From assembly GCA_964016885.1 (NCBI GenBank), contig OZ024747.1:80042001-80106000 (forward strand): DNA of 64,000 nucleotides, read 5' to 3'. The first letter of the stretch is position 1. Every line of letters begins with the position of its first letter. A model generated the notes under the pieces. It ran no database searches. It worked only from the letters and a program-made list of their open reading frames with translations, and had not been told where the DNA came from. Position numbers and translations under genes: made by a program. Source of the DNA: Eledone cirrhosa (Eukaryota). Below are positions 1 through 64,000 of the stretch, one piece after another.

Positions 1-3000
1 ATACTCAGAGTCGGCCCATTCACTCGGGCCATTCTTGCTTCTCTCACCCATCTTTCAACAAAATGCTGGGAAGAGAGCACTTCCCTCTCTACTCTGATTT
101 TCCTTTTCAAATGAAATTTGAAAAAGTCAATCAGAGCATCACCGAAGAGGTAAGTGCTCGTCTTCAGCCCTTTCAAACGTGTCCACCATACTATCTCTTT
201 CGCCATGGCCACCAGACAGATAAAAACTGCCTGCCCTTCCCGGCTAAAGGAGGAGGGCGGGGCAATCCTCACGATGGACTCAGATGATAGATGGATCCGT
301 CCTAAACGCGACAGCAGGTGTTCGACATAAACCCACAAGTCAGCAATTTTCGGACACTGGACGAGTGCGTGCAGGACGGTTTCGTCGCCCTGCGCGCATC
401 TCGGACATGCCCGGCTGACGGCACCTCCATGCCTGTAGAGTTTATCCCGAACTGGCAAGGCTCCTCGGTAGCACTGCCAGGCCAGAGATTTCTGGAAGTT
501 GTCCATAGGCCCCGGCCCGAAAGTTCTTCCGAAGAGATTGGCTAGTTGATTTTCGTCGACGCCTAGAGTTTCCCCAAGTACGTCGTCGCTCTTCCCCTCC
601 ACTAATCCTCTATAGAACGCCGAGGTGGAGTTTCCACCGATCACATTGCCCGATTGGTCGAGGGCTGTGAGCGCCTGAAGACATTCCAGTCTCCAGGCGC
701 TCCCTCTCGGTCTTCGCTTGACCCAGGACTGCAGCTCCGTCAAGGAAACGAGCTGGGGAAAAACGCGTCTAGCAAACGGCGACCACACCTGATCACCGTC
801 GAGGAAGAGGTGGAGATGTCGTAGCCTGAGCGCGTGCCTGCGCATCATCAGCCACGGCATGCCCAGCCCTCCACGTAGCGGGTGTTGACAACAGATGGAC
901 CGCCTGACCATCGGAGCACGTCCCTTCCACAAAAAGCGAAAGAGCAAACGCTCCAGCGCAGTCAGGCGAGGCTTAGGACAAGGTACGACGGTTAGGCGGT
1001 AGCAGATGACAGACGCGATGTACGCGTTAGCCACCTCCGCTCGACCTTTCAGGGATAGCTTCCTCTCCGCCCATTTCTGGGTGAGAGAAGCCACCCTGCT
1101 CGTCACCTCGTCCCAGTTTTTGTCCGTCTGGAGGTCCGGACCGAACCAGACCCCTAGCAATTTAACCGGTCCGTCCGTCCAGCGCCCGACGACGCTGTTG
1201 GACGGCATGGACCTGCCTCTCCAGGTGCCGAGCTGCAGGCCCACTGACTTTTCCTGGTTGATCATTGCTCCTGTCACCGCTTCGTATTCTCTTAGTGTAG
1301 TGCCGATCGCCTCGATGTGTTTGGCGTTCGACACCACTACGGTGACATCGTCCGCATATGCTGACACGGATCTTCCGCATCCTAGTTCGCGCGGGACTCC
1401 CCTCAACGTCTCCAGTTTGTGCAGTAATGGCTCGAGAGTCAATACGTACAAGAGGGACGAGAGGGGACATCCTTGGCGGACCGAGCGCATGATGTTGAAC
1501 GGTTCCGACAGGTGACCGTTCACTCTCACCACAGAGCAGATGTCGCTGTGCATGGCAGCGATCCAGCCTCTGAAGACGGGCCCAAAGCCAGCCGCCTTCA
1601 GGACGGCCGCTAGGTAACGATGGTCGACCCTATCGAAAGCTTTCGACTGATCTAAATTGATCAAGGACCCACCCGTGCCAGGTTCCCTAGCTACCCTCTC
1701 TATGATGTATCGCATGAGGTGGAGGTTGTCGTGGATGGATCTGTCGGGAATGGCGCATGTCTGCGCCTCTCCCACCAGACCACCAACGACAAGCGCCAAC
1801 CTCTTTGCTAGCACCTTGGCCAAAATCTTGAACTCTGTGTTTAGCAGAGTTATGGGCCGGAAATTGTCTATGTTATCCCCCTTGTTCGGATCCTTTCTCA
1901 GCAGTGCCACCGCTCCTCGGCTCACAGAACTGGGAATTCTCCCATTCTGTTGCCAGTTGCAGTAGACGTCCGCCAAGAGGCCTCCGAACAAGTCTGGCAT
2001 CTGTACGTAAAGTTCATAGGGCAGACCATCCAAACCAGGCGATTTACCCCTTGTGCAGCCAGTCATTGCCTCCCTTACTTCAGCGGCTGTTATCGGCTTT
2101 TCGCAACACTTCGCCTCAGTGGCCGAGAGCCGCGGCAGTCCGTCGAGGTAGACACTAAAGTCCATCCCTCTACCCGGCCCACCGCTGCCCCCGAACAGCT
2201 GAGCGAAGTGTCGCTGAAAAGCTTCACACATTTGCCCGGGATCGAGTAGCATGCGCCCGTCGTGGTCCACCAAAGACCGGATCGTGGCTTTGTTGCCACG
2301 ACGCGCCTCCGCCACTCGGGCCCATTGAACGGCTTTCGTCCCCTCGTGTCTGAGAGCACGCACCCTAGCTCTGACAACGCAGCCTTCGTGCTTTGCATTG
2401 AAGAATTGGTCAAGGGCCAATTTCGCCGCAAGCACGTCGGTCGCAATGCCTTTGCTAAGCGCCTCGTCTAATTTTCTAACTAGTTCTCCCTCTGCTCTAT
2501 TTTTCTCTATTGCTAAAGCCTTACTAAACCTAATCGATTCTATTCTAATCGCTCTTTTCAGAGCAAACCACCACTTGTTGTTGACGATGGCCCCCGTCAA
2601 CGCCCGCTTAACTAGTTCGCTAATCCGGTCTCTGTAGGCCTTGCGCGCTGGTAAGGACGCGTTTAGCTTCCAGTAGCCGGGTCCTCGTCTATGAAGCCTA
2701 TCTAAGTCAAGCACACAGGTCACGAATTTGTGGTCCGTGTAGCTGACTATCTTGAATTGTGGACAGCCTATGCTAGACCTATCTATTTCCCTACAAAATA
2801 CTCTATCTAGATATGATCTGGATGACCCTATGCGGTTTGTCCAAGTCCACATTGGCACATTCGGGAAATCCAATCGGTACCTGTCAGACAGTTCAAAACG
2901 CCTGAGCAGGTTGGTGAGGCTCTTGCACCCTCCACCCCTATCCGCTAATCCCACACAGTCCCAGCGTGCATCTAAGATCCCGTTCCAGTCGCCCACTAAC

Positions 3001-3410
3001 ACTAAAGAGCGGGACGTTCCAAGAAAGGTCTCCAGACGCCGGAAGAAATCAGGCCGCCCTGCTCCTGTCGGGGCATAGACGGCCACTAGCCTGAAAGCTT
3101 GCCCGTCTCCGCTGGTCACGTCCAGCACCACCAGCTTACCCTCTGGGTCCAGGAAGATGGCCCGTATGGCGAGATCCAAACCTCTCCGAAAAAGCACAGC
3201 AACTCCTCCACCCGATCCAGGACGGCTGGGAGATGCGTACACATCGTAGCCGCCGAAGATCGGTGCGAAGGCCCGTGCTTCGGAGATTCTGGTCTCGCTG
3301 ATGGCCACTACATCTATGTTTAGTGACCTGAGGTCGTTGAGCAGGTGACCCTGCTTCCATGACGACCCCAAGCCACGCGCATTTATGCTGCCTATTCTGA
3401 GTGAGGTCAT
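1..3410 (-). CDS. ORF2 (APE endonuclease/RT), copy 1; last ~10 nt run off the window edge
   Basis: ATG at 3410; constant 6488 offset to ORF 6479..9898, so no net indel; absent from the ORF track only because the stop lies outside the window. Confidence 0.88.
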   Translation of the reverse strand, partial: MTSLRIGSINARGLGSSWKQGHLLNDLRSLNIDVVAISETRISEARAFAPIFGGYDVYASPSRPGSGGGVAVLFRRGLDLAIRAIFLDPEGKLVVLDVTSGDGQAFRLVAVYAPTGAGRPDFFRRLETFLGTSRSLVLVGDWNGILDARWDCVGLADRGGGCKSLTNLLRRFELSDRYRLDFPNVPMWTWTNRIGSSRSYLDRVFCREIDRSSIGCPQFKIVSYTDHKFVTCVLDLDRLHRRGPGYWKLNASLPARKAYRDRISELVKRALTGAIVNNKWWFALKRAIRIESIRFSKALAIEKNRAEGELVRKLDEALSKGIATDVLAAKLALDQFFNAKHEGCVVRARVRALRHEGTKAVQWARVAEARRGNKATIRSLVDHDGRMLLDPGQMCEAFQRHFAQLFGGSGGPGRGMDFSVYLDGLPRLSATEAKCCEKPITAAEVREAMTGCTRGKSPGLDGLPYELYVQMPDLFGGLLADVYCNWQQNGRIPSSVSRGAVALLRKDPNKGDNIDNFRPITLLNTEFKILAKVLAKRLALVVGGLVGEAQTCAIPDRSIHDNLHLMRYIIERVAREPGTGGSLINLDQSKAFDRVDHRYLAAVLKAAGFGPVFRGWIAAMHSDICSVVRVNGHLSEPFNIMRSVRQGCPLSSLLYVLTLEPLLHKLETLRGVPRELGCGRSVSAYADDVTVVVSNAKHIEAIGTTLREYEAVTGAMINQEKSVGLQLGTWRGRSMPSNSVVGRWTDGPVKLLGVWFGPDLQTDKNWDEVTSRVASLTQKWAERKLSLKGRAEVANAYIASVICYRLTVVPCPKPRLTALERLLFRFLWKGRAPMVRRSICCQHPLRGGLGMPWLMMRRHALRLRHLHLFLDGDQVWSPFARRVFPQLVSLTELQSWVKRRPRGSAWRLECLQALTALDQSGNVIGGNSTSAFYRGLVEGKSDDVLGETLGVDENQLANLFGRTFGPGPMDNFQKSLAWQCYRGALPVRDKLYRHGGAVSRACPRCAQGDETVLHALVQCPKIADLWVYVEHLLSRLGRIHLSSESIVRIAPPSSFSREGQAVFICLVAMAKEIVWWTRLKGLKTSTYLFGDALIDFFKFHLKRKIRVEREVLSSQHFVERWVREARMARVNGPTLS

Positions 3411-3445
3411 GTTTAAAATAGAGTGGAAAAGATGGGAAAGACCAC

Positions 3446-5539
3446 TTACCGTACTTTTGGTAGAGGAGGGATGGTTTTTACATCCCTTTTCACTTGATCG
3501 TCTGGTGAAGGGACCGTTGAATCGTCCCTTCGGCTGGTCGTCGGCTCTTCTAAGAGAATGTCTGAATATACTCTTCGATTGATGGTTCCTCCTAGGTCCC
3601 TGAAATCACCAACTGCGTTGGGGAATTTCGTTTTAATGTTTGTGTATTGTTTCTGTGCTATTTTTAGCAGTCTTATGTTAGTTGGCGTTTTGATTGGTGC
3701 TGGTATTATGTAGTCCTGTTGTGAAATGTCTGTGTGTTCAATTATGTAAGTCATTAGTTTCTTGTTGTGTGTGTTTATTGCCGTGCATTTGTTTTTCTGG
3801 GGGTGGGGTGTGGTTCTGCTATTTTCTTGTCGTTGTTGCTGGGTGTGTGTGTTTTGTTGTTGTGTTTGCGATGTTGGTGCTTGTGGTGGTGGTGTTGAAG
3901 GTGTTGTTGGCGGTGGGGTTGTCGCCGGTGGTGATGGTGGTGCTGGTGTGGGTGGTGATGGTGTTGGTGGTGTTGCTGCTGTGGGTCTCTTTGCAGTAGA
4001 CTTTACCCTTTTCTCATTTCTTTCCTCCCTTTTCAAAGGCGACGATGCGCTGCTTCTGCGTTTGTGCCTTCTTGCGACCTTTTGCCATCCCTCTCCCACC
4101 TCACACTCCATGTCTGATTCTGTAAGGTCGGGGAGGGGTACCAGCTCCACTCTTTCACTTGTTGTTGTTGGTGATGTTTGCACTGGAGTCTCTGTTGCAG
4201 CTGCATTTGGTATTGCTGTTGTTGTTGTTAATATTTCCACTGCTGCTGCTGTTTTTGATTTCCGTGGAGTGGGTATGGGTGCCACGGACCTATCGTTCCT
4301 GGTTGCCGCTTGTCCTGTTGCTGGTAGCCGTGGAGCCGGATTCGGAAGGAGGGGGGTTTTCTCCTTTCTCAGGGTCTTCTCGTTGCAGAAGGCCCTGAGG
4401 TGAGTCTTCGATCCACAGCGAAAGCATTTCGGGCGTTTGCCCTCAACACTTATGGGCAGTTGAGTGCCGTTATCGAAGTCTATCACATCCGGGATAGCTT
4501 CGATGCACTCCTGGTTGGTTTGGATTAGCATCTCAATGGAGGAGCCGACCCAATCTTCTCTTACTTTTTTCTGTACTTGCAGTACAGTTGTTTTGTCCTC
4601 GATTCCGACGAGGACAGACGCGGCCAGCCAAGAAGGGGTCATTCCGGGGGGGACGTGGGTCAGTTTGACCCTCACAATTTTTTGCCCGCAGTAGGAGGGC
4701 ACCAATACCATTTCCTCGCTCCTTAGGGTCACTACTGATTGGGCCTTTGCCTCCTGGGGTGTGGCAAAAAGTACGTCTACGGTGGCATATTTTTTGCCTC
4801 GGGTGATGTGCGTTTTCCGCTGCCACACAGACCCCAAGGCTTTTTGTATTTGGGCCTCTGTGGCTCTTTCCACCCTACGGGATTTTGTACTTACTGTACG
4901 GTACGTGACCGTACAGTGCTCTTGGGTTTCGAAAAATTTTTCCGCTGCCTTGCAGATTGCTCGGTGTCCGTTCTTTGTCACCATCTTCTTCGCTTCCTCT
5001 AATTCCTCATTTGTTATGAGGATTGTTTCCAAGTTTTTCGCAATACCTGCAAATGAGATTGGTTTTTCTCTGCTGTTGTTGTTGTCGTCAGAGCTGCTGG
5101 TACTTTTGTTGTTGCTGCAGGTACTACGACTACTGCCTCCGCCGCTGTTGCTGTGGTTGTTGTTGGTGTTGCTGCTGCTAATGCTGTTGTTGTTTATGCT
5201 GCTGGTGATGCTGTTGCGGCTGCTACTGTTGTTTTCATTGTCACTGTTGCTGTTGTTATTACGGCTGCTACTGCTATTATTCCTGACGTCAGACGAATGA
5301 ACTGGGTTTTCGTATTTCCCGCACACCTGTTTCGTCGCTGTCGTCGTCGTCGTGGAGAAACCTTGCACGCTTTGCACGAGACTTTTCTTTTCTTTCGTCA
5401 CTTGCGAAAGAGAAGGGAGGGAGAGAGACACATTTAAAGAAGGGAGGGAGAGAGACAATCTTCTCTCTGCTGTAGTGATGATTGAGGAAGAAGACGGAAT
5501 GAGTGGGAGTGACGTATGAAATTTCTTTTTCGTAGCCAT
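3446..5539 (-). CDS. ORF1 gag-like nucleic-acid-binding protein, 697 aa
   Basis: CX2CX4HX4C knuckle CFRCGSKTHLRAFC preceded by an RRM-like region; Asn/Ser-rich N-terminus and Pro/Thr-rich C-terminus; ends 35 nt upstream of ORF2. Confidence 0.9.
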   Translation of the reverse strand: MATKKKFHTSLPLIPSSSSIITTAERRLSLSLPSLNVSLSLPSLSQVTKEKKSLVQSVQGFSTTTTTATKQVCGKYENPVHSSDVRNNSSSSRNNNSNSDNENNSSSRNSITSSINNNSISSSNTNNNHSNSGGGSSRSTCSNNKSTSSSDDNNNSREKPISFAGIAKNLETILITNEELEEAKKMVTKNGHRAICKAAEKFFETQEHCTVTYRTVSTKSRRVERATEAQIQKALGSVWQRKTHITRGKKYATVDVLFATPQEAKAQSVVTLRSEEMVLVPSYCGQKIVRVKLTHVPPGMTPSWLAASVLVGIEDKTTVLQVQKKVREDWVGSSIEMLIQTNQECIEAIPDVIDFDNGTQLPISVEGKRPKCFRCGSKTHLRAFCNEKTLRKEKTPLLPNPAPRLPATGQAATRNDRSVAPIPTPRKSKTAAAVEILTTTTAIPNAAATETPVQTSPTTTSERVELVPLPDLTESDMECEVGEGWQKVARRHKRRSSASSPLKREERNEKRVKSTAKRPTAATPPTPSPPTPAPPSPPATTPPPTTPSTPPPQAPTSQTQQQNTHTQQQRQENSRTTPHPQKNKCTAINTHNKKLMTYIIEHTDISQQDYIIPAPIKTPTNIRLLKIAQKQYTNIKTKFPNAVGDFRDLGGTINRRVYSDILLEEPTTSRRDDSTVPSPDDQVKRDVKTIPPLPKVR

Positions 5540-5763
5540 GTTGTTTTTTGTTTAAAATGAAATTTTGGGTACAAAACCCCAATAACTGGTTATTTAACCC
5601 CGAAGGGCCAAATAACGGACAGAAAGACCCCTCTCACGAGGAGGAGGGTGTCTTTATCAACAATTTGGTTCAAGTTTTAAACAATTTACAATTGTTTTAA
5701 CGGTTAAAAATTACTATACCTTACAGAGCCGAGCCTCCGTCAACCATGGCATTCAATAATAAT

Positions 5764-6173
5764 AGCGCAGGAGCAGGCCCTTAAAACGAAGTGGTTGAAA
5801 CACCATATTTACAAGGAGGAGGCTAGCCCACTGTGCAGGATCTGTGGAGAGAGAGAGGAGACTGTGGCTCACATTGTATCCGAGTGTAAACACCTAGCCC
5901 AGACTCACTATAAGGGCTGGAGACATGATGTGATGGGCAGGGTGATCCACTGGCACCTATGCAAAGTAAACAATTTACCACATTCTGAGAAGTGGTATGA
6001 GCATAAGCCAGAGTCGGTGATAGAAAACGATCAGGTGAAGGTGCTGTGGGATTTTAGGATACAGACGGACAAGGAACTGGAACACAATAGACCTGACCTG
6101 GTGGTTTTGGACAAGGAAAAAAATCGTGCCTGATTGTGGATGTGGCCTGCCCATTCCACACGAGAGTGCAAAG
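5764..6173 (+). pseudogene. Fragment of an RLE-type (R4/Dong-like) non-LTR element: CCHC finger, RHD motif and partial PD..D nuclease
   Basis: AQEQALKT..CRICGEREETVAHIVSEC..WRHD..WDFRIQTD..NRPDLVVLDKEK, then a frameshift, then SCLIVDVACPF; flanked by (AAT)n. Confidence 0.85.
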
Positions 6174-6179
6174 AACAAC

Positions 6180-6217
<38 letters not shown>

Positions 6218-6478
6218 TTTCTTTATTAACCACAAGGGTTTACATAAAGTAGACATTAAGGACAGTGCAGGACAATGCAGGACGGTACAAATGGGCATTT
6301 CTGCGTGTAAAAAAAACAAAAACAGAGGATGTAACAAAAATAACAATGAAAATAACGATGAAAAATTCCCCAATAGGGGGGAGACTTCGGAGGGACATTT
6401 GTGGAGAAAGCCCAGTAAAAAGCCACAATGACCCTGACCACCAAGGCAAGTGCCCTCTCCCAGTTTTCCACCTTTAGT

Positions 6479-9400
6479 TTACAGATATATACTCAGAGTC
6501 GGCCCATTCACTCGGGCCATTCTTGCTTCTCTCACCCATCTTTCAACAAAATGCTGGGAAGAGAGCACTTCCTTCTCTACTCTGATTTTCCTTTTCAAAT
6601 GAAATTTGAAAAAGTCAATCAGAGCATCACCGAAGAGGTAAGTGCTCGTCTTCAGCCCTTTCAAACGTGTCCACCATACTATCTCTTTCGCCATGGCCAC
6701 CAGACAGATAAAAACTGCCTGCCCTTCCCGGCTAAAGGAGGAGGGCGGGGCAATCCTCACGATGGACTCAGATGATAGCTGGATCCGTCCTAAACGCGAC
6801 AGCAGGTGTTCGACATAAACCCACAAGTCAGCAATTTTCGGACACTGGACGAGTGCGTGCAGGACGGTTTCGTCGCCCTGCGCGCATCTCGGACATGCCC
6901 GGCTGACGGCACCTCCATGCCTGTAGAGTTTATCCCGAACTGGCAAGGCTCCTCGGTAGCACTGCCAGGCCAGAGATTTCTGGAAGTTGTCCATAGGCCC
7001 CGGCCCGAAAGTTCTTCCGAAGAGATTGGCTAGTTGATTTTCGTCGACGCCTAGAGTTTCCCCAAGTACGTCGTCGCTCTTCCCCTCCACTAATCCTCTA
7101 TAGAACGCCGAGGTGGAGTTTCCACCGATCACATTGCCCGATTGGTCGAGGGCTGTGAGCGCCTGAAGACATTCCAGTCTCCAGGCGCTCCCTCTCGGTC
7201 TTCGCTTGACCCAGGACTGCAGCTCCGTCAAGGAAACGAGCTGGGGAAAAACGCGTCTAGCAAACGGCGACCACACCTGATCACCGTCGAGGAAGAGGTG
7301 GAGATGTCGTAGCCTGAGCGCGTGCCTGCGCATCATCAGCCACGGCATGCCCAGCCCTCCACGTAGCGGGTGTTGACAACAGATGGACCGCCTGACCATC
7401 GGAGCACGTCCCTTCCACAAAAAGCGAAAGAGCAAACGCTCCAGCGCAGTCAGGCGAGGCTTAGGACAAGGTACGACGGTTAGGCGGTAGCAGATGACAG
7501 ACGCGATGTACGCGTTAGCCACCTCCGCTCGACCTTTCAGGGATAGCTTCCTCTCCGCCCATTTCTGGGTGAGAGAAGCCACCCTGCTCGTCACCTCGTC
7601 CCAGTTTTTGTCCGTCTGGAGGTCCGGACCGAACCAGACCCCTAGCAATTTAACCGGTCCGTCCGTCCAGCGCCCGACGACGCTGTTGGACGGCATGGAC
7701 CTGCCTCTCCAGGTGCCGAGCTGCAGGCCCACTGACTTTTCCTGGTTGATCATTGCTCCTGTCACCGCTTCGTATTCTCTTAGTGTAGTGCCGATCGCCT
7801 CGATGTGTTTGGCGTTCGACATCACTACGGTGACATCGTCCGCATATGCTGACACGGATCTTCCGCATCCTAGTTCGCGCGGGACTCCCCTCAACGTCTC
7901 CAGTTTGTGCAGTAATGGCTCGAGAGTCAATACGTACAAGAGGGACGAGAGGGGACATCCTTGGCGGACCGAGCGCATGATGTTGAACGGTTCCGACAGG
8001 TGACCGTTCACTCTCACCACAGAGCAGATGTCGCTGTGCATGGCAGCGATCCAGCCTCTGAAGACGGGCCCAAAGCCAGCCGCCCTCAGGACTGCCGCTA
8101 GGTAACGATGGTCGACCCTATCGAAAGCTTTCGACTGATCTAAATTGATCAAGGACCCACCCGTGCCAGGTTCCCTAGCTACCCTCTCTACGATGTATCG
8201 CATGAGGTGGAGGTTGTCGTGGATGGATCTGTCGGGAATGGCGCATGTCTGCGCCTCTCCCACCAGACCACCAACGACAAGCGCCAACCTCTTTGCTAGC
8301 ACCTTGGCCAAAATCTTAAACTCTGTGTTTAGCAGAGTTATGGGCCGGAAATTGTCTATGTTATCCCCCTTGTTCGGATCCTTTCTCAGCAGTGCCACCG
8401 CTCCTCGGCTCACAGAACTGGGAATTCTCCCGTTCTGTTGCCAGTTGCAGTAGACGTCCGCCAAGAGGCCTCCGAACAAGTCTGGCATCTGTACGTAAAG
8501 TTCATAGGGCAGACCATCCAAACCAGGCGATTTACCCCTTGTGCAGCCAGTCATTGCCTCCCGTACTTCAGCGGCTGTTATCGGCTTTTCGCAACACTTC
8601 GCCTCAGTGGCCGAGAGCCGCGGCAGTCCGTCGAGGTAGACACTAAAGTCCATCCCTCTACCCGGCCCCCCGCTGCCCCCGAACAGCTGAGCGAAGTGTC
8701 GCTGAAAAGCTTCACACATTTGCCCGGGATCGAGTAGCATGCGCCCGTCGTGGTCCACCAAAGACCGGATCGTGGCTTTGTTGCCACGACGCGCCTCCGC
8801 CACTCGGGCCCATTGAACGGCTTTCGTCCCCTCGTGTCTGAGAGCACGCACCCTAGCTCTGACAACGCAGCCTTCGTGCTTTGCATTGAAGAATTGGTCA
8901 AGGGCCAATTTCGCCGCAAGCACGTCGGTCGCAATGCCTTTGCTAAGCGCCTCGTCTAATTTTCTAACTAGTTCTCCCTCTGCTCTATTTTTCTCTATTG
9001 CTAAAGCCTTACTAAACCTAATCGATTCTATTCTAATCGCTCTTTTCAGAGCAAACCACCACTTGTTGTTGACGATGGCCCCCGTCAACGCCCGCTTAAC
9101 TAGTTCGCTAATCCGGTCTCTGTAGGCCTTGCGCGCTGGTAAGGATGCGTTTAGCTTCCAGTAGCCGGGTCCTCGTCTATGAAGCCTATCTAAGTCAAGC
9201 ACACAGATCACGAATTTGTGGTCCGTGTAGCTGACTATCTTGAATTGTGGACAGCCTATGCTAGACCTATCTATTTCCCTACAAAATACTCTATCTAGAT
9301 ATGATCTGGATGACCCTATGCGGTTTGTCCAAGTCCACATTGGCACATTCGGGAAATCCAATCGGTACCTGTCAGACAGTTCAAAACGCCTGAGCAGGTT

Positions 9401-9898
9401 GGTGAGGCTCTTGCACCCTCCACCCCTATCCGCTAATCCCACACAGTCCCAGCGTGCATCTAAGATCCCGTTCCAGTCGCCCACTAACACTAAAGAGCGG
9501 GACGTTCCAAGAAAGGTCTCCAGACGCCGGAAGAAATCAGGCCGCCCTGCTCCTGTCGGGGCATAGACGGCCACTAGCCTGAAAGCTTGCCCGTCTCCGC
9601 TGGTCACGTCCAGCACCACCAGCTTACCCTCTGGGTCCAGGAAGATGGCCCGTATGGCGAGATCCAAACCTCTCCGAAAAAGCACAGCAACTCCTCCACC
9701 GGATCCAGGACGGCTGGGAGATGCGTACACATCGAAGCCGCCGAAGATCGGTGCGAAGGCCCGTGCTTCGGAGATTCTGGTCTCGCTGATGGCCACTACA
9801 TCTATGTTTAGTGACCTGAGGTCGTTGAGCAGGTGACCCTGCTTCCATGACGACCCCAAGCCACGCGCATTTATGCTGCCTATTCTGAGTGAGGTCAT
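6479..9898 (-). CDS. ORF2, 1139 aa: APE endonuclease, reverse transcriptase, C-terminal CCHC
   Basis: APE motifs SINARG, ISET, VYAP, GDWN, YLDR, TDH; RT motifs KSPGLDG, FRPITLLN, DQSKAFDRVDH, RQGCPLS, YADD; CPRC..ETVLHALVQC; GPGYWKLN and GGLG typical of L1/Tx1. Confidence 0.97.
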   Translation of the reverse strand: MTSLRIGSINARGLGSSWKQGHLLNDLRSLNIDVVAISETRISEARAFAPIFGGFDVYASPSRPGSGGGVAVLFRRGLDLAIRAIFLDPEGKLVVLDVTSGDGQAFRLVAVYAPTGAGRPDFFRRLETFLGTSRSLVLVGDWNGILDARWDCVGLADRGGGCKSLTNLLRRFELSDRYRLDFPNVPMWTWTNRIGSSRSYLDRVFCREIDRSSIGCPQFKIVSYTDHKFVICVLDLDRLHRRGPGYWKLNASLPARKAYRDRISELVKRALTGAIVNNKWWFALKRAIRIESIRFSKALAIEKNRAEGELVRKLDEALSKGIATDVLAAKLALDQFFNAKHEGCVVRARVRALRHEGTKAVQWARVAEARRGNKATIRSLVDHDGRMLLDPGQMCEAFQRHFAQLFGGSGGPGRGMDFSVYLDGLPRLSATEAKCCEKPITAAEVREAMTGCTRGKSPGLDGLPYELYVQMPDLFGGLLADVYCNWQQNGRIPSSVSRGAVALLRKDPNKGDNIDNFRPITLLNTEFKILAKVLAKRLALVVGGLVGEAQTCAIPDRSIHDNLHLMRYIVERVAREPGTGGSLINLDQSKAFDRVDHRYLAAVLRAAGFGPVFRGWIAAMHSDICSVVRVNGHLSEPFNIMRSVRQGCPLSSLLYVLTLEPLLHKLETLRGVPRELGCGRSVSAYADDVTVVMSNAKHIEAIGTTLREYEAVTGAMINQEKSVGLQLGTWRGRSMPSNSVVGRWTDGPVKLLGVWFGPDLQTDKNWDEVTSRVASLTQKWAERKLSLKGRAEVANAYIASVICYRLTVVPCPKPRLTALERLLFRFLWKGRAPMVRRSICCQHPLRGGLGMPWLMMRRHALRLRHLHLFLDGDQVWSPFARRVFPQLVSLTELQSWVKRRPRGSAWRLECLQALTALDQSGNVIGGNSTSAFYRGLVEGKSDDVLGETLGVDENQLANLFGRTFGPGPMDNFQKSLAWQCYRGALPVRDKLYRHGGAVSRACPRCAQGDETVLHALVQCPKIADLWVYVEHLLSRLGRIQLSSESIVRIAPPSSFSREGQAVFICLVAMAKEIVWWTRLKGLKTSTYLFGDALIDFFKFHLKRKIRVEKEVLSSQHFVERWVREARMARVNGPTLSIYL

Positions 9899-9933
9899 GT
9901 TTAAAATAGAGTGGAAAAGATGGGAAAGACCAC

Positions 9934-12030
9934 TTACCGTACTTTTGGTAGAGGAGGGATGGTTTTTACATCCCTTTTCACTTGATCGTCTGGTGAAGGG
10001 ACCGTTGAATCGTCCCTTCGGCTGGTCGTCGGCTCTTCTAAGAGAATGTCTGAGTATACTCTTCGATTGATGGTTCCTCCTAGGTCCCTGAAATCACCAA
10101 CTGCGTTGGGGAATTTCGTTTTAATGTTTGTGTATTGTTTCTGTGCTATTTTTAGCAGTCTTATGTTAGTTGGCGTTTTGATTGGTGCTGGTATTATGTA
10201 GTCCTGTTGTGAAATGTCTGTGTGTTCAATTATGTAAGTCATTAGTTTCTTGTTGTGTGTATTTATTGCCGTGCATTTGTTTTTCTGGGGGTGGGGTGTG
10301 GTTCTGCTATTTTCTTGTCGTTGTTGCTGGGTGTGTGTGTTTTGTTGTTGTGTTTGCGATGTTGGTGCTTGTGGTGGTGGTGTTGAAGGTGTTGTTGGCG
10401 GTGGGGTTGTCGCCGGTGGTGATGGTGGCGCTAGTGTGGGTGGTGATGGTGTTGGTGTTGTTGCTGCTGTGGGTCTCTTTGCAGTAGACTTTACCCTTTT
10501 CTCATTTCTTTCCTCACTTTTCAAAGGCGACGATGCGCTGCTTCTGCGTTTGTGCCTTCTTACGACCTTTTGCCATCTCTCTCCCACCTCACACTCCATG
10601 TCTGATTCTGTGAGGTCGGGGAGGGGTACCAACTCCACTCTTTCACTTGTTGTTGTTGGTGATGTTTGCACTGGAGTCTCTGTTGCAGCTGCATTTGGTA
10701 TTGCTGTTGTTGTTGTTAGTATTTCCACTGCTGCTGCTGTTTTTGATTTCCGTGGAGTGGGTATGGGTGCCACGGGCCTATCGTTCCTGGTTGCCGCTTG
10801 TCCTGTTGCTGGTAGCCGTGGAGCCGGATTCGGAAGGAGGGGGGTTTTCTCCTTTCTCAGGGTCTTCTCGTTGCAGAAGGCCCTGAGGTGAGTCTTCGAT
10901 CCACAGCGAAAGCATTTCGGGCGTTTGCCCTCAACACTTATGGGCAGTTGAGTGCCGTTATCGAAGTCTATCACATCCGGGATAGCTTCGATGCACTCCT
11001 GGTTGGTTTGGATTAGCATCTCAATGGAGGAGCCGACCCAATCTTCTCTTACTTTTTTCTGTACTTGCAGTACAGTTGTTTTGTCCTCGATTCCGACGAG
11101 GACAGACGCGGCCAGCCAAGAAGGGGTCATTCCGGGGGGGACGTGGGTCAGTTTGACCCTCACAATTTTTTGCCCACAGTAGGAGGGCACCAACACCATT
11201 TCCTCGCTCCTTAGGGTCACTACTGATTGGGCCTTTGCCTCCTGGGGTGTGGCAAAAAGTACGTCTACGGTGGCATATTTTTTGCCTCGGGTGATGTGCG
11301 TTTTCCGCTGCCACACAGACCCCAAGGCTTTTTGTATTTGGGCCTCTGTGGCTCTTTCCACCCTACGGGATTTTGTACTTACTGTACGGTACGTGACCGT
11401 ACAGTGCTCTTGGGTTTCGAAAAAATTTTTCGCTGCCTTGCAGATTGCTCGGTGTCCGTTCTTTGTCACCATCTTCTTCGCTTCCTCTAATTCCTCATTT
11501 GTTATGAGGATTGTTTCCAAATTTTTCGCAATACCTGCAAATGAGATTGGTTTTTCTCTGCTGTTGTTGTTGTCGTCAGAGCTGCTGGTACTTTTGTTGT
11601 TGCTGCAGGTACTACGACTACTGCCTCCGCCGCTGTTGCTGTGGTTGTTGTTGGTGTTGCTGTTGCTAATGCTGTTGTTGTTTATGCTGCTGGTGATGCT
11701 GTTGCGGCTGCTACTGTTGTTTTCATTGTCACTGTTGCTGTTGTTATTACGGCTGCTACTGCTATTATTCCTGACGTCAGACGAATGAACTGGGTTTTCG
11801 TATTTCCCGCACACCTGTTTCGTCGCTGTCGTCGTCGTCGTGGAGAAACCTTGCACGCTTTGCACGAGACTTTTCTTTTCTTTCGTCACTTGCGAAAGAG
11901 AAGGGAGGGAGAGAGACACATTTAAAGAAGGGAGGGAGAGAGACAATCTTCTCTCTGCTGTAGTGATGATTGAGGAAGAAGAAGACGGAATGAGTGGGAG
12001 TGACGTATGAAATTTCTTTTTGGTAGCCAT
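9934..12030 (-). CDS. ORF1, copy 2 (698 aa from the ATG at 12030)
   Basis: Same protein as copy 1; the track's 12063 start is a non-ATG extension. Confidence 0.9.
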   Translation of the reverse strand: MATKKKFHTSLPLIPSSSSSIITTAERRLSLSLPSLNVSLSLPSLSQVTKEKKSLVQSVQGFSTTTTTATKQVCGKYENPVHSSDVRNNSSSSRNNNSNSDNENNSSSRNSITSSINNNSISNSNTNNNHSNSGGGSSRSTCSNNKSTSSSDDNNNSREKPISFAGIAKNLETILITNEELEEAKKMVTKNGHRAICKAAKNFFETQEHCTVTYRTVSTKSRRVERATEAQIQKALGSVWQRKTHITRGKKYATVDVLFATPQEAKAQSVVTLRSEEMVLVPSYCGQKIVRVKLTHVPPGMTPSWLAASVLVGIEDKTTVLQVQKKVREDWVGSSIEMLIQTNQECIEAIPDVIDFDNGTQLPISVEGKRPKCFRCGSKTHLRAFCNEKTLRKEKTPLLPNPAPRLPATGQAATRNDRPVAPIPTPRKSKTAAAVEILTTTTAIPNAAATETPVQTSPTTTSERVELVPLPDLTESDMECEVGERWQKVVRRHKRRSSASSPLKSEERNEKRVKSTAKRPTAATTPTPSPPTLAPPSPPATTPPPTTPSTPPPQAPTSQTQQQNTHTQQQRQENSRTTPHPQKNKCTAINTHNKKLMTYIIEHTDISQQDYIIPAPIKTPTNIRLLKIAQKQYTNIKTKFPNAVGDFRDLGGTINRRVYSDILLEEPTTSRRDDSTVPSPDDQVKRDVKTIPPLPKVR

Positions 12031-12535
12031 GTTTTTTTGTTTAAAATGAAATTTTGGGTACAAAACCCCAATAACTGGTTATTTAACCCCGAAGGGCCAA
12101 ATAACGGACAGAAAGACCCCTCTCACGAGGAGGAGGGTGTCTTTATCAACAATTTGGTTCAAGTTTTAAACAATTTACAATTGTTTTAACGGTTAAAAAT
12201 TACTATACCTTACAGAGCCGAGCCTCCGTCAACCATGGCATTCAATAATAATAATAATAATAATAATGATTTCTTTATTAACCACAAGGGTTTACATAAA
12301 GTAGACATTAAGGACAGTGCAGGACAATGCAGGACGGTACAAATGGGCATTTCTGCGTGTAAAAAAACAAAAACAGAGGATGTAACAAAAATAACAATGA
12401 AAATAACAATGAAAAATTCCCCAATAGGGGGGGGGGGGGGACTTCGGAGGGACATTTGTGGAGAAAGCCCAGTAAAAAGCCACAATGACCCTGACCACCA
12501 AGGCAAGTGCCCTCTCCCAGTTTTCCACCTTTAGT

Positions 12536-15500
12536 TTACAGATATATACTCAGAGTCGGCCCATTCACTCGGGCCATTCTTGCTTCTCTCACCCATCTTT
12601 CAACAAAATGCTGGGAAGAGAGCACTTCCTTCTCTACTCTGATTTTCCTTTTCAAATGAAATTTGAAAAAGTCAATCAGAGCATCACCGAAGAGGTAAGT
12701 GCTCGTCTTCAGCCCTTTCAAACGTGTCCACCATACTATCTCTTTCGCCATGGCCACCAGACAGATAAAAACTGCCTGCCCTTCCCGGCTAAAGGAGGAG
12801 GGCGGGGCAATCCTCACGATGGACTCAGATGATAGCTGGATCCGTCCTAAACGCGACAGCAGGTGTTCGACATAAACCCACAAGTCAGCAATTTTCGGAC
12901 ACTGGACGAGTGCGTGCAGGACGGTTTCGTCGCCCTGCGCGCATCTCGGACATGCCCGGCTGACGGCACCTCCATGCCTGTAGAGTTTATCCCGAACTGG
13001 CAAGGCTCCTCGGTAGCACTGCCAGGCCAGAGATTTCTGGAAGTTGTCCATAGGCCCCGGCCCGAAAGTTCTTCCGAAGAGATTGGCTAGTTGATTTTCG
13101 TCGACGCCTAGAGTTTCCCCAAGTACGTCGTCGCTCTTCCCCTCCACTAATCCTCTATAGAACGCCGAGGTGGAGTTTCCACCGATCACATTGCCCGATT
13201 GGTCGAGGGCTGTGAGCGCCTGAAGACATTCCAGTCTCCAGGCGCTCCCTCTCGGTCTTCGCTTGACCCAGGACTGCAGCTCCGTCAAGGAAACGAGCTG
13301 GGGAAAAACGCGTCTAGCAAACGGCGACCACACCTGATCACCGTCGAGGAAGAGGTGGAGATGTCGTAGCCTGAGCGCGTGCCTGCGCATCATCAGCCAC
13401 GGCATGCCCAGCCCTCCACGTAGCGGGTGTTGACAACAGATGGACCGCCTGACCATCGGAGCACGTCCCTTCCACAAAAAGCGAAAGAGCAAACGCTCCA
13501 GCGCAGTCAGGCGAGGCTTAGGACAAGGTACGACGGTTAGGCGGTAGCAGATGACAGACGCGATGTACGCGTTAGCCACCTCCGCTCGACCTTTCAGGGA
13601 TAGCTTCCTCTCCGCCCATTTCTGGGTGAGAGAAGCCACCCTGCTCGTCACCTCGTCCCAGTTTTTGTCCGTCTGGAGGTCCGGACCGAACCAGACCCCT
13701 AGCAATTTAACCGGTCCGTCCGTCCAGCGCCCGACGACGCTGTTGGACGGCATGGACCTGCCTCTCCAGGTGCCGAGCTGCAGGCCCACTGACTTTTCCT
13801 GGTTGATCATTGCTCCTGTCACCGCTTCGTATTCTCTTAGTGTAGTGCCGATCGCCTCGATGTGTTTGGCGTTCGACACCACTACGGTGACATCGTCCGC
13901 ATATGCTGACACGGATCTTCCGCATCCTAGTTCGCGCGGGACTCCCCTCAACGTCTCCAGTTTGTGCAGTAATGGCTCGAGAGTCAATACGTACAAGAGG
14001 GACGAGAGGGGACATCCTTGGCGGACCGAGCGCATGATGTTGAACGGTTCCGACAGGTGACCGTTCACTCTCACCACAGAGCAGATGTCGCTGTGCATGG
14101 CAGCGATCCAGCCTCTGAAGACGGGCCCAAAGCCAGCCGCCCTCAGGACTGCCGCTAGGTAACGATGGTCGACCCTATCGAAAGCTTTCGACTGATCTAA
14201 ATTGATCAAGGACCCACCCGTGCCAGGTTCCCTAGCTACCCTCTCTACGATGTATCGCATGAGGTGGAGGTTGTCGTGGATGGATCTGTCGGGAATGGCG
14301 CATGTCTGCGCCTCTCCCACCAGACCACCAACGACAAGCGCCAACCTCTTTGCTAGCACCTTGGCCAAAATCTTAAACTCTGTGTTTAGCAGAGTTATGG
14401 GCCGGAAATTGTCTATGTTATCCCCCTTGTTCGGATCCTTTCTCAGCAGTGCCACCGCTCCTCGGCTCACAGAACTGGGAATTCTCCCGTTCTGTTGCCA
14501 GTTGCAGTAGACGTCCGCCAAGAGGCCTCCGAACAAGTCTGGCATCTGTACGTAAAGTTCATAGGGCAGACCATCCAAACCAGGCGATTTACCCCTTGTG
14601 CAGCCAGTCATTGCCTCCCTTACTTCAGCGGCTGTTATCGGCTTTTCGCAACACTTCGCCTCAGTGGCCGAGAGCCGCGGCAGTCCGTCGAGGTAGACAC
14701 TAAAGTCCATCCCTCTACCCGGCCCCCCGCTGCCCCCAAACAGCTGAGCGAAGTGTCGCTGAAAAGCTTCACACATTTGCCCGGGATCGAGTAGCATGCG
14801 CCCGTCGTGGTCCACCAAAGACCGGATCGTGGCTTTGTTGCCACGACGCGCCTCCGCCACTCGGGCCCATTGAACGGCTTTCGTCCCCTCGTGTCTGAGA
14901 GTACGCACCCTAGCTCTGACAACGCAGCCTTCGTGCTTTGCATTGAAGAATTGGTCAAGGGCCAATTTCGCCGCAAGCACGTCGGTCGCAATGCCTTTGC
15001 TAAGCGCCTCGTCTAATTTTTTAACTAGTTCTCCCTCTGCTCTATTTTTCTCTATTGCTAAAGCCTTACTAAACCTAATCGATTCTATTCTAATCGCTCT
15101 TTTCAGAGCAAACCACCACTTGTTGTTGACGATGGCCCCCGTCAACGCCCGCTTAACTAGTTCGCTAATCCGGTCTCTGTAGGCCTTGCGCGCTGGTAAG
15201 GACGCGTTTAGCTTCCAGTAGCCGGGTCCTCGTCTATGAAGCCTATCTAAGTCAAGCACACAGGTCACGAATTTGTGGTCCGTGTAGCTGACTATCTTGA
15301 ATTGTGGACAGCCTATGCTAGACCTATCTATTTCCCTACAAAATACTCTATCTAGATATGATCTGGATGACCCTATGCGGTTTGTCCAAGTCCACATTGG
15401 CACATTCGGGAAATCCAATCGGTACCTGTCAGACAGTTCAAAACGCCTGAGCAGGTTGGTGAGGCTCTTGCACCCTCCACCCCTATCCGCTAATCCCACA

Positions 15501-15955
15501 CAGTCCCAGCGTGCATCTAAGATCCCGTTCCAGTCGCCCACTAACACTAAAGAGCGGGACGTTCCAAGAAAGGTCTCCAGACGCCGGAAGAAATCAGGCC
15601 GCCCTGCTCCTGTCGGGGCATAGACGGCCACTAGCCTGAAAGCTTGCCCGTCTCCGCTGGTCACGTCCAGCACCACCAGCTTACCCTCTGGGTCCAGGAA
15701 GATGGCCCGTATGGCGAGATCCAAACCTCTCCGAAAAAGCACAGCAACTCCTCCACCCGATCCAGGACGGCTGGGAGATGCGTACACATCGTAGCCGCCG
15801 AAGATCGGTGCGAAGGCCCGTGCTTCGGAGATTCTGGTCTCGCTGATGGCCACTACATCTATGTTTAGTGACCTGAGGTCGTTGAGCAGGTGACCCTGCT
15901 TCCATGACGACCCCAAGCCACGCGCATTTATGCTGCCTATTCTGAGTGAGGTCAT
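12536..15955 (-). CDS. ORF2 APE-RT, copy 3, 1139 aa
   Basis: Intact, same motifs as copy 2. Confidence 0.97.
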   Translation of the reverse strand: MTSLRIGSINARGLGSSWKQGHLLNDLRSLNIDVVAISETRISEARAFAPIFGGYDVYASPSRPGSGGGVAVLFRRGLDLAIRAIFLDPEGKLVVLDVTSGDGQAFRLVAVYAPTGAGRPDFFRRLETFLGTSRSLVLVGDWNGILDARWDCVGLADRGGGCKSLTNLLRRFELSDRYRLDFPNVPMWTWTNRIGSSRSYLDRVFCREIDRSSIGCPQFKIVSYTDHKFVTCVLDLDRLHRRGPGYWKLNASLPARKAYRDRISELVKRALTGAIVNNKWWFALKRAIRIESIRFSKALAIEKNRAEGELVKKLDEALSKGIATDVLAAKLALDQFFNAKHEGCVVRARVRTLRHEGTKAVQWARVAEARRGNKATIRSLVDHDGRMLLDPGQMCEAFQRHFAQLFGGSGGPGRGMDFSVYLDGLPRLSATEAKCCEKPITAAEVREAMTGCTRGKSPGLDGLPYELYVQMPDLFGGLLADVYCNWQQNGRIPSSVSRGAVALLRKDPNKGDNIDNFRPITLLNTEFKILAKVLAKRLALVVGGLVGEAQTCAIPDRSIHDNLHLMRYIVERVAREPGTGGSLINLDQSKAFDRVDHRYLAAVLRAAGFGPVFRGWIAAMHSDICSVVRVNGHLSEPFNIMRSVRQGCPLSSLLYVLTLEPLLHKLETLRGVPRELGCGRSVSAYADDVTVVVSNAKHIEAIGTTLREYEAVTGAMINQEKSVGLQLGTWRGRSMPSNSVVGRWTDGPVKLLGVWFGPDLQTDKNWDEVTSRVASLTQKWAERKLSLKGRAEVANAYIASVICYRLTVVPCPKPRLTALERLLFRFLWKGRAPMVRRSICCQHPLRGGLGMPWLMMRRHALRLRHLHLFLDGDQVWSPFARRVFPQLVSLTELQSWVKRRPRGSAWRLECLQALTALDQSGNVIGGNSTSAFYRGLVEGKSDDVLGETLGVDENQLANLFGRTFGPGPMDNFQKSLAWQCYRGALPVRDKLYRHGGAVSRACPRCAQGDETVLHALVQCPKIADLWVYVEHLLSRLGRIQLSSESIVRIAPPSSFSREGQAVFICLVAMAKEIVWWTRLKGLKTSTYLFGDALIDFFKFHLKRKIRVEKEVLSSQHFVERWVREARMARVNGPTLSIYL

Positions 15956-15990
15956 GTTTAAAATAGAGTGGAAAAGATGGGAAAGACCAC

Positions 15991-18087
15991 TTACCGTACT
16001 TTTGGTAGAGGAGGGATGGTTTTTACATCCCTTTTCACTTGATCGTCTGGTGAAGGGACCGTTGAATCGTCCCTTCGGCTGGTCGTCGGCTCTTCTAAGA
16101 GAATGTCTGAATATACTCTTCGATTGATGGTTCCTCCTAGGTCCCTGAAATCACCAACTGCGTTGGGGAATTTCGTTTTAATGTTTGTGTATTGTTTCTG
16201 TGCTATTTTTAGCAGTCTTATGTTAGTTGGCGTTTTGATTGGTGCTGGTATTATGTAGTCCTGTTGTGAAATGTCTGTGTGTTCAATTATGTAAGTCATT
16301 AGTTTCTTGTTGTGTGTGTTTATTGCCGTGCATTTGTTTTTCTGGGGGTGGGGTGTGGTTCTGCTATTTTCTTGTCGTTGTTGCTGGGTGTGTGTGTTTT
16401 GTTGTTGTGTTTGCGATGTTGGTGCTTGTGGTGGTGGTGTTGAAGGTGTTGTTGGCGGTGGGGTTGTCGCCGGTGGTGATGGTGGTGCTGGTGTGGGTGG
16501 TGATGGTGTTGGTGGTGTTGCTGCTGTGGGTCTCTTTGCAGTAGACTTTACCCTTTTCTCATTTCTTTCCTCCCTTTTCAAAGGCGACGATGCGCTGCTT
16601 CTGCGTTTGTGCCTTCTTGCGACCTTTTGCCATCCCTCTCCCACCTCACACTCCATGTCTGATTCTGTGAGGTCGGGGAGGGGTACCAGCTCCACTCTTT
16701 CACTTGTTGTTGTTGGTGATGTTTGCACTGGAGTCTCTGTTGCAGCTGCATTTGGTATTGCTGTTGTTGTTGTTAATATTTCCACTGCTGCTGCTGTTTT
16801 TGATTTCCGTGGCGTGGGTATGGGTGCCACGGACCTATCGTTCCTGGTTGCCGCTTGTCCTGTTGCTGGTAGCCGTGGAGCCGGATTCGGAAGGAGGGGG
16901 GTTTTCTCCTTTCTCAGGGTCTTCTCGTTGCAGAAGGCCCTGAGGTGAGTCTTCGATCCACAGCGAAAGCATTTCGGGCGTTTGCCCTCAACACTTATGG
17001 GCAGTTGAGTGCCGTTATCGAAGTCTATCACATCCGGGATAGCTTCGATGCACTCCTGGTTGGTTTGGATTAGCATCTCAATGGAGGAGCCGACCCAATC
17101 TTCTCTTACTTTTTTCTGTACTTGCAGTACAGTTGTTTTGTCCTCGATTCCGATTAGGACAGACGCGGCCAGCCAAGAAGGGGTCATTCCGGGGGGGACG
17201 TGGGTCAGTTTGACCCTCACAATTTTTTGCCCGCAGTAGGAGGGCACCAACACCATTTCCTCGCTCCTTAGGGTCACTACTGATTGGGCCTTTGCCTCCT
17301 GGGGTGTGGCAAAAAGTACGTCTACGGTGGCATATTTTTTGCCTCGGGTGATGTGAGTTTTCCGCTGCCACACAGACCCCAAGGCTTTTTGTATTTGGGC
17401 CTCTGTGGCTCTTTCCACCCTACGGGATTTTGTACTTACTGTACGGTACGTGACCGTACAGTGCTCTTGGGTTTTGAAAAATTTTTCCGCTGCCTTGCAG
17501 ATTGCTCGGTGTCCGTTCTTTGTCACCATCTTCTTCGCTTCCTCTAATTCCTCATTTGTTATGAGGATTGTTTCCAAGTTTTTCGCAATACCTGCAAATG
17601 AGATTGGTTTTTCTCTGCTGTTGTTGTTGTCGTCAGAGCTGCTGGTACTTTTGTTGTTGCTGCAGGTACTACGACTACTGCCTCCGCCGCTGTTGCTGTG
17701 GTTGTTGTTGGTGTTGCTGCTGCTAATGCTGTTGTTGTTTATGCTGCTGGTGATGCTGTTGCGGCTGCTACTGTTGTTTTCATTGTCACTGTTGCTGTTG
17801 TTATTACGGCTGCTACTGCTATTATTCCTGACGTCAGACGAATGAACTGGGTTTTCGTATTTCCCGCACACCTGTTTCGTCGCTGTCGTCGTCGTCGTGG
17901 AGAAACCTTGCACGCTTTGCACGAGACTTTTCTTTTCTTTCGTCGCTTGCGAAAGAGAAGGGAGGGAGAGAGACACATTTAAAGAAGGGAGGGAGAGAGA
18001 CAATCTTCTCTCTGCTGTAGTGATGATTGAGGAAGAAGAAGACGGAATGAGTGGGAGTGACGTATGAAATTTTTTTTTCGTAGCCAT
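15991..18087 (-). CDS. ORF1, copy 3, 698 aa
   Basis: Intact, CCHC knuckle. Confidence 0.9.
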   Translation of the reverse strand: MATKKKFHTSLPLIPSSSSSIITTAERRLSLSLPSLNVSLSLPSLSQATKEKKSLVQSVQGFSTTTTTATKQVCGKYENPVHSSDVRNNSSSSRNNNSNSDNENNSSSRNSITSSINNNSISSSNTNNNHSNSGGGSSRSTCSNNKSTSSSDDNNNSREKPISFAGIAKNLETILITNEELEEAKKMVTKNGHRAICKAAEKFFKTQEHCTVTYRTVSTKSRRVERATEAQIQKALGSVWQRKTHITRGKKYATVDVLFATPQEAKAQSVVTLRSEEMVLVPSYCGQKIVRVKLTHVPPGMTPSWLAASVLIGIEDKTTVLQVQKKVREDWVGSSIEMLIQTNQECIEAIPDVIDFDNGTQLPISVEGKRPKCFRCGSKTHLRAFCNEKTLRKEKTPLLPNPAPRLPATGQAATRNDRSVAPIPTPRKSKTAAAVEILTTTTAIPNAAATETPVQTSPTTTSERVELVPLPDLTESDMECEVGEGWQKVARRHKRRSSASSPLKREERNEKRVKSTAKRPTAATPPTPSPPTPAPPSPPATTPPPTTPSTPPPQAPTSQTQQQNTHTQQQRQENSRTTPHPQKNKCTAINTHNKKLMTYIIEHTDISQQDYIIPAPIKTPTNIRLLKIAQKQYTNIKTKFPNAVGDFRDLGGTINRRVYSDILLEEPTTSRRDDSTVPSPDDQVKRDVKTIPPLPKVR

Positions 18088-18323
18088 GTTGTTTTTTGTT
18101 TAAAATGAAATTTTGGGTACAAAACCCCAATAACTGGTTATTTAACCCCGAAGGGCCAAATAACGGACAGAAAGACCCCTCTCACGAGGAGGAGGGTGTC
18201 TTTATCAACAATTTGGTTCAAGTTTTAAACAATTTACAATTGTTTTAACGGTTAAAAATTACTATACCTTACAGAGCCGAGCCTCCGTCAACCATGGCAT
18301 TCAATAATAATAATAATAATAAT

Positions 18324-18733
18324 AGCGCAGGAGCAGGCCCTTAAAACGAAGTGGTTGAAACACCATATTTACAAGGAGGAGGCTAGCCCACTGTGCAGGA
18401 TCTGTGGAGAGAGAGAGGAGACTGTGGCTCACATTGTATCCGAGTGTAAACACCTAGCCCAGACTCACTATAAGGGCTGGAGACATGATGTGATGGGCAG
18501 GGTGATCCACTGGCACCTATGCAAAGTAAACAATTTACCACATTCTGAGAAGTGGTATGAGCATAAGCCAGAGTCGGTGATAGAAAACGATCAGGTGAAG
18601 GTGCTGTGGGATTTTAGGATACAGACGGACAAGGAACTGGAACACAATAGACCTGACCTGGTGGTTTTGGACAAGGAAAAAAATCGTGCCTGATTGTGGA
18701 TGTGGCCTGCCCATTCCACACGAGAGTGCAAAG
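18324..18733 (+). pseudogene. R4/Dong-like RLE fragment, second copy
   Basis: Identical translation and same frameshift as 5764-6173. Confidence 0.85.
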
Positions 18734-18739
18734 AACAAC

Positions 18740-18786
<47 letters not shown>

Positions 18787-19046
18787 TTTCTTTATTAACC
18801 ACAAGGGTTTACATAAAGTAGACATTAAGGACAGTGCAGGACAATGCAGGACGGTACAAATGGGCATTTCTGCGTGTAAAAAAACAAAAACAGAGGATGT
18901 AACAAAAATAACAATGAAAATAACAATGAAAAATTCCCCAATAGGGGGGAGACTTCGGAGGGACATTTGTGGAGAAAGCCCAGTAAAAAGCCACAATGAC
19001 CCTGACCACCAAGGCAAGTGCCCTCTCCCAGTTTTCCACCTTTAGT

Positions 19047-22000
19047 TTACAGATATATACTCAGAGTCGGCCCATTCACTCGGGCCATTCTTGCTTCTCT
19101 CACCCATCTTTCAACAAAATGCTGGGAAGAGAGCACTTCCTTCTCTACTCTGATTTTCCTTTTCAAATGAAATTTGAAAAAGTCAATCAGAGCATCACCG
19201 AAGAGGTAAGTGCTCGTCTTCAGCCCTTTCAAACGTGTCCACCATACTATCTCTTTCGCCATGGCCACCAGACAGATAAAAACTGCCTGCCCTTCCCGGC
19301 TAAAGGAGGAGGGCGGGGCAATCCTCACGATAGACTCAGATGATAGCTGGATCCGTCCTAAACGCGACAGCAGGTGTTCGACATAAACCCACAAGTCAGC
19401 AATTTTCGGACACTGGACGAGTGCGTGCAGGACGGTTTCGTCGCCCTGCGCGCATCTCGGACATGCCCGGCTGACGGCACCTCCATGCCTGTAGAGTTTA
19501 TCCCGAACTGGCAAGGCTCCTCGGTAGCACTGCCAGGCCAGAGATTTCTGGAAGTTGTCCATAGGCCCCGGCCCGAAAGTTCTTCCGAAGAGATTGGCTA
19601 GTTGATTTTCGTCGACGCCTAGAGTTTCCCCAAGTACGTCGTCGCTCTTCCCCTCCACTAATCCTCTATAGAACGCCGAGGTGGAGTTTCCACCGATCAC
19701 ATTGCCCGATTGGTCGAGGGCTGTGAGCGCCTGAAGACATTCCAGTCTCCAGGCGCTCCCTCTCGGTCTTCGCTTGACCCAGGACTGCAGCTCCGTCAAG
19801 GAAACGAGCTGGGGAAAAACGCGTCTAGCAAACGGCGACCACACCTGATCACCGTCGAGGAAGAGGTGGAGATGTCGTAGCCTGAGCGCGTGCCTGCGCA
19901 TCATCAGCCACGGCATGCCCAGCCCTCCACGTAGCGGGTGTTGACAACAGATGGACCGCCTAACCATCGGAGCGCGTCCCTTCCACAAAAAGCGAAAGAG
20001 CAAACGCTCCAGCACAGTCAGGCGAGGCTTAGGACAAGGTACGACGGTCAGGCGGTAGCAGATGACGGACGCGATGTACGCGTTAGCCACCTCCGCTCGA
20101 CCTTTCAGGGATAGCTTCCTCTCCGCCCATTTCTGGGTGAGAGAAGCCACCCTGCTCGTCACCTCGTCCCAGTTTTTGTCCGTCTGGAGGTCCGGACCGA
20201 ACCAGACCCCTAGCAATTTAACCGGTCCGTCCGTCCAGCGTCCGACGACGCTGTTGGACGGCATGGACCTGCCTCTCCAGGTGCCGAGCTGCAGGCCCAC
20301 TGACTTTTCCTGGTTGATCATTGCTCCTGTCACCGCTTCGTATTCTCTTAGTGTAGTGCCGATCGCCTCGATATGTTTGGCGTTCGACACCACTACGGTG
20401 ACATCGTCCGCATATGCTGACACGGATCTTCCGCATCCTAGTTCGCGCGGGACCCCCCTCAACGTCTCCAGTTTGTGCAGTAATGGCTCGAGAGTCAATA
20501 CGTACAAGAGGGACGAGAGGGGACATCCTTGGCGGACCGAGCGCATGATGTTGAACGGTTCCGACAGGTGACCGTTCACTCTCACCACAGAGCAGATGTC
20601 GCTGTGCATGGCAGCGATCCAGCCTCTGAAGACGGGCCCAAAGCCAGCCGCCCTCAGGACTGCCGCTAGGTAACGATGGTCGACCCTATCGAAAGCTTTC
20701 GACTGATCTAAATTGATCAAGGACCCACCCGTGCCAGGTTCCCTAGCTACCCTCTCTACGATGTATCGCATGAGGTGGAGGTTGTCGTGGATGGATCTGT
20801 CGGGAATGGCGCATGTCTGCGCCTCTCCCACCAGACCACCAACGACAAGCGCCAACCTCTTTGCTAGCACCTTGGCCAAAATCTTAAACTCTGTGTTTAG
20901 CAGAGTTATGGGCCGGAAATTGTCTATGTTATCCCCCTTGTTCGGATCCTTTCTCAGCAGTGCCACCGCTCCTCGGCTCACAGAACTGGGAATTCTCCCG
21001 TTCTGTTGCCAGTTGCAGTAGACGTCCGCCAAGAGGCCTCCGAACAAGTCTGGCATCTGTACGTAAAGTTCATAGGGCAGACCATCCAAACCAGGCGATT
21101 TACCCCTTGTGCAGCCAGTCATTGCCTCCCGTACTTCAGCGGCTGTTATCGGCTTTTCGCAACACTTCGCCTCAGTGGCCGAGAGCCGCGGCAGTCCGTC
21201 GAGGTAGACACTAAAGTCCATCCCTCTACCCGGCCCCCCGCTGCCCCCGAACAGCTGAGCGAAGTGTCGCTGAAAAGCTTCACACATTTGCCCGGGATCG
21301 AGTAGCATGCGCCCGTCGTGGTCCACCAAAGACCGGATCGTGGCTTTGTTGCCACGACGCGCCTCCGCCACTCGGGCCCATTGAACGGCTTTCGTCCCCT
21401 CGTGTCTGAGAGCACGCACCCTAGCTCTGACAACGCAGCCTTCGTGCTTTGCATTGAAGAATTGGTCAAGGGCCAATTTCGCCGCAAGCACGTCGGTCGC
21501 AATGCCTTTGCTAAGCGCCTCGTCTAATTTTCTAACTAGTTCTCCCTCTGCTCTATTTTTCTCTATTGCTAAAGCCTTACTAAACCTAATCGATTCTATT
21601 CTAATCGCTCTTTTCAGAGCAAACCACCACTTGTTGTTGACGATGGCCCCCGTCAACGCCCGCTTAACTAGTTCGCTAATCCGGTCTCTGTAGGCCTTGC
21701 GCGCTGGTAAGGACGCGTTTAGCTTCCAGTAGCCGGGTCCTCGTCTATGAAGCCTATCTAAGTCAAGCACACAGATCACGAATTTGTGGTCCGTGTAGCT
21801 GACTATCTTGAATTGTGGAGAGCCTATGCTAGACCTATCTATTTCCCTACAAAATACTCTATCTAGATATGATCTGGATGACCCTATGCGGTTTGTCCAA
21901 GTCCACATTGGCACATTCGGGAAATCCAATCGGTACCTGTCAGACAGTTCAAAACGCCTGAGCAGGTTGGTGAGGCTCTTGCACCCTCCACCCCTATCCG

Positions 22001-22466
22001 CTAATCCCACACAGTCCCAGCGTGCATCTAAGATCCCGTTCCAGTCGCCCACTAACACTAAAGAGCGGGACGTTCCAAGAAAGGTCTCCAGACGCCGGAA
22101 GAAATCAGGCCGCCCTGCTCCTGTCGGGGCATAGACGGCCACTAGCCTGAAAGCTTGCCCGTCTCCGCTGGTCACGTCCAGCACCACCAGCTTACCCTCT
22201 GGGTCCAGGAAGATGGCCCGTATGGCGAGATCCAAACCTCTCCGAAAAAGCACAGCAACTCCTCCACCGGATCCAGGACGGCTGGGAGATGCGTACACAT
22301 CGAAGCCGCCGAAGATCGGTGCGAAGGCCCGTGCTTCGGAGATTCTGGTCTCGCTGATGGCCACTACATCTATGTTTAGTGACCTGAGGTCGTTGAGCAG
22401 GTGACCCTGCTTCCATGACGACCCCAAGCCACGCGCATTTATGCTGCCTATTCTGAGTGAGGTCAT
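19047..22466 (-). CDS. ORF2 APE-RT, copy 4, 1139 aa
   Basis: Intact, same motifs. Confidence 0.97.
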   Translation of the reverse strand: MTSLRIGSINARGLGSSWKQGHLLNDLRSLNIDVVAISETRISEARAFAPIFGGFDVYASPSRPGSGGGVAVLFRRGLDLAIRAIFLDPEGKLVVLDVTSGDGQAFRLVAVYAPTGAGRPDFFRRLETFLGTSRSLVLVGDWNGILDARWDCVGLADRGGGCKSLTNLLRRFELSDRYRLDFPNVPMWTWTNRIGSSRSYLDRVFCREIDRSSIGSPQFKIVSYTDHKFVICVLDLDRLHRRGPGYWKLNASLPARKAYRDRISELVKRALTGAIVNNKWWFALKRAIRIESIRFSKALAIEKNRAEGELVRKLDEALSKGIATDVLAAKLALDQFFNAKHEGCVVRARVRALRHEGTKAVQWARVAEARRGNKATIRSLVDHDGRMLLDPGQMCEAFQRHFAQLFGGSGGPGRGMDFSVYLDGLPRLSATEAKCCEKPITAAEVREAMTGCTRGKSPGLDGLPYELYVQMPDLFGGLLADVYCNWQQNGRIPSSVSRGAVALLRKDPNKGDNIDNFRPITLLNTEFKILAKVLAKRLALVVGGLVGEAQTCAIPDRSIHDNLHLMRYIVERVAREPGTGGSLINLDQSKAFDRVDHRYLAAVLRAAGFGPVFRGWIAAMHSDICSVVRVNGHLSEPFNIMRSVRQGCPLSSLLYVLTLEPLLHKLETLRGVPRELGCGRSVSAYADDVTVVVSNAKHIEAIGTTLREYEAVTGAMINQEKSVGLQLGTWRGRSMPSNSVVGRWTDGPVKLLGVWFGPDLQTDKNWDEVTSRVASLTQKWAERKLSLKGRAEVANAYIASVICYRLTVVPCPKPRLTVLERLLFRFLWKGRAPMVRRSICCQHPLRGGLGMPWLMMRRHALRLRHLHLFLDGDQVWSPFARRVFPQLVSLTELQSWVKRRPRGSAWRLECLQALTALDQSGNVIGGNSTSAFYRGLVEGKSDDVLGETLGVDENQLANLFGRTFGPGPMDNFQKSLAWQCYRGALPVRDKLYRHGGAVSRACPRCAQGDETVLHALVQCPKIADLWVYVEHLLSRLGRIQLSSESIVRIAPPSSFSREGQAVFICLVAMAKEIVWWTRLKGLKTSTYLFGDALIDFFKFHLKRKIRVEKEVLSSQHFVERWVREARMARVNGPTLSIYL

Positions 22467-22501
22467 GTTTAAAATAGAGTGGAAAAGATGGGAAAGACCA
22501 C

Positions 22502-24601
22502 TTACCGTACTTTTGGTAGAGGAGGGATGGTTTTTACATCCCTTTTCACTTGATCGTCTGGTGAAGGGACCGTTGAATCGTCCCTTCGGCTGGTCGTCGG
22601 CTCTTCTAAGAGAATGTCTGAGTATACTCTTCGATTGATGGTTCCTCCTAGGTCCCTGAAATCACCAACTGCGTTGGGGAATTTCGTTTTAATATTTGTG
22701 TATTGTTTCTGTGCTATTTTTAGCAGTCTTATGTTAGTTGGCGTTTTGATTGGTGCTGGTATTATGTAGTCCTGTTGTGAAATGTCTGTGTGTTCAATTA
22801 TGTAAGTCATTAGTTTCTTGTTGTGTGTATTTATTGCCGTGCATTTGTTTTTCTGGGGGTGGGGTGTGGTTCTGCTATTTTCTTGTCGTTGTTGCTGGGT
22901 GTGTGTGTTTTGTTGTTGTGTTTGCGATGTTGGTGCTTGTGGTGGTGGTGTTGAAGGTGTTGTTGGCGGTGGGGTTGTCGCCGGTGGTGATGGTGGCGCT
23001 AGTGTGGGTGGTGATGGTGTTGGTGTTGTTGCTGCTGTGGGTCTCTTTGCAGTAGACTTTACCCTTTTCTCATTTCTTTCCTCACTTTTCAAAGGCGACG
23101 ATGCGCTGCTTCTGCGTTTGTGCCTTCTTACGACCTTTTGCCATCTCTCTCCCACCTCACACTCCATGTCTGATTCTGTGAGGTCGGGGAGGGGTACCAA
23201 CTCCACTCTTTCACTTGTTGTTGTTGGTGATGTTTGCACTGGAGTCTCTGTTGCAGCTGCATTTGGTATTGCTGTTGTTGTTGTTAGTATTTCCACTGCT
23301 GCTGCTGTTTTTGATTTCCGTGGAGTGGGTATGGGTGCCACGGACCTATCGTTCCTGGTTGCCGCTTGTCCTGTTGCTGGTAGCCGTGGAACCGGATTCG
23401 GGAGGAGGGGGGTTTTCTCCTTTCTCAGGGTCTTCTCGTTGCAGAAGGCCCTGAGGTGAGTCTTCGATCCACAGCGAAAGCATTTCGGGCGTTTGCCCTC
23501 AACACTTATGGGCAGTTGAGTGCCGTTATCGAAGTCTATCACATCCGGGATAGCTTCGATGCACTCCTGGTTGGTTTGGATTAGCATCTCAATGGAGGAG
23601 CCGACCCAATCTTCTCTTACTTTTTTTTTCTGTACTTGCAGTACAGTTGTTTTGTCCTCGATTCCGACGAGGACAGACGCGGCCAGCCAAGAAGGGGTCA
23701 TTCCGGGGGGGACGTGGGTCAGTTTGACCCTCACAATTTTTTGCCCGCAGTAGGAGGGCACCAACACCATTTCCTCGCTCCTTAGGGTCACTACTGATTG
23801 GGCCTTTGCCTCCTGGGGTGTGGCAAAAAGTACGTCTACGGTGGCGTATTTTTTGCCTCGGGTGATGTGCGTTTTCCTCTGCCACACAGACCCCAAGGCT
23901 TTTTGTATTTGGGCCTCTGTGGCTCTTTCCACCCTACGGGATTTTGTACTTACTGTACGGTACGTGACCGTACAGTGCTCTTGGGTTTCGAAAAAATTTT
24001 TCGCTGCCTTGCAGATTGCTCGGTGTCCGTTCTTTGTCACCATCTTCTTCGCTTCCTCTAATTCCTCATTTGTTATGAGGATTGTTTCCAGGTTTTTCGC
24101 AATACCTGCAAATGAGATTGGTTTTTCTCTGCTGTTGTTGTTGTCGTCAGAGCTGCTGGTACTTTTGTTGTTGCTGCAGGTACTACGACTACTGCCTCCG
24201 CCGCTGTTGCTGTGGTTGTTGTTGGTGTTGCTGTTGCTAATGCTGTTGTTGTTTATGCTGCTGGTGATGCTGTTGCGGCTGCTACTGTTGTTTTCATTGT
24301 CACTGTTGCTGTTGTTATTACGGCTGCTACTGCTATTATTCCTGACGTCAGACGAATGAACTGGGTTTTCGTATTTCCCGCACACCTGTTTCGTCGCTGT
24401 CGTCGTCGTCGTGGAGAAACCTTGCACGCTTTGCACGAGACTTTTCTTTTCTTTCGTCGCTTGCGAAAGAGAAGGGAGGGAGAGAGACACATTTAAAGAA
24501 GGGAGGGAGAGAGACAATCTTCTCTCTGCTGTAGTGATGATTGAGGAAGAAGAAGACGGAATGAGTGGGAGTGACGTATGAAATTTTTTTTTCGTAGCCA
24601 T
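22502..24601 (-). CDS. ORF1, copy 4, 699 aa
   Basis: Intact; in-frame extra Lys (QKKKVRE). Confidence 0.9.
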   Translation of the reverse strand: MATKKKFHTSLPLIPSSSSSIITTAERRLSLSLPSLNVSLSLPSLSQATKEKKSLVQSVQGFSTTTTTATKQVCGKYENPVHSSDVRNNSSSSRNNNSNSDNENNSSSRNSITSSINNNSISNSNTNNNHSNSGGGSSRSTCSNNKSTSSSDDNNNSREKPISFAGIAKNLETILITNEELEEAKKMVTKNGHRAICKAAKNFFETQEHCTVTYRTVSTKSRRVERATEAQIQKALGSVWQRKTHITRGKKYATVDVLFATPQEAKAQSVVTLRSEEMVLVPSYCGQKIVRVKLTHVPPGMTPSWLAASVLVGIEDKTTVLQVQKKKVREDWVGSSIEMLIQTNQECIEAIPDVIDFDNGTQLPISVEGKRPKCFRCGSKTHLRAFCNEKTLRKEKTPLLPNPVPRLPATGQAATRNDRSVAPIPTPRKSKTAAAVEILTTTTAIPNAAATETPVQTSPTTTSERVELVPLPDLTESDMECEVGERWQKVVRRHKRRSSASSPLKSEERNEKRVKSTAKRPTAATTPTPSPPTLAPPSPPATTPPPTTPSTPPPQAPTSQTQQQNTHTQQQRQENSRTTPHPQKNKCTAINTHNKKLMTYIIEHTDISQQDYIIPAPIKTPTNIRLLKIAQKQYTNIKTKFPNAVGDFRDLGGTINRRVYSDILLEEPTTSRRDDSTVPSPDDQVKRDVKTIPPLPKVR

Positions 24602-24837
24602 GTTGTTTTTTGTTTAAAATGAAATTTTGGGTACAAAACCCCAATAACTGGTTATTTAACCCCGAAGGGCCAAATAACGGACAGAAAGACCCCTCTCACG
24701 AGGAGGAGGGTGTCTTTATCAACAATTTGGTTCAAGTTTTAAACAATTTACAATTGTTTTAACGGTTAAAAATTACTATACCTTACAGAGCCGAGCCTCC
24801 GTCAACCATGGCATTCAATAATAATAATAATAATAAT

Positions 24838-25247
24838 AGCGCAGGAGCAGGCCCTTAAAACGAAGTGGTTGAAACACCATATTTACAAGGAGGAGGCTAG
24901 CCCACTGTGCAGGATCTGTGGAGAGAGAGAGGAGACTGTGGCTCACATTGTATCCGAGTGTAAACACCTAGCCCAGACTCACTATAAGGGCTGGAGACAT
25001 GATGTGATGGGCAGGGTGATCCACTGGCACCTATGCAAAGTAAACAATTTACCACATTCTGAGAAGTGGTATGAGCATAAGCCAGAGTCGGTGATAGAAA
25101 ACGATCAGGTGAAGGTGCTGTGGGATTTTAGGATACAGACGGACAAGGAACTGGAACACAATAGACCTGACCTGGTGGTTTTGGACAAGGAAAAAAATCG
25201 TGCCTGATTGTGGATGTGGCCTGCCCATTCCACACGAGAGTGCAAAG
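24838..25247 (+). pseudogene. R4/Dong-like RLE fragment, third copy
   Basis: Identical translation and same frameshift. Confidence 0.85.
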
Positions 25248-25253
25248 AACAAC

Positions 25254-25291
<38 letters not shown>

Positions 25292-25551
25292 TTTCTTTAT
25301 TAACCACAAGGGTTTACATAAAGTAGACATTAAGGACAGTGCAGGACAATGCAGGACGGTACAAATGGGCATTTCTGCGTGTAAAAAAACAAAAACAGAG
25401 GATGTAACAAAAATAACAATGAAAATAACAATGAAAAATTCCCCAATAGGGGGGAGACTTCGGAGGGACATTTGTGGAGAAAGCCCAGTAAAAAGCCACA
25501 ATGACCCTGACCACCAAGGCAAGTGCCCTCTCCCAGTTTTCCACCTTTAGT

Positions 25552-28500
25552 TTACAGATATATACTCAGAGTCGGCCCATTCACTCGGGCCATTCTTGCT
25601 TCTCTCACCCATCTTTCAACAAAATGCTGGGAAGAGAGCACTTCCCTCTCTACTCTGATTTTCCTTTTCAAATGAAATTTGAAAAAGTCAATCAGAGCAT
25701 CACCGAAGAGGTAAGTGCTCGTCTTCAGCCCTTTCAAACGTGTCCACCATACTATCTCTTTCGCCATGGCCACCAGACAGATAAAAACTGCCTGCCCTTC
25801 CCGGCTAAAGGAGGAGGGCGGGGCAATCCTCACGATGGACTCAGATGATAGCTGGATCCGTCCTAAACGCGACAGCAGGTGTTCGACATAAACCCACAAG
25901 TCAGCAATTTTCGGACACTGGACGAGTGCGTGCAGGACGGTTTCGTCGCCCTGCGCGCATCTCGGACATGCCCGGCTGACGGCACCTCCATGCCTGTAGA
26001 GTTTATCCCGAACTGGCAAGGCTCCTCGGTAGCACTGCCAGGCCAGAGATTTCTGGAAGTTGTCCATAGGCCCTGGCCCGAAAGTTCTTCCGAAGAGATT
26101 GGCTAGTTGATTTTCGTCGACGCCTAGAGTTTCCCCAAGTACGTCGTCGCTCTTCCCCTCCACTAATCCTCTATAGAACGCCGAGGTGGAGTTTCCACCG
26201 ATCACATTGCCCGATTGGTCGAGGGCTGTGAGCGCCTGAAGACATTCCAGTCTCCAGGCGCTCCCTCTCGGTCTTCGCTTGACCCAGGACTGCAGCTCCG
26301 TCAAGGAAACGAGCTGGGGAAAAACGCGTCTAGCAAACGGCGACCACACCTGATCACCGTCGAGGAAGAGGTGGAGATGTCGTAGCCTGAGCGCGTGCCT
26401 GCGCATCATCAGCCACGGCATGCCCAGCCCTCCACGTAGCGGGTGTTGACAACAGATGGACCGCCTGACCATCGGAGCACGTCCCTTCCACAAAAAGCGA
26501 AAGAGCAAACGCTCCAGCGCAGTCAGGCGAGGCTTAGGACAAGGTACGACGGTTAGGCGGTAGCAGATGACAGACGCGATGTACGCGTTAGCCACCTCCG
26601 CTCGACCTTTCAGGGATAGCTTCCTCTCCGCCCATTTCTGGGTGAGAGAAGCCACCCTGCTCGTCACCTCGTCCCAGTTTTTGTCCGTCTGGAGGTCCGG
26701 ACCGAACCAGACCCCTAGCAATTTAACCGGTCCGTCCGTCCAGCGCCCGACGACGCTGTTGGACGGCATGGACCTGCCTCTCCAGGTGCCGAGCTGCAGG
26801 CCCACTGACTTTTCCTGGTTGATCATTGCTCCTGTCACCGCTTCGTATTCTCTTAGTGTAGTGCCGATCGCCTCGATGTGTTTGGCGTTCGACACCACTA
26901 CGGTGACATCGTCCGCATATGCTGACACGGATCTTCCGCATCCTAGTTCGCGCGGGACTCCCCTCAACGTCTCCAGTTTGTGCAGTAATGGCTCGAGAGT
27001 CAATACGTACAAGAGGGACGAGAGGGGACATCCTTGGCGGACCGAGCGCATGATGTTGAACGGTTCCGACAGGTGACCGTTCACTCTCACCACAGAGCAG
27101 ATGTCGCTGTGCATGGCAGCGATCCAGCCTCTGAAGACGGGCCCAAAGCCAGCCGCCCTCAGGACTGCCGCTAGGTAACGATGGTCGACCCTATCGAAAG
27201 CTTTCGACTGATCTAAATTGATCAAGGACCCACCCGTGCCAGGTTCCCTAGCTACCCTCTCTACGATGTATCGCATGAGGTGGAGGTTGTCGTGGATGGA
27301 TCTGTCGGGAATGGCGCATGTCTGCGCCTCTCCCACCAGACCACCAACGACAAGCGCCAACCTCTTTGCTAGCACCTTGGCCAAAATCTTAAACTCTGTG
27401 TTTAGCAGAGTTATGGGCCGGAAATTGTCTATGTTATCCCCCTTGTTCGGATCCTTTCTCAGCAGTGCCACCGCTCCTCGGCTCACAGAACTGGGAATTC
27501 TCCCGTTCTGTTGCCAGTTGCAGTAGACGTCCGCCAAGAGGCCTCCGAACAAGTCTGGCATCTGTACGTAAAGTTCATAGGGCAGACCATCCAAACCAGG
27601 CGATTTACCCCTTGTGCAGCCAGTCATTGCCTCCCGTACTTCAGCGGCTGTTATCGGCTTTTCGCAACACCTCGCCTCAGTGGCCGAGAGCCGCGGCAGC
27701 CCGTCGAGGTAGACACTAAAGTCCATCCCTCTACCCGGCCCCCCGCTGCCCCCGAACAGCTGAGCGAAGTGTCGCTGAAAAGCTTCACACATTTGCCCGG
27801 GATCGAGTAGCATGCGCCCGTCGTGGTCCACCAAAGACCGGATCGTGGCTTTGTTGCCACGACGCGCCTCCGCCACTCGGGCCCATTGAACGGCTTTCGT
27901 CCCCTCGTGTCTGAGAGCACGCACCCTAGCTCTGACAACGCAGCCTTCGTGCTTTGCATTGAAGAATTGGTCAAGGGCCAATTTCGCCGCAAGCACGTCG
28001 GTCGCAATGCCTTTGCTAAGCGCCTCGTCTAATTTTCTAACTAGTTCTCCCTCTGCTCTATTTTTCTCTATTGCTAAAGCCTTACTAAACCTAATCGATT
28101 CTATTCTAATCGCTCTTTTCAGAGCAAACCACCACTTGTTGTTGACGATGGCCCCCGTCAACGCCCGCTTAACTAGTTCGCTAATCCGGTCTCTGTAGGC
28201 CTTGCGCGCTGGTAAGGACGCGTTTAGCTTCCAGTAGCCGGGTCCTCGTCTATGAAGCCTATCTAAGTCAAGCACACAGATCACGAATTTGTGGTCCGTG
28301 TAGCTGACTATCTTGAATTGTGGACAGCCTATGCTAGACCTATCTATTTCCCTACAAAATACTCTATCTAGATATGATCTGGATGACCCTATGCGGTTTG
28401 TCCAAGTCCACATTGGCACATTCGGGAAATCCAATCGGTACCTGTCAGACAGTTCAAAACGCCTGAGCAGGTTGGTGAGGCTCTTGCACCCTCCACCCCT

Positions 28501-28971
28501 ATCCGCTAATCCCACACAGTCCCAGCGTGCATCTAAGATCCCGTTCCAGTCGCCCACTAACACTAAAGAGCGGGACGTTCCAAGAAAGGTCTCCAGACGC
28601 CGGAAGAAATCAGGCCGCCCTGCTCCTGTCGGGGCATAGACGGCCACTAGCCTGAAAGCTTGCCCGTCTCCGCTGGTCACGTCCAGCACCACCAGCTTAC
28701 CCTCTGGGTCCAGGAAGATGGCCCGTATGGCGAGATCCAAACCTCTCCGAAAAAGTACAGCAACTCCTCCACCGGATCCAGGACGGCTGGGAGATGCGTA
28801 CACATCGTAGCCGCCGAAGATCGGTGCGAAGGCCCGTGCTTCGGAGATTCTGGTCTCGCTGATGGCCACTACATCTATGTTTAGTGACCTGAGGTCGTTG
28901 AGCAGGTGACCCTGCTTCCATGACGACCCCAAGCCACGCGCATTTATGCTGCCTATTCTGAGTGAGGTCAT
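25552..28971 (-). CDS. ORF2 APE-RT, copy 5, 1139 aa
   Basis: Intact, same motifs. Confidence 0.97.
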   Translation of the reverse strand: MTSLRIGSINARGLGSSWKQGHLLNDLRSLNIDVVAISETRISEARAFAPIFGGYDVYASPSRPGSGGGVAVLFRRGLDLAIRAIFLDPEGKLVVLDVTSGDGQAFRLVAVYAPTGAGRPDFFRRLETFLGTSRSLVLVGDWNGILDARWDCVGLADRGGGCKSLTNLLRRFELSDRYRLDFPNVPMWTWTNRIGSSRSYLDRVFCREIDRSSIGCPQFKIVSYTDHKFVICVLDLDRLHRRGPGYWKLNASLPARKAYRDRISELVKRALTGAIVNNKWWFALKRAIRIESIRFSKALAIEKNRAEGELVRKLDEALSKGIATDVLAAKLALDQFFNAKHEGCVVRARVRALRHEGTKAVQWARVAEARRGNKATIRSLVDHDGRMLLDPGQMCEAFQRHFAQLFGGSGGPGRGMDFSVYLDGLPRLSATEARCCEKPITAAEVREAMTGCTRGKSPGLDGLPYELYVQMPDLFGGLLADVYCNWQQNGRIPSSVSRGAVALLRKDPNKGDNIDNFRPITLLNTEFKILAKVLAKRLALVVGGLVGEAQTCAIPDRSIHDNLHLMRYIVERVAREPGTGGSLINLDQSKAFDRVDHRYLAAVLRAAGFGPVFRGWIAAMHSDICSVVRVNGHLSEPFNIMRSVRQGCPLSSLLYVLTLEPLLHKLETLRGVPRELGCGRSVSAYADDVTVVVSNAKHIEAIGTTLREYEAVTGAMINQEKSVGLQLGTWRGRSMPSNSVVGRWTDGPVKLLGVWFGPDLQTDKNWDEVTSRVASLTQKWAERKLSLKGRAEVANAYIASVICYRLTVVPCPKPRLTALERLLFRFLWKGRAPMVRRSICCQHPLRGGLGMPWLMMRRHALRLRHLHLFLDGDQVWSPFARRVFPQLVSLTELQSWVKRRPRGSAWRLECLQALTALDQSGNVIGGNSTSAFYRGLVEGKSDDVLGETLGVDENQLANLFGRTFGPGPMDNFQKSLAWQCYRGALPVRDKLYRHGGAVSRACPRCAQGDETVLHALVQCPKIADLWVYVEHLLSRLGRIQLSSESIVRIAPPSSFSREGQAVFICLVAMAKEIVWWTRLKGLKTSTYLFGDALIDFFKFHLKRKIRVEREVLSSQHFVERWVREARMARVNGPTLSIYL

Positions 28972-29006
28972 GTTTAAAATAGAGTGGAAAAGATGGGAAA
29001 GACCAC

Positions 29007-31103
29007 TTACCGTATTTTTGGTAGAGGAGGGATGGTTTTTACATCCCTTTTCACTTGATCGTCTGGTGAAGGGACCGTTGAATCGTCCCTTCGGCTGGTC
29101 GTCTGCTCTTCTAAGAGAATGTCTGAATATACTCTTCGATTAATGGTTCCTCCTAGGTCCCTGAAATCACCAACTGCGTTGGGAAATTTCGTTTTAATAT
29201 TTGTGTATTGTTTCTGTGCTATTTTTAGCAGTCTTATGTTAGTTGGCGTTTTGATTGGTGCTGGTATTATGTAGTCCTGTTGTGAAATGTCTGTGTGTTC
29301 AATTATGTAAGTCATTAGTTTCTTGTTGTGTGTGTTTATTGCCGTGCATTTGTTTTTCTGGGGGTGGGGTGTGGTTCTGCTATTTTCTTGTCGTTGTTGC
29401 TGGGTGTGTGTGTTTTGTTGTTGTGTTTGCGATGTTGGTGCTTGTGGTGGTGGTGTTGAAGGTGTTGTTGGCGGTGGGGTTGTCGCCGGTGGTGATGGTG
29501 GTGCTGGTGTGGGTGGTGATGGTGTTGGTGGTGTTGCTGCTGTGGGTCTCTTTGCAGTAGACTTTACCCTTTTCTCATTTCTTTCCTCCCTTTTCAAAGG
29601 CGACGATGCGCTGCTTCTGCGTTTGTGCCTTCTTGAGACCTTTTGCCATCCCTCTCCCACCTCACACTCCATGTCTGATTCTGTAAGGTCGGGGAGGGGT
29701 ACCAGCTCCACTCTTTCACTTGTTGTTGTTGGTGATGTTTGCACTGGAGTCTCTGTTGCAGCTGCATTTGGTATTGCTGTTGTTGTTGTTAATATTTCCA
29801 CTGCTGCTGCTGTCTTTGATTTCCGTGGAGTGGGTATGGGTGCCACGGACCTATCGTTCCTGGTTGCCGCTTGTCCTGTTGCTGGTAGCCGTGGAACCGG
29901 ATTCGGGAGGAGGGGGGTTTTCTCCTTTCTCAGGGTCTTCTCGTTGCAGAAGGCCCTGAGGTGAGTCTTCGATCCACAGCGAAAGCATTTCGGGCGTTTG
30001 CCCTCAACACTTATGGGCAGTTGAGTGCCGTTATCGAAGTCTATCACATCCGGGATAGCTTCGATGCACTCCTGGTTGGTTTGGATTAGCATCTCAATGG
30101 AGGAGCCGACCCAATCTTCTCTTACTTTTTTCTGTACTTGCAGTACAGTTGTTTTGTCCTCGATTCCGATTAGGACAGACGCGGCCAGCCAAGAAGGGGT
30201 CATTCCGGGGGGGACGTGGGTCAGTTTGACCCTCACAATTTTTTGCCCGCAGTAGGAGGGCACCAACACCATTTCCTCGCTCCTTAGGGTCACTACTGAT
30301 TGGGCCTTTGCCTCCTGGGGTGTGGCAAAAAGTACGTCTACGGTGGCATATTTTTTGCCTCGGGTGATGTGAGTTTTCCGCTGCCACACAGACCCCAAGG
30401 CTTTTTGTATTTGGGCCTCTGTGGCTCTTTCCACCCTACGGGATTTTGTACTTACTGTACGGTACGTGACCGTACAGTGCTCTTGGGTTTTGAAAAATTT
30501 TTCCGCTGCCTTGCAGATTGCTCGGTGTCCGTTCTTTGTCACCATCTTCTTCGCTTCCTCTAATTCCTCATTTGTTATGAGGATTGTTTCCAAGTTTTTC
30601 GCAATACCTGCAAATGAGATTGGTTTTTCTCTGCTGTTGTTGTTGTCGTCAGAGCTGCTGGTACTTTTGTTGTTGCTGCAGGTACTACGACTACTGCCTC
30701 CGCCGCTGTTGCTGTGGTTGTTGTTGGTGTTGCTGCTGCTAATGCTGTTGTTGTTTATGCTGCTGGTGATGCTGTTGCGGCTGCTACTGTTGTTTTCATT
30801 GTCACTGTTGCTGTTGTTATTACGGCTGCTACTGCTATTATTCCTGACGTCAGACGAATGAACTGGGTTTTCGTATTTCCCGCACACCTGTTTCGTCGCT
30901 GTCGTCGTCGTCGTGGAGAAACCTTGCACGCTTTGCACGAGACTTTTCTTTTCTTTCGTCGCTTGCGAAAGAGAAGGGAGGGAGAGAGACACATTTAAAG
31001 AAGGGAGGGAGAGAGACAATCTTCTCTCTGCTGTAGTGATGATTGAGGAAGAAGAAGACGGAATGAGTGGGAGTGACGTATGAAATTTTTTTTTCGTAGC
31101 CAT
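29007..31103 (-). CDS. ORF1, copy 5, 698 aa
   Basis: Intact, CCHC knuckle. Confidence 0.9.
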   Translation of the reverse strand: MATKKKFHTSLPLIPSSSSSIITTAERRLSLSLPSLNVSLSLPSLSQATKEKKSLVQSVQGFSTTTTTATKQVCGKYENPVHSSDVRNNSSSSRNNNSNSDNENNSSSRNSITSSINNNSISSSNTNNNHSNSGGGSSRSTCSNNKSTSSSDDNNNSREKPISFAGIAKNLETILITNEELEEAKKMVTKNGHRAICKAAEKFFKTQEHCTVTYRTVSTKSRRVERATEAQIQKALGSVWQRKTHITRGKKYATVDVLFATPQEAKAQSVVTLRSEEMVLVPSYCGQKIVRVKLTHVPPGMTPSWLAASVLIGIEDKTTVLQVQKKVREDWVGSSIEMLIQTNQECIEAIPDVIDFDNGTQLPISVEGKRPKCFRCGSKTHLRAFCNEKTLRKEKTPLLPNPVPRLPATGQAATRNDRSVAPIPTPRKSKTAAAVEILTTTTAIPNAAATETPVQTSPTTTSERVELVPLPDLTESDMECEVGEGWQKVSRRHKRRSSASSPLKREERNEKRVKSTAKRPTAATPPTPSPPTPAPPSPPATTPPPTTPSTPPPQAPTSQTQQQNTHTQQQRQENSRTTPHPQKNKCTAINTHNKKLMTYIIEHTDISQQDYIIPAPIKTPTNIRLLKIAQKQYTNIKTKFPNAVGDFRDLGGTINRRVYSDILLEEQTTSRRDDSTVPSPDDQVKRDVKTIPPLPKIR

Positions 31104-31339
31104 GTTGTTTTTTGTTTAAAATGAAATTTTGGGTACAAAACCCCAATAACTGGTTATTTAACCCCGAAGGGCCAAATAACGGACAGAAAGACCCCTCTCA
31201 CGAGGAGGAGGGTGTCTTTATCAACAATTTGGTTCAAGTTTTAAACAATTTACAATTGTTTTAACGGTTAAAAATTACTATACCTTACAGAGCCGAGCCT
31301 CCGTCAACCATGGCATTCAATAATAATAATAATAATAAT

Positions 31340-31749
31340 AGCGCAGGAGCAGGCCCTTAAAACGAAGTGGTTGAAACACCATATTTACAAGGAGGAGGCT
31401 AGCCCACTGTGCAGGATCTGTGGAGAGAGAGAGGAGACTGTGGCTCACATTGTATCCGAGTGTAAACACCTAGCCCAGACTCACTATAAGGGCTGGAGAC
31501 ATGATGTGATGGGCAGGGTGATCCACTGGCACCTATGCAAAGTAAACAATTTACCACATTCTGAGAAGTGGTATGAGCATAAGCCAGAGTCGGTGATAGA
31601 AAACGATCAGGTGAAGGTGCTGTGGGATTTTAGGATACAGACGGACAAGGAACTGGAACACAATAGACCTGACCTGGTGGTTTTGGACAAGGAAAAAAAT
31701 CGTGCCTGATTGTGGATGTGGCCTGCCCATTCCACACGAGAGTGCAAAG
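31340..31749 (+). pseudogene. R4/Dong-like RLE fragment, fourth copy (array boundary)
   Basis: Identical translation; followed by AACAAC(AAT)21 and then non-array sequence. Confidence 0.85.
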
Positions 31750-31755
31750 AACAAC

Positions 31756-31818
<63 letters not shown>

Positions 31819-31819
<1 letters not shown>

Positions 31820-32000
31820 GTTTCTACTTTTGGCACACGGCCAGCAATGATCCCAGTGCATTACTGGTACTTTATTTTATCGACCTCGAAAGGATGAAAG
31901 GCAGGGTTAACCTCGGCGTGATTTGAACTCAGATCGTAAAGGGACGTAACTACGCTAGAAAGCATGTCTGACCCTCTACCAATACTGCCAATTCACAACC
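31819..32000 (-). mobile_element. tRNA-derived SINE with Deu/Nin-like domain and (ATT)n tail
   Basis: Minus strand has B-box-like GAGTTCAAAT and CCTTTCATCCTTTCGAGGTCGATAAAATAAAGTACCAGT; family recurs several times in the window. Confidence 0.75.
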
Positions 32001-32004
32001 CTAG

Positions 32005-32045
<41 letters not shown>

Positions 32046-32047
<2 letters not shown>

Positions 32048-32175
32048 TTTCTTATATAGGCATAAGGCCAGTAATTTTGGGGTAGGGCAAAGACCATTAA
32101 ATCGACCCCAGTGCATTACTGGTGCTTATTTTATCGACCCCAGTACATTACTGGTGCTTTATTTTATTGACCCCG
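32046..32175 (-). mobile_element. 3' part of the same SINE family, with an internal ~32-bp duplication
   Basis: ATCGACCCCAGTRCATTACTGGTGCT repeated; ends AGAAATC(ATT)n. Confidence 0.65.
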
Positions 32176-32184
32176 AAAACTGTT

Positions 32185-32875
32185 GACACCCAGAAATGCA
32201 GGCTCTGTGGAAAGAAGGTAAAAAATGTAACCCACTTGGTTAGTGGATGTGAGAATCTTGCACAAAAACAATACAAGCGCCGCCATGATAAAGTCTGAAT
32301 ATTCCTTCATTGGCTTTTGTGTCGTAAAATACCAATATGAAGTCACAGAGAATTGGTGTGAATATGTGTCTTGTAAAGTAATGCAGGAGAATGGGAAAGA
32401 AACAATATTCTGGGATTATGATTTTAAAACTGACTGAGTAATTGAGCATTGGCGACTGGATATTGTCGTGTTGAACAAGAAAGACAAATACTGTCAGATT
32501 ACCACGTGGCCATACCAAATGACATGAATATTGCGAGTAAGGAGATGGAAAAATATCACCAAGTACTCTGAATTGAAAATGCAGTTGGCAAAACTATTTG
32601 GAATACAAGAGAGTAATGTGAAAGTGATACCAGTTGTGATCATGGAGGCTTTAGGGTCAATCCCACTGTAACTTCAAAACTTCTTTAAGTGACTGGGAAT
32701 ACCATACAGGTTGGGTGTCATATAAAAAGTGGCTTTGCTAGGTACTGCACACGTTTTGAAGAAAGTATTATCTGTCTGAGGTCCTTGTTGCGATTTGACA
32801 GATGAATAAATACACCGCTGCGTTACCCATCTGCTCTGCGTGAGAGTGCGATAACAACAACAATAACAACATCAA
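32185..32875 (+). pseudogene. Decayed 3' end of an R4-like RLE non-LTR element
   Basis: KCRLCGKKVKNVTHLVSGCENLAQKQYKRRHDK..FWDYDFKTD..VALLGTAHVLKKVLSV* with stops and frameshifts; short 3'UTR and (AAC/AAT) tail. Confidence 0.8.
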
Positions 32876-33049
32876 CAAAATCTACAGCAGCATTAATAAT
32901 ATAGCGAGGTAAGTAGATGCTGGACAGCGTCTTCTGTCACTGGACCGAGAGTTTGTCTGTGCTAGAGTCTGATTCAGACCATATTTCCAGTGGCATAAAA
33001 TTTAGAAGAGGGAGCGAACAAAACCCACCAGTCTCAGTCAGAAATAGAT

Positions 33050-34280
33050 TGAGAGGTATCTCATGTTTATTGCGGGATTTCACTATACTACCAAGCACGA
33101 ATCTGTGTGTTTTGGGTGTACACTCTGTTTTGTTTGGGTTTGAGATTTTCTATCAAAGTGCGTTTAAGGTTTGGTTATGTATTTGTTTTGAAGATTTTTT
33201 TTAATCGTTCATAAAACACTTATTATTTTAGGAGTTTTTGTTTTCAGAGCATGTGTTCTGGTTATGTCTATTTTCAGATCCTTATATTTGGAAAATTACT
33301 ACATTTTTCTTCAAAGACATTGATACTTCGATTAATAAGCACTATATTTTGTAGTGGTCCCTTGACAACAGTATTCGGCAATCAAGTTTTTAACTTCCTA
33401 TTGTTGAGACTGTCATCTGAGAGTATAGTTGCTTTGACATAATCTAGGATCTTTTTCGGTGTATGTATATACCACTTCTCTCCTCTTGCTACATTATAAA
33501 GCTGACATAACATTCAGTGATGAATGTTCCAGTTCTGTTATATTTGTAAATGTATATTTTCTTGACAAAGACTCGACTTTAGGCACTTTATCTATTATGC
33601 TTTAGTTTGTTCTTTGTGTGCTCTTTGGTGTAAAAGCTTTCATCTTATTCCATACTCAACAAAATTTCAGTTTTGATGTATTTCTCTGTCACTATTGCGA
33701 TTTTCCGTTGTCTATTTCTACCCAGTTCAGATTTTTTCAGATATTAGGCATGTTAGTTTAATATGACATTCTCTAGATCTATATTAGCTTAGTGTTTAGC
33801 TTTTCAACAATTTTTGTTGGTTCTCATTTCTCCACAGAGCTGCCTGTCATTTTAGCTTCTGATTAATATTTGTTAACTTCATTGAAGACAGAAAACCATT
33901 TATCGTTCATTCGTGTTTTGCAGTTATTTGCATTATTTTTTTCCATTCTTATTATTTTACCATGGATAATTTATAAAAGTTGTCTAGTTGCATAAAGCTT
34001 GTATGAGAAAGTAAATATAATCTTTTTATGTCTGATATTGGACGGTGTGTTCTAATTGCTGTCATTACTTTTTTTATCTAACTTTGTTAGTTCATTTAGC
34101 ATGCAGCAGAGGCTATTATAACTATAAAGTATTACTGACAAAGCTTGGGTATTGAAGCCTATAGCTATATTTTTTCGCACTGAGATATGTTGCATGTAGT
34201 AATCTGTGTCTACAGTATTCCATTCAAACACTGTCTAGTTCATTAATTCCAAAGTATTTGTAAGTCTACGCCTGGTCTAA
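33050..34280 (-). pseudogene. Highly decayed R4-like RT thumb to RLE region
   Basis: Minus-strand remnants TYKYFG, GFNTQALSVILYSY and FSKYKDLKIDITR; boundaries approximate. Confidence 0.5.
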
Positions 34281-34537
34281 TACTCAAGTGGGGATAACTG
34301 CAATTTTAATGACAGCTTCACTACTGTGGAGAGCGAGGAAAAATCAATCATTGGACGTATGAATATGTGATCTGGTGGCAAATTGGCGCTGCTCAAGACC
34401 ACAAAGTTACTTTACGGTTGCACACAGTACTGTTCCAACTAAACTGGTGGTTTAGGACAGAAAGCTCACTTGGTGTACATTTGGCAGTACGATTTACTTG
34501 ATGGCTTTCTATTCGGAGAAGATGAAAAGGAAGAGAA

Positions 34538-34809
<272 letters not shown>

Positions 34810-36449
34810 GCAATGGTAACAATAACAACAACTGTAGGTCTCAAACATTGTTATTTTCAGAGCCTCACTTGTAATTCTGGGGATAGTCGAGAAAATCACT
34901 TCCCCTTCAATGCTAGGACACGACGACCAGGATATATAAGGACCATTCCATTAGCGTCACCTTATTGTTGTAATACAACGGAGAAGAAATGGAAGATAGT
35001 GTTCGAGACTGTAGGAGAAAAGGGAAGGAAGCCCACACATAAAAAACCGAGTCCAGGCCAAAGGAAGACATGCAGCAGGAGAATCCCATCTCTAACTGGG
35101 GTAGCATAGACTTTACAGTCCTTAGAACTGACAACAAAGAGGTGATAGAAGATCTGAACCACTCAAAGGAGGATTGGCGGAGCGATGAACTGGGTGGGTA
35201 GGAAAGGTGGTCAGATTATTCTGATTTATACAAACGTTGTGGAATACATTATTTGGTTTGAGGCCATTATATCTATTTCATATATTTGCTCTGTAATTAT
35301 TTCTAATAAACAGTCGGCTTGTTTGATTAGGCTTTTTTATGATGTATGATATTTTGTTAGTTTGTAGTCTTTTTATAATTTGTAAACGTTTTATCTCATG
35401 AAACTTTTGTTTTATTTCGTCTATCATATTTTCTAAGTTACTGCATTCATTAATTAATGTTGACGCTAAATAGCCTATTATTATTACTTGACAGTGTTAG
35501 GTCTTAAGTTTGTGTTTAGTCTTACTTCATTCTTCCTGGCTTGTAGAGTATTTATATTCTCTTCCTCTGAAGTCTATATTTGTATTATTTTCATATTGTA
35601 GTGCGAGTTGTACTGTACTGCATTGTTTTAGTATGTCTCTATATTTTCCTGTTCGACTATAGTTCTTCAGTTCTTTTCTAAAACGTTTATCGTACATTTG
35701 ATAATTTCATTATATTTTTTTTGTGGGCTACTCTTTTGTGAGCGAATGCCGCGATTGCTCTCGTCCCCATAAAACTTGGTATATAGATTTCAAGGTATTA
35801 CTTGAAGGGTTTAGTTTGTTGGTAAATAAAACTTTTAAAAACTCTAAACATTCGGCTCTGTTTCACTTCTGTCTGAATCGCTCTTTTATCTTTTTATTGT
35901 TTGGACTTGGTAAAATTCTTCTTCGTTACGTGGTTCAGCTTCATTAAGTCTCATTGCCTAATTATTTCAGTGCTCAGTTTTCGATTCTAAAGAGTTTGGT
36001 AATCGCGTTGCCATAATGAAACTCTAATTAATATCCCTAGCATACTGGAAAATATTAAAATCTTTCCAGGTCATTAGTCGCTATTTTTCTCAATAGCTTT
36101 AGGTAGACAGGGTGATATGTGATAAAATTAACATTAAAATTAGCACCAAGACTGCGCCTTTGATTACGAGGACAATACCATTGACAATCTTCCAAAAGAT
36201 TACTTCAGCTAATAATTTTTTTGAGAATTATTCACAATTTTTCTCTGAACTATGTAGTTTTTTAAAAAATAATACAGTGGTCATAAGAGGTGGTTTTGAA
36301 TACTAAACATCCTTATTGACAGTAGTTTTTGTGGCAACTATTTCCGTCTTTATAACGACCGTATTATTTCCTCTTCTCCACAGTATTCATGTTACTTTGC
36401 TTCTATTTTGTCTGGTTAGATTGCTTCTGCTATTTTTGTTGCGGAGATT

Positions 36450-36612
36450 TGAAGATGGAGAAGTATGAACTCTTAAAGGAGGAGCATTGGGCTGCATATC
36501 GGACAGTTTTGAGTTCTGTGTAAATAGAACCGGAATTGTTGCAACATTACAGGTCATGCAGGAGACAACACTTCTTGGTACAGCAAGGATTTTAAGGAAA
36601 GTCTTGTCTGTT
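36450..36612 (+). pseudogene. Short C-terminal remnant of an R4-like element
   Basis: LQVMQETTLLGTARILRKVLS matches the C-terminal motif seen near 32.7 kb. Confidence 0.55.
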
Positions 36613-36647
36613 GAAGGACGTAGATTTCATTCATACCCTTACATTGC

Positions 36648-36835
36648 TGAGAGGCAGTATCGGTAGAGGGATGTACGCCATGTTTTATAACATAGTTACG
36701 TCCCTTTACGGTCTGAGTTCAAATCCCGTCGAAGTTAACTTTGCCTTTCATCCTTATGGGTTCGATAAAATAAAGTATCAGAAATGCACTGGGTAATTGT
36801 GGCCTTGTGCCAAATGTAGCAACAATTATAATTAT
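36648..36835 (+). mobile_element. SINE (same Deu/Nin-like family)
   Basis: GGTCTGAGTTCAAATCCC..TTTGCCTTTCATCCT..TCGATAAAATAAAGTA..GGCCTTGTGCCAAA. Confidence 0.72.
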
Positions 36836-37585
36836 TGTCATCTGTATCACTGCAGAGTTGTCAAGTACCAGCTATCCACAAACAGTGGACTGTGGAGGTA
36901 TATTACGTTTTAAAAAATACGTTACACGCTAGGTAACAAACATACAATTGTATTCAAACCTGACTATAATGTTCATTATGCGTTGAGAGGAGAAACAATT
37001 TCCCCCAAATTTTCAAATGAGAATTATCTCCTTTGGTTTTTAAAGAAGAACAGTCTACAATATACGATTTTTGTTGGTGTTCTAGTGAGCTCCTTTAAGG
37101 TATTTTTAAAAATAATTTACAACTTAAATCACGTACATATTACATCTTCACATCGATTAACTTATAACTAAAGTCACGCACATATTCTACATACGTTCAA
37201 TTCAAAGATTGTCGTGCTGTAGTATTATAATTTAGGTTTAGTTTTGAAGGTAACCCCCGTTTGTTCTTTAGGAAAAACTCTCCATGAAATAAGAGTCATG
37301 CTTCGTGAACTAACGGGGTTTCTTTAAATTTCGTCCTTGCACCTGACGAGGGAGATCAGTCTTAGAACAGCTCCTCCTCTATATAGTGGGAGGCCATATC
37401 TGGATCCCAGACATAGTCACGCATACATGTTAAGTGTATGAAATTTTAATATGCACTATATATACATATATATATATATATATGTGTGTGTGTGTATGCA
37501 TGTATGTACATCTATACACCAGAAGCAGACAGGAAAATAAAATAATGTGATAGGAAGTAGGAAGGTGGAAGGAGTAGACGACGCG

Positions 37586-37644
<59 letters not shown>

Positions 37645-38171
37645 TACATATATGTATGGGTATGTGTGTGTGTGGTGTGTATCTCAAGCCATGCCACAGT
37701 CGTTCGTGTCTCTGATCACTGCCATATTTATCCAATCTCATTAGATCTGCGATAGTTGCTTCTGTCAATAATCCCGGTGGCGTCGTGCCAGGTATTGGTA
37801 GCTAAATGAGAAATAATTGATTATGGCAGAATAGCGATCACTTTCTATTTCTCTTTTATCTTCTGCTCTTCCTGTTCCTTCTCTGTCTCCCAATTCAGAA
37901 CCAACCATTCTCATTAACCTCCTTCTCATCATCGTCATCATTATTCTCATCTTAACCTCATGAATATTTCAATATTTATGTTAATTTTGCACCTGCTGCA
38001 TCGTAATAATCAACACTCATACACAAATCTATGTATATATATATATATACATATACATCAGAAGATCCCGTTAAGGGTGAAAGCAGCGATTCCTTGCTTA
38101 AACTTTAATCTGTTATTTGAATATATATATATATATATTGGAAAACGTGTGAATCCTTGGTACAGTTAGGT

Positions 38172-38298
38172 ATATTTGAACAAAGAAAAAGAGTGACTTC
38201 ATTTGTAGTTCTAAAGAGTTGAATTTTATAAAATTATAATTTTAAAATTAAATTGTTTAGAATTACAAGTGAAGTCACTCTTTTTCTTTTTCAAATAT
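38172..38298. repeat. Imperfect inverted repeat, ~44-bp arms
   Basis: 38172-38215 is the reverse complement of 38256-38298. Confidence 0.8.
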
Positions 38299-38310
38299 GC
38301 ATATATATAT

Positions 38311-38560
38311 ATATTGTTATGCTTTGGGAGGGTCATGTTGCCAATAAGAAACACACGCACCAGTTGCTTTCACTCCAATTTATTATAAATTAAATTTATA
38401 AATTTAAGAATTTATAAATTTCCGGGTGGTTCGTTGGTTCCACAACCGGAAATTTATAAATTCTTAAATTTATAAATTTAATTTATAATAAATTGAAGTG
38501 AAAGCAACTGGTGCGTGTGTTTCTTATTGGCAACATGACCCTCCCAAAGCATAACAGTAT
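38311..38560. repeat. Fold-back inverted repeat, ~115-bp arms, 20-nt loop
   Basis: 38311-38425 is the near-perfect reverse complement of 38446-38560; adjoins (AT)n. Confidence 0.92.
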
Positions 38561-38722
38561 CGGTTTCAACACACGTTTTCAGATAAAGAATCTTCCTAAA
38601 CAAATTCAGAAACGAAATATATACATTGATATATATATATATATATATATATATACGTTATTCCGGGTTGAATCGGAGGTAACCACAGTAAGTAAGGTAC
38701 TCAATACATAGCAGAGTATAAC

Positions 38723-38972
<250 letters not shown>

Positions 38973-39077
38973 GTGTGTATAGTAATAATATATAATATTA
39001 ATGAATATGAAGACCAAAATCCGAAGAGGGCTCGATAAGGATTGGAAATATATTATTGTTATTAGTACAGATTAATA

Positions 39078-40111
39078 AAGCACCATGGGTCCAGTGGAAG
39101 ACACTCAACCACCTGAGAACAGGGATGGGGCGATCAAAAGCTGCTATGGCCAGATGGGGCTACAAGACCGGCCCAACCATCTGTGAATGCGGAGAGGAGG
39201 ACCACACGATGCAGCACTGCCTTGTTTGCCCTCTACTACCCAACCATCTGTGAATGCGGAGAGGAGGACCACACGATGCAGCACTGCCTTGTTTGCCCTC
39301 TACTACCCAACCATCTGTGAATGCGGAGAGGAGGACCACACGATGCAGCACTGCCTTGTTTGCCCTCTACTACCCAACCATCTGTGAATGCGGAGAGGAG
39401 GACCACACGATGCAGCACTGCCTTGTTTGCCCTCTACTACCCAACCATCTGTGAATGCAGAGAGGAGGACCACACGATGCAGCACTGCCTTGTTTGCCCT
39501 CTACTACCCAACCATCTGTGAATGCGGAGAGGAGGACCACACGATGCAGCACTGCCTTGTTTGCCCTCTACTACCCAACCATCTGTGAATGCGGAGAGGA
39601 GGACCACACGATGCAGCACTGCCTTGTTTGCCCTCTACTACCCAACCATCTGTGAATGCAGAGAGGAGGACCACACGATGCAGCACTGCCTTGTTTGCCC
39701 TCTACTACCCAACCATCTGTGAATGCAGAGAGGAGGACCACACGATGCAGCACTGCCTTGTTTGCCCTCTACTACCCAACCATCTGTGAATGCGGAGAGG
39801 AGGACCACACGATGCAGCACTGCCTTGTTTGCCCTCTACTACCCAACCATCTGTGAATGCGGAGAGGAGGACCACACGATGCAGCACTGCCTTGTTTGCC
39901 CTCTACTACCCAACCAGTGCAGCTTAAAAGATCTCGCAGAATTTAATAATAATGCAAAGGACTGTGTAAAGAAATGGGAAACTGTCATATAACCAGATGC
40001 TTCGAAGATTCGAGAAGAAGAAGAAGAAGAAGAAGAAGAAGAAGAAGAAGAAGAAGAAGAAGAAGAAGAAGAAGAAGAAGAAGAAGAAGAAGAAGAAGAA
40101 GAAGAAGAAGA
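39078..40111 (+). mobile_element. 5'-truncated RTEX/RTE-like LINE 3' end with (AAG)n tail
   Basis: WKTLNHLRTGMGRSKAAMARWGY..CECG..TMQHCLVCP..CSLKDL..W; stop at 39992, ~20-nt 3'UTR, then (AAG)~33. Confidence 0.75.
39172..39916 (+). repeat. 67-bp minisatellite, 11 copies plus 8 bp
   Basis: Unit CCCAACCATCTGTGAATGCRGAGAGGAGGACCACACGATGCAGCACTGCCTTGTTTGCCCTCTACTA. Confidence 0.97.
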
Positions 40112-40468
40112 ATCGCTGCTTTCACCATATTACGGGGTCTTCTGGATGGATTCAATTTGAAACTGGTTAGACCATTACTCAACAGAGTACTCGATACTTA
40201 GGTGGGGTTGTAGAGTAGGTTATGTTAGAGACAATAAAAATAATATTAATTATAAATCGAAATATTTTAATTGAAATATAGATATTTTACCTAGCCGTAA
40301 ATATCAAAAGATGAAAGTAATTTAGAGGAAGGGAAATTGATTATATCGACCACAGTATGTGTTTGGTTCTTTTTTTTTCATTAACCTCGGAAAGATGAAA
40401 GGCCAAGTGGTACTTGGTAGAATTTGAACTGAGAACGAAGGAAGTGGTGACTATATATCGTAAAGTAT

Positions 40469-40770
40469 TTGATCCAATTGGTTGAGAAATTCCTGTATTT
40501 GGGAGCAAGGATTGGGAATACGGAAGATGATGTGGTTGAGAGGAAGAGCAAGGCCTGGGCGGCGTGCCACAGCTTGAGATCGGTGTGGAAGTCGGACCTT
40601 CGTAGAGACCTGAAAATCCGCCTCTTCATTGCTGTAGTGGAGTCTGTGCTGCTGTATGGGTCTGAGACTTGGACACTGACCAAGAAACTCACTCAGATGG
40701 TGGATGGGTGCTACACGAGAATGCTGAGGATGGCTCTGAACATTAATCAGTATACACTGAGAATGAAATG
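40469..40770 (+). pseudogene. RTE-clade LINE fragment (RT thumb region)
   Basis: VEKFLYLG..AWAACHSLRSVWKS..KIRLFIAVVESVLLYGSETW..DGCYTRMLR. Confidence 0.8.
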
Positions 40771-40789
40771 CAGTTATTAGATGCAACAT

Positions 40790-42550
40790 TTTTGGAATGT
40801 TTTACATATTTTACTGTTCCATTAATGGATTATACTTGTAATTTCCTAACTAGTTGTGTTCTTTCTGTTCTTGTGAAGCCTAGCTTCTTAAGATTTGTAT
40901 TGAGGCAGTTACTAACATATCCCAGTGCCCCACTAATCACAGTCATAAATCTGAAGGTGTAATCAGGGTGGAGTATCTGCAGATCTCTCATCAGTTCTGC
41001 ATAAATATTCTCCTTTTCGCTAATCTTTGATATTATATTGACATCTGCTGGGCAGCTAATTTCCACTACTGTGCATGTTTTCTTCTCCTTGTCTCATATC
41101 ATAATATCTGGTCTGTTATTCCTGCATTTTATTGCGCTTTTTACTGGAACATTCCACCAGTACTCTTTCATATTATGTAGATGGATGACTTCCACATTGC
41201 TGTAGCTTTTAATGTGTTTATTATCGGGGTATCTTTTTTACGAACTGCATTGTACAGTGTTTAGGACAGGCACAGCAAACACATTGTGAGCCACTGTTTT
41301 GTTTCGCGCAGAGAGCTCCGATGACCAGATCTTTCTTAATCGGGTGTAGTATTCCCTGGTTACGCGTTCTTTATTACAGATACCATTATAGGATATGTTC
41401 TCATCTATCCCCAGGTATCTGTAGCAGTCCTCATCAGATATCGGTGAAACAGTTAGGCCATTGATGACAATGTTGCTAGATTGGGTTGTTGTTTTTCCCC
41501 TCTTTACAGTCATGTATGAGCATTTATCTTGGCCAAACTCCATTCCTATATCCTTTGAGAACGTTGTAACCAGGTCAAGATTTTTCTTCATCCCATCCAT
41601 GATCTTGGCATAGAGTTTCAGATCGTTCACAAAGAAATTATGGGTTAGGTTCGTATTTCTGTCCTCCTGTGAGCCAATGATGTATCCCTCACATTTCTTG
41701 AGCAGAAAGGACAAGGGGTTTAATGACAAGATGAATAATATCACAGAGAGACTGTCCCCCTGAAATATACCCCTGCAATATTTTATTTTATCAGTGAAAA
41801 TAGAGTCCTCCCTCTCTGCCTTTAACCTTAGGATAGTAGCCCAAGAAGAAGACAGCCTCTCTATGGCTCTGACAATAATGTCTGGGACTTTAGCAAGTTG
41901 GAGGGCCTCTATCATCCAAGAGTGGGGAACAGAATCGAAAGCTTTCTTGTAGTCCAGCCAGACTGTAGTCATATTCCTACTAAGTTGTCGCACCTCCGAC
42001 ATCGCAGTTTTGTTGATTAGGAGTTGTTCAGCACATCCCCAAACCCCTTTCTTTCCAGTTGCTTGTTCATCTGTGATGATGTTATTATTTTCACAGTGAT
42101 CTTGGAGGAATAGGTTCAGACAGACTGTATACATCTTATACATCAGGTTCTGGCATGCAATGGATCGGTAGTTTTTTGCCAAGTGGGTGTCTTTGTTCTT
42201 GGGGACCAGTAATGTTTGTGCTAATGTCAACCATTCTGGTATAAGTGTATCTCCCTTAAGAACTTGTTGGTAGAGGTCAGTAAGATACCTCCGATAGAAT
42301 ATCAGTTTTTTGTACCAGTAGCCGACAATCATGTCTTTTCCTGGTGTTTTCTTATCTTGGAGTTTCCCTATCACAGTCTCAAGGGTAGCCTCACTTATTT
42401 CGTATGTTTTTGTTGTAGTGTAGGAGCAATAGTTCTTTCGGATTTCTCTTAGCCACACTGCATCTTGGTTGAAATTCTTCTTTTCACCCCATATTTTGCT
42501 CCAAAAGGAATCTGTCTTTCTGGGATGGGCCTCAGTGACACTTATTATTT
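40790..42550 (-). pseudogene. Internally deleted R4-like RLE non-LTR element (RT in ORF 41238..42458, RLE at ~40830-41200)
   Basis: DYKKAFDSVPH, RGIFQGDSLS, catalytic motif mutated to FVND, YRYLG; downstream NRPDIMI*D..VEISCP..GALG. Confidence 0.88.
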
Positions 42551-42660
42551 AGCCCTTCATATCTCTATAGACTGATGTATGTATGTATACATGTATGTAT
42601 ATATGTATGTATGTATGTATATATGTATGTATATATGTATGTATATATGTATGTATATAT

Positions 42661-42930
42661 GTCGGGTCACCAGTTGGTGCTACTGGTAACATGTATCCCA
42701 GTACAACCTGTCCCATGGTCGGGTCGTTGGCGACTAAACTGGCAACCCCACCAAGGTTTCTTGGTGAGGAGGGTGACTTTGGACATCCTGCAGGACTAAA
42801 AACAAAACCTGTCAAAGGGCAAAGGAGCTCTTAAGAGTCAATGGCCATCCAAAATCACCGGGAGAGATGACCCCTTAGCCTTTGTCAAAGCAGAATTCTA
42901 GGAGAAGGAAAACTCTGATATAACACCTGC
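42661..42930 (+). mobile_element. Probable 5' end of an RTE-like LINE
   Basis: GC-richer structured island next to a (TATG)-type tract; recognition by resemblance only. Confidence 0.3.
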
Positions 42931-43269
42931 AACCCTGATGGTATCCAATGATGTTGACTTGTTCTTCTTTTTGGTAAATATCATCTTGGTTAAAAGAGTG
43001 GGACTGGCTTTGTGCAGTGCCTTTGCTCACTATAAAAGCTTCACGGCACAGGCATTGCTTTATATCTGGAGATCTCTCTGCATTTGTCGTCACATGGTGC
43101 CATGGGCCCAGCACTATGTATCAATAATTGTCACAGGTGTAGTGTTTGTACCAGAGTTTTCAAGTCGCTGGCTGGACTAAAAAGTCACACTCGTTTAGCG
43201 CATCGGTAGGGGTTCTCCTACATGGATATAAAGTAGTGGCCGTACTCGAAAACGAGTTGGCAGCCACCA

Positions 43270-43433
43270 TATATGTATATATGTATGTATGCATGCATGT
43301 ATGTATGTATGTATGTATGTATGTATGTATGTATGTATGTATGTATGTATGTATGTATGTATGTATGTATGTATGTATGTATATATGAATGTGTATATAT
43401 GTATATATATGTATGTATGCATGTATGTATGTA

Positions 43434-43470
<37 letters not shown>
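43270..43470. repeat. (TATG)n/(AT)n microsatellite
   Basis: Direct reading. Confidence 0.95.
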
Positions 43471-43472
<2 letters not shown>

Positions 43473-43892
43473 ATAATTATACACATATAACGATATTCAT
43501 GTGAGTTTAACATTAAAAAAACAACACCAACGAAACAACAAAAATCTGTTAAGTATTAATTGTAAATTGAAATATCTAAACTGAAATACACATATTTTAC
43601 CTAGCGGGTAATATCAAAAGATAAAAATAATTTATTTCATAAAAATATGGACAAGCAATATTTTTCTTTCTTTGTAGATTATTCGAAGATTTACCATATT
43701 ATTCTTTTTCCTTGCTGATTCTTAATGGTTTCAAATGAATTATGTTTCATATTCAAATAAAATAGATGGTCTTATTTGAAACGTTACAAATTTACAGATA
43801 CTGCCTGGTATACATTTACTTTACCTGTATACATATGCACACAGTTACACACACACACACACATATATATGTAATATTTGTTATAATTATAT

Positions 43893-43926
<34 letters not shown>

Positions 43927-43931
<5 letters not shown>

Positions 43932-44572
43932 AAATTGAGGTTGGTAATGGCACATGGAATATATAAGAGACAGAATACTTTTTTGTGAAAAAACATAATT
44001 TTATAAGGTAAGGAAATAATAAAGGGTATAAAAAATGACCGGTTTCGATGGGTCTGCAAAAGCCATCTTTTCAAATGTTGATTAATATTAAGAAAAATTA
44101 ATAATACGAAGAGTTAAAATTTGAGACTTGAAAATTCAAGTATAAAATATATATATATACCACCAAGTATAAAATATATATATATACCACCCTCCCACCC
44201 CCTCACTGACCAGCAGCTGGCTATTGCTAAATCTGACCTTTATAAAATAACCCACACCCCAAATAACTTCTCATTCACTACCAGAAAGGGACACAGCAGT
44301 CAACCTGTTGTTGCTACCTAGATGAAAACTGCTATGAAATCCCACAATGAATTTTATACTTGAATTTTCAAGTCTCAAATTTTAACTCTTCGTATTATTA
44401 ATTTTTCTTAATATTAATCAACATTTGAAAAGATGGCTTTTGCAGACCCATCGAAACCGGTCATTTTTTATACCCTTTATTATTTCCTTACCTTATAAAA
44501 TTATGTTTTTTCACAAAAAAGTATTCTGTCTCTTATATATTCCATGTGCCATTACCAACCTCAATTTTCTCT
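43927..44572. repeat. Inverted repeat with 222-bp arms and 202-bp spacer (Penelope pLTR-like)
   Basis: 43927-44148 is the reverse complement of 44351-44572; arm carries a degenerate hammerhead-like UUGAAAA-GAUGG..CCAUC-GAAACCGGUC; (AT)n close by on both sides. Confidence 0.88.
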
Positions 44573-44603
44573 ATAACCTTCGTTTTGTGTAGAAAATTAC
44601 ACT

Positions 44604-44676
<73 letters not shown>

Positions 44677-44801
44677 GGAGGTGAGTTTTATTGTAGTACA
44701 ATAAAGCAATGCAGATATCGGGGATAAGAAGCACTCTACAGTTTGTAGGACTGGAGTATACATAATATATAAGATCAAAAGATGGTTAAATGAGTTCCAT
44801 G

Positions 44802-44872
44802 TATTTTATTATGCGCATTTCAAAAACAAATATCATCATGCAATAACATTTGTGTTTTCATCAGATAAAATA
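44802..44872 (-). ncRNA. Type I hammerhead ribozyme motif
   Basis: UAUUUUAU-CUGAUGA-long helix II-GAAA U GCGC AUA^AUAAAAUA; perfect 8-bp helix I; palindromic helix III region AUGCGCAU. Confidence 0.78.
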
Positions 44873-44927
44873 GGAAGACCTGATATGAAGGTTAAAAACA
44901 CTTGTGGATAGTGCAGTTTTAAATCAA

Positions 44928-45500
<573 letters not shown>

Positions 45501-45793
45501 ATTCTATATTTGTTAATATCCACAAAATATATAAATATGTATTCCTATAAATAATATAAACCCATATATAATAAATACAAGTACATCTCTTCCCCAATCC
45601 TCTTTCCTTCTTTGTTTATCTAACCTTTTTAGCTATATGTCTATGTATGAATATTTCTCTTTCTATATAACTCTATACGGGTAAGCAGGATACATATATA
45701 ATATATATATAAACTCGTTGAACAAATATTTATTATAACAACCGATTAAATTTTAAGCAAAGAATCGGTGCTTTCACCCGTAACGGGATCTTC

Positions 45794-45824
<31 letters not shown>

Positions 45825-45831
<7 letters not shown>

Positions 45832-48496
45832 TAATTTAATATATCAACTAACATAAGCGCACAGATGCACGCCCATGCCAGCAAATACACAGGTTATGTC
45901 ATAGTACCTAGGTGGTTCAATGCAGGAGAATGCAGAACAATAATATAAAGGACGTAAAATAAAAAAATATTTTTTTAAAAAAATTTAAAAAAAATTTTTT
46001 TCTTACTTAAATTTTCACTCCAACTAATTAGTTTCTGCAATGGGATAAAGACAGTTACGTAATCCAACTGTCGAGAATTCATTGCGTCATCAGGAAGTCT
46101 ATTCTCAGTTAAGTCTCCAGGCAATGCGCGGACACTGGCGGCTCATATAAAAATAATAATAATTCGGTAGATCGAACAGCTTGCGAGGACTGGATTCTAT
46201 GTACCGAAATTCTCACTGCTTCAAGTCAAATGGCCGATTCTAAAGAATCAATCACGTGACACAGAGGCTAGTTAGAAGGAATGGGATGGTAAGATGACTG
46301 ACGCCTACTAACACCCCAAAAAAAATTTTTTTAGAAGTGGTTTTGACAAGTTTGCTCGACAAATCAGTGATTTGGAGATAAATATAGATAATTTAATATA
46401 TCAACTAACATAAGCGCACAGATGCACGCCCATGCCAGCAAATACACAGGTTATGTCATAGTACCTAGGTGGTTCAATGCAGGAGAATGCAGAACAATAA
46501 TATAAAGGACGTAAAATAAAAAAATATTTTTTTAAAAAAATTTAAAAAAAATTTTTTTCTTACTTAAATTTTCACTCCAACTAATTAGTTTCTGCAATGG
46601 GATAAAGACAGTTACGTAATCCAACTGTCGAGAATTCATTGCGTCATCAGGAAGTCTATTCTCAGTTAAGTCTCCAGGCAATGCGCGGACACTGGCGGCT
46701 CATATAAAAATAATAATAATTCGGTAGATCGAACAGCTTGCGAGGACTGGATTCTATGTACCGAAATTCTCACTGCTTCAAGTCAAATGGCCGATTCTAA
46801 AGAATCAATCACGTGACACAGAGGCTAGTTAGAAGGAATGGGATGGTAAGATGACTGACGCCTACTAACACCCCAAAAAAAATTTTTTTAGAAGTGGTTT
46901 TGACAAGTTTGCTCGACAAATCAGTGATTTGGAGATAAATATAGATAATTTAATATATCAACTAACATAAGCGCACAGATGCACGCCCATGCCAGCAAAT
47001 ACACAGGTTATGTCATAGTACCTAGGTGGTTCAATGCAGGAGAATGCAGAACAATAATATAAAGGACGTAAAATAAAAAAATATTTTTTTAAAAAAATTT
47101 AAAAAAAAATTTTTTCTTACTTAAATTTTCACTCCAACTAATTAGTTTCTGCAATGGGATAAAGACAGTTACGTAATCCAACTGTCGAGAATTCATTGCG
47201 TCATCAGGAAGTCTATTCTCAGTTAAGTCTCCAGGCAATGCGCGGACACTGGCGGCTCATATAAAAATAATAATAATTCGGTAGATCGAACAGCTTGCGA
47301 GGACTGGATTCTATGTACCGAAATTCTCACTGCTTCAAGTCAAATGGCCGATTCTAAAGAATCAATCACGTGACACAGAGGCTAGTTAGAAGGAATGGGA
47401 TGGTAAGATGACTGACGCCTACTAACACCCCAAAAAAAATTTTTTTAGAAGTGGTTTTGACAAGTTTGCTCGACAAATCAGTGATTTGGAGATAAATATA
47501 GATAATTTAATATATCAACTAACATAAGCGCACAGATGCACGCCCATGCCAGCAAATACACAGGTTATGTCATAGTACCTAGGTGTCAATGCAGGAGAAT
47601 GCAGAACAATAATATAAAGGACGTAAAATAAAAAAATATTTTTTTAAAAAAATTAAAAAAAAATTTTTTTCTTACTTAAATTTTCACTCCAACTAATTAG
47701 TTTCTGCAATGGGATAAAGACAGTTACGTAATCCAACTGTCGAGAATTCATTGCGTCATCAGGAAGTCTATTCTCAGTTAAGTCTCCAGGTAATGCGCGG
47801 ACACTGGCGGCTCATATAAAAATAATAATAATTCGGTAGATCGAACAGCTTGCGAGGACTGGATTCTATGTACCGAAATTCTCACTGCTTCAAGTCAAAT
47901 GGCCGATTCTAAAGAATCAATCACGTGACACAGAGGCTAGTTAGAAGGAATGGGATGGTAAGATGACTGACGCCTACTAACACCCCAAAAAAAATTTTTT
48001 TAGAAGTGGTTTTGACAAGTTTGCTCGACAAATCAGTGATTTGGAGATAAATATAGATAATTTAATATATCAACTAACATAAGCGCACAGATGCACGCCC
48101 ATGCCAGCAAATACACAGGTTATGTCATAGTACCTAGGTGGTTCAATGCAGGAGAATGCAGAACAATAATATAAAGGACGTAAAATAAAAAAATATTTTT
48201 TTAAAAAAATTTAAAAAAAATTTTTTTCTTACTTAAATTTTCACTCCAACTAATTAGTTTCTGCAATGGGATAAAGACAGTTACGTAATCCAACTGTCGA
48301 GAATTCATTGCGTCATCAGGAAGTCTATTCTCAGTTAAGTCTCCAGGCAATGCGCGGACACTGGCGGCTCATATAAAAATAATAATAATTCGGTAGATCG
48401 AACAGCTTGCGAGGACTGGATTCTATGTACCGAAATTCTCACTGCTTCAAGTCAAATGGCCGATTCTAAAGAATCAATCACGTGACACAGAGGCTA
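45825..48496 (-). repeat. 557-bp tandem array, left arm (~4.8 units), hammerhead on the minus strand
   Basis: Unit starts at 45830, 46387, 46944, 47501 and 48056; begins at a (TA)n tract. Confidence 0.97.
46017..46098 (-). ncRNA. Type I hammerhead ribozyme in the 557-bp unit (also 46574-46655, 47131-47212, 47686-47767, 48243-48324)
   Basis: Reverse complement of the motif at 48992-49073. Confidence 0.8.
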
Positions 48497-51400
48497 AGAA
48501 ACTAATTAGTTGGAGTGAAAATTTAAGTAAGAAAAAAATTTTTTTTAAATTTTTTTAAAAAAATATTTTTTTATTTTACGTCCTTTATATTATTGTTCTG
48601 CATTCTCCTGCATTGAACCACCTAGGTACTATGACATAACCTGTGTATTTGCTGGCATGGGCGTGCATCTGTGCGCTTATGTTAGTTGATATATTAAATT
48701 ATCTATATTTATCTCCAAATCACTGATTTGTCGAGCAAACTTGTCAAAACCACTTCTAAAAAAATTTTTTTTGGGGTGTTAGTAGGCGTCAGTCATCTTA
48801 CCATCCCATTCCTTCTAACTAGCCTCTGTGTCACGTGATTGATTCTTTAGAATCGGCCATTTGACTTGAAGCAGTGAGAATTTCGGTACATAGAATCCAG
48901 TCCTCGCAAGCTGTTCGATCTACCGAATTATTATTATTTTTATATGAGCCGCCAGTGTCCGCGCATTGCCTGGAGACTTAACTGAGAATAGACTTCCTGA
49001 TGACGCAATGAATTCTCGACAGTTGGATTACGTAACTGTCTTTATCCCATTGCAGAAACTAATTAGTTGGAGTGAAAATTTAAGTAAGAAAAAAATTTTT
49101 TTTAAATTTTTTTAAAAAAATATTTTTTTATTTTACGTCCTTTATATTATTGTTCTGCATTCTCCTGCATTGAACCACCTAGGTACTATGACATAACCTG
49201 TGTATTTGCTGGCATGGGCGTGCATCTGTGCGCTTATGTTAGTTGATATATTAAATTATCTATATTTATCTCCAAATCACTGATTTGTCGAGCAAACTTG
49301 TCAAAACCACTTCTAAAAAAAATTTTTTTTGGGGTGTTAGTAGGCGTCAGTCATCTTACCATCCCATTCCTTCTAACTAGCCTCTGTGTCACGTGATTGA
49401 TTCTTTAGAATCGGCCATTTGACTTGAAGCAGTGAGAATTTCGGTACATAGAATCCAGTCCTCGCAAGCTGTTCGATCTACCGAATTATTATTATTTTTA
49501 TATGAGCCGCCAGTGTCCGCGCATTGCCTGGAGACTTAACTGAGAATAGACTTCCTGATGACGCAATGAATTCTCGACAGTTGGATTACGTAACTGTCTT
49601 TATCCCATTGCAGAAACTAATTAGTTGGAGTGAAAATTTAAGTAAGAAAAAATTTTTTTTTAAATTTTTTTAAAAAAATATTTTTTTATTTTACGTCCTT
49701 TATATTATTGTTCTGCATTCTCCTGCATTGAACCACCTAGGTACTATGACATAACCTGTGTATTTGCTGGCATGGGCGTGCATCTGTGCGCTTATGTTAG
49801 TTGATATATTAAATTATCTATATTTATCTCCAAATCACTGATTTGTCGAGCAAACTTGTCAAAACCACTTCTAAAAAAATTTTTTTTGGGGTGTTAGTAG
49901 GCGTCAGTCATCTTACCATCCCATTCCTTCTAACTAGCCTCTGTGTCACGTGATTGATTCTTTAGAATCGGCCATTTGACTTGAAGCAGTGAGAATTTCG
50001 GTACATAGAATCCAGTCCTCGCAAGCTGTTCGATCTACCGAATTATTATTATTTTTATATGAGCCGCCAGTGTCCGCGCATTGCCTGGAGACTTAACTGA
50101 GAATAGACTTCCTGATGACGCAATGAATTCTCGACAGTTGGATTACGTAACTGTCTTTATCCCATTGCAGAAACTAATTAGTTGGAGTGAAAATTTAAGT
50201 AAGAAAAAAATTTTTTTTAAATTTTTTTAAAAAAATATTTTTTTATTTTACGTCCTTTATATTATTGTTCTGCATTCTCCTGCATTGAACCACCTAGGTA
50301 CTATGACATAACCTGTGTATTTGCTGGCATGGGCGTGCATCTGTGCGCTTATGTTAGTTGATATATTAAATTATCTATATTTATCTCCAAATCACTGATT
50401 TGTCGAGCAAACTTGTCAAAACCACTTCTAAAAAAATTTTTTTTGGGGTGTTAGTAGGCGTCAGTCATCTTACCATCCCATTCCTTCTAACTAGCCTCTG
50501 TGTCACGTGATTGATTCTTTAGAATCGGCCATTTGACTTGAAGCAGTGAGAATTTCGGTACATAGAATCCAGTCCTCGCAAGCTGTTCGATCTACCGAAT
50601 TATTATTATTTTTATATGAGCCGCCAGTGTCCGCGCATTGCCTGGAGACTTAACTGAGAATAGACTTCCTGATGACGCAATGAATTCTCGACAGTTGGAT
50701 TACGTAACTGTCTTTATCCCATTGCAGAAACTAATTAGTTGGAGTGAAAATTTAAGTAAGAAAAAAATTTTTTTTAAATTTTTTTAAAAAAATATTTTTT
50801 TATTTTACGTCCTTTATATTATTGTTCTGCATTCTCCTGCATTGAACCACCTAGGTACTATGACATAACCTGTGTATTTGCTGGCATGGGCGTGCATCTG
50901 TGCGCTTATGTTAGTTGATATATTAAATTATCTATATTTATCTCCAAATCACTGATTTGTCGAGCAAACTTGTCAAAACCACTTCTAAAAAAATTTTTTT
51001 TGGGGTGTTAGTAGGCGTCAGTCATCTTACCATCCCATTCCTTCTAACTAGCCTCTGTGTCACGTGATTGATTCTTTAGAATCGGCCATTTGACTTGAAG
51101 CAGTGAGAATTTCGGTACATAGAATCCAGTCCTCGCAAGCTGTTCGATCTACCGAATTATTATTATTTTTATATGAGCCGCCAGTGTCCGCGCATTACCT
51201 GGAGACTTAACTGAGAATAGACTTCCTGATGACGCAATGAATTCTCGACAGTTGGATTACGTAACTGTCTTTATCCCATTGCAGAAACTAATTAGTTGGA
51301 GTGAAAATTTAAGTAAGAAAAAAATTTTTTTTTAATTTTTTTAAAAAAATATTTTTTTATTTTACGTCCTTTATATTATTGTTCTGCATTCTCCTGCATT

Positions 51401-53604
51401 GAACCACCTAGGTACTATGACATAACCTGTGTATTTGCTGGCATGGGCGTGCATCTGTGCGCTTATGTTAGTTGATATATTAAATTATCTATATTTATCT
51501 CCAAATCACTGATTTGTCGAGCAAACTTGTCAAAACCACTTCTAAAAAAATTTTTTTTGGGGTGTTAGTAGGCGTCAGTCATCTTACCATCCCATTCCTT
51601 CTAACTAGCCTCTGTGTCACGTGATTGATTCTTTAGAATCGGCCATTTGACTTGAAGCAGTGAGAATTTCGGTACATAGAATCCAGTCCTCGCAAGCTGT
51701 TCGATCTACCGAATTATTATTATTTTTATATGAGCCGCCAGTGTCCGCGCATTGCCTGGAGACTTAACTGAGAATAGACTTCCTGATGACGCAATGAATT
51801 CTCGACAGTTGGATTACGTAACTGTCTTTATCCCATTGCAGAAACTAATTAGTTGGAGTGAAAATTTAAGTAAGAAAAAAATTTTTTTTAAATTTTTTTA
51901 AAAAAATATTTTTTTATTTTACGTCCTTTATATTATTGTTCTGCATTCTCCTGCATTGAACCACCTAGGTACTATGACATAACCTGTGTATTTGCTGGCA
52001 TGGGCGTGCATCTGTGCGCTTATGTTAGTTGATATATTAAATTATCTATATTTATCTCCAAATCACTGATTTGTCGAGCAAACTTGTCAAAACCACTTCT
52101 AAAAAAATTTTTTTTGGGGTGTTAGTAGGCGTCAGTCATCTTACCATCCCATTCCTTCTAACTAGCCTCTGTGTCACGTGATTGATTCTTTAGAATCGGC
52201 CATTTGACTTGAAGCAGTGAGAATTTCGGTACATAGAATCCAGTCCTCGCAAGCTGTTCGATCTACCGAATTATTATTATTTTTATATGAGCCGCCAGTG
52301 TCCGCGCATTACCTGGAGACTTAACTGAGAATAGACTTCCTGATGACGCAATGAATTCTCGACAGTTGGATTACGTAACTGTCTTTATCCCATTGCAGAA
52401 ACTAATTAGTTGGAGTGAAAATTTAAGTAAGAAAAAAATTTTTTTTTAATTTTTTTAAAAAAATATTTTTTTATTTTACGTCCTTTATATTATTGTTCTG
52501 CATTCTCCTGCATTGAACCACCTAGGTACTATGACATAACCTGTGTATTTGCTGGCATGGGCGTGCATCTGTGCGCTTATGTTAGTTGATATATTAAATT
52601 ATCTATATTTATCTCCAAATCACTGATTTGTCGAGCAAACTTGTCAAAACCACTTCTAAAAAAATTTTTTTTGGGGTGTTAGTAGGCGTCAGTCATCTTA
52701 CCATCCCATTCCTTCTAACTAGCCTCTGTGTCACGTGATTGATTCTTTAGAATCGGCCATTTGACTTGAAGCAGTGAGAATTTCGGTACATAGAATCCAG
52801 TCCTCGCAAGCTGTTCGATCTACCGAATTATTATTATTTTTATATGAGCCGCCAGTGTCCGCGCATTGCCTGGAGACTTAACTGAGAATAGACTTCCTGA
52901 TGACGCAATGAATTCTCGACAGTTGGATTACGTAACTGTCTTTATCCCATTGCAGAAACTAATTAGTTGGAGTGAAAATTTAAGTAAGAAAAAAATTTTT
53001 TTTAAATTTTTTTAAAAAAATATTTTTTTATTTTACGTCCTTTATATTATTGTTCTGCATTCTCCTGCATTGAACCACCTAGGTACTATGACATAACCTG
53101 TGTATTTGCTGGCATGGGCGTGCATCTGTGCGCTTATGTTAGTTGATATATTAAATTATCTATATTTATCTCCAAATCACTGATTTGTCGAGCAAACTTG
53201 TCAAAACCACTTCTAAAAAAATTTTTTTTGGGGTGTTAGTAGGCGTCAGTCATCTTACCATCCCATTCCTTCTAACTAGCCTCTGTGTCACGTGATTGAT
53301 TCTTTAGAATCGGCCATTTGACTTGAAGCAGTGAGAATTTCGGTACATAGAATCCAGTCCTCGCAAGCTGTTCGATCTACCGAATTATTATTATTTTTAT
53401 ATGAGCCGCCAGTGTCCGCGCATTGCCTGGAGACTTAACTGAGAATAGACTTCCTGATGACGCAATGAATTCTCGACAGTTGGATTACGTAACTGTCTTT
53501 ATCCCATTGCAGAAACTAATTAGTTGGAGTGAAAATTTAAGTAAGAAAAAAATTTTTTTTAAATTTTTTTAAAAAAATATTTTTTTATTTTACGTCCTTT
53601 ATAT
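48497..53604 (+). repeat. 557-bp tandem array, right arm (9 units plus ~94 bp), inverted relative to the left arm
   Basis: AGAAACTAATTAG recurs at 48497, 49054, 49612, 50169, 50726, 51283, 51840, 52397, 52954 and 53511; ends in (TA)n. Confidence 0.97.
48992..49073 (+). ncRNA. Type I hammerhead ribozyme in the 557-bp unit (8 further copies every ~557 bp up to 53449-53530)
   Basis: ACUUC-CUGAUGA-c GCAAUG..GACAGUU loop AACUGUC..CAUUGC a-GAAAC UAAUUA GUU^GGAGU; helix I ACUUC/GGAGU; palindromic AACUAAUUAGUU in helix III. Confidence 0.82.
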
Positions 53605-53690
53605 ATATATATATATATATATAGTAAAAATGTGAAGACTAAAATCAAAAGAGGGCTCGATATGGATAAATATATATCAAATATATAAGA

Positions 53691-53754
<64 letters not shown>

Positions 53755-53896
53755 ATATATATACGCAAAAGGGATATTTAATTTGTTGGTAATTCAACAA
53801 ATATATATGTTTATAACTGATTCGAAGCACTCGACAGTTTTTCTGGAGTATATCAATAATATTAATAAATGGAAACTTTATTTATAGATCCATATT

Positions 53897-53957
53897 TATT
53901 CTATTATATATATTTCAAGGGTACCAAAACTTTGGTACGCTCTCATCAGATAAAATA
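53897..53957 (-). ncRNA. Type I hammerhead ribozyme motif
   Basis: UAUUUUAU-CUGAUGA-GAGcGUACCAA..UUGGUACcCUU-GAAA U AUAU AUA^AUAGAAUA; lies in an insert between (AT)n tracts. Confidence 0.75.
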
Positions 53958-54070
53958 CAAGGAAATCCAGGAAAAACTTGAACTGTTAAGATCTCCTTCC
54001 CGCATATCTCAATATATATAGGAGAAAGTATGACCCCGACGGCAGAGCTCAAGCCGTTTTGACGGCTATT

Positions 54071-54113
<43 letters not shown>

Positions 54114-54116
<3 letters not shown>

Positions 54117-54268
54117 GAGGTTTCAGTTTTCAAATCACCTATTCAGACTACAGAATGTGACATTGTTTTAGGATGTTTTTAGTTGACGTCTACCGGGCAA
54201 CATGTACGCCGTATCTAAGATCCTAAGAAATCTGAAGAGGCGATCGATCTGAAAACTGAAACTTCAAA
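54114..54268. repeat. Degenerate inverted repeat (~34-bp arms) next to (AT)n
   Basis: GAGGTTTCAGTTTTCAAATCACCTATTCAGA versus TCTGAAGAGGCGATCGATCTGAAAACTGAAACTTC. Confidence 0.6.
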
Positions 54269-54290
54269 AAAACAAAACAATTCAGTTATT

Positions 54291-54511
54291 AATGATTTCT
54301 AGTATAGGCATATGGCTAGTAATTTGGGGGAGGGGAAAGTCGATTAAAATCGACCCCAGTTCGTTACTGGTACTTTACTTTATCGACCCCATAAGGATGA
54401 AAGGCGAAGTTAACCTCAGCAGGATTTGAACTCAAACCGTAAAGGGCCGTAACTCTATACTGCAAAGAATGGTCTCCGACTCTCTACCGATACTGCCAAT
54501 CCACCGCCCTT
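54291..54511 (-). mobile_element. Near full-length SINE (Deu/Nin-like family)
   Basis: Minus strand GGGCGGTGGATTGGCAGTATCGGTAGAG (A-box-like), GAGTTCAAATCC (B-box), conserved core, ends AGAAATCATT. Confidence 0.8.
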
Positions 54512-55294
54512 CAATTCGGTTATTAATAAGAGGAGTTGAAATAAACCCATGCAAGATTTCAAAGCTCTAGCATCAATCCTTCATAGTCAGCGTATGAACT
54601 TCTCGGCCGACCCTCGTATATTTTGCAAGTTATAAGTACCGTGTAACTCTAGCTGTATAAAGCTGATAGACAAACTGCTGTTCTGGTCAGTGGTTATGTC
54701 TTATGTAGCATCCCGATGCCAAGTAATCACTTAATCTATCATCACTGATAGATTTACTGATAGCTTCATGAATGTTGTAGCTATCATTATCAATGCAACT
54801 CTTTTTGATGTCAATATTGATTTCTAACATTGGCATAAGGCCACATAATTTCTTGTTAGCTGATTAATCGTCTCAAGTAATATATTACTGGTGCTTGATT
54901 CATCGACCTCAGATGGAGGAAAGACACAGTCAACATAAAGGCATATAACTAAGTACCGTGCGGTGTTTAGTCCCGCCTTTTGTTCTTCCTATATCTTATC
55001 GTCTCTAATGATACAAATAGTGATTTCCAATTTAAGTAAAAGGCAGAAGAGTGGTTGAGGACTCTCCGTTCAAGATCAATATATATATATATAGACGATG
55101 GTAACGCGGAAAACCAGATAAATAAAATCTTAGAGCTCTTATTATATACCGCAAAACTACTGTTGGATCAAATCCCTCTTTCCTTCCTCGCGATTTCGTT
55201 TCAATACTTGACAGAGTCGTAGGGGCGGAGTTGAGCATTTAAAACCCGATGGAGCCCATCCTTTCTTCATGTCTGAATACAATTGATTTCTTTG

Positions 55295-55337
<43 letters not shown>

Positions 55338-55361
55338 ATGAATGAATGAAAGAAAGAAGAC

Positions 55362-55537
55362 CAACATATTTTGTGGGGAAGGGCTAATCCACATCAGTAC
55401 TTGACTGGTACTTTATTTTATCGACTCCGGATGGATGATAGGAAAAGTTGACCTTGGCGGGATTTGAACTCAGAACATAAACAGTCGGAACAAATACTGC
55501 AATGCTATTTTATCCACCGCTCTATCAATTCTGCCAT
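55362..55537 (-). mobile_element. SINE (same family)
   Basis: CTGGTACTTTATTTTATCGAC..GATTTGAACTCAGAAC on the + strand. Confidence 0.7.
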
Positions 55538-55826
55538 CGATCTTATAGTGATCTCGAAAGATACAAATAAATGTTCGTAAAAAGACTCCAGTTGCATTTT
55601 CGATTTCTTTTTCTTATACTTTCACTCGTGGAGGGCATTTCGGACATCTCGTTTATTTTCATTAAAAAAAAACCTCATTTTCTTTTATATATATATATAC
55701 ACAAAACGCCAGCACCAACAGTTTTGCAAGAGATGTCAACATGAAAGGACCTGTTATTTTTATCTAAAGACATTTTTTCTATTTCCAACCCGCTCGTTCC
55801 CACAATCTATCTTATTTCTCATTCTT

Positions 55827-55862
55827 TCTTCTGATGAAGGACTAGCGTCCGAAACGTTAAGA
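55827..55862 (+). ncRNA. Minimal hammerhead motif of Penelope pLTR type
   Basis: UCUU-CUGAUGA-a GGAC uagc GUCC-GAAACGUU^AAGA; helix III reduced to the palindrome AACGUU. Confidence 0.6.
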
Positions 55863-56096
55863 CCCTCTTCCTGCTATATCAAGCGTTAACCTAATATATT
55901 CCTTCTATATACTGTACCGATGATTGTGTTATTTCTGTTTACCTTTTACATACATATCTAGGGCGGGTAAAATTCCCGAGATCCATGAACGAGTTCTCTC
56001 CAGCGGGCTCTGTCCCTCATTATCGCTGCCATGTCCTGCGTCTCCAACAGGCCAGTGTCTGTCCTTAGTGCATCAACATACGTTAACCTTGGTTAA

Positions 56097-56197
56097 CTTG
56101 AGATCGGTGTGGAAGTCGGACCTTCGTAAAGACCTGAAAATCCGCCTCTTCATTGCTGTAGTGGAGTCTGTGCTGCTGTACGGGTCTGAGACTTGGA
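56097..56197 (+). pseudogene. Short RTE fragment nearly identical to ~40573-40672
   Basis: LRSVWKSDLRKDLKIRLFIAVVESVLLYGSETW. Confidence 0.8.
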
Positions 56198-56198
56198 T

Positions 56199-56270
<72 letters not shown>

Positions 56271-56491
56271 GTGAGGTTTTTTTACAAAATGAAAAATAAC
56301 CGAGGGGTCCTACACGAGTGAAAGTATAAGGAAAAAAAGATGAAATCGAAAATGCAACTGGAGTCTTATTTAAAAAAAAATATATATATATTTATTTGGT
56401 TCCTTTACCGGTTTCGCAGTTCTTCTGCTTTTCAAAAGTAGAGTTGAGATGGAGGGTCTGTGGTTTTTCTCACATCATATATATATATAAA

Positions 56492-56576
<85 letters not shown>

Positions 56577-56592
56577 GGTGTGGGTGTGTGTG

Positions 56593-56840
56593 TTTGAATT
56601 TCGTATTTCTAAAGAAATACGGTATGTTTATAAATAAAGATTTAGAAAGCCATAGCTATAAAAATTATTGGCAGCTAATGCCACCCAGTGGTGTCCGGCA
56701 GAAGCATTTGAAATTCAACTGGTTCTCGTCAGGACGATCACTCCCGCTCTTGCAACTGCTGTCAGTGATTTTCATAGCTATGGCTTTCTAAATGTTTATT
56801 TATAAACATACCGTATTTCTTTAGAAATACGAAATTCAAA
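56593..56840. repeat. Inverted repeat, 82-bp arms, 84-bp spacer
   Basis: 56593-56674 is the imperfect reverse complement of 56759-56840; follows (AT)n(GT)n. Confidence 0.88.
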
Positions 56841-56973
56841 TACATATTCCTATACAGCTATGTTCGAAGCTAAATTCTAATTCTCTCCCTCTCGTTCTTT
56901 CTCCCCCCTCTCTCTCTCTCTATATATAGAAACACATATATGTACATACATACATGTACACACACACATACAC

Positions 56974-57049
<76 letters not shown>

Positions 57050-57449
57050 ATGCAGGAAGGAATGATAGAAAAAAAAAAGAAAGAATTTCTATACTTTTAA
57101 AATTAATTAAAATTTAACTTTTTTTGTTTCAAATTTAATAAATATTTATCTTAGTGAAACTTTCTGATAAAGAACTTAAGATGGAATCCATATAAAACTT
57201 CTCTTTCTATTTTACTCTCTCCTATTATATAAATCACATACAAATACGTGCCCACCCATAGCCGATGGTCTCTCTCCCTCTCCTACACAAAGCCGATACT
57301 CTATCTCCCTCTCCACCAAACATATATGTGATGAATGTATACATATATGACATATATAATGTTTACATTGTACATTATAATTCTATCTCCTTATAGACCA
57401 TAAAGACTGTGTTGGGTGTATCTAAGTCTACATGTATCCGTATATTTAT

Positions 57450-57694
<245 letters not shown>

Positions 57695-59409
57695 GTATTT
57701 ATTTATTTATACATGTATGTATAATTTCGTAAATTTAGTATAATGACTTATAACCCCAAATAAAAAATCCAACAATAATAAATCTAAGTATAACAAGCAA
57801 CAAAAAGCAACAAATACAATATTACCAATTTTTTCCCTTCGTCTACGACAACAGCGAGGTCAGTGTCTTTTATTAGTTTGTAAAAAGTCTTTTGGCCTAA
57901 TAGTTATTTTACTTGTTTTTTATTTGTCGGCTCAAAGCTAGTTCAACCTCGTGTAATTAAATTAAGTTCTGTTTTCCATTTTTCCTACTCTAGACAGAAA
58001 ATATATTTAAACAATAGAAAACTGATCATGTATGCAAACCTATATTTAGCAATTTAATTTGCTGCTGACCTCTAGTGAGATTGGGCTTCAGGCCAACTCT
58101 AAATGTGTTTGGTGGAAGTATTTACCATTGGTATTTATTTTCTCTTATCAAACCTTACACTGTAAGTTACGTCACAAGTTTCCTCGTTGTTGCCTTGCAT
58201 TGTATTGTATATTCATTCATTCGTTTATTCATTTATTCCTTCATTCAATTTACCATTCGACTCCAGATGTGATTCCAACGTCTTACATATTTCACTTGAC
58301 CTAGTCAATGCAATAATTAGGTCTGCATTAATATTATTTTTATTTTTATAAATTCAGAACTAGCATTTCAAAATAACACATTTTTATCGAAACGTATTGT
58401 ACACTTAATAAAGACAATGAAACAACGATTAAGTGAAATACGGAATATCATTGTTGCTGAGTCCTTGAGTTGATCCTAAACCTGCAATCATGTAGCTCCT
58501 TATCAAAGGTTATCCCAATTCTGACATTAGATATCAACCCTGTCATGTTATAGTGATCTGTCCAGTGAGACACGGACCTCTGTGTGAACCAGAAATTCAC
58601 TGGGATTGACGTTTCTTATATAAGATCAAATTATCTTAAGACAAGATTTTATAATGCTGTGCACTTAATATTTCATAATTCCCAATACCATGCTAGTTCA
58701 CTGGCAATTCACTGGCTTTTATTTAGTTATTCAAAAGAATAACTCATCTGGGTGGGTTTTCATTAAGTTCTTCAGAACCTGAACTGAGTTTTGCAAATGA
58801 TATTGACATGACGAACCAACAGACTGACCAGTAAATTAAGCGTTAGCTCACTTAATGTAGCAAACACAATAACATTAATTAAGACTATACACGTATCCAG
58901 AAGAAGTAAATATTGAACGATGTTCAAGTAAGTTAATCAAACAAAAAGACAAAAACAAAAACGAATCAAATTAAAAAACAAAATTCAAATATGTTTGAAA
59001 AGTTCTAATTAATTAAAATTGGAAATAAACAATTTGGCGACGAGGGGAGAATAATCTGATCTTTATACCAACAGGGTAACAATTTCGGATATGTTTCGGT
59101 ATAGGTACACCTTCTCGCTAAACATATTCAGATGCTAACCTTTAGTCTTCATAATATATTGGATTATCTATTGGATTATCTACAGCAGTAATCTCAACCA
59201 CCCATAACTCATTGGTTCAATACTAGCCTGAAAATAATATACTTCTCAATCCTCTTTCATACATTGAGCAACCATTATGCAATGGCTTTCGTAAATCCTT
59301 AGAAATCCTTAGAAATCCTTGGGAGCCCTGTCTGAGGAAGGGACATTGATTTCCTTAAAGCAAACCTTAAGCTACGAAGAACTCAAAACAGCACATTCAG
59401 CATTATGAG

Positions 59410-59601
59410 AGACTGCGGTTAATTGACAATATCGGTGGAGGGTCGGACGCCTTGATTTCCAGCATAGTTACGTCCTTTTACGGTCTGAGTTCAAATCCCG
59501 TCGAAGTTAACTTTGCTTTCCTCTTTACGGGGTCGATAAAATAAAGTACCAGTAATGTACTGGGTAATTGCTGGCCTTGTGCCAAAAGTAGAAACAATTA
59601 T
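59410..59601 (+). mobile_element. SINE (same family)
   Basis: GGTCTGAGTTCAAATCCC..GGGGTCGATAAAATAAAGTACCAGT..GGCCTTGTGCCAAAAGTAGAAACAATTA. Confidence 0.78.
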
Positions 59602-59765
59602 AAGAGATTGCACATATCATTTATTCAATGGAACTAAAATACTGAGACTGAAAGATATCCTGCACAAGGGAACAGATGGTTGTTGTAGCAGGTTTCTATC
59701 CTCACAGTTGCTGCTACTATATGCTTGGTTACCCATATATACAGAAATCCAGGAAACTATTACAA

Positions 59766-60803
59766 TCTATATATATAAAACTGTGGTTGTCTGTCTGTCT
59801 ATCGATTTTTGGCACACATCTCTTAGAATCTCTCACGGAATTGCACCGAAATTGCTAGACTTGTACATTGAGCCCTAGCGAAGACATCGGAAAAAAAAAA
59901 ATTTCAAATTGACCCGCCCTATGTGACGAAATCGAATATAATGTATCGATTTTTGAGCGTAAGTTATCAGTTATTTCCCTTTGTTCTGTTTACATTGAGC
60001 GTCTTACGTAAAAAATTACGCTGGCTTTCTCAGTCTTTGTTAATAAATAACCAGTGCAGTTTTTATCCCCAGCATCCTCTTTTGTTATAACATTCGGGTT
60101 ATCGTTATGTTTTCTTAACTTCATAAGGCATATTGTTGGTTGAGGGAATATTAATCAAAAACACCACATGCAAGTCTGCACAGTAGACACTACAGTTTTT
60201 AAGCCAAAAAAGAAACTTAACATTGTAACTTTAACACAGCTACTGAGCGACCCCGTTTTGCTTCATTTCCATTTAAAAGCATTTTAAAACAATATTTTTA
60301 CTTGAAAACAAGTCTATTTAAAGACTACGTAAAACAAGCAAATATTTCGTCGTTAGGCGTGCAGACAGACAGTCGTGCAGACAGACAGTCGTGCAGAGAG
60401 GTGATATAGGCGTGCAGACAGACAGTCGTGCAGAGAGGTGATATAGGCGTGCAGACAGACAGTCGTGCAGAGAGGTGATATAGGCGTGCAGACAGATATA
60501 ACTGATAATTTGGTTACGCTAATGTTTTTCTCTGCGTTGCAGTGTTTACATTTTCGATCTTTGTTAATAAATAACCAGTGCAGTTTCTATCCCCAGCATC
60601 CTCTTTTGTTATAACATTCGGGTTATCGTTATGTTTTCTTAACTTCATAAGGCATATTGTTGGTTGAGGGAATATTAATCAAAAACACCACATGCAAGTC
60701 TGCACAGTAGACACTACAGTTTTTAAGCCAAAAAAGAAACTTAACATTGTAACTTTAACACAGCTACTGAGCGACCCCGAGCAACGCCGGGCTTTACTGC
60801 TAG
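59766..60803 (+). mobile_element. Non-autonomous Helitron, ~1.04 kb
   Basis: 5' TC (A|TCTATATATATAAAA); 3' hairpin CCCGAGCAACGCCGGG followed 8 nt later by CTAG|T; inserted between A and T with no TSD. Confidence 0.85.
60354..60495 (+). repeat. Short minisatellite inside the Helitron (GTGCAGACAGACAGTC-based, ~37-bp unit)
   Basis: TAGGCGTGCAGACAGACAGTCGTGCAGAGAGGTGATA repeated about 3.5 times. Confidence 0.85.
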
Positions 60804-60925
60804 TACCTTATAAAAGTACTGCCTCTCTGTCTCAGACCAAACAAATATATGCGTTCTAACAATTCCTTCTTGAATGAGTAATTTGAGAGCAGCCAGACTA
60901 TGGAAAATAGTTTTCTTATCGTCTT

Positions 60926-60974
<49 letters not shown>

Positions 60975-61227
60975 GAGGAGGTTATAGTTCACTTGAAGCA
61001 TTGTGTAATGAGGTATAAACGTTAGAATATGCATGGCTTCATTGGAAATTTAGACGCTGGTCTGAGACTTTTACTTCCCTCCGAAGAAGAGATATTATCT
61101 CGAAAATTAAGGACATTTAAATAAATTCAAGGTGAAAGACGAATTCTCATCAATATCTTTCACTATTGCATTCCTTTTTTCTATGTCCATATCTGCATTG
61201 TCTTGGCCTTATTACACATATTCTAAC

Positions 61228-61297
<70 letters not shown>

Positions 61298-64000
61298 TAT
61301 ATATATATATATATATCGGACGTATTGCAGAATATCGCTCGACATGTCCAGGTCTGTGTTTTTACCTGATTAGTTCTTTCGTTGTTTTTGGTATTGTATG
61401 GTTGGGTTTTGCCTACCGCAATTTTCAATTTGTCAAGCTTTTAAACGTAATGTTATTACTCTAAGGACCTACTCTTATTGAGTGCTTTGCTACTCATTCT
61501 TTATTGTAGGTCGGCTTTGCTTGGCCACAGCCAAAGCTTCGATTTGCACACATGCACACACACATAGACACATATATGTTTATATATTAATAGTTCCGGA
61601 TACTGCTGTATTGGAATGGACATTACCAAATTAGTGAAGATGAATAAAAAATTCCTTGTTTCGACCAAGTTTCAACTTGGTACAGAAACAGACCGACAGT
61701 GTGGAGGAAAAGCAATACATACACACCGCCACACTCTATATAATGAACCACAGTATTCTGGAAAGCCCAGCGTAGTCATCAGGGACATATTCTATCTGGA
61801 ACAATAGATCTGTTCTTCGTACCCAATCGTTCAAATGCTATGGCATCTACTTACATGCTATGGCATCTACTTAATTAAAGGTTACATTACCAAACATATT
61901 CTTCATTTGAGAAGTATGATTTATTTGAGGAAGATTTGGCTGTTACTTTTAACAGGTCGAGTTTAAGAAAAGGAAAAAAAACGTTATTCATTCTAATCAC
62001 TCGTATTTTTCCTATCATGTCTGCTTTAAAAGGCCAAAGAAACAAATTTCTGTCGCTATCTCGAGTCCTGAGACCCATAATATTGTCTTGTAAAAAAAAT
62101 CTTTCTTTATTTTTATTATTGTTTTCTGAGATTCTGGTTTTATTGTTATTGCTGTTCTTCCATTGTTGCGCTATTTTGTTTTATTTATTAGGTGTGGTGT
62201 ATGTTCTCATTGTCGAACAAATCCATAAAAAACGAAAACAAAACATGGCCAAGTATTATTTCCGCGTGTTTATTTTACTGTTGCTATTGTTAACGTTATT
62301 CAGATTGTTGCCGTCTTTTATTGCTATTGTGTTCGGCATTGTTGTTGTCGTTGTTGTCTGTAATAAAGCTGTTATAATAATTGATCACGTGAATTCGAAA
62401 TTGATTTTGTAAACGCCATATTTTGGTTTGTTCATTTCTTTTTTTACATGTTTATTTCAACCACTAAACGTCTTTTTTCTACTTCTCAGTATTGTTCTTA
62501 CATTAGATTCACTATTCAACAGCCAAAATCGTCGGGATATTCAATGATTGGCAGAAGAAGAATTCAAGGGAGTTATACATTTCTGTTTATTTATTTATTT
62601 ATTTAAGCATTATATAATTTGATGTGTTTTTGTTTTAATTCTTCTTTCTATTTCTGATCTTATATTTTTCTTTGTGAGTCATTCTAACATTACATTAGCT
62701 TTCAGCATTCGCATTTTAGTGCCTTTCTTGGTATTGAATCTTTTTAATTCCTTTATTTCTCTTTACCAAACAACCATTCCCTACAGAACAACTAACAAAA
62801 GCAAGTATCCCCACGGTTATTATCTAAAAATTTATGAAGTCTTGTAAAATTTGTTTCCATCTCCTCTCAGATTTCAACAAGCCAGTTGCTAGAAATTGCT
62901 CTACTCTGTTAATTATCTTCTCACAAGAAATTGATTAATGCCGATTGAACACAAGAAAATTGCCTCTTTCTTCCCTCTCTCTCCCCCTTTCTTTCAGCAT
63001 GTCTCCCTTACTCTTATAGCTGTGTGAATGTGCACACGCCTAGCTGTCTTTCTTCTAATTTTCAGTCCTTGAGTAAATCAGATTCAGTATCCATTACAAT
63101 TATTACCAGGCTGTTGATTCCATCTTAACGACTTTCATAATCATTATATTTAAATAATAAATTAATAAAATATCTCAAAAATATACAATAAAAACATGGT
63201 TTGCTAACATTAATACAAGACCATGGATTTGTTGGGTAGGAGTAAATTCGATTAAACCAACTCCAATACTTGACAAATACTTGTGGTAGCAATCCTTGGT
63301 GAAAGAAAATCAAAGCCAATTCTCGTGGGACTTGAACTCAGAACGTAAAGGAACGTAACTAAACATCGAACTACAATGAATCTGAACTTCTCTCTTTCAC
63401 TGCACTAATTATTATAATGACTTTTAACTTTGGTAGAAAGCCTCTGGTCAGTAGGAAAACGGTGTCGTTGATTGGATAGGCCTCAGTACTTACTTGTAGT
63501 TATCTTACCGACTTCGGTGTGAAGTTGAATATAATAAGGTGCAGCTCAGAAATAAGAAGGAACCTATACACTGTGAGTAACAGAGATTATTGTTGTAATG
63601 TTGAGAAAAACCAGAAAAAATATGAAGCACGCTAGTTTTGTTTCACGAATTGCTTTACTACTATTGTTCATGGTTGTTGAGCTACAAACCAACTTTAATG
63701 GTGCACACCTATGATTATGTACCTATAGGCAAGGTTGTGCGGTGAAAAGATTCGTTTAGTAACTCTGGCAAGTGTTTTATATCTCACCCTCAGATTAACT
63801 AAAGACCCTTGAGTGAAATTTAGTAGACATAAACAATGTAGAGGTCCGTCGGAAGAACCGTTCCAGGATTTTTGAGATAACCTTTAAATAGTTTCCTAGT
63901 TTAATTCCTAGCTTTTGTGTACCTTGTATGCAAAGCTTTCTTATGCAAGCATCTGGGCTAGATTTCTGGTCTGAAGATAAGGTCTTGCATTCCTCTCACC

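Follow-up and report, generated by a model that had tools for sequence, protein, structure and literature searches.

Structure of the array

The window considered here is the whole 64,000-nucleotide stretch of Eledone cirrhosa contig OZ024747.1 that was analysed. Between its positions 45,825 and 53,604 it harbours an array of 557-bp units with 14 type I hammerhead motifs, nine on the plus strand and five on the minus strand. The CTGATGA cores are located at 48997, 49555, 50112, 50669, 51226, 51783, 52340, 52897 and 53454 on the plus strand and at 46093, 46650, 47207, 47762 and 48319 on the minus strand, with a spacing of 555-558 bp, and each of the 14 is followed by GAAACTAATTAGTT. A tenth plus-strand GAAACTAATTAGTT, at 48498, lacks a core because the right arm of the array begins within a ribozyme. 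An alignment of the 13 full units shows differences at 6 columns, and their GC content is low (35%). Their longest stop-to-stop frame is 55 aa and their longest ATG ORF 35 aa, and no ORF for a reverse transcriptase (RT) with GIY-YIG is found in the array, also when it is read as a circle. A preliminary description, made from the sequence alone, had reported the same motif counts and near-identical units with no ORF of 60 aa or more, and the core listing bears it out. The apparent satellite of that description, however, constitutes a single insertion in (TA)n with two diverging arms rather than two arrays, and the 7.8-kb insertion is recent. Tandem Repeats Finder did not call the array, since its period limit is 500. 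The features are as follows, all unit positions being numbered on the reference unit.

45802..45829, no strand: left (TA)n target tract
45825..45829, minus: L priming site, whose TATAT microhomology grades into the left (TA)n
45825..48496, minus: left arm, 5'-truncated at unit position 309, with four full units and five hammerhead cores; its 3' terminus is the 'long' (L) site, unit position ~193-197
48496/48497, no strand: 5'-to-5' junction of the diverging arms (inversion point)
48497..53604, plus: right arm, 5'-truncated at unit position 543, with nine full units, nine hammerhead cores and a core-less 3' half at its start; its 3' terminus is the 'short' (S) site, unit position 75-79
53600..53604, plus: S priming site, whose TATAT microhomology grades into the right (TA)n
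53600..53624, no strand: right (TA)n target tract
49627..50183, plus: reference unit, the predicted cleavage-to-cleavage monomer of 557 nt (fold z = -3.9)
49706..49823, plus: 'tail' of ~120 nt between the S and L 3' sites, with two hairpins

Both tail hairpins are kept in three subfamilies, and the tail is a putative RT-binding region.

The hammerhead and its fold

A representative motif is organised as follows.

48992..49073, plus: type I hammerhead, core 48997-49003, predicted cut after 49068
48992-48996/49069-49073, plus: helix I, 5 bp
49004..49054, plus: long helix II of 51 nt, with a conserved C.A apposition, a 6-bp basal stem, a 7x7 internal loop and an 8-bp upper stem
49057..49068, plus: helix III, a 12-nt perfect palindrome

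The motif combines the CUGAnGA, GAAA and UH core elements with helices I-III, as expected of a type I hammerhead, and the cut site predicted earlier agrees with the motif positions. Helix I of this copy contains a U.G wobble at 48995, which is C-G in most other copies. In an alignment of helices I-III from three subfamilies, 92.4% of 802 cells are paired and 7 of the 22 pairs show double-sided changes, a figure that amounts to roughly 5-7 independent changes given 37 related rows. MAFFT displaced subfamily C by one column, a shift that partly persists, and the pairs of this subfamily are therefore undercounted. Covariation between subfamilies is seen in both the basal and the upper stem of helix II and, judging from these sequence comparisons, the ribozyme fold is consequently under selection. 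Of 271 copies, 257 retain an intact catalytic core, and the internal loops in the extended helix I and in helix II are conserved. The scan with Rfam models suggested in the preliminary description recovered no hammerhead family, either at gathering score or at E<=10, so that the identification rests on the core motif and on covariation.

The C-A mismatch noticed earlier at the first pair of helix II recurs in 270 of the 271 copies with a readable core. In the same 270 copies the pair G10.1-C11.1 does not directly flank the core, a single additional nucleotide intervening on either side (C on one, A on the other); PLE (Penelope-like element) hammerheads usually have the 5' one. The 10.1-11.1 pair is normally conserved, with U.U reported as the best-tolerated mispair (PMC3088659), and the C.A apposition may slow the ribozyme. 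The palindromic nature of helix III also stands: 3 bp are predicted for the monomer and a 12-bp duplex (-10.8 kcal/mol) for the dimer. In the best predicted fold of the monomer the core pairs with helix III (-18.7 vs -16.2 kcal/mol).

A dispersed family with two fixed 3' ends

The preliminary description proposed a genome search for dispersed arrays, and the unit is not confined to this locus. Exact copies of the ribozyme word of this array number 2,714 genome-wide and those of a family-wide ribozyme word 9,026; exact element/(TA)n end junctions amount to 570 for L and 305 for S, against 0 for a reversed-pattern control. The loci are dispersed, have a GC content below 50% and range from dimers to multimers. 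A TA repeat follows 167 of 175 arm 3' ends, and target-site duplications are unreadable inside (TA)n. Throughout the family the 3' ends fall at two fixed sites ~120 nt apart, so defining a one-ended, optional tail, and the 5' ends are truncated at random; three other TATAT/ATATA words of the unit are not used as 3' ends. Family insertions also show the PLE-type combination of 5' truncation with an inverted 5'-truncated arm.

These features define a recently spreading, protein-free family with thousands of ribozyme-shaped copies, which is a new family of the known non-LTR retrozymes. In this regard, the suggestion of an undescribed family holds for the family itself but not for its class, and its length is ordinary: 557 bp exceeds the ~170-400 nt of expressed examples (Cervera & de la Pena 2020, PMC7229834), yet lies inside the published 51-972 bp range of retrozyme consensus lengths. 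Metazoan non-LTR retrozymes (PMC7229834; 10.64898/2026.07.22.740005) resemble the family in having non-coding tandem units of low GC that each contain a type I hammerhead, arrays dispersed over the genome, PLEs alongside them in that genome and a palindromic helix III suited to dimers, whereas here helix II is 51 nt long with an internal loop and C.A at its base. The insertion anatomy favours the earlier reading of a retrozyme mobilised in trans by a PLE RT as the best one, and the array is very probably a PLE-mobilised hammerhead element.

Two-armed insertions and their template

One contig has 32 end clusters, of which 31 consist of an L and an S end that diverge; diverging L/L or S/S pairs are absent from these clusters and a tandem L,L occurs once. 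Among 113 insertion clusters, 66 are S+L, none S/S or L/L, 40 single-armed, 5 cut and 2 untyped. All 66 fully typed two-armed young insertions therefore carry one L and one S end, and 43 of them were not selected as pairs. In older subfamilies, S+L accounts for 45 of 57 two-armed insertions and S/S or L/L for 5. This rule is not described in the available parts of PMC7229834 or 10.64898/2026.07.22.740005.

A 5' inversion by twin priming is also a feature of L1, and intact-looking APE-RT LINE ORFs lie within the same window, so that a SINE-like passenger of an APE-type LINE protein, inverted by classical twin priming, may be considered. We regard this as scarcely probable: a poly(A) or added tail is absent, priming takes place internally at two fixed positions, the start of the direct arm is not beside the second priming site, the 5' ends spread over the unit, and the S/L rule is also found in autonomous PLEs of this genome.

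The arm pairs are identical within 34 of 49 loci, compared with 18% of 2,296 pairs between loci, and rare variants are common to both arms in 10 of 49 loci vs 5 of 2,350 between-locus pairs. Both arms, as far as their sequence variants tell, come from the same template haplotype. Fold-back synthesis was rejected as a general source of the second arm, the S arm being the longer one in 25 of 67 cases and arm lengths being uncorrelated; near-perfect palindromes are found at 9 of 67 junctions.

Arm lengths are exponential (mean 827, KS p = 0.38, n = 175), extending from sub-unit size to 9 units with no ceiling. Expansion of short retrotransposed pieces by unequal crossover, giving a satellite born from a PLE terminal repeat, would instead have to begin from a seed longer than one unit and would produce a separate long class; moreover, units differ by 0.1% within an insertion and by 0.9% between insertions. 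Local amplification after PLE insertion is discussed by Li et al. 2026 (10.64898/2026.07.22.740005), and variant 457A, present in 3 of the 14 units of this array, in both arms and almost nowhere else, indicates local exchange. We nevertheless hold such DNA-level expansion to be quite improbable as the origin of the arrays.

Of 108 variant sites covered by at least 3 units, 58 are changed in all units, 43 in a single one and 7 in a subset, which we read as a monomer bottleneck; for rare variants, 13 are fixed in all units and 6 occur in subsets. The insertion record is as expected if two reverse transcriptions had run on a single endless template, which was probably a monomer circle. The 457A pattern is impossible from a single monomer circle, and hence needs later conversion or a multimer template.

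Proposed mechanism

These observations allow us to propose a model in which the arrays would be transcribed as multimers, and adjacent hammerheads would pair via the 12-nt palindrome and then cleave, the lone monomer being predicted to fold inactively. A host ligase would close the monomer, and the PLE protein would bind the structured ~120-nt tail and nick both strands of a (TA)n tract. One DNA 3' end would prime at L and the other at S by TATAT pairing; each RT would circle the template and drop off at random, and the two 5'-truncated cDNAs would be joined by 0-5 nt of microhomology or, if one were lost, leave a single arm. We lean somewhat towards this whole chain, that is, mobilisation in trans by a PLE via a self-cleaved, circularised 557-nt RNA. 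Counted against it are the C.A apposition, the inactive monomer fold, the 457A pattern, the 6 rare variants in subsets, the 5 older S/S or L/L insertions and the lack, among the PLE loci searched, of an autonomous PLE sharing the unit DNA. So are in vitro cleavage in 1 of 9 predicted Xenopus retrozyme dimers (Li et al. 2026; 10.64898/2026.07.22.740005), and insertion of the anole PLE, which did not need cleavage (PMC11167929).

In the anole PLE, the RNA is used without processing and the hammerhead depends on protein (PMC11167929), which lends weight to a two-site PLE insertion from an uncleaved linear multimer, with a slow or protein-gated hammerhead and parent arrays homogenised by gene conversion. 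The spread of 457A, the predicted monomer fold and the C.A apposition are in favour of a linear template, and no pile-up at the cleavage site is seen among 175 5' ends (3 within 1 nt of the cut, 0.9 expected), which fits uncleaved RNA equally with a circle. We consider it rather unlikely, given the 58 to 7 ratio of fixed to partial variants and the locus-rare variants that fill 5/5, 6/6 and 7/7 units, for conversion should leave more intermediates. In addition, short loci predominate (arm median 611 bp) while arms of as many as 9 units occur and show no length ceiling, and the core is so widely intact.

Beyond this family, we tentatively suggest, with less confidence than in the chain above, that Penelope-type integration is in general twin-primed rolling-circle reverse transcription. 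A single circular RNA would be gripped at its structured tail by a protein dimer, and two RTs, each primed by one of the nicked target strands, would copy it simultaneously from the two sides of that tail. One step would thus account for pseudo-LTRs, for 5' inversions and for the tail being one-ended; if so, this family preserves the process in hundreds of young insertions.

A candidate Penelope-like helper

The genome contains a young RT+GIY-YIG Penelope-like family that targets (TA)n, as the retrozyme does. Among its 64 best copies, at 98-100% identity, 51 lack a stop; its S end lies 82 nt after its own hammerhead-like cut, and 6 of 7 resolved two-armed copies are S+L. It shares no DNA with the unit and is therefore only a candidate partner. 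No unit homology was found in 58 PLE-centred stretches, and 40 further loci contained no PLE ORF that continued into the unit; the genome holds 10,596 GIY-YIG candidates, of which 150 were scored. A PDB search with the PLE protein gave no match. Unit homologues beside PLE ORFs at two loci (L069 and L048), first taken for the autonomous parent, were ruled out as separate older-subfamily insertions, cut off by (TA)n or wrongly placed. At a single locus (L122), a PLE 3' end and subfamily B sequence are joined directly, 5' to 5', as a chimera; PLE 3' fragments are present in 73 of 225 retrozyme loci, so the chimera may be due to chance.

Relation to other Penelope-like elements

A one-ended tail and 5' inversion count among the hallmarks of PLEs (PMC8557442). 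With EN+ PLEs of the Neptune-like type, which bear a C-terminal GIY-YIG (PMC8557442; PMC4209133), the family has in common 5' truncation with an inverted 5'-truncated arm, a tail at one end only and a (TA)n target. Their hammerheads also agree in the long helix II, 5-bp helix I, palindromic helix III, the extra nucleotide after A9 and the conserved G-C next to it. Here, by contrast, there is no ORF, the tail is ~120 nt rather than 30-40 bp, and an additional unpaired A precedes G12.

In vitro, the Poseidon element of the green anole likewise starts reverse transcription at two internal sites, which lie downstream of its hammerhead and delimit the tail; both target strands are extended and the target is AT-rich (Frangieh 2024, PMC11167929). 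Its start sites show no homology to the target and no difference between strands, whereas in the present family each start site bears TATAT microhomology and the two arms almost always differ in the site they use. MRC1 and similar non-autonomous elements of Chlamys are also PLE passengers with multicopy head-to-tail insertions; their 3' end generally resembles an autonomous family, and their clade is without canonical hammerheads (PMC8557442). Unlike in Xenopus, where there are 21 PLE matches, no pLTR homologue was found here.

The origin of tandem, inverted, tailed PLE insertions has been stated as unresolved (PMC8557442), and circle-templated retrozyme insertion is a proposal in the literature. 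The value of the present family lies in its mechanistic record rather than in its element class: being young, small and numerous, it yields countable rules, namely one arm per start site, a single haplotype for both arms and memoryless truncation, and it is well suited to testing the way in which Penelope elements integrate. The predicted 557-nt RNA, together with an RT family of this genome that is young and looks intact, offers a ready reconstitution system. The family also contributes a hammerhead variant, flanked by C.A and with a long bipartite helix II, of which ~9,000 copies escape Rfam.

As a side observation, three sequencing runs from other organisms (X22-X24) contain near-identical pieces of the unit at a depth of 2-5; we read these as traces and claim no spread between species. 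A further run, X19, may come from the source sample, and no RNA data set appeared among the runs listed as containing the sequence. Of the 18 runs with a small share of matches, four were examined, and two of these matched 49294-49330 only.

A single two-armed insertion of a widespread family

The window (C7:80042001-80106000 within the 3.0-Gb assembly) holds 14 complete hammerhead motifs, 5 on the minus and 9 on the plus strand, as the preliminary description had it; its nearly identical 557-bp units and its non-coding track are likewise recovered, with a spacing of 555-558 bp, 6 variable columns in 13 full units and a longest frame of at most 55 aa. Because the two tracks, or arms, diverge from a single junction (48496/48497) and both outer ends pass into (TA)n, the array is regarded as one 7.8-kb insertion. 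Unit positions are numbered from the first base 3' of the predicted cut (window 49627 = position 1). A 37-bp stretch of the unit (window 49294-49330) matches many short contigs at less than 90% (two possible RNA runs, other organisms), and is perhaps a shared repeat motif.

Confinement of the unit to this locus, which would have told against the preliminary description, does not hold: the genome contains 2,714 exact ribozyme words of the window subfamily and 9,026 exact family-wide words. Older relatives include subfamily B (unit of 537 bp, 75% identical) and subfamily C (524-530 bp, 69% identical), and more intermediates are present. The 5' end varies from arm to arm; the 3' end is in every arm of one of two kinds, short (S, unit position 75-79) or long (L, ~193-197), at both of which TATAT merges with (TA)n. 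Exact element/(TA)n junctions number 570 for L and 305 for S, and a TA repeat lies directly beyond 167 of 175 arm ends. Three further TA-like words in the unit show no use as 3' ends, so microhomology alone is insufficient to choose the S and L sites. The ~120-nt tail between these sites holds two hairpins kept in three subfamilies (28 pairs, 2 changed on both sides).

Two-armed insertions mostly pair one S with one L end

On contig C1, the complete set of 91 L and 48 S junctions falls into 32 clusters, 31 of them diverging L+S pairs and one a tandem L,L. The 113 mapped loci comprise 66 S+L insertions, 21 with an S arm alone, 19 with an L arm alone, 5 that run past the locus boundary and 2 untyped, with no S/S or L/L insertion among them. 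Of the 66 S+L loci, 23 had been picked because their pairing was known beforehand; the remaining 43 came to light through one end or the ribozyme (p about 2e-13 under a crude 50:50 expectation). In 88 loci, most of them from older subfamilies, there are 57 two-armed insertions, of which 45 are S+L, 3 S/S, 2 L/L and 7 unclear. A one-ended tail and an inverted 5'-truncated copy are given as hallmarks of Penelope-like elements (PLEs; PMC8557442), and in an anole PLE reverse transcription starts at two internal sites bounding the tail, with both strands extended (PMC11167929).

Template of the insertion

One haplotype gave both arms: arm pairs are identical at 34 of 49 comparable loci, against 18% of 2,296 between-locus pairs; rare variants are common to both arms at 10 of 49 loci, but to just 5 of 2,350 between-locus pairs. 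A fold-back origin of the second arm was rejected, S being longer than L in 25/67 and arm lengths uncorrelated. The overlap at the arm-arm junction is mostly 0-5 nt. Arm lengths are exponential (mean 827 bp, KS p = 0.38, n = 175) in a fit that leaves out cut loci and thereby trims the long tail. Since only 3/175 5' ends lie at the predicted cut site, cleaved linear monomers were discarded as the template. Foreign pieces captured between arms were also observed, of 413 bp (L100:675-1089) and 231 bp (L119:2349-2581).

With homopolymer stretches masked, 58 of the variants covered by at least three units occur in all units of an array, 43 in a single one and 7 in a subset (13, 37 and 6 for rare variants only). 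Variants fixed throughout an array point to a bottleneck of one unit, with multimers synthesised afterwards, a scheme put forward for retrozyme circles (PMC7229834). The window array is itself a counter-example, as 457A, a variant at unit position 457 with two more copies in the genome, occurs in 3 of its 14 units, spread over both arms, a pattern that calls for either subsequent conversion or a template of several units. A linear multimer RNA in place of the monomer circle thus stays viable as template, although fixation at 58 sites against subsets at 7 weighs against it and toward the one-unit circle.

The hammerhead fold

An Rfam search gave no hammerhead match in the window array, and the fold was therefore tested independently. 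In 37 chosen family copies, 92.4% of 802 cells are paired, compared with 31-46% in slid controls, and 7 of 22 pairs changed on both sides; as the 37 rows are related, this covariation amounts to only a few independent changes. In helix II, however, both strands of the basal stem have changed together in no fewer than five versions; 257/271 copies retain an intact core, and the cut-site word is kept in 263/272. Judged by contig depth, most copies have C-G where helix I of the window has U.G (83,532/93,730).

In PLE hammerheads as described in PMC4209133, helix II is long and helix I short, helix III is palindromic and one additional nucleotide follows A9, with G10.1-C11.1; the family fits this description and has an added A before G12. 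Self-cleavage would be expected of such a motif. The best predicted monomer fold, however, pairs the core with helix III at 2.5 kcal/mol below the active form, which would count against fast cleavage; the palindrome duplex in the dimer is predicted at -10.8 kcal/mol.

Class and novelty

In those of its features that could be tested the family is a metazoan non-LTR retrozyme, and it behaves like one, bearing out the candidate reading of the preliminary description. In Li et al. (10.64898/2026.07.22.740005), retrozyme units span 51-972 bp and one of nine dimers was cleaved. PMC3088659 and PMC6155905 also entered the comparison. A real element forming a new family is well supported; the suggestion of an undescribed family stands for the family and not for the class, which, like the circle model, was known before. 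A literature search, with subscription papers and older PLE reviews mostly outside it, found no account of the family or of the strict S+L rule; either may already be on record, including in Repbase or Dfam. The insertion statistics make the open PLE insertion mechanism testable.

A candidate helper PLE

A PF01541 profile returned 10,596 candidates in the genome, of which 150 were scored, and 20 long-frame loci represent about seven PLE families, several ending in (TA)n. One family combines RT and GIY-YIG domains and carries, ahead of the nuclease, the cysteine motif that marks Neptune/Nematis, of which it is a putative member. Identity among its 64 best copies is 98-100%, and 51 of these have no stop. 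The family carries a hammerhead-like motif of its own, with the S end lying 82 nt past the cut (79 in the retrozyme unit) and a tail of 61 nt. Seven of its two-armed copies could be resolved, 6 of them as S+L; two loci did not resolve. No DNA common to this PLE and the unit was found, nor a PLE frame continuous with the unit in 40 additional ribozyme loci, so that the autonomous PLE sharing the unit, proposed earlier as a check, was not recovered. The family is only a candidate for the helper acting in trans, and other PLE families are also possible.

Window 55579-55683 and 56265-56476 are 3' fragments of this candidate helper family. At L122:660-2217, a diverging chimera has a PLE 3' end and a subfamily B copy abutting 5'-to-5', the two overlapping by 2 nt. 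The autonomous PLE families (L061:~2900-2960, minus strand, and relatives) have a hammerhead-like core with a compensatory U3/A8 for C3/G8, a replacement that hammerheads tolerate.

Other elements in the window and genome

Other elements of the window
1-31800: LINE tandem array, about five 6.5-kb head-to-tail copies, >99% identical, (AAT)n between copies
39172-39916: 67-bp minisatellite, 11 copies, 99% matches
41238-42332, minus strand: 364-aa RT fragment (RVT_1)
43847-44649: 3' fragment of another PLE family (type seen at locus L080), two-armed and diverging, ending in (TA)n
53780-53980, minus strand: distinct short repeat bearing a hammerhead-like motif (core at 53949) whose helix III is a TA palindrome

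Each LINE copy encodes a 698-aa ORF (no Pfam match) and a 1139-aa APE-RT-zf ORF; the array is a young tandem array, possibly (AAT)n-targeted. Copies of the 53780-53980 repeat also occur at L071, L084 and within the L135 junction. Further, unrelated hammerhead repeats in the genome include a tandem repeat of 459 bp whose helix II measures 50 nt (L062:6990-7950), a four-copy array of ~500 bp (L071:8000-9600) and others (e.g., L080:~1040), many of which have U.U at the helix II base.
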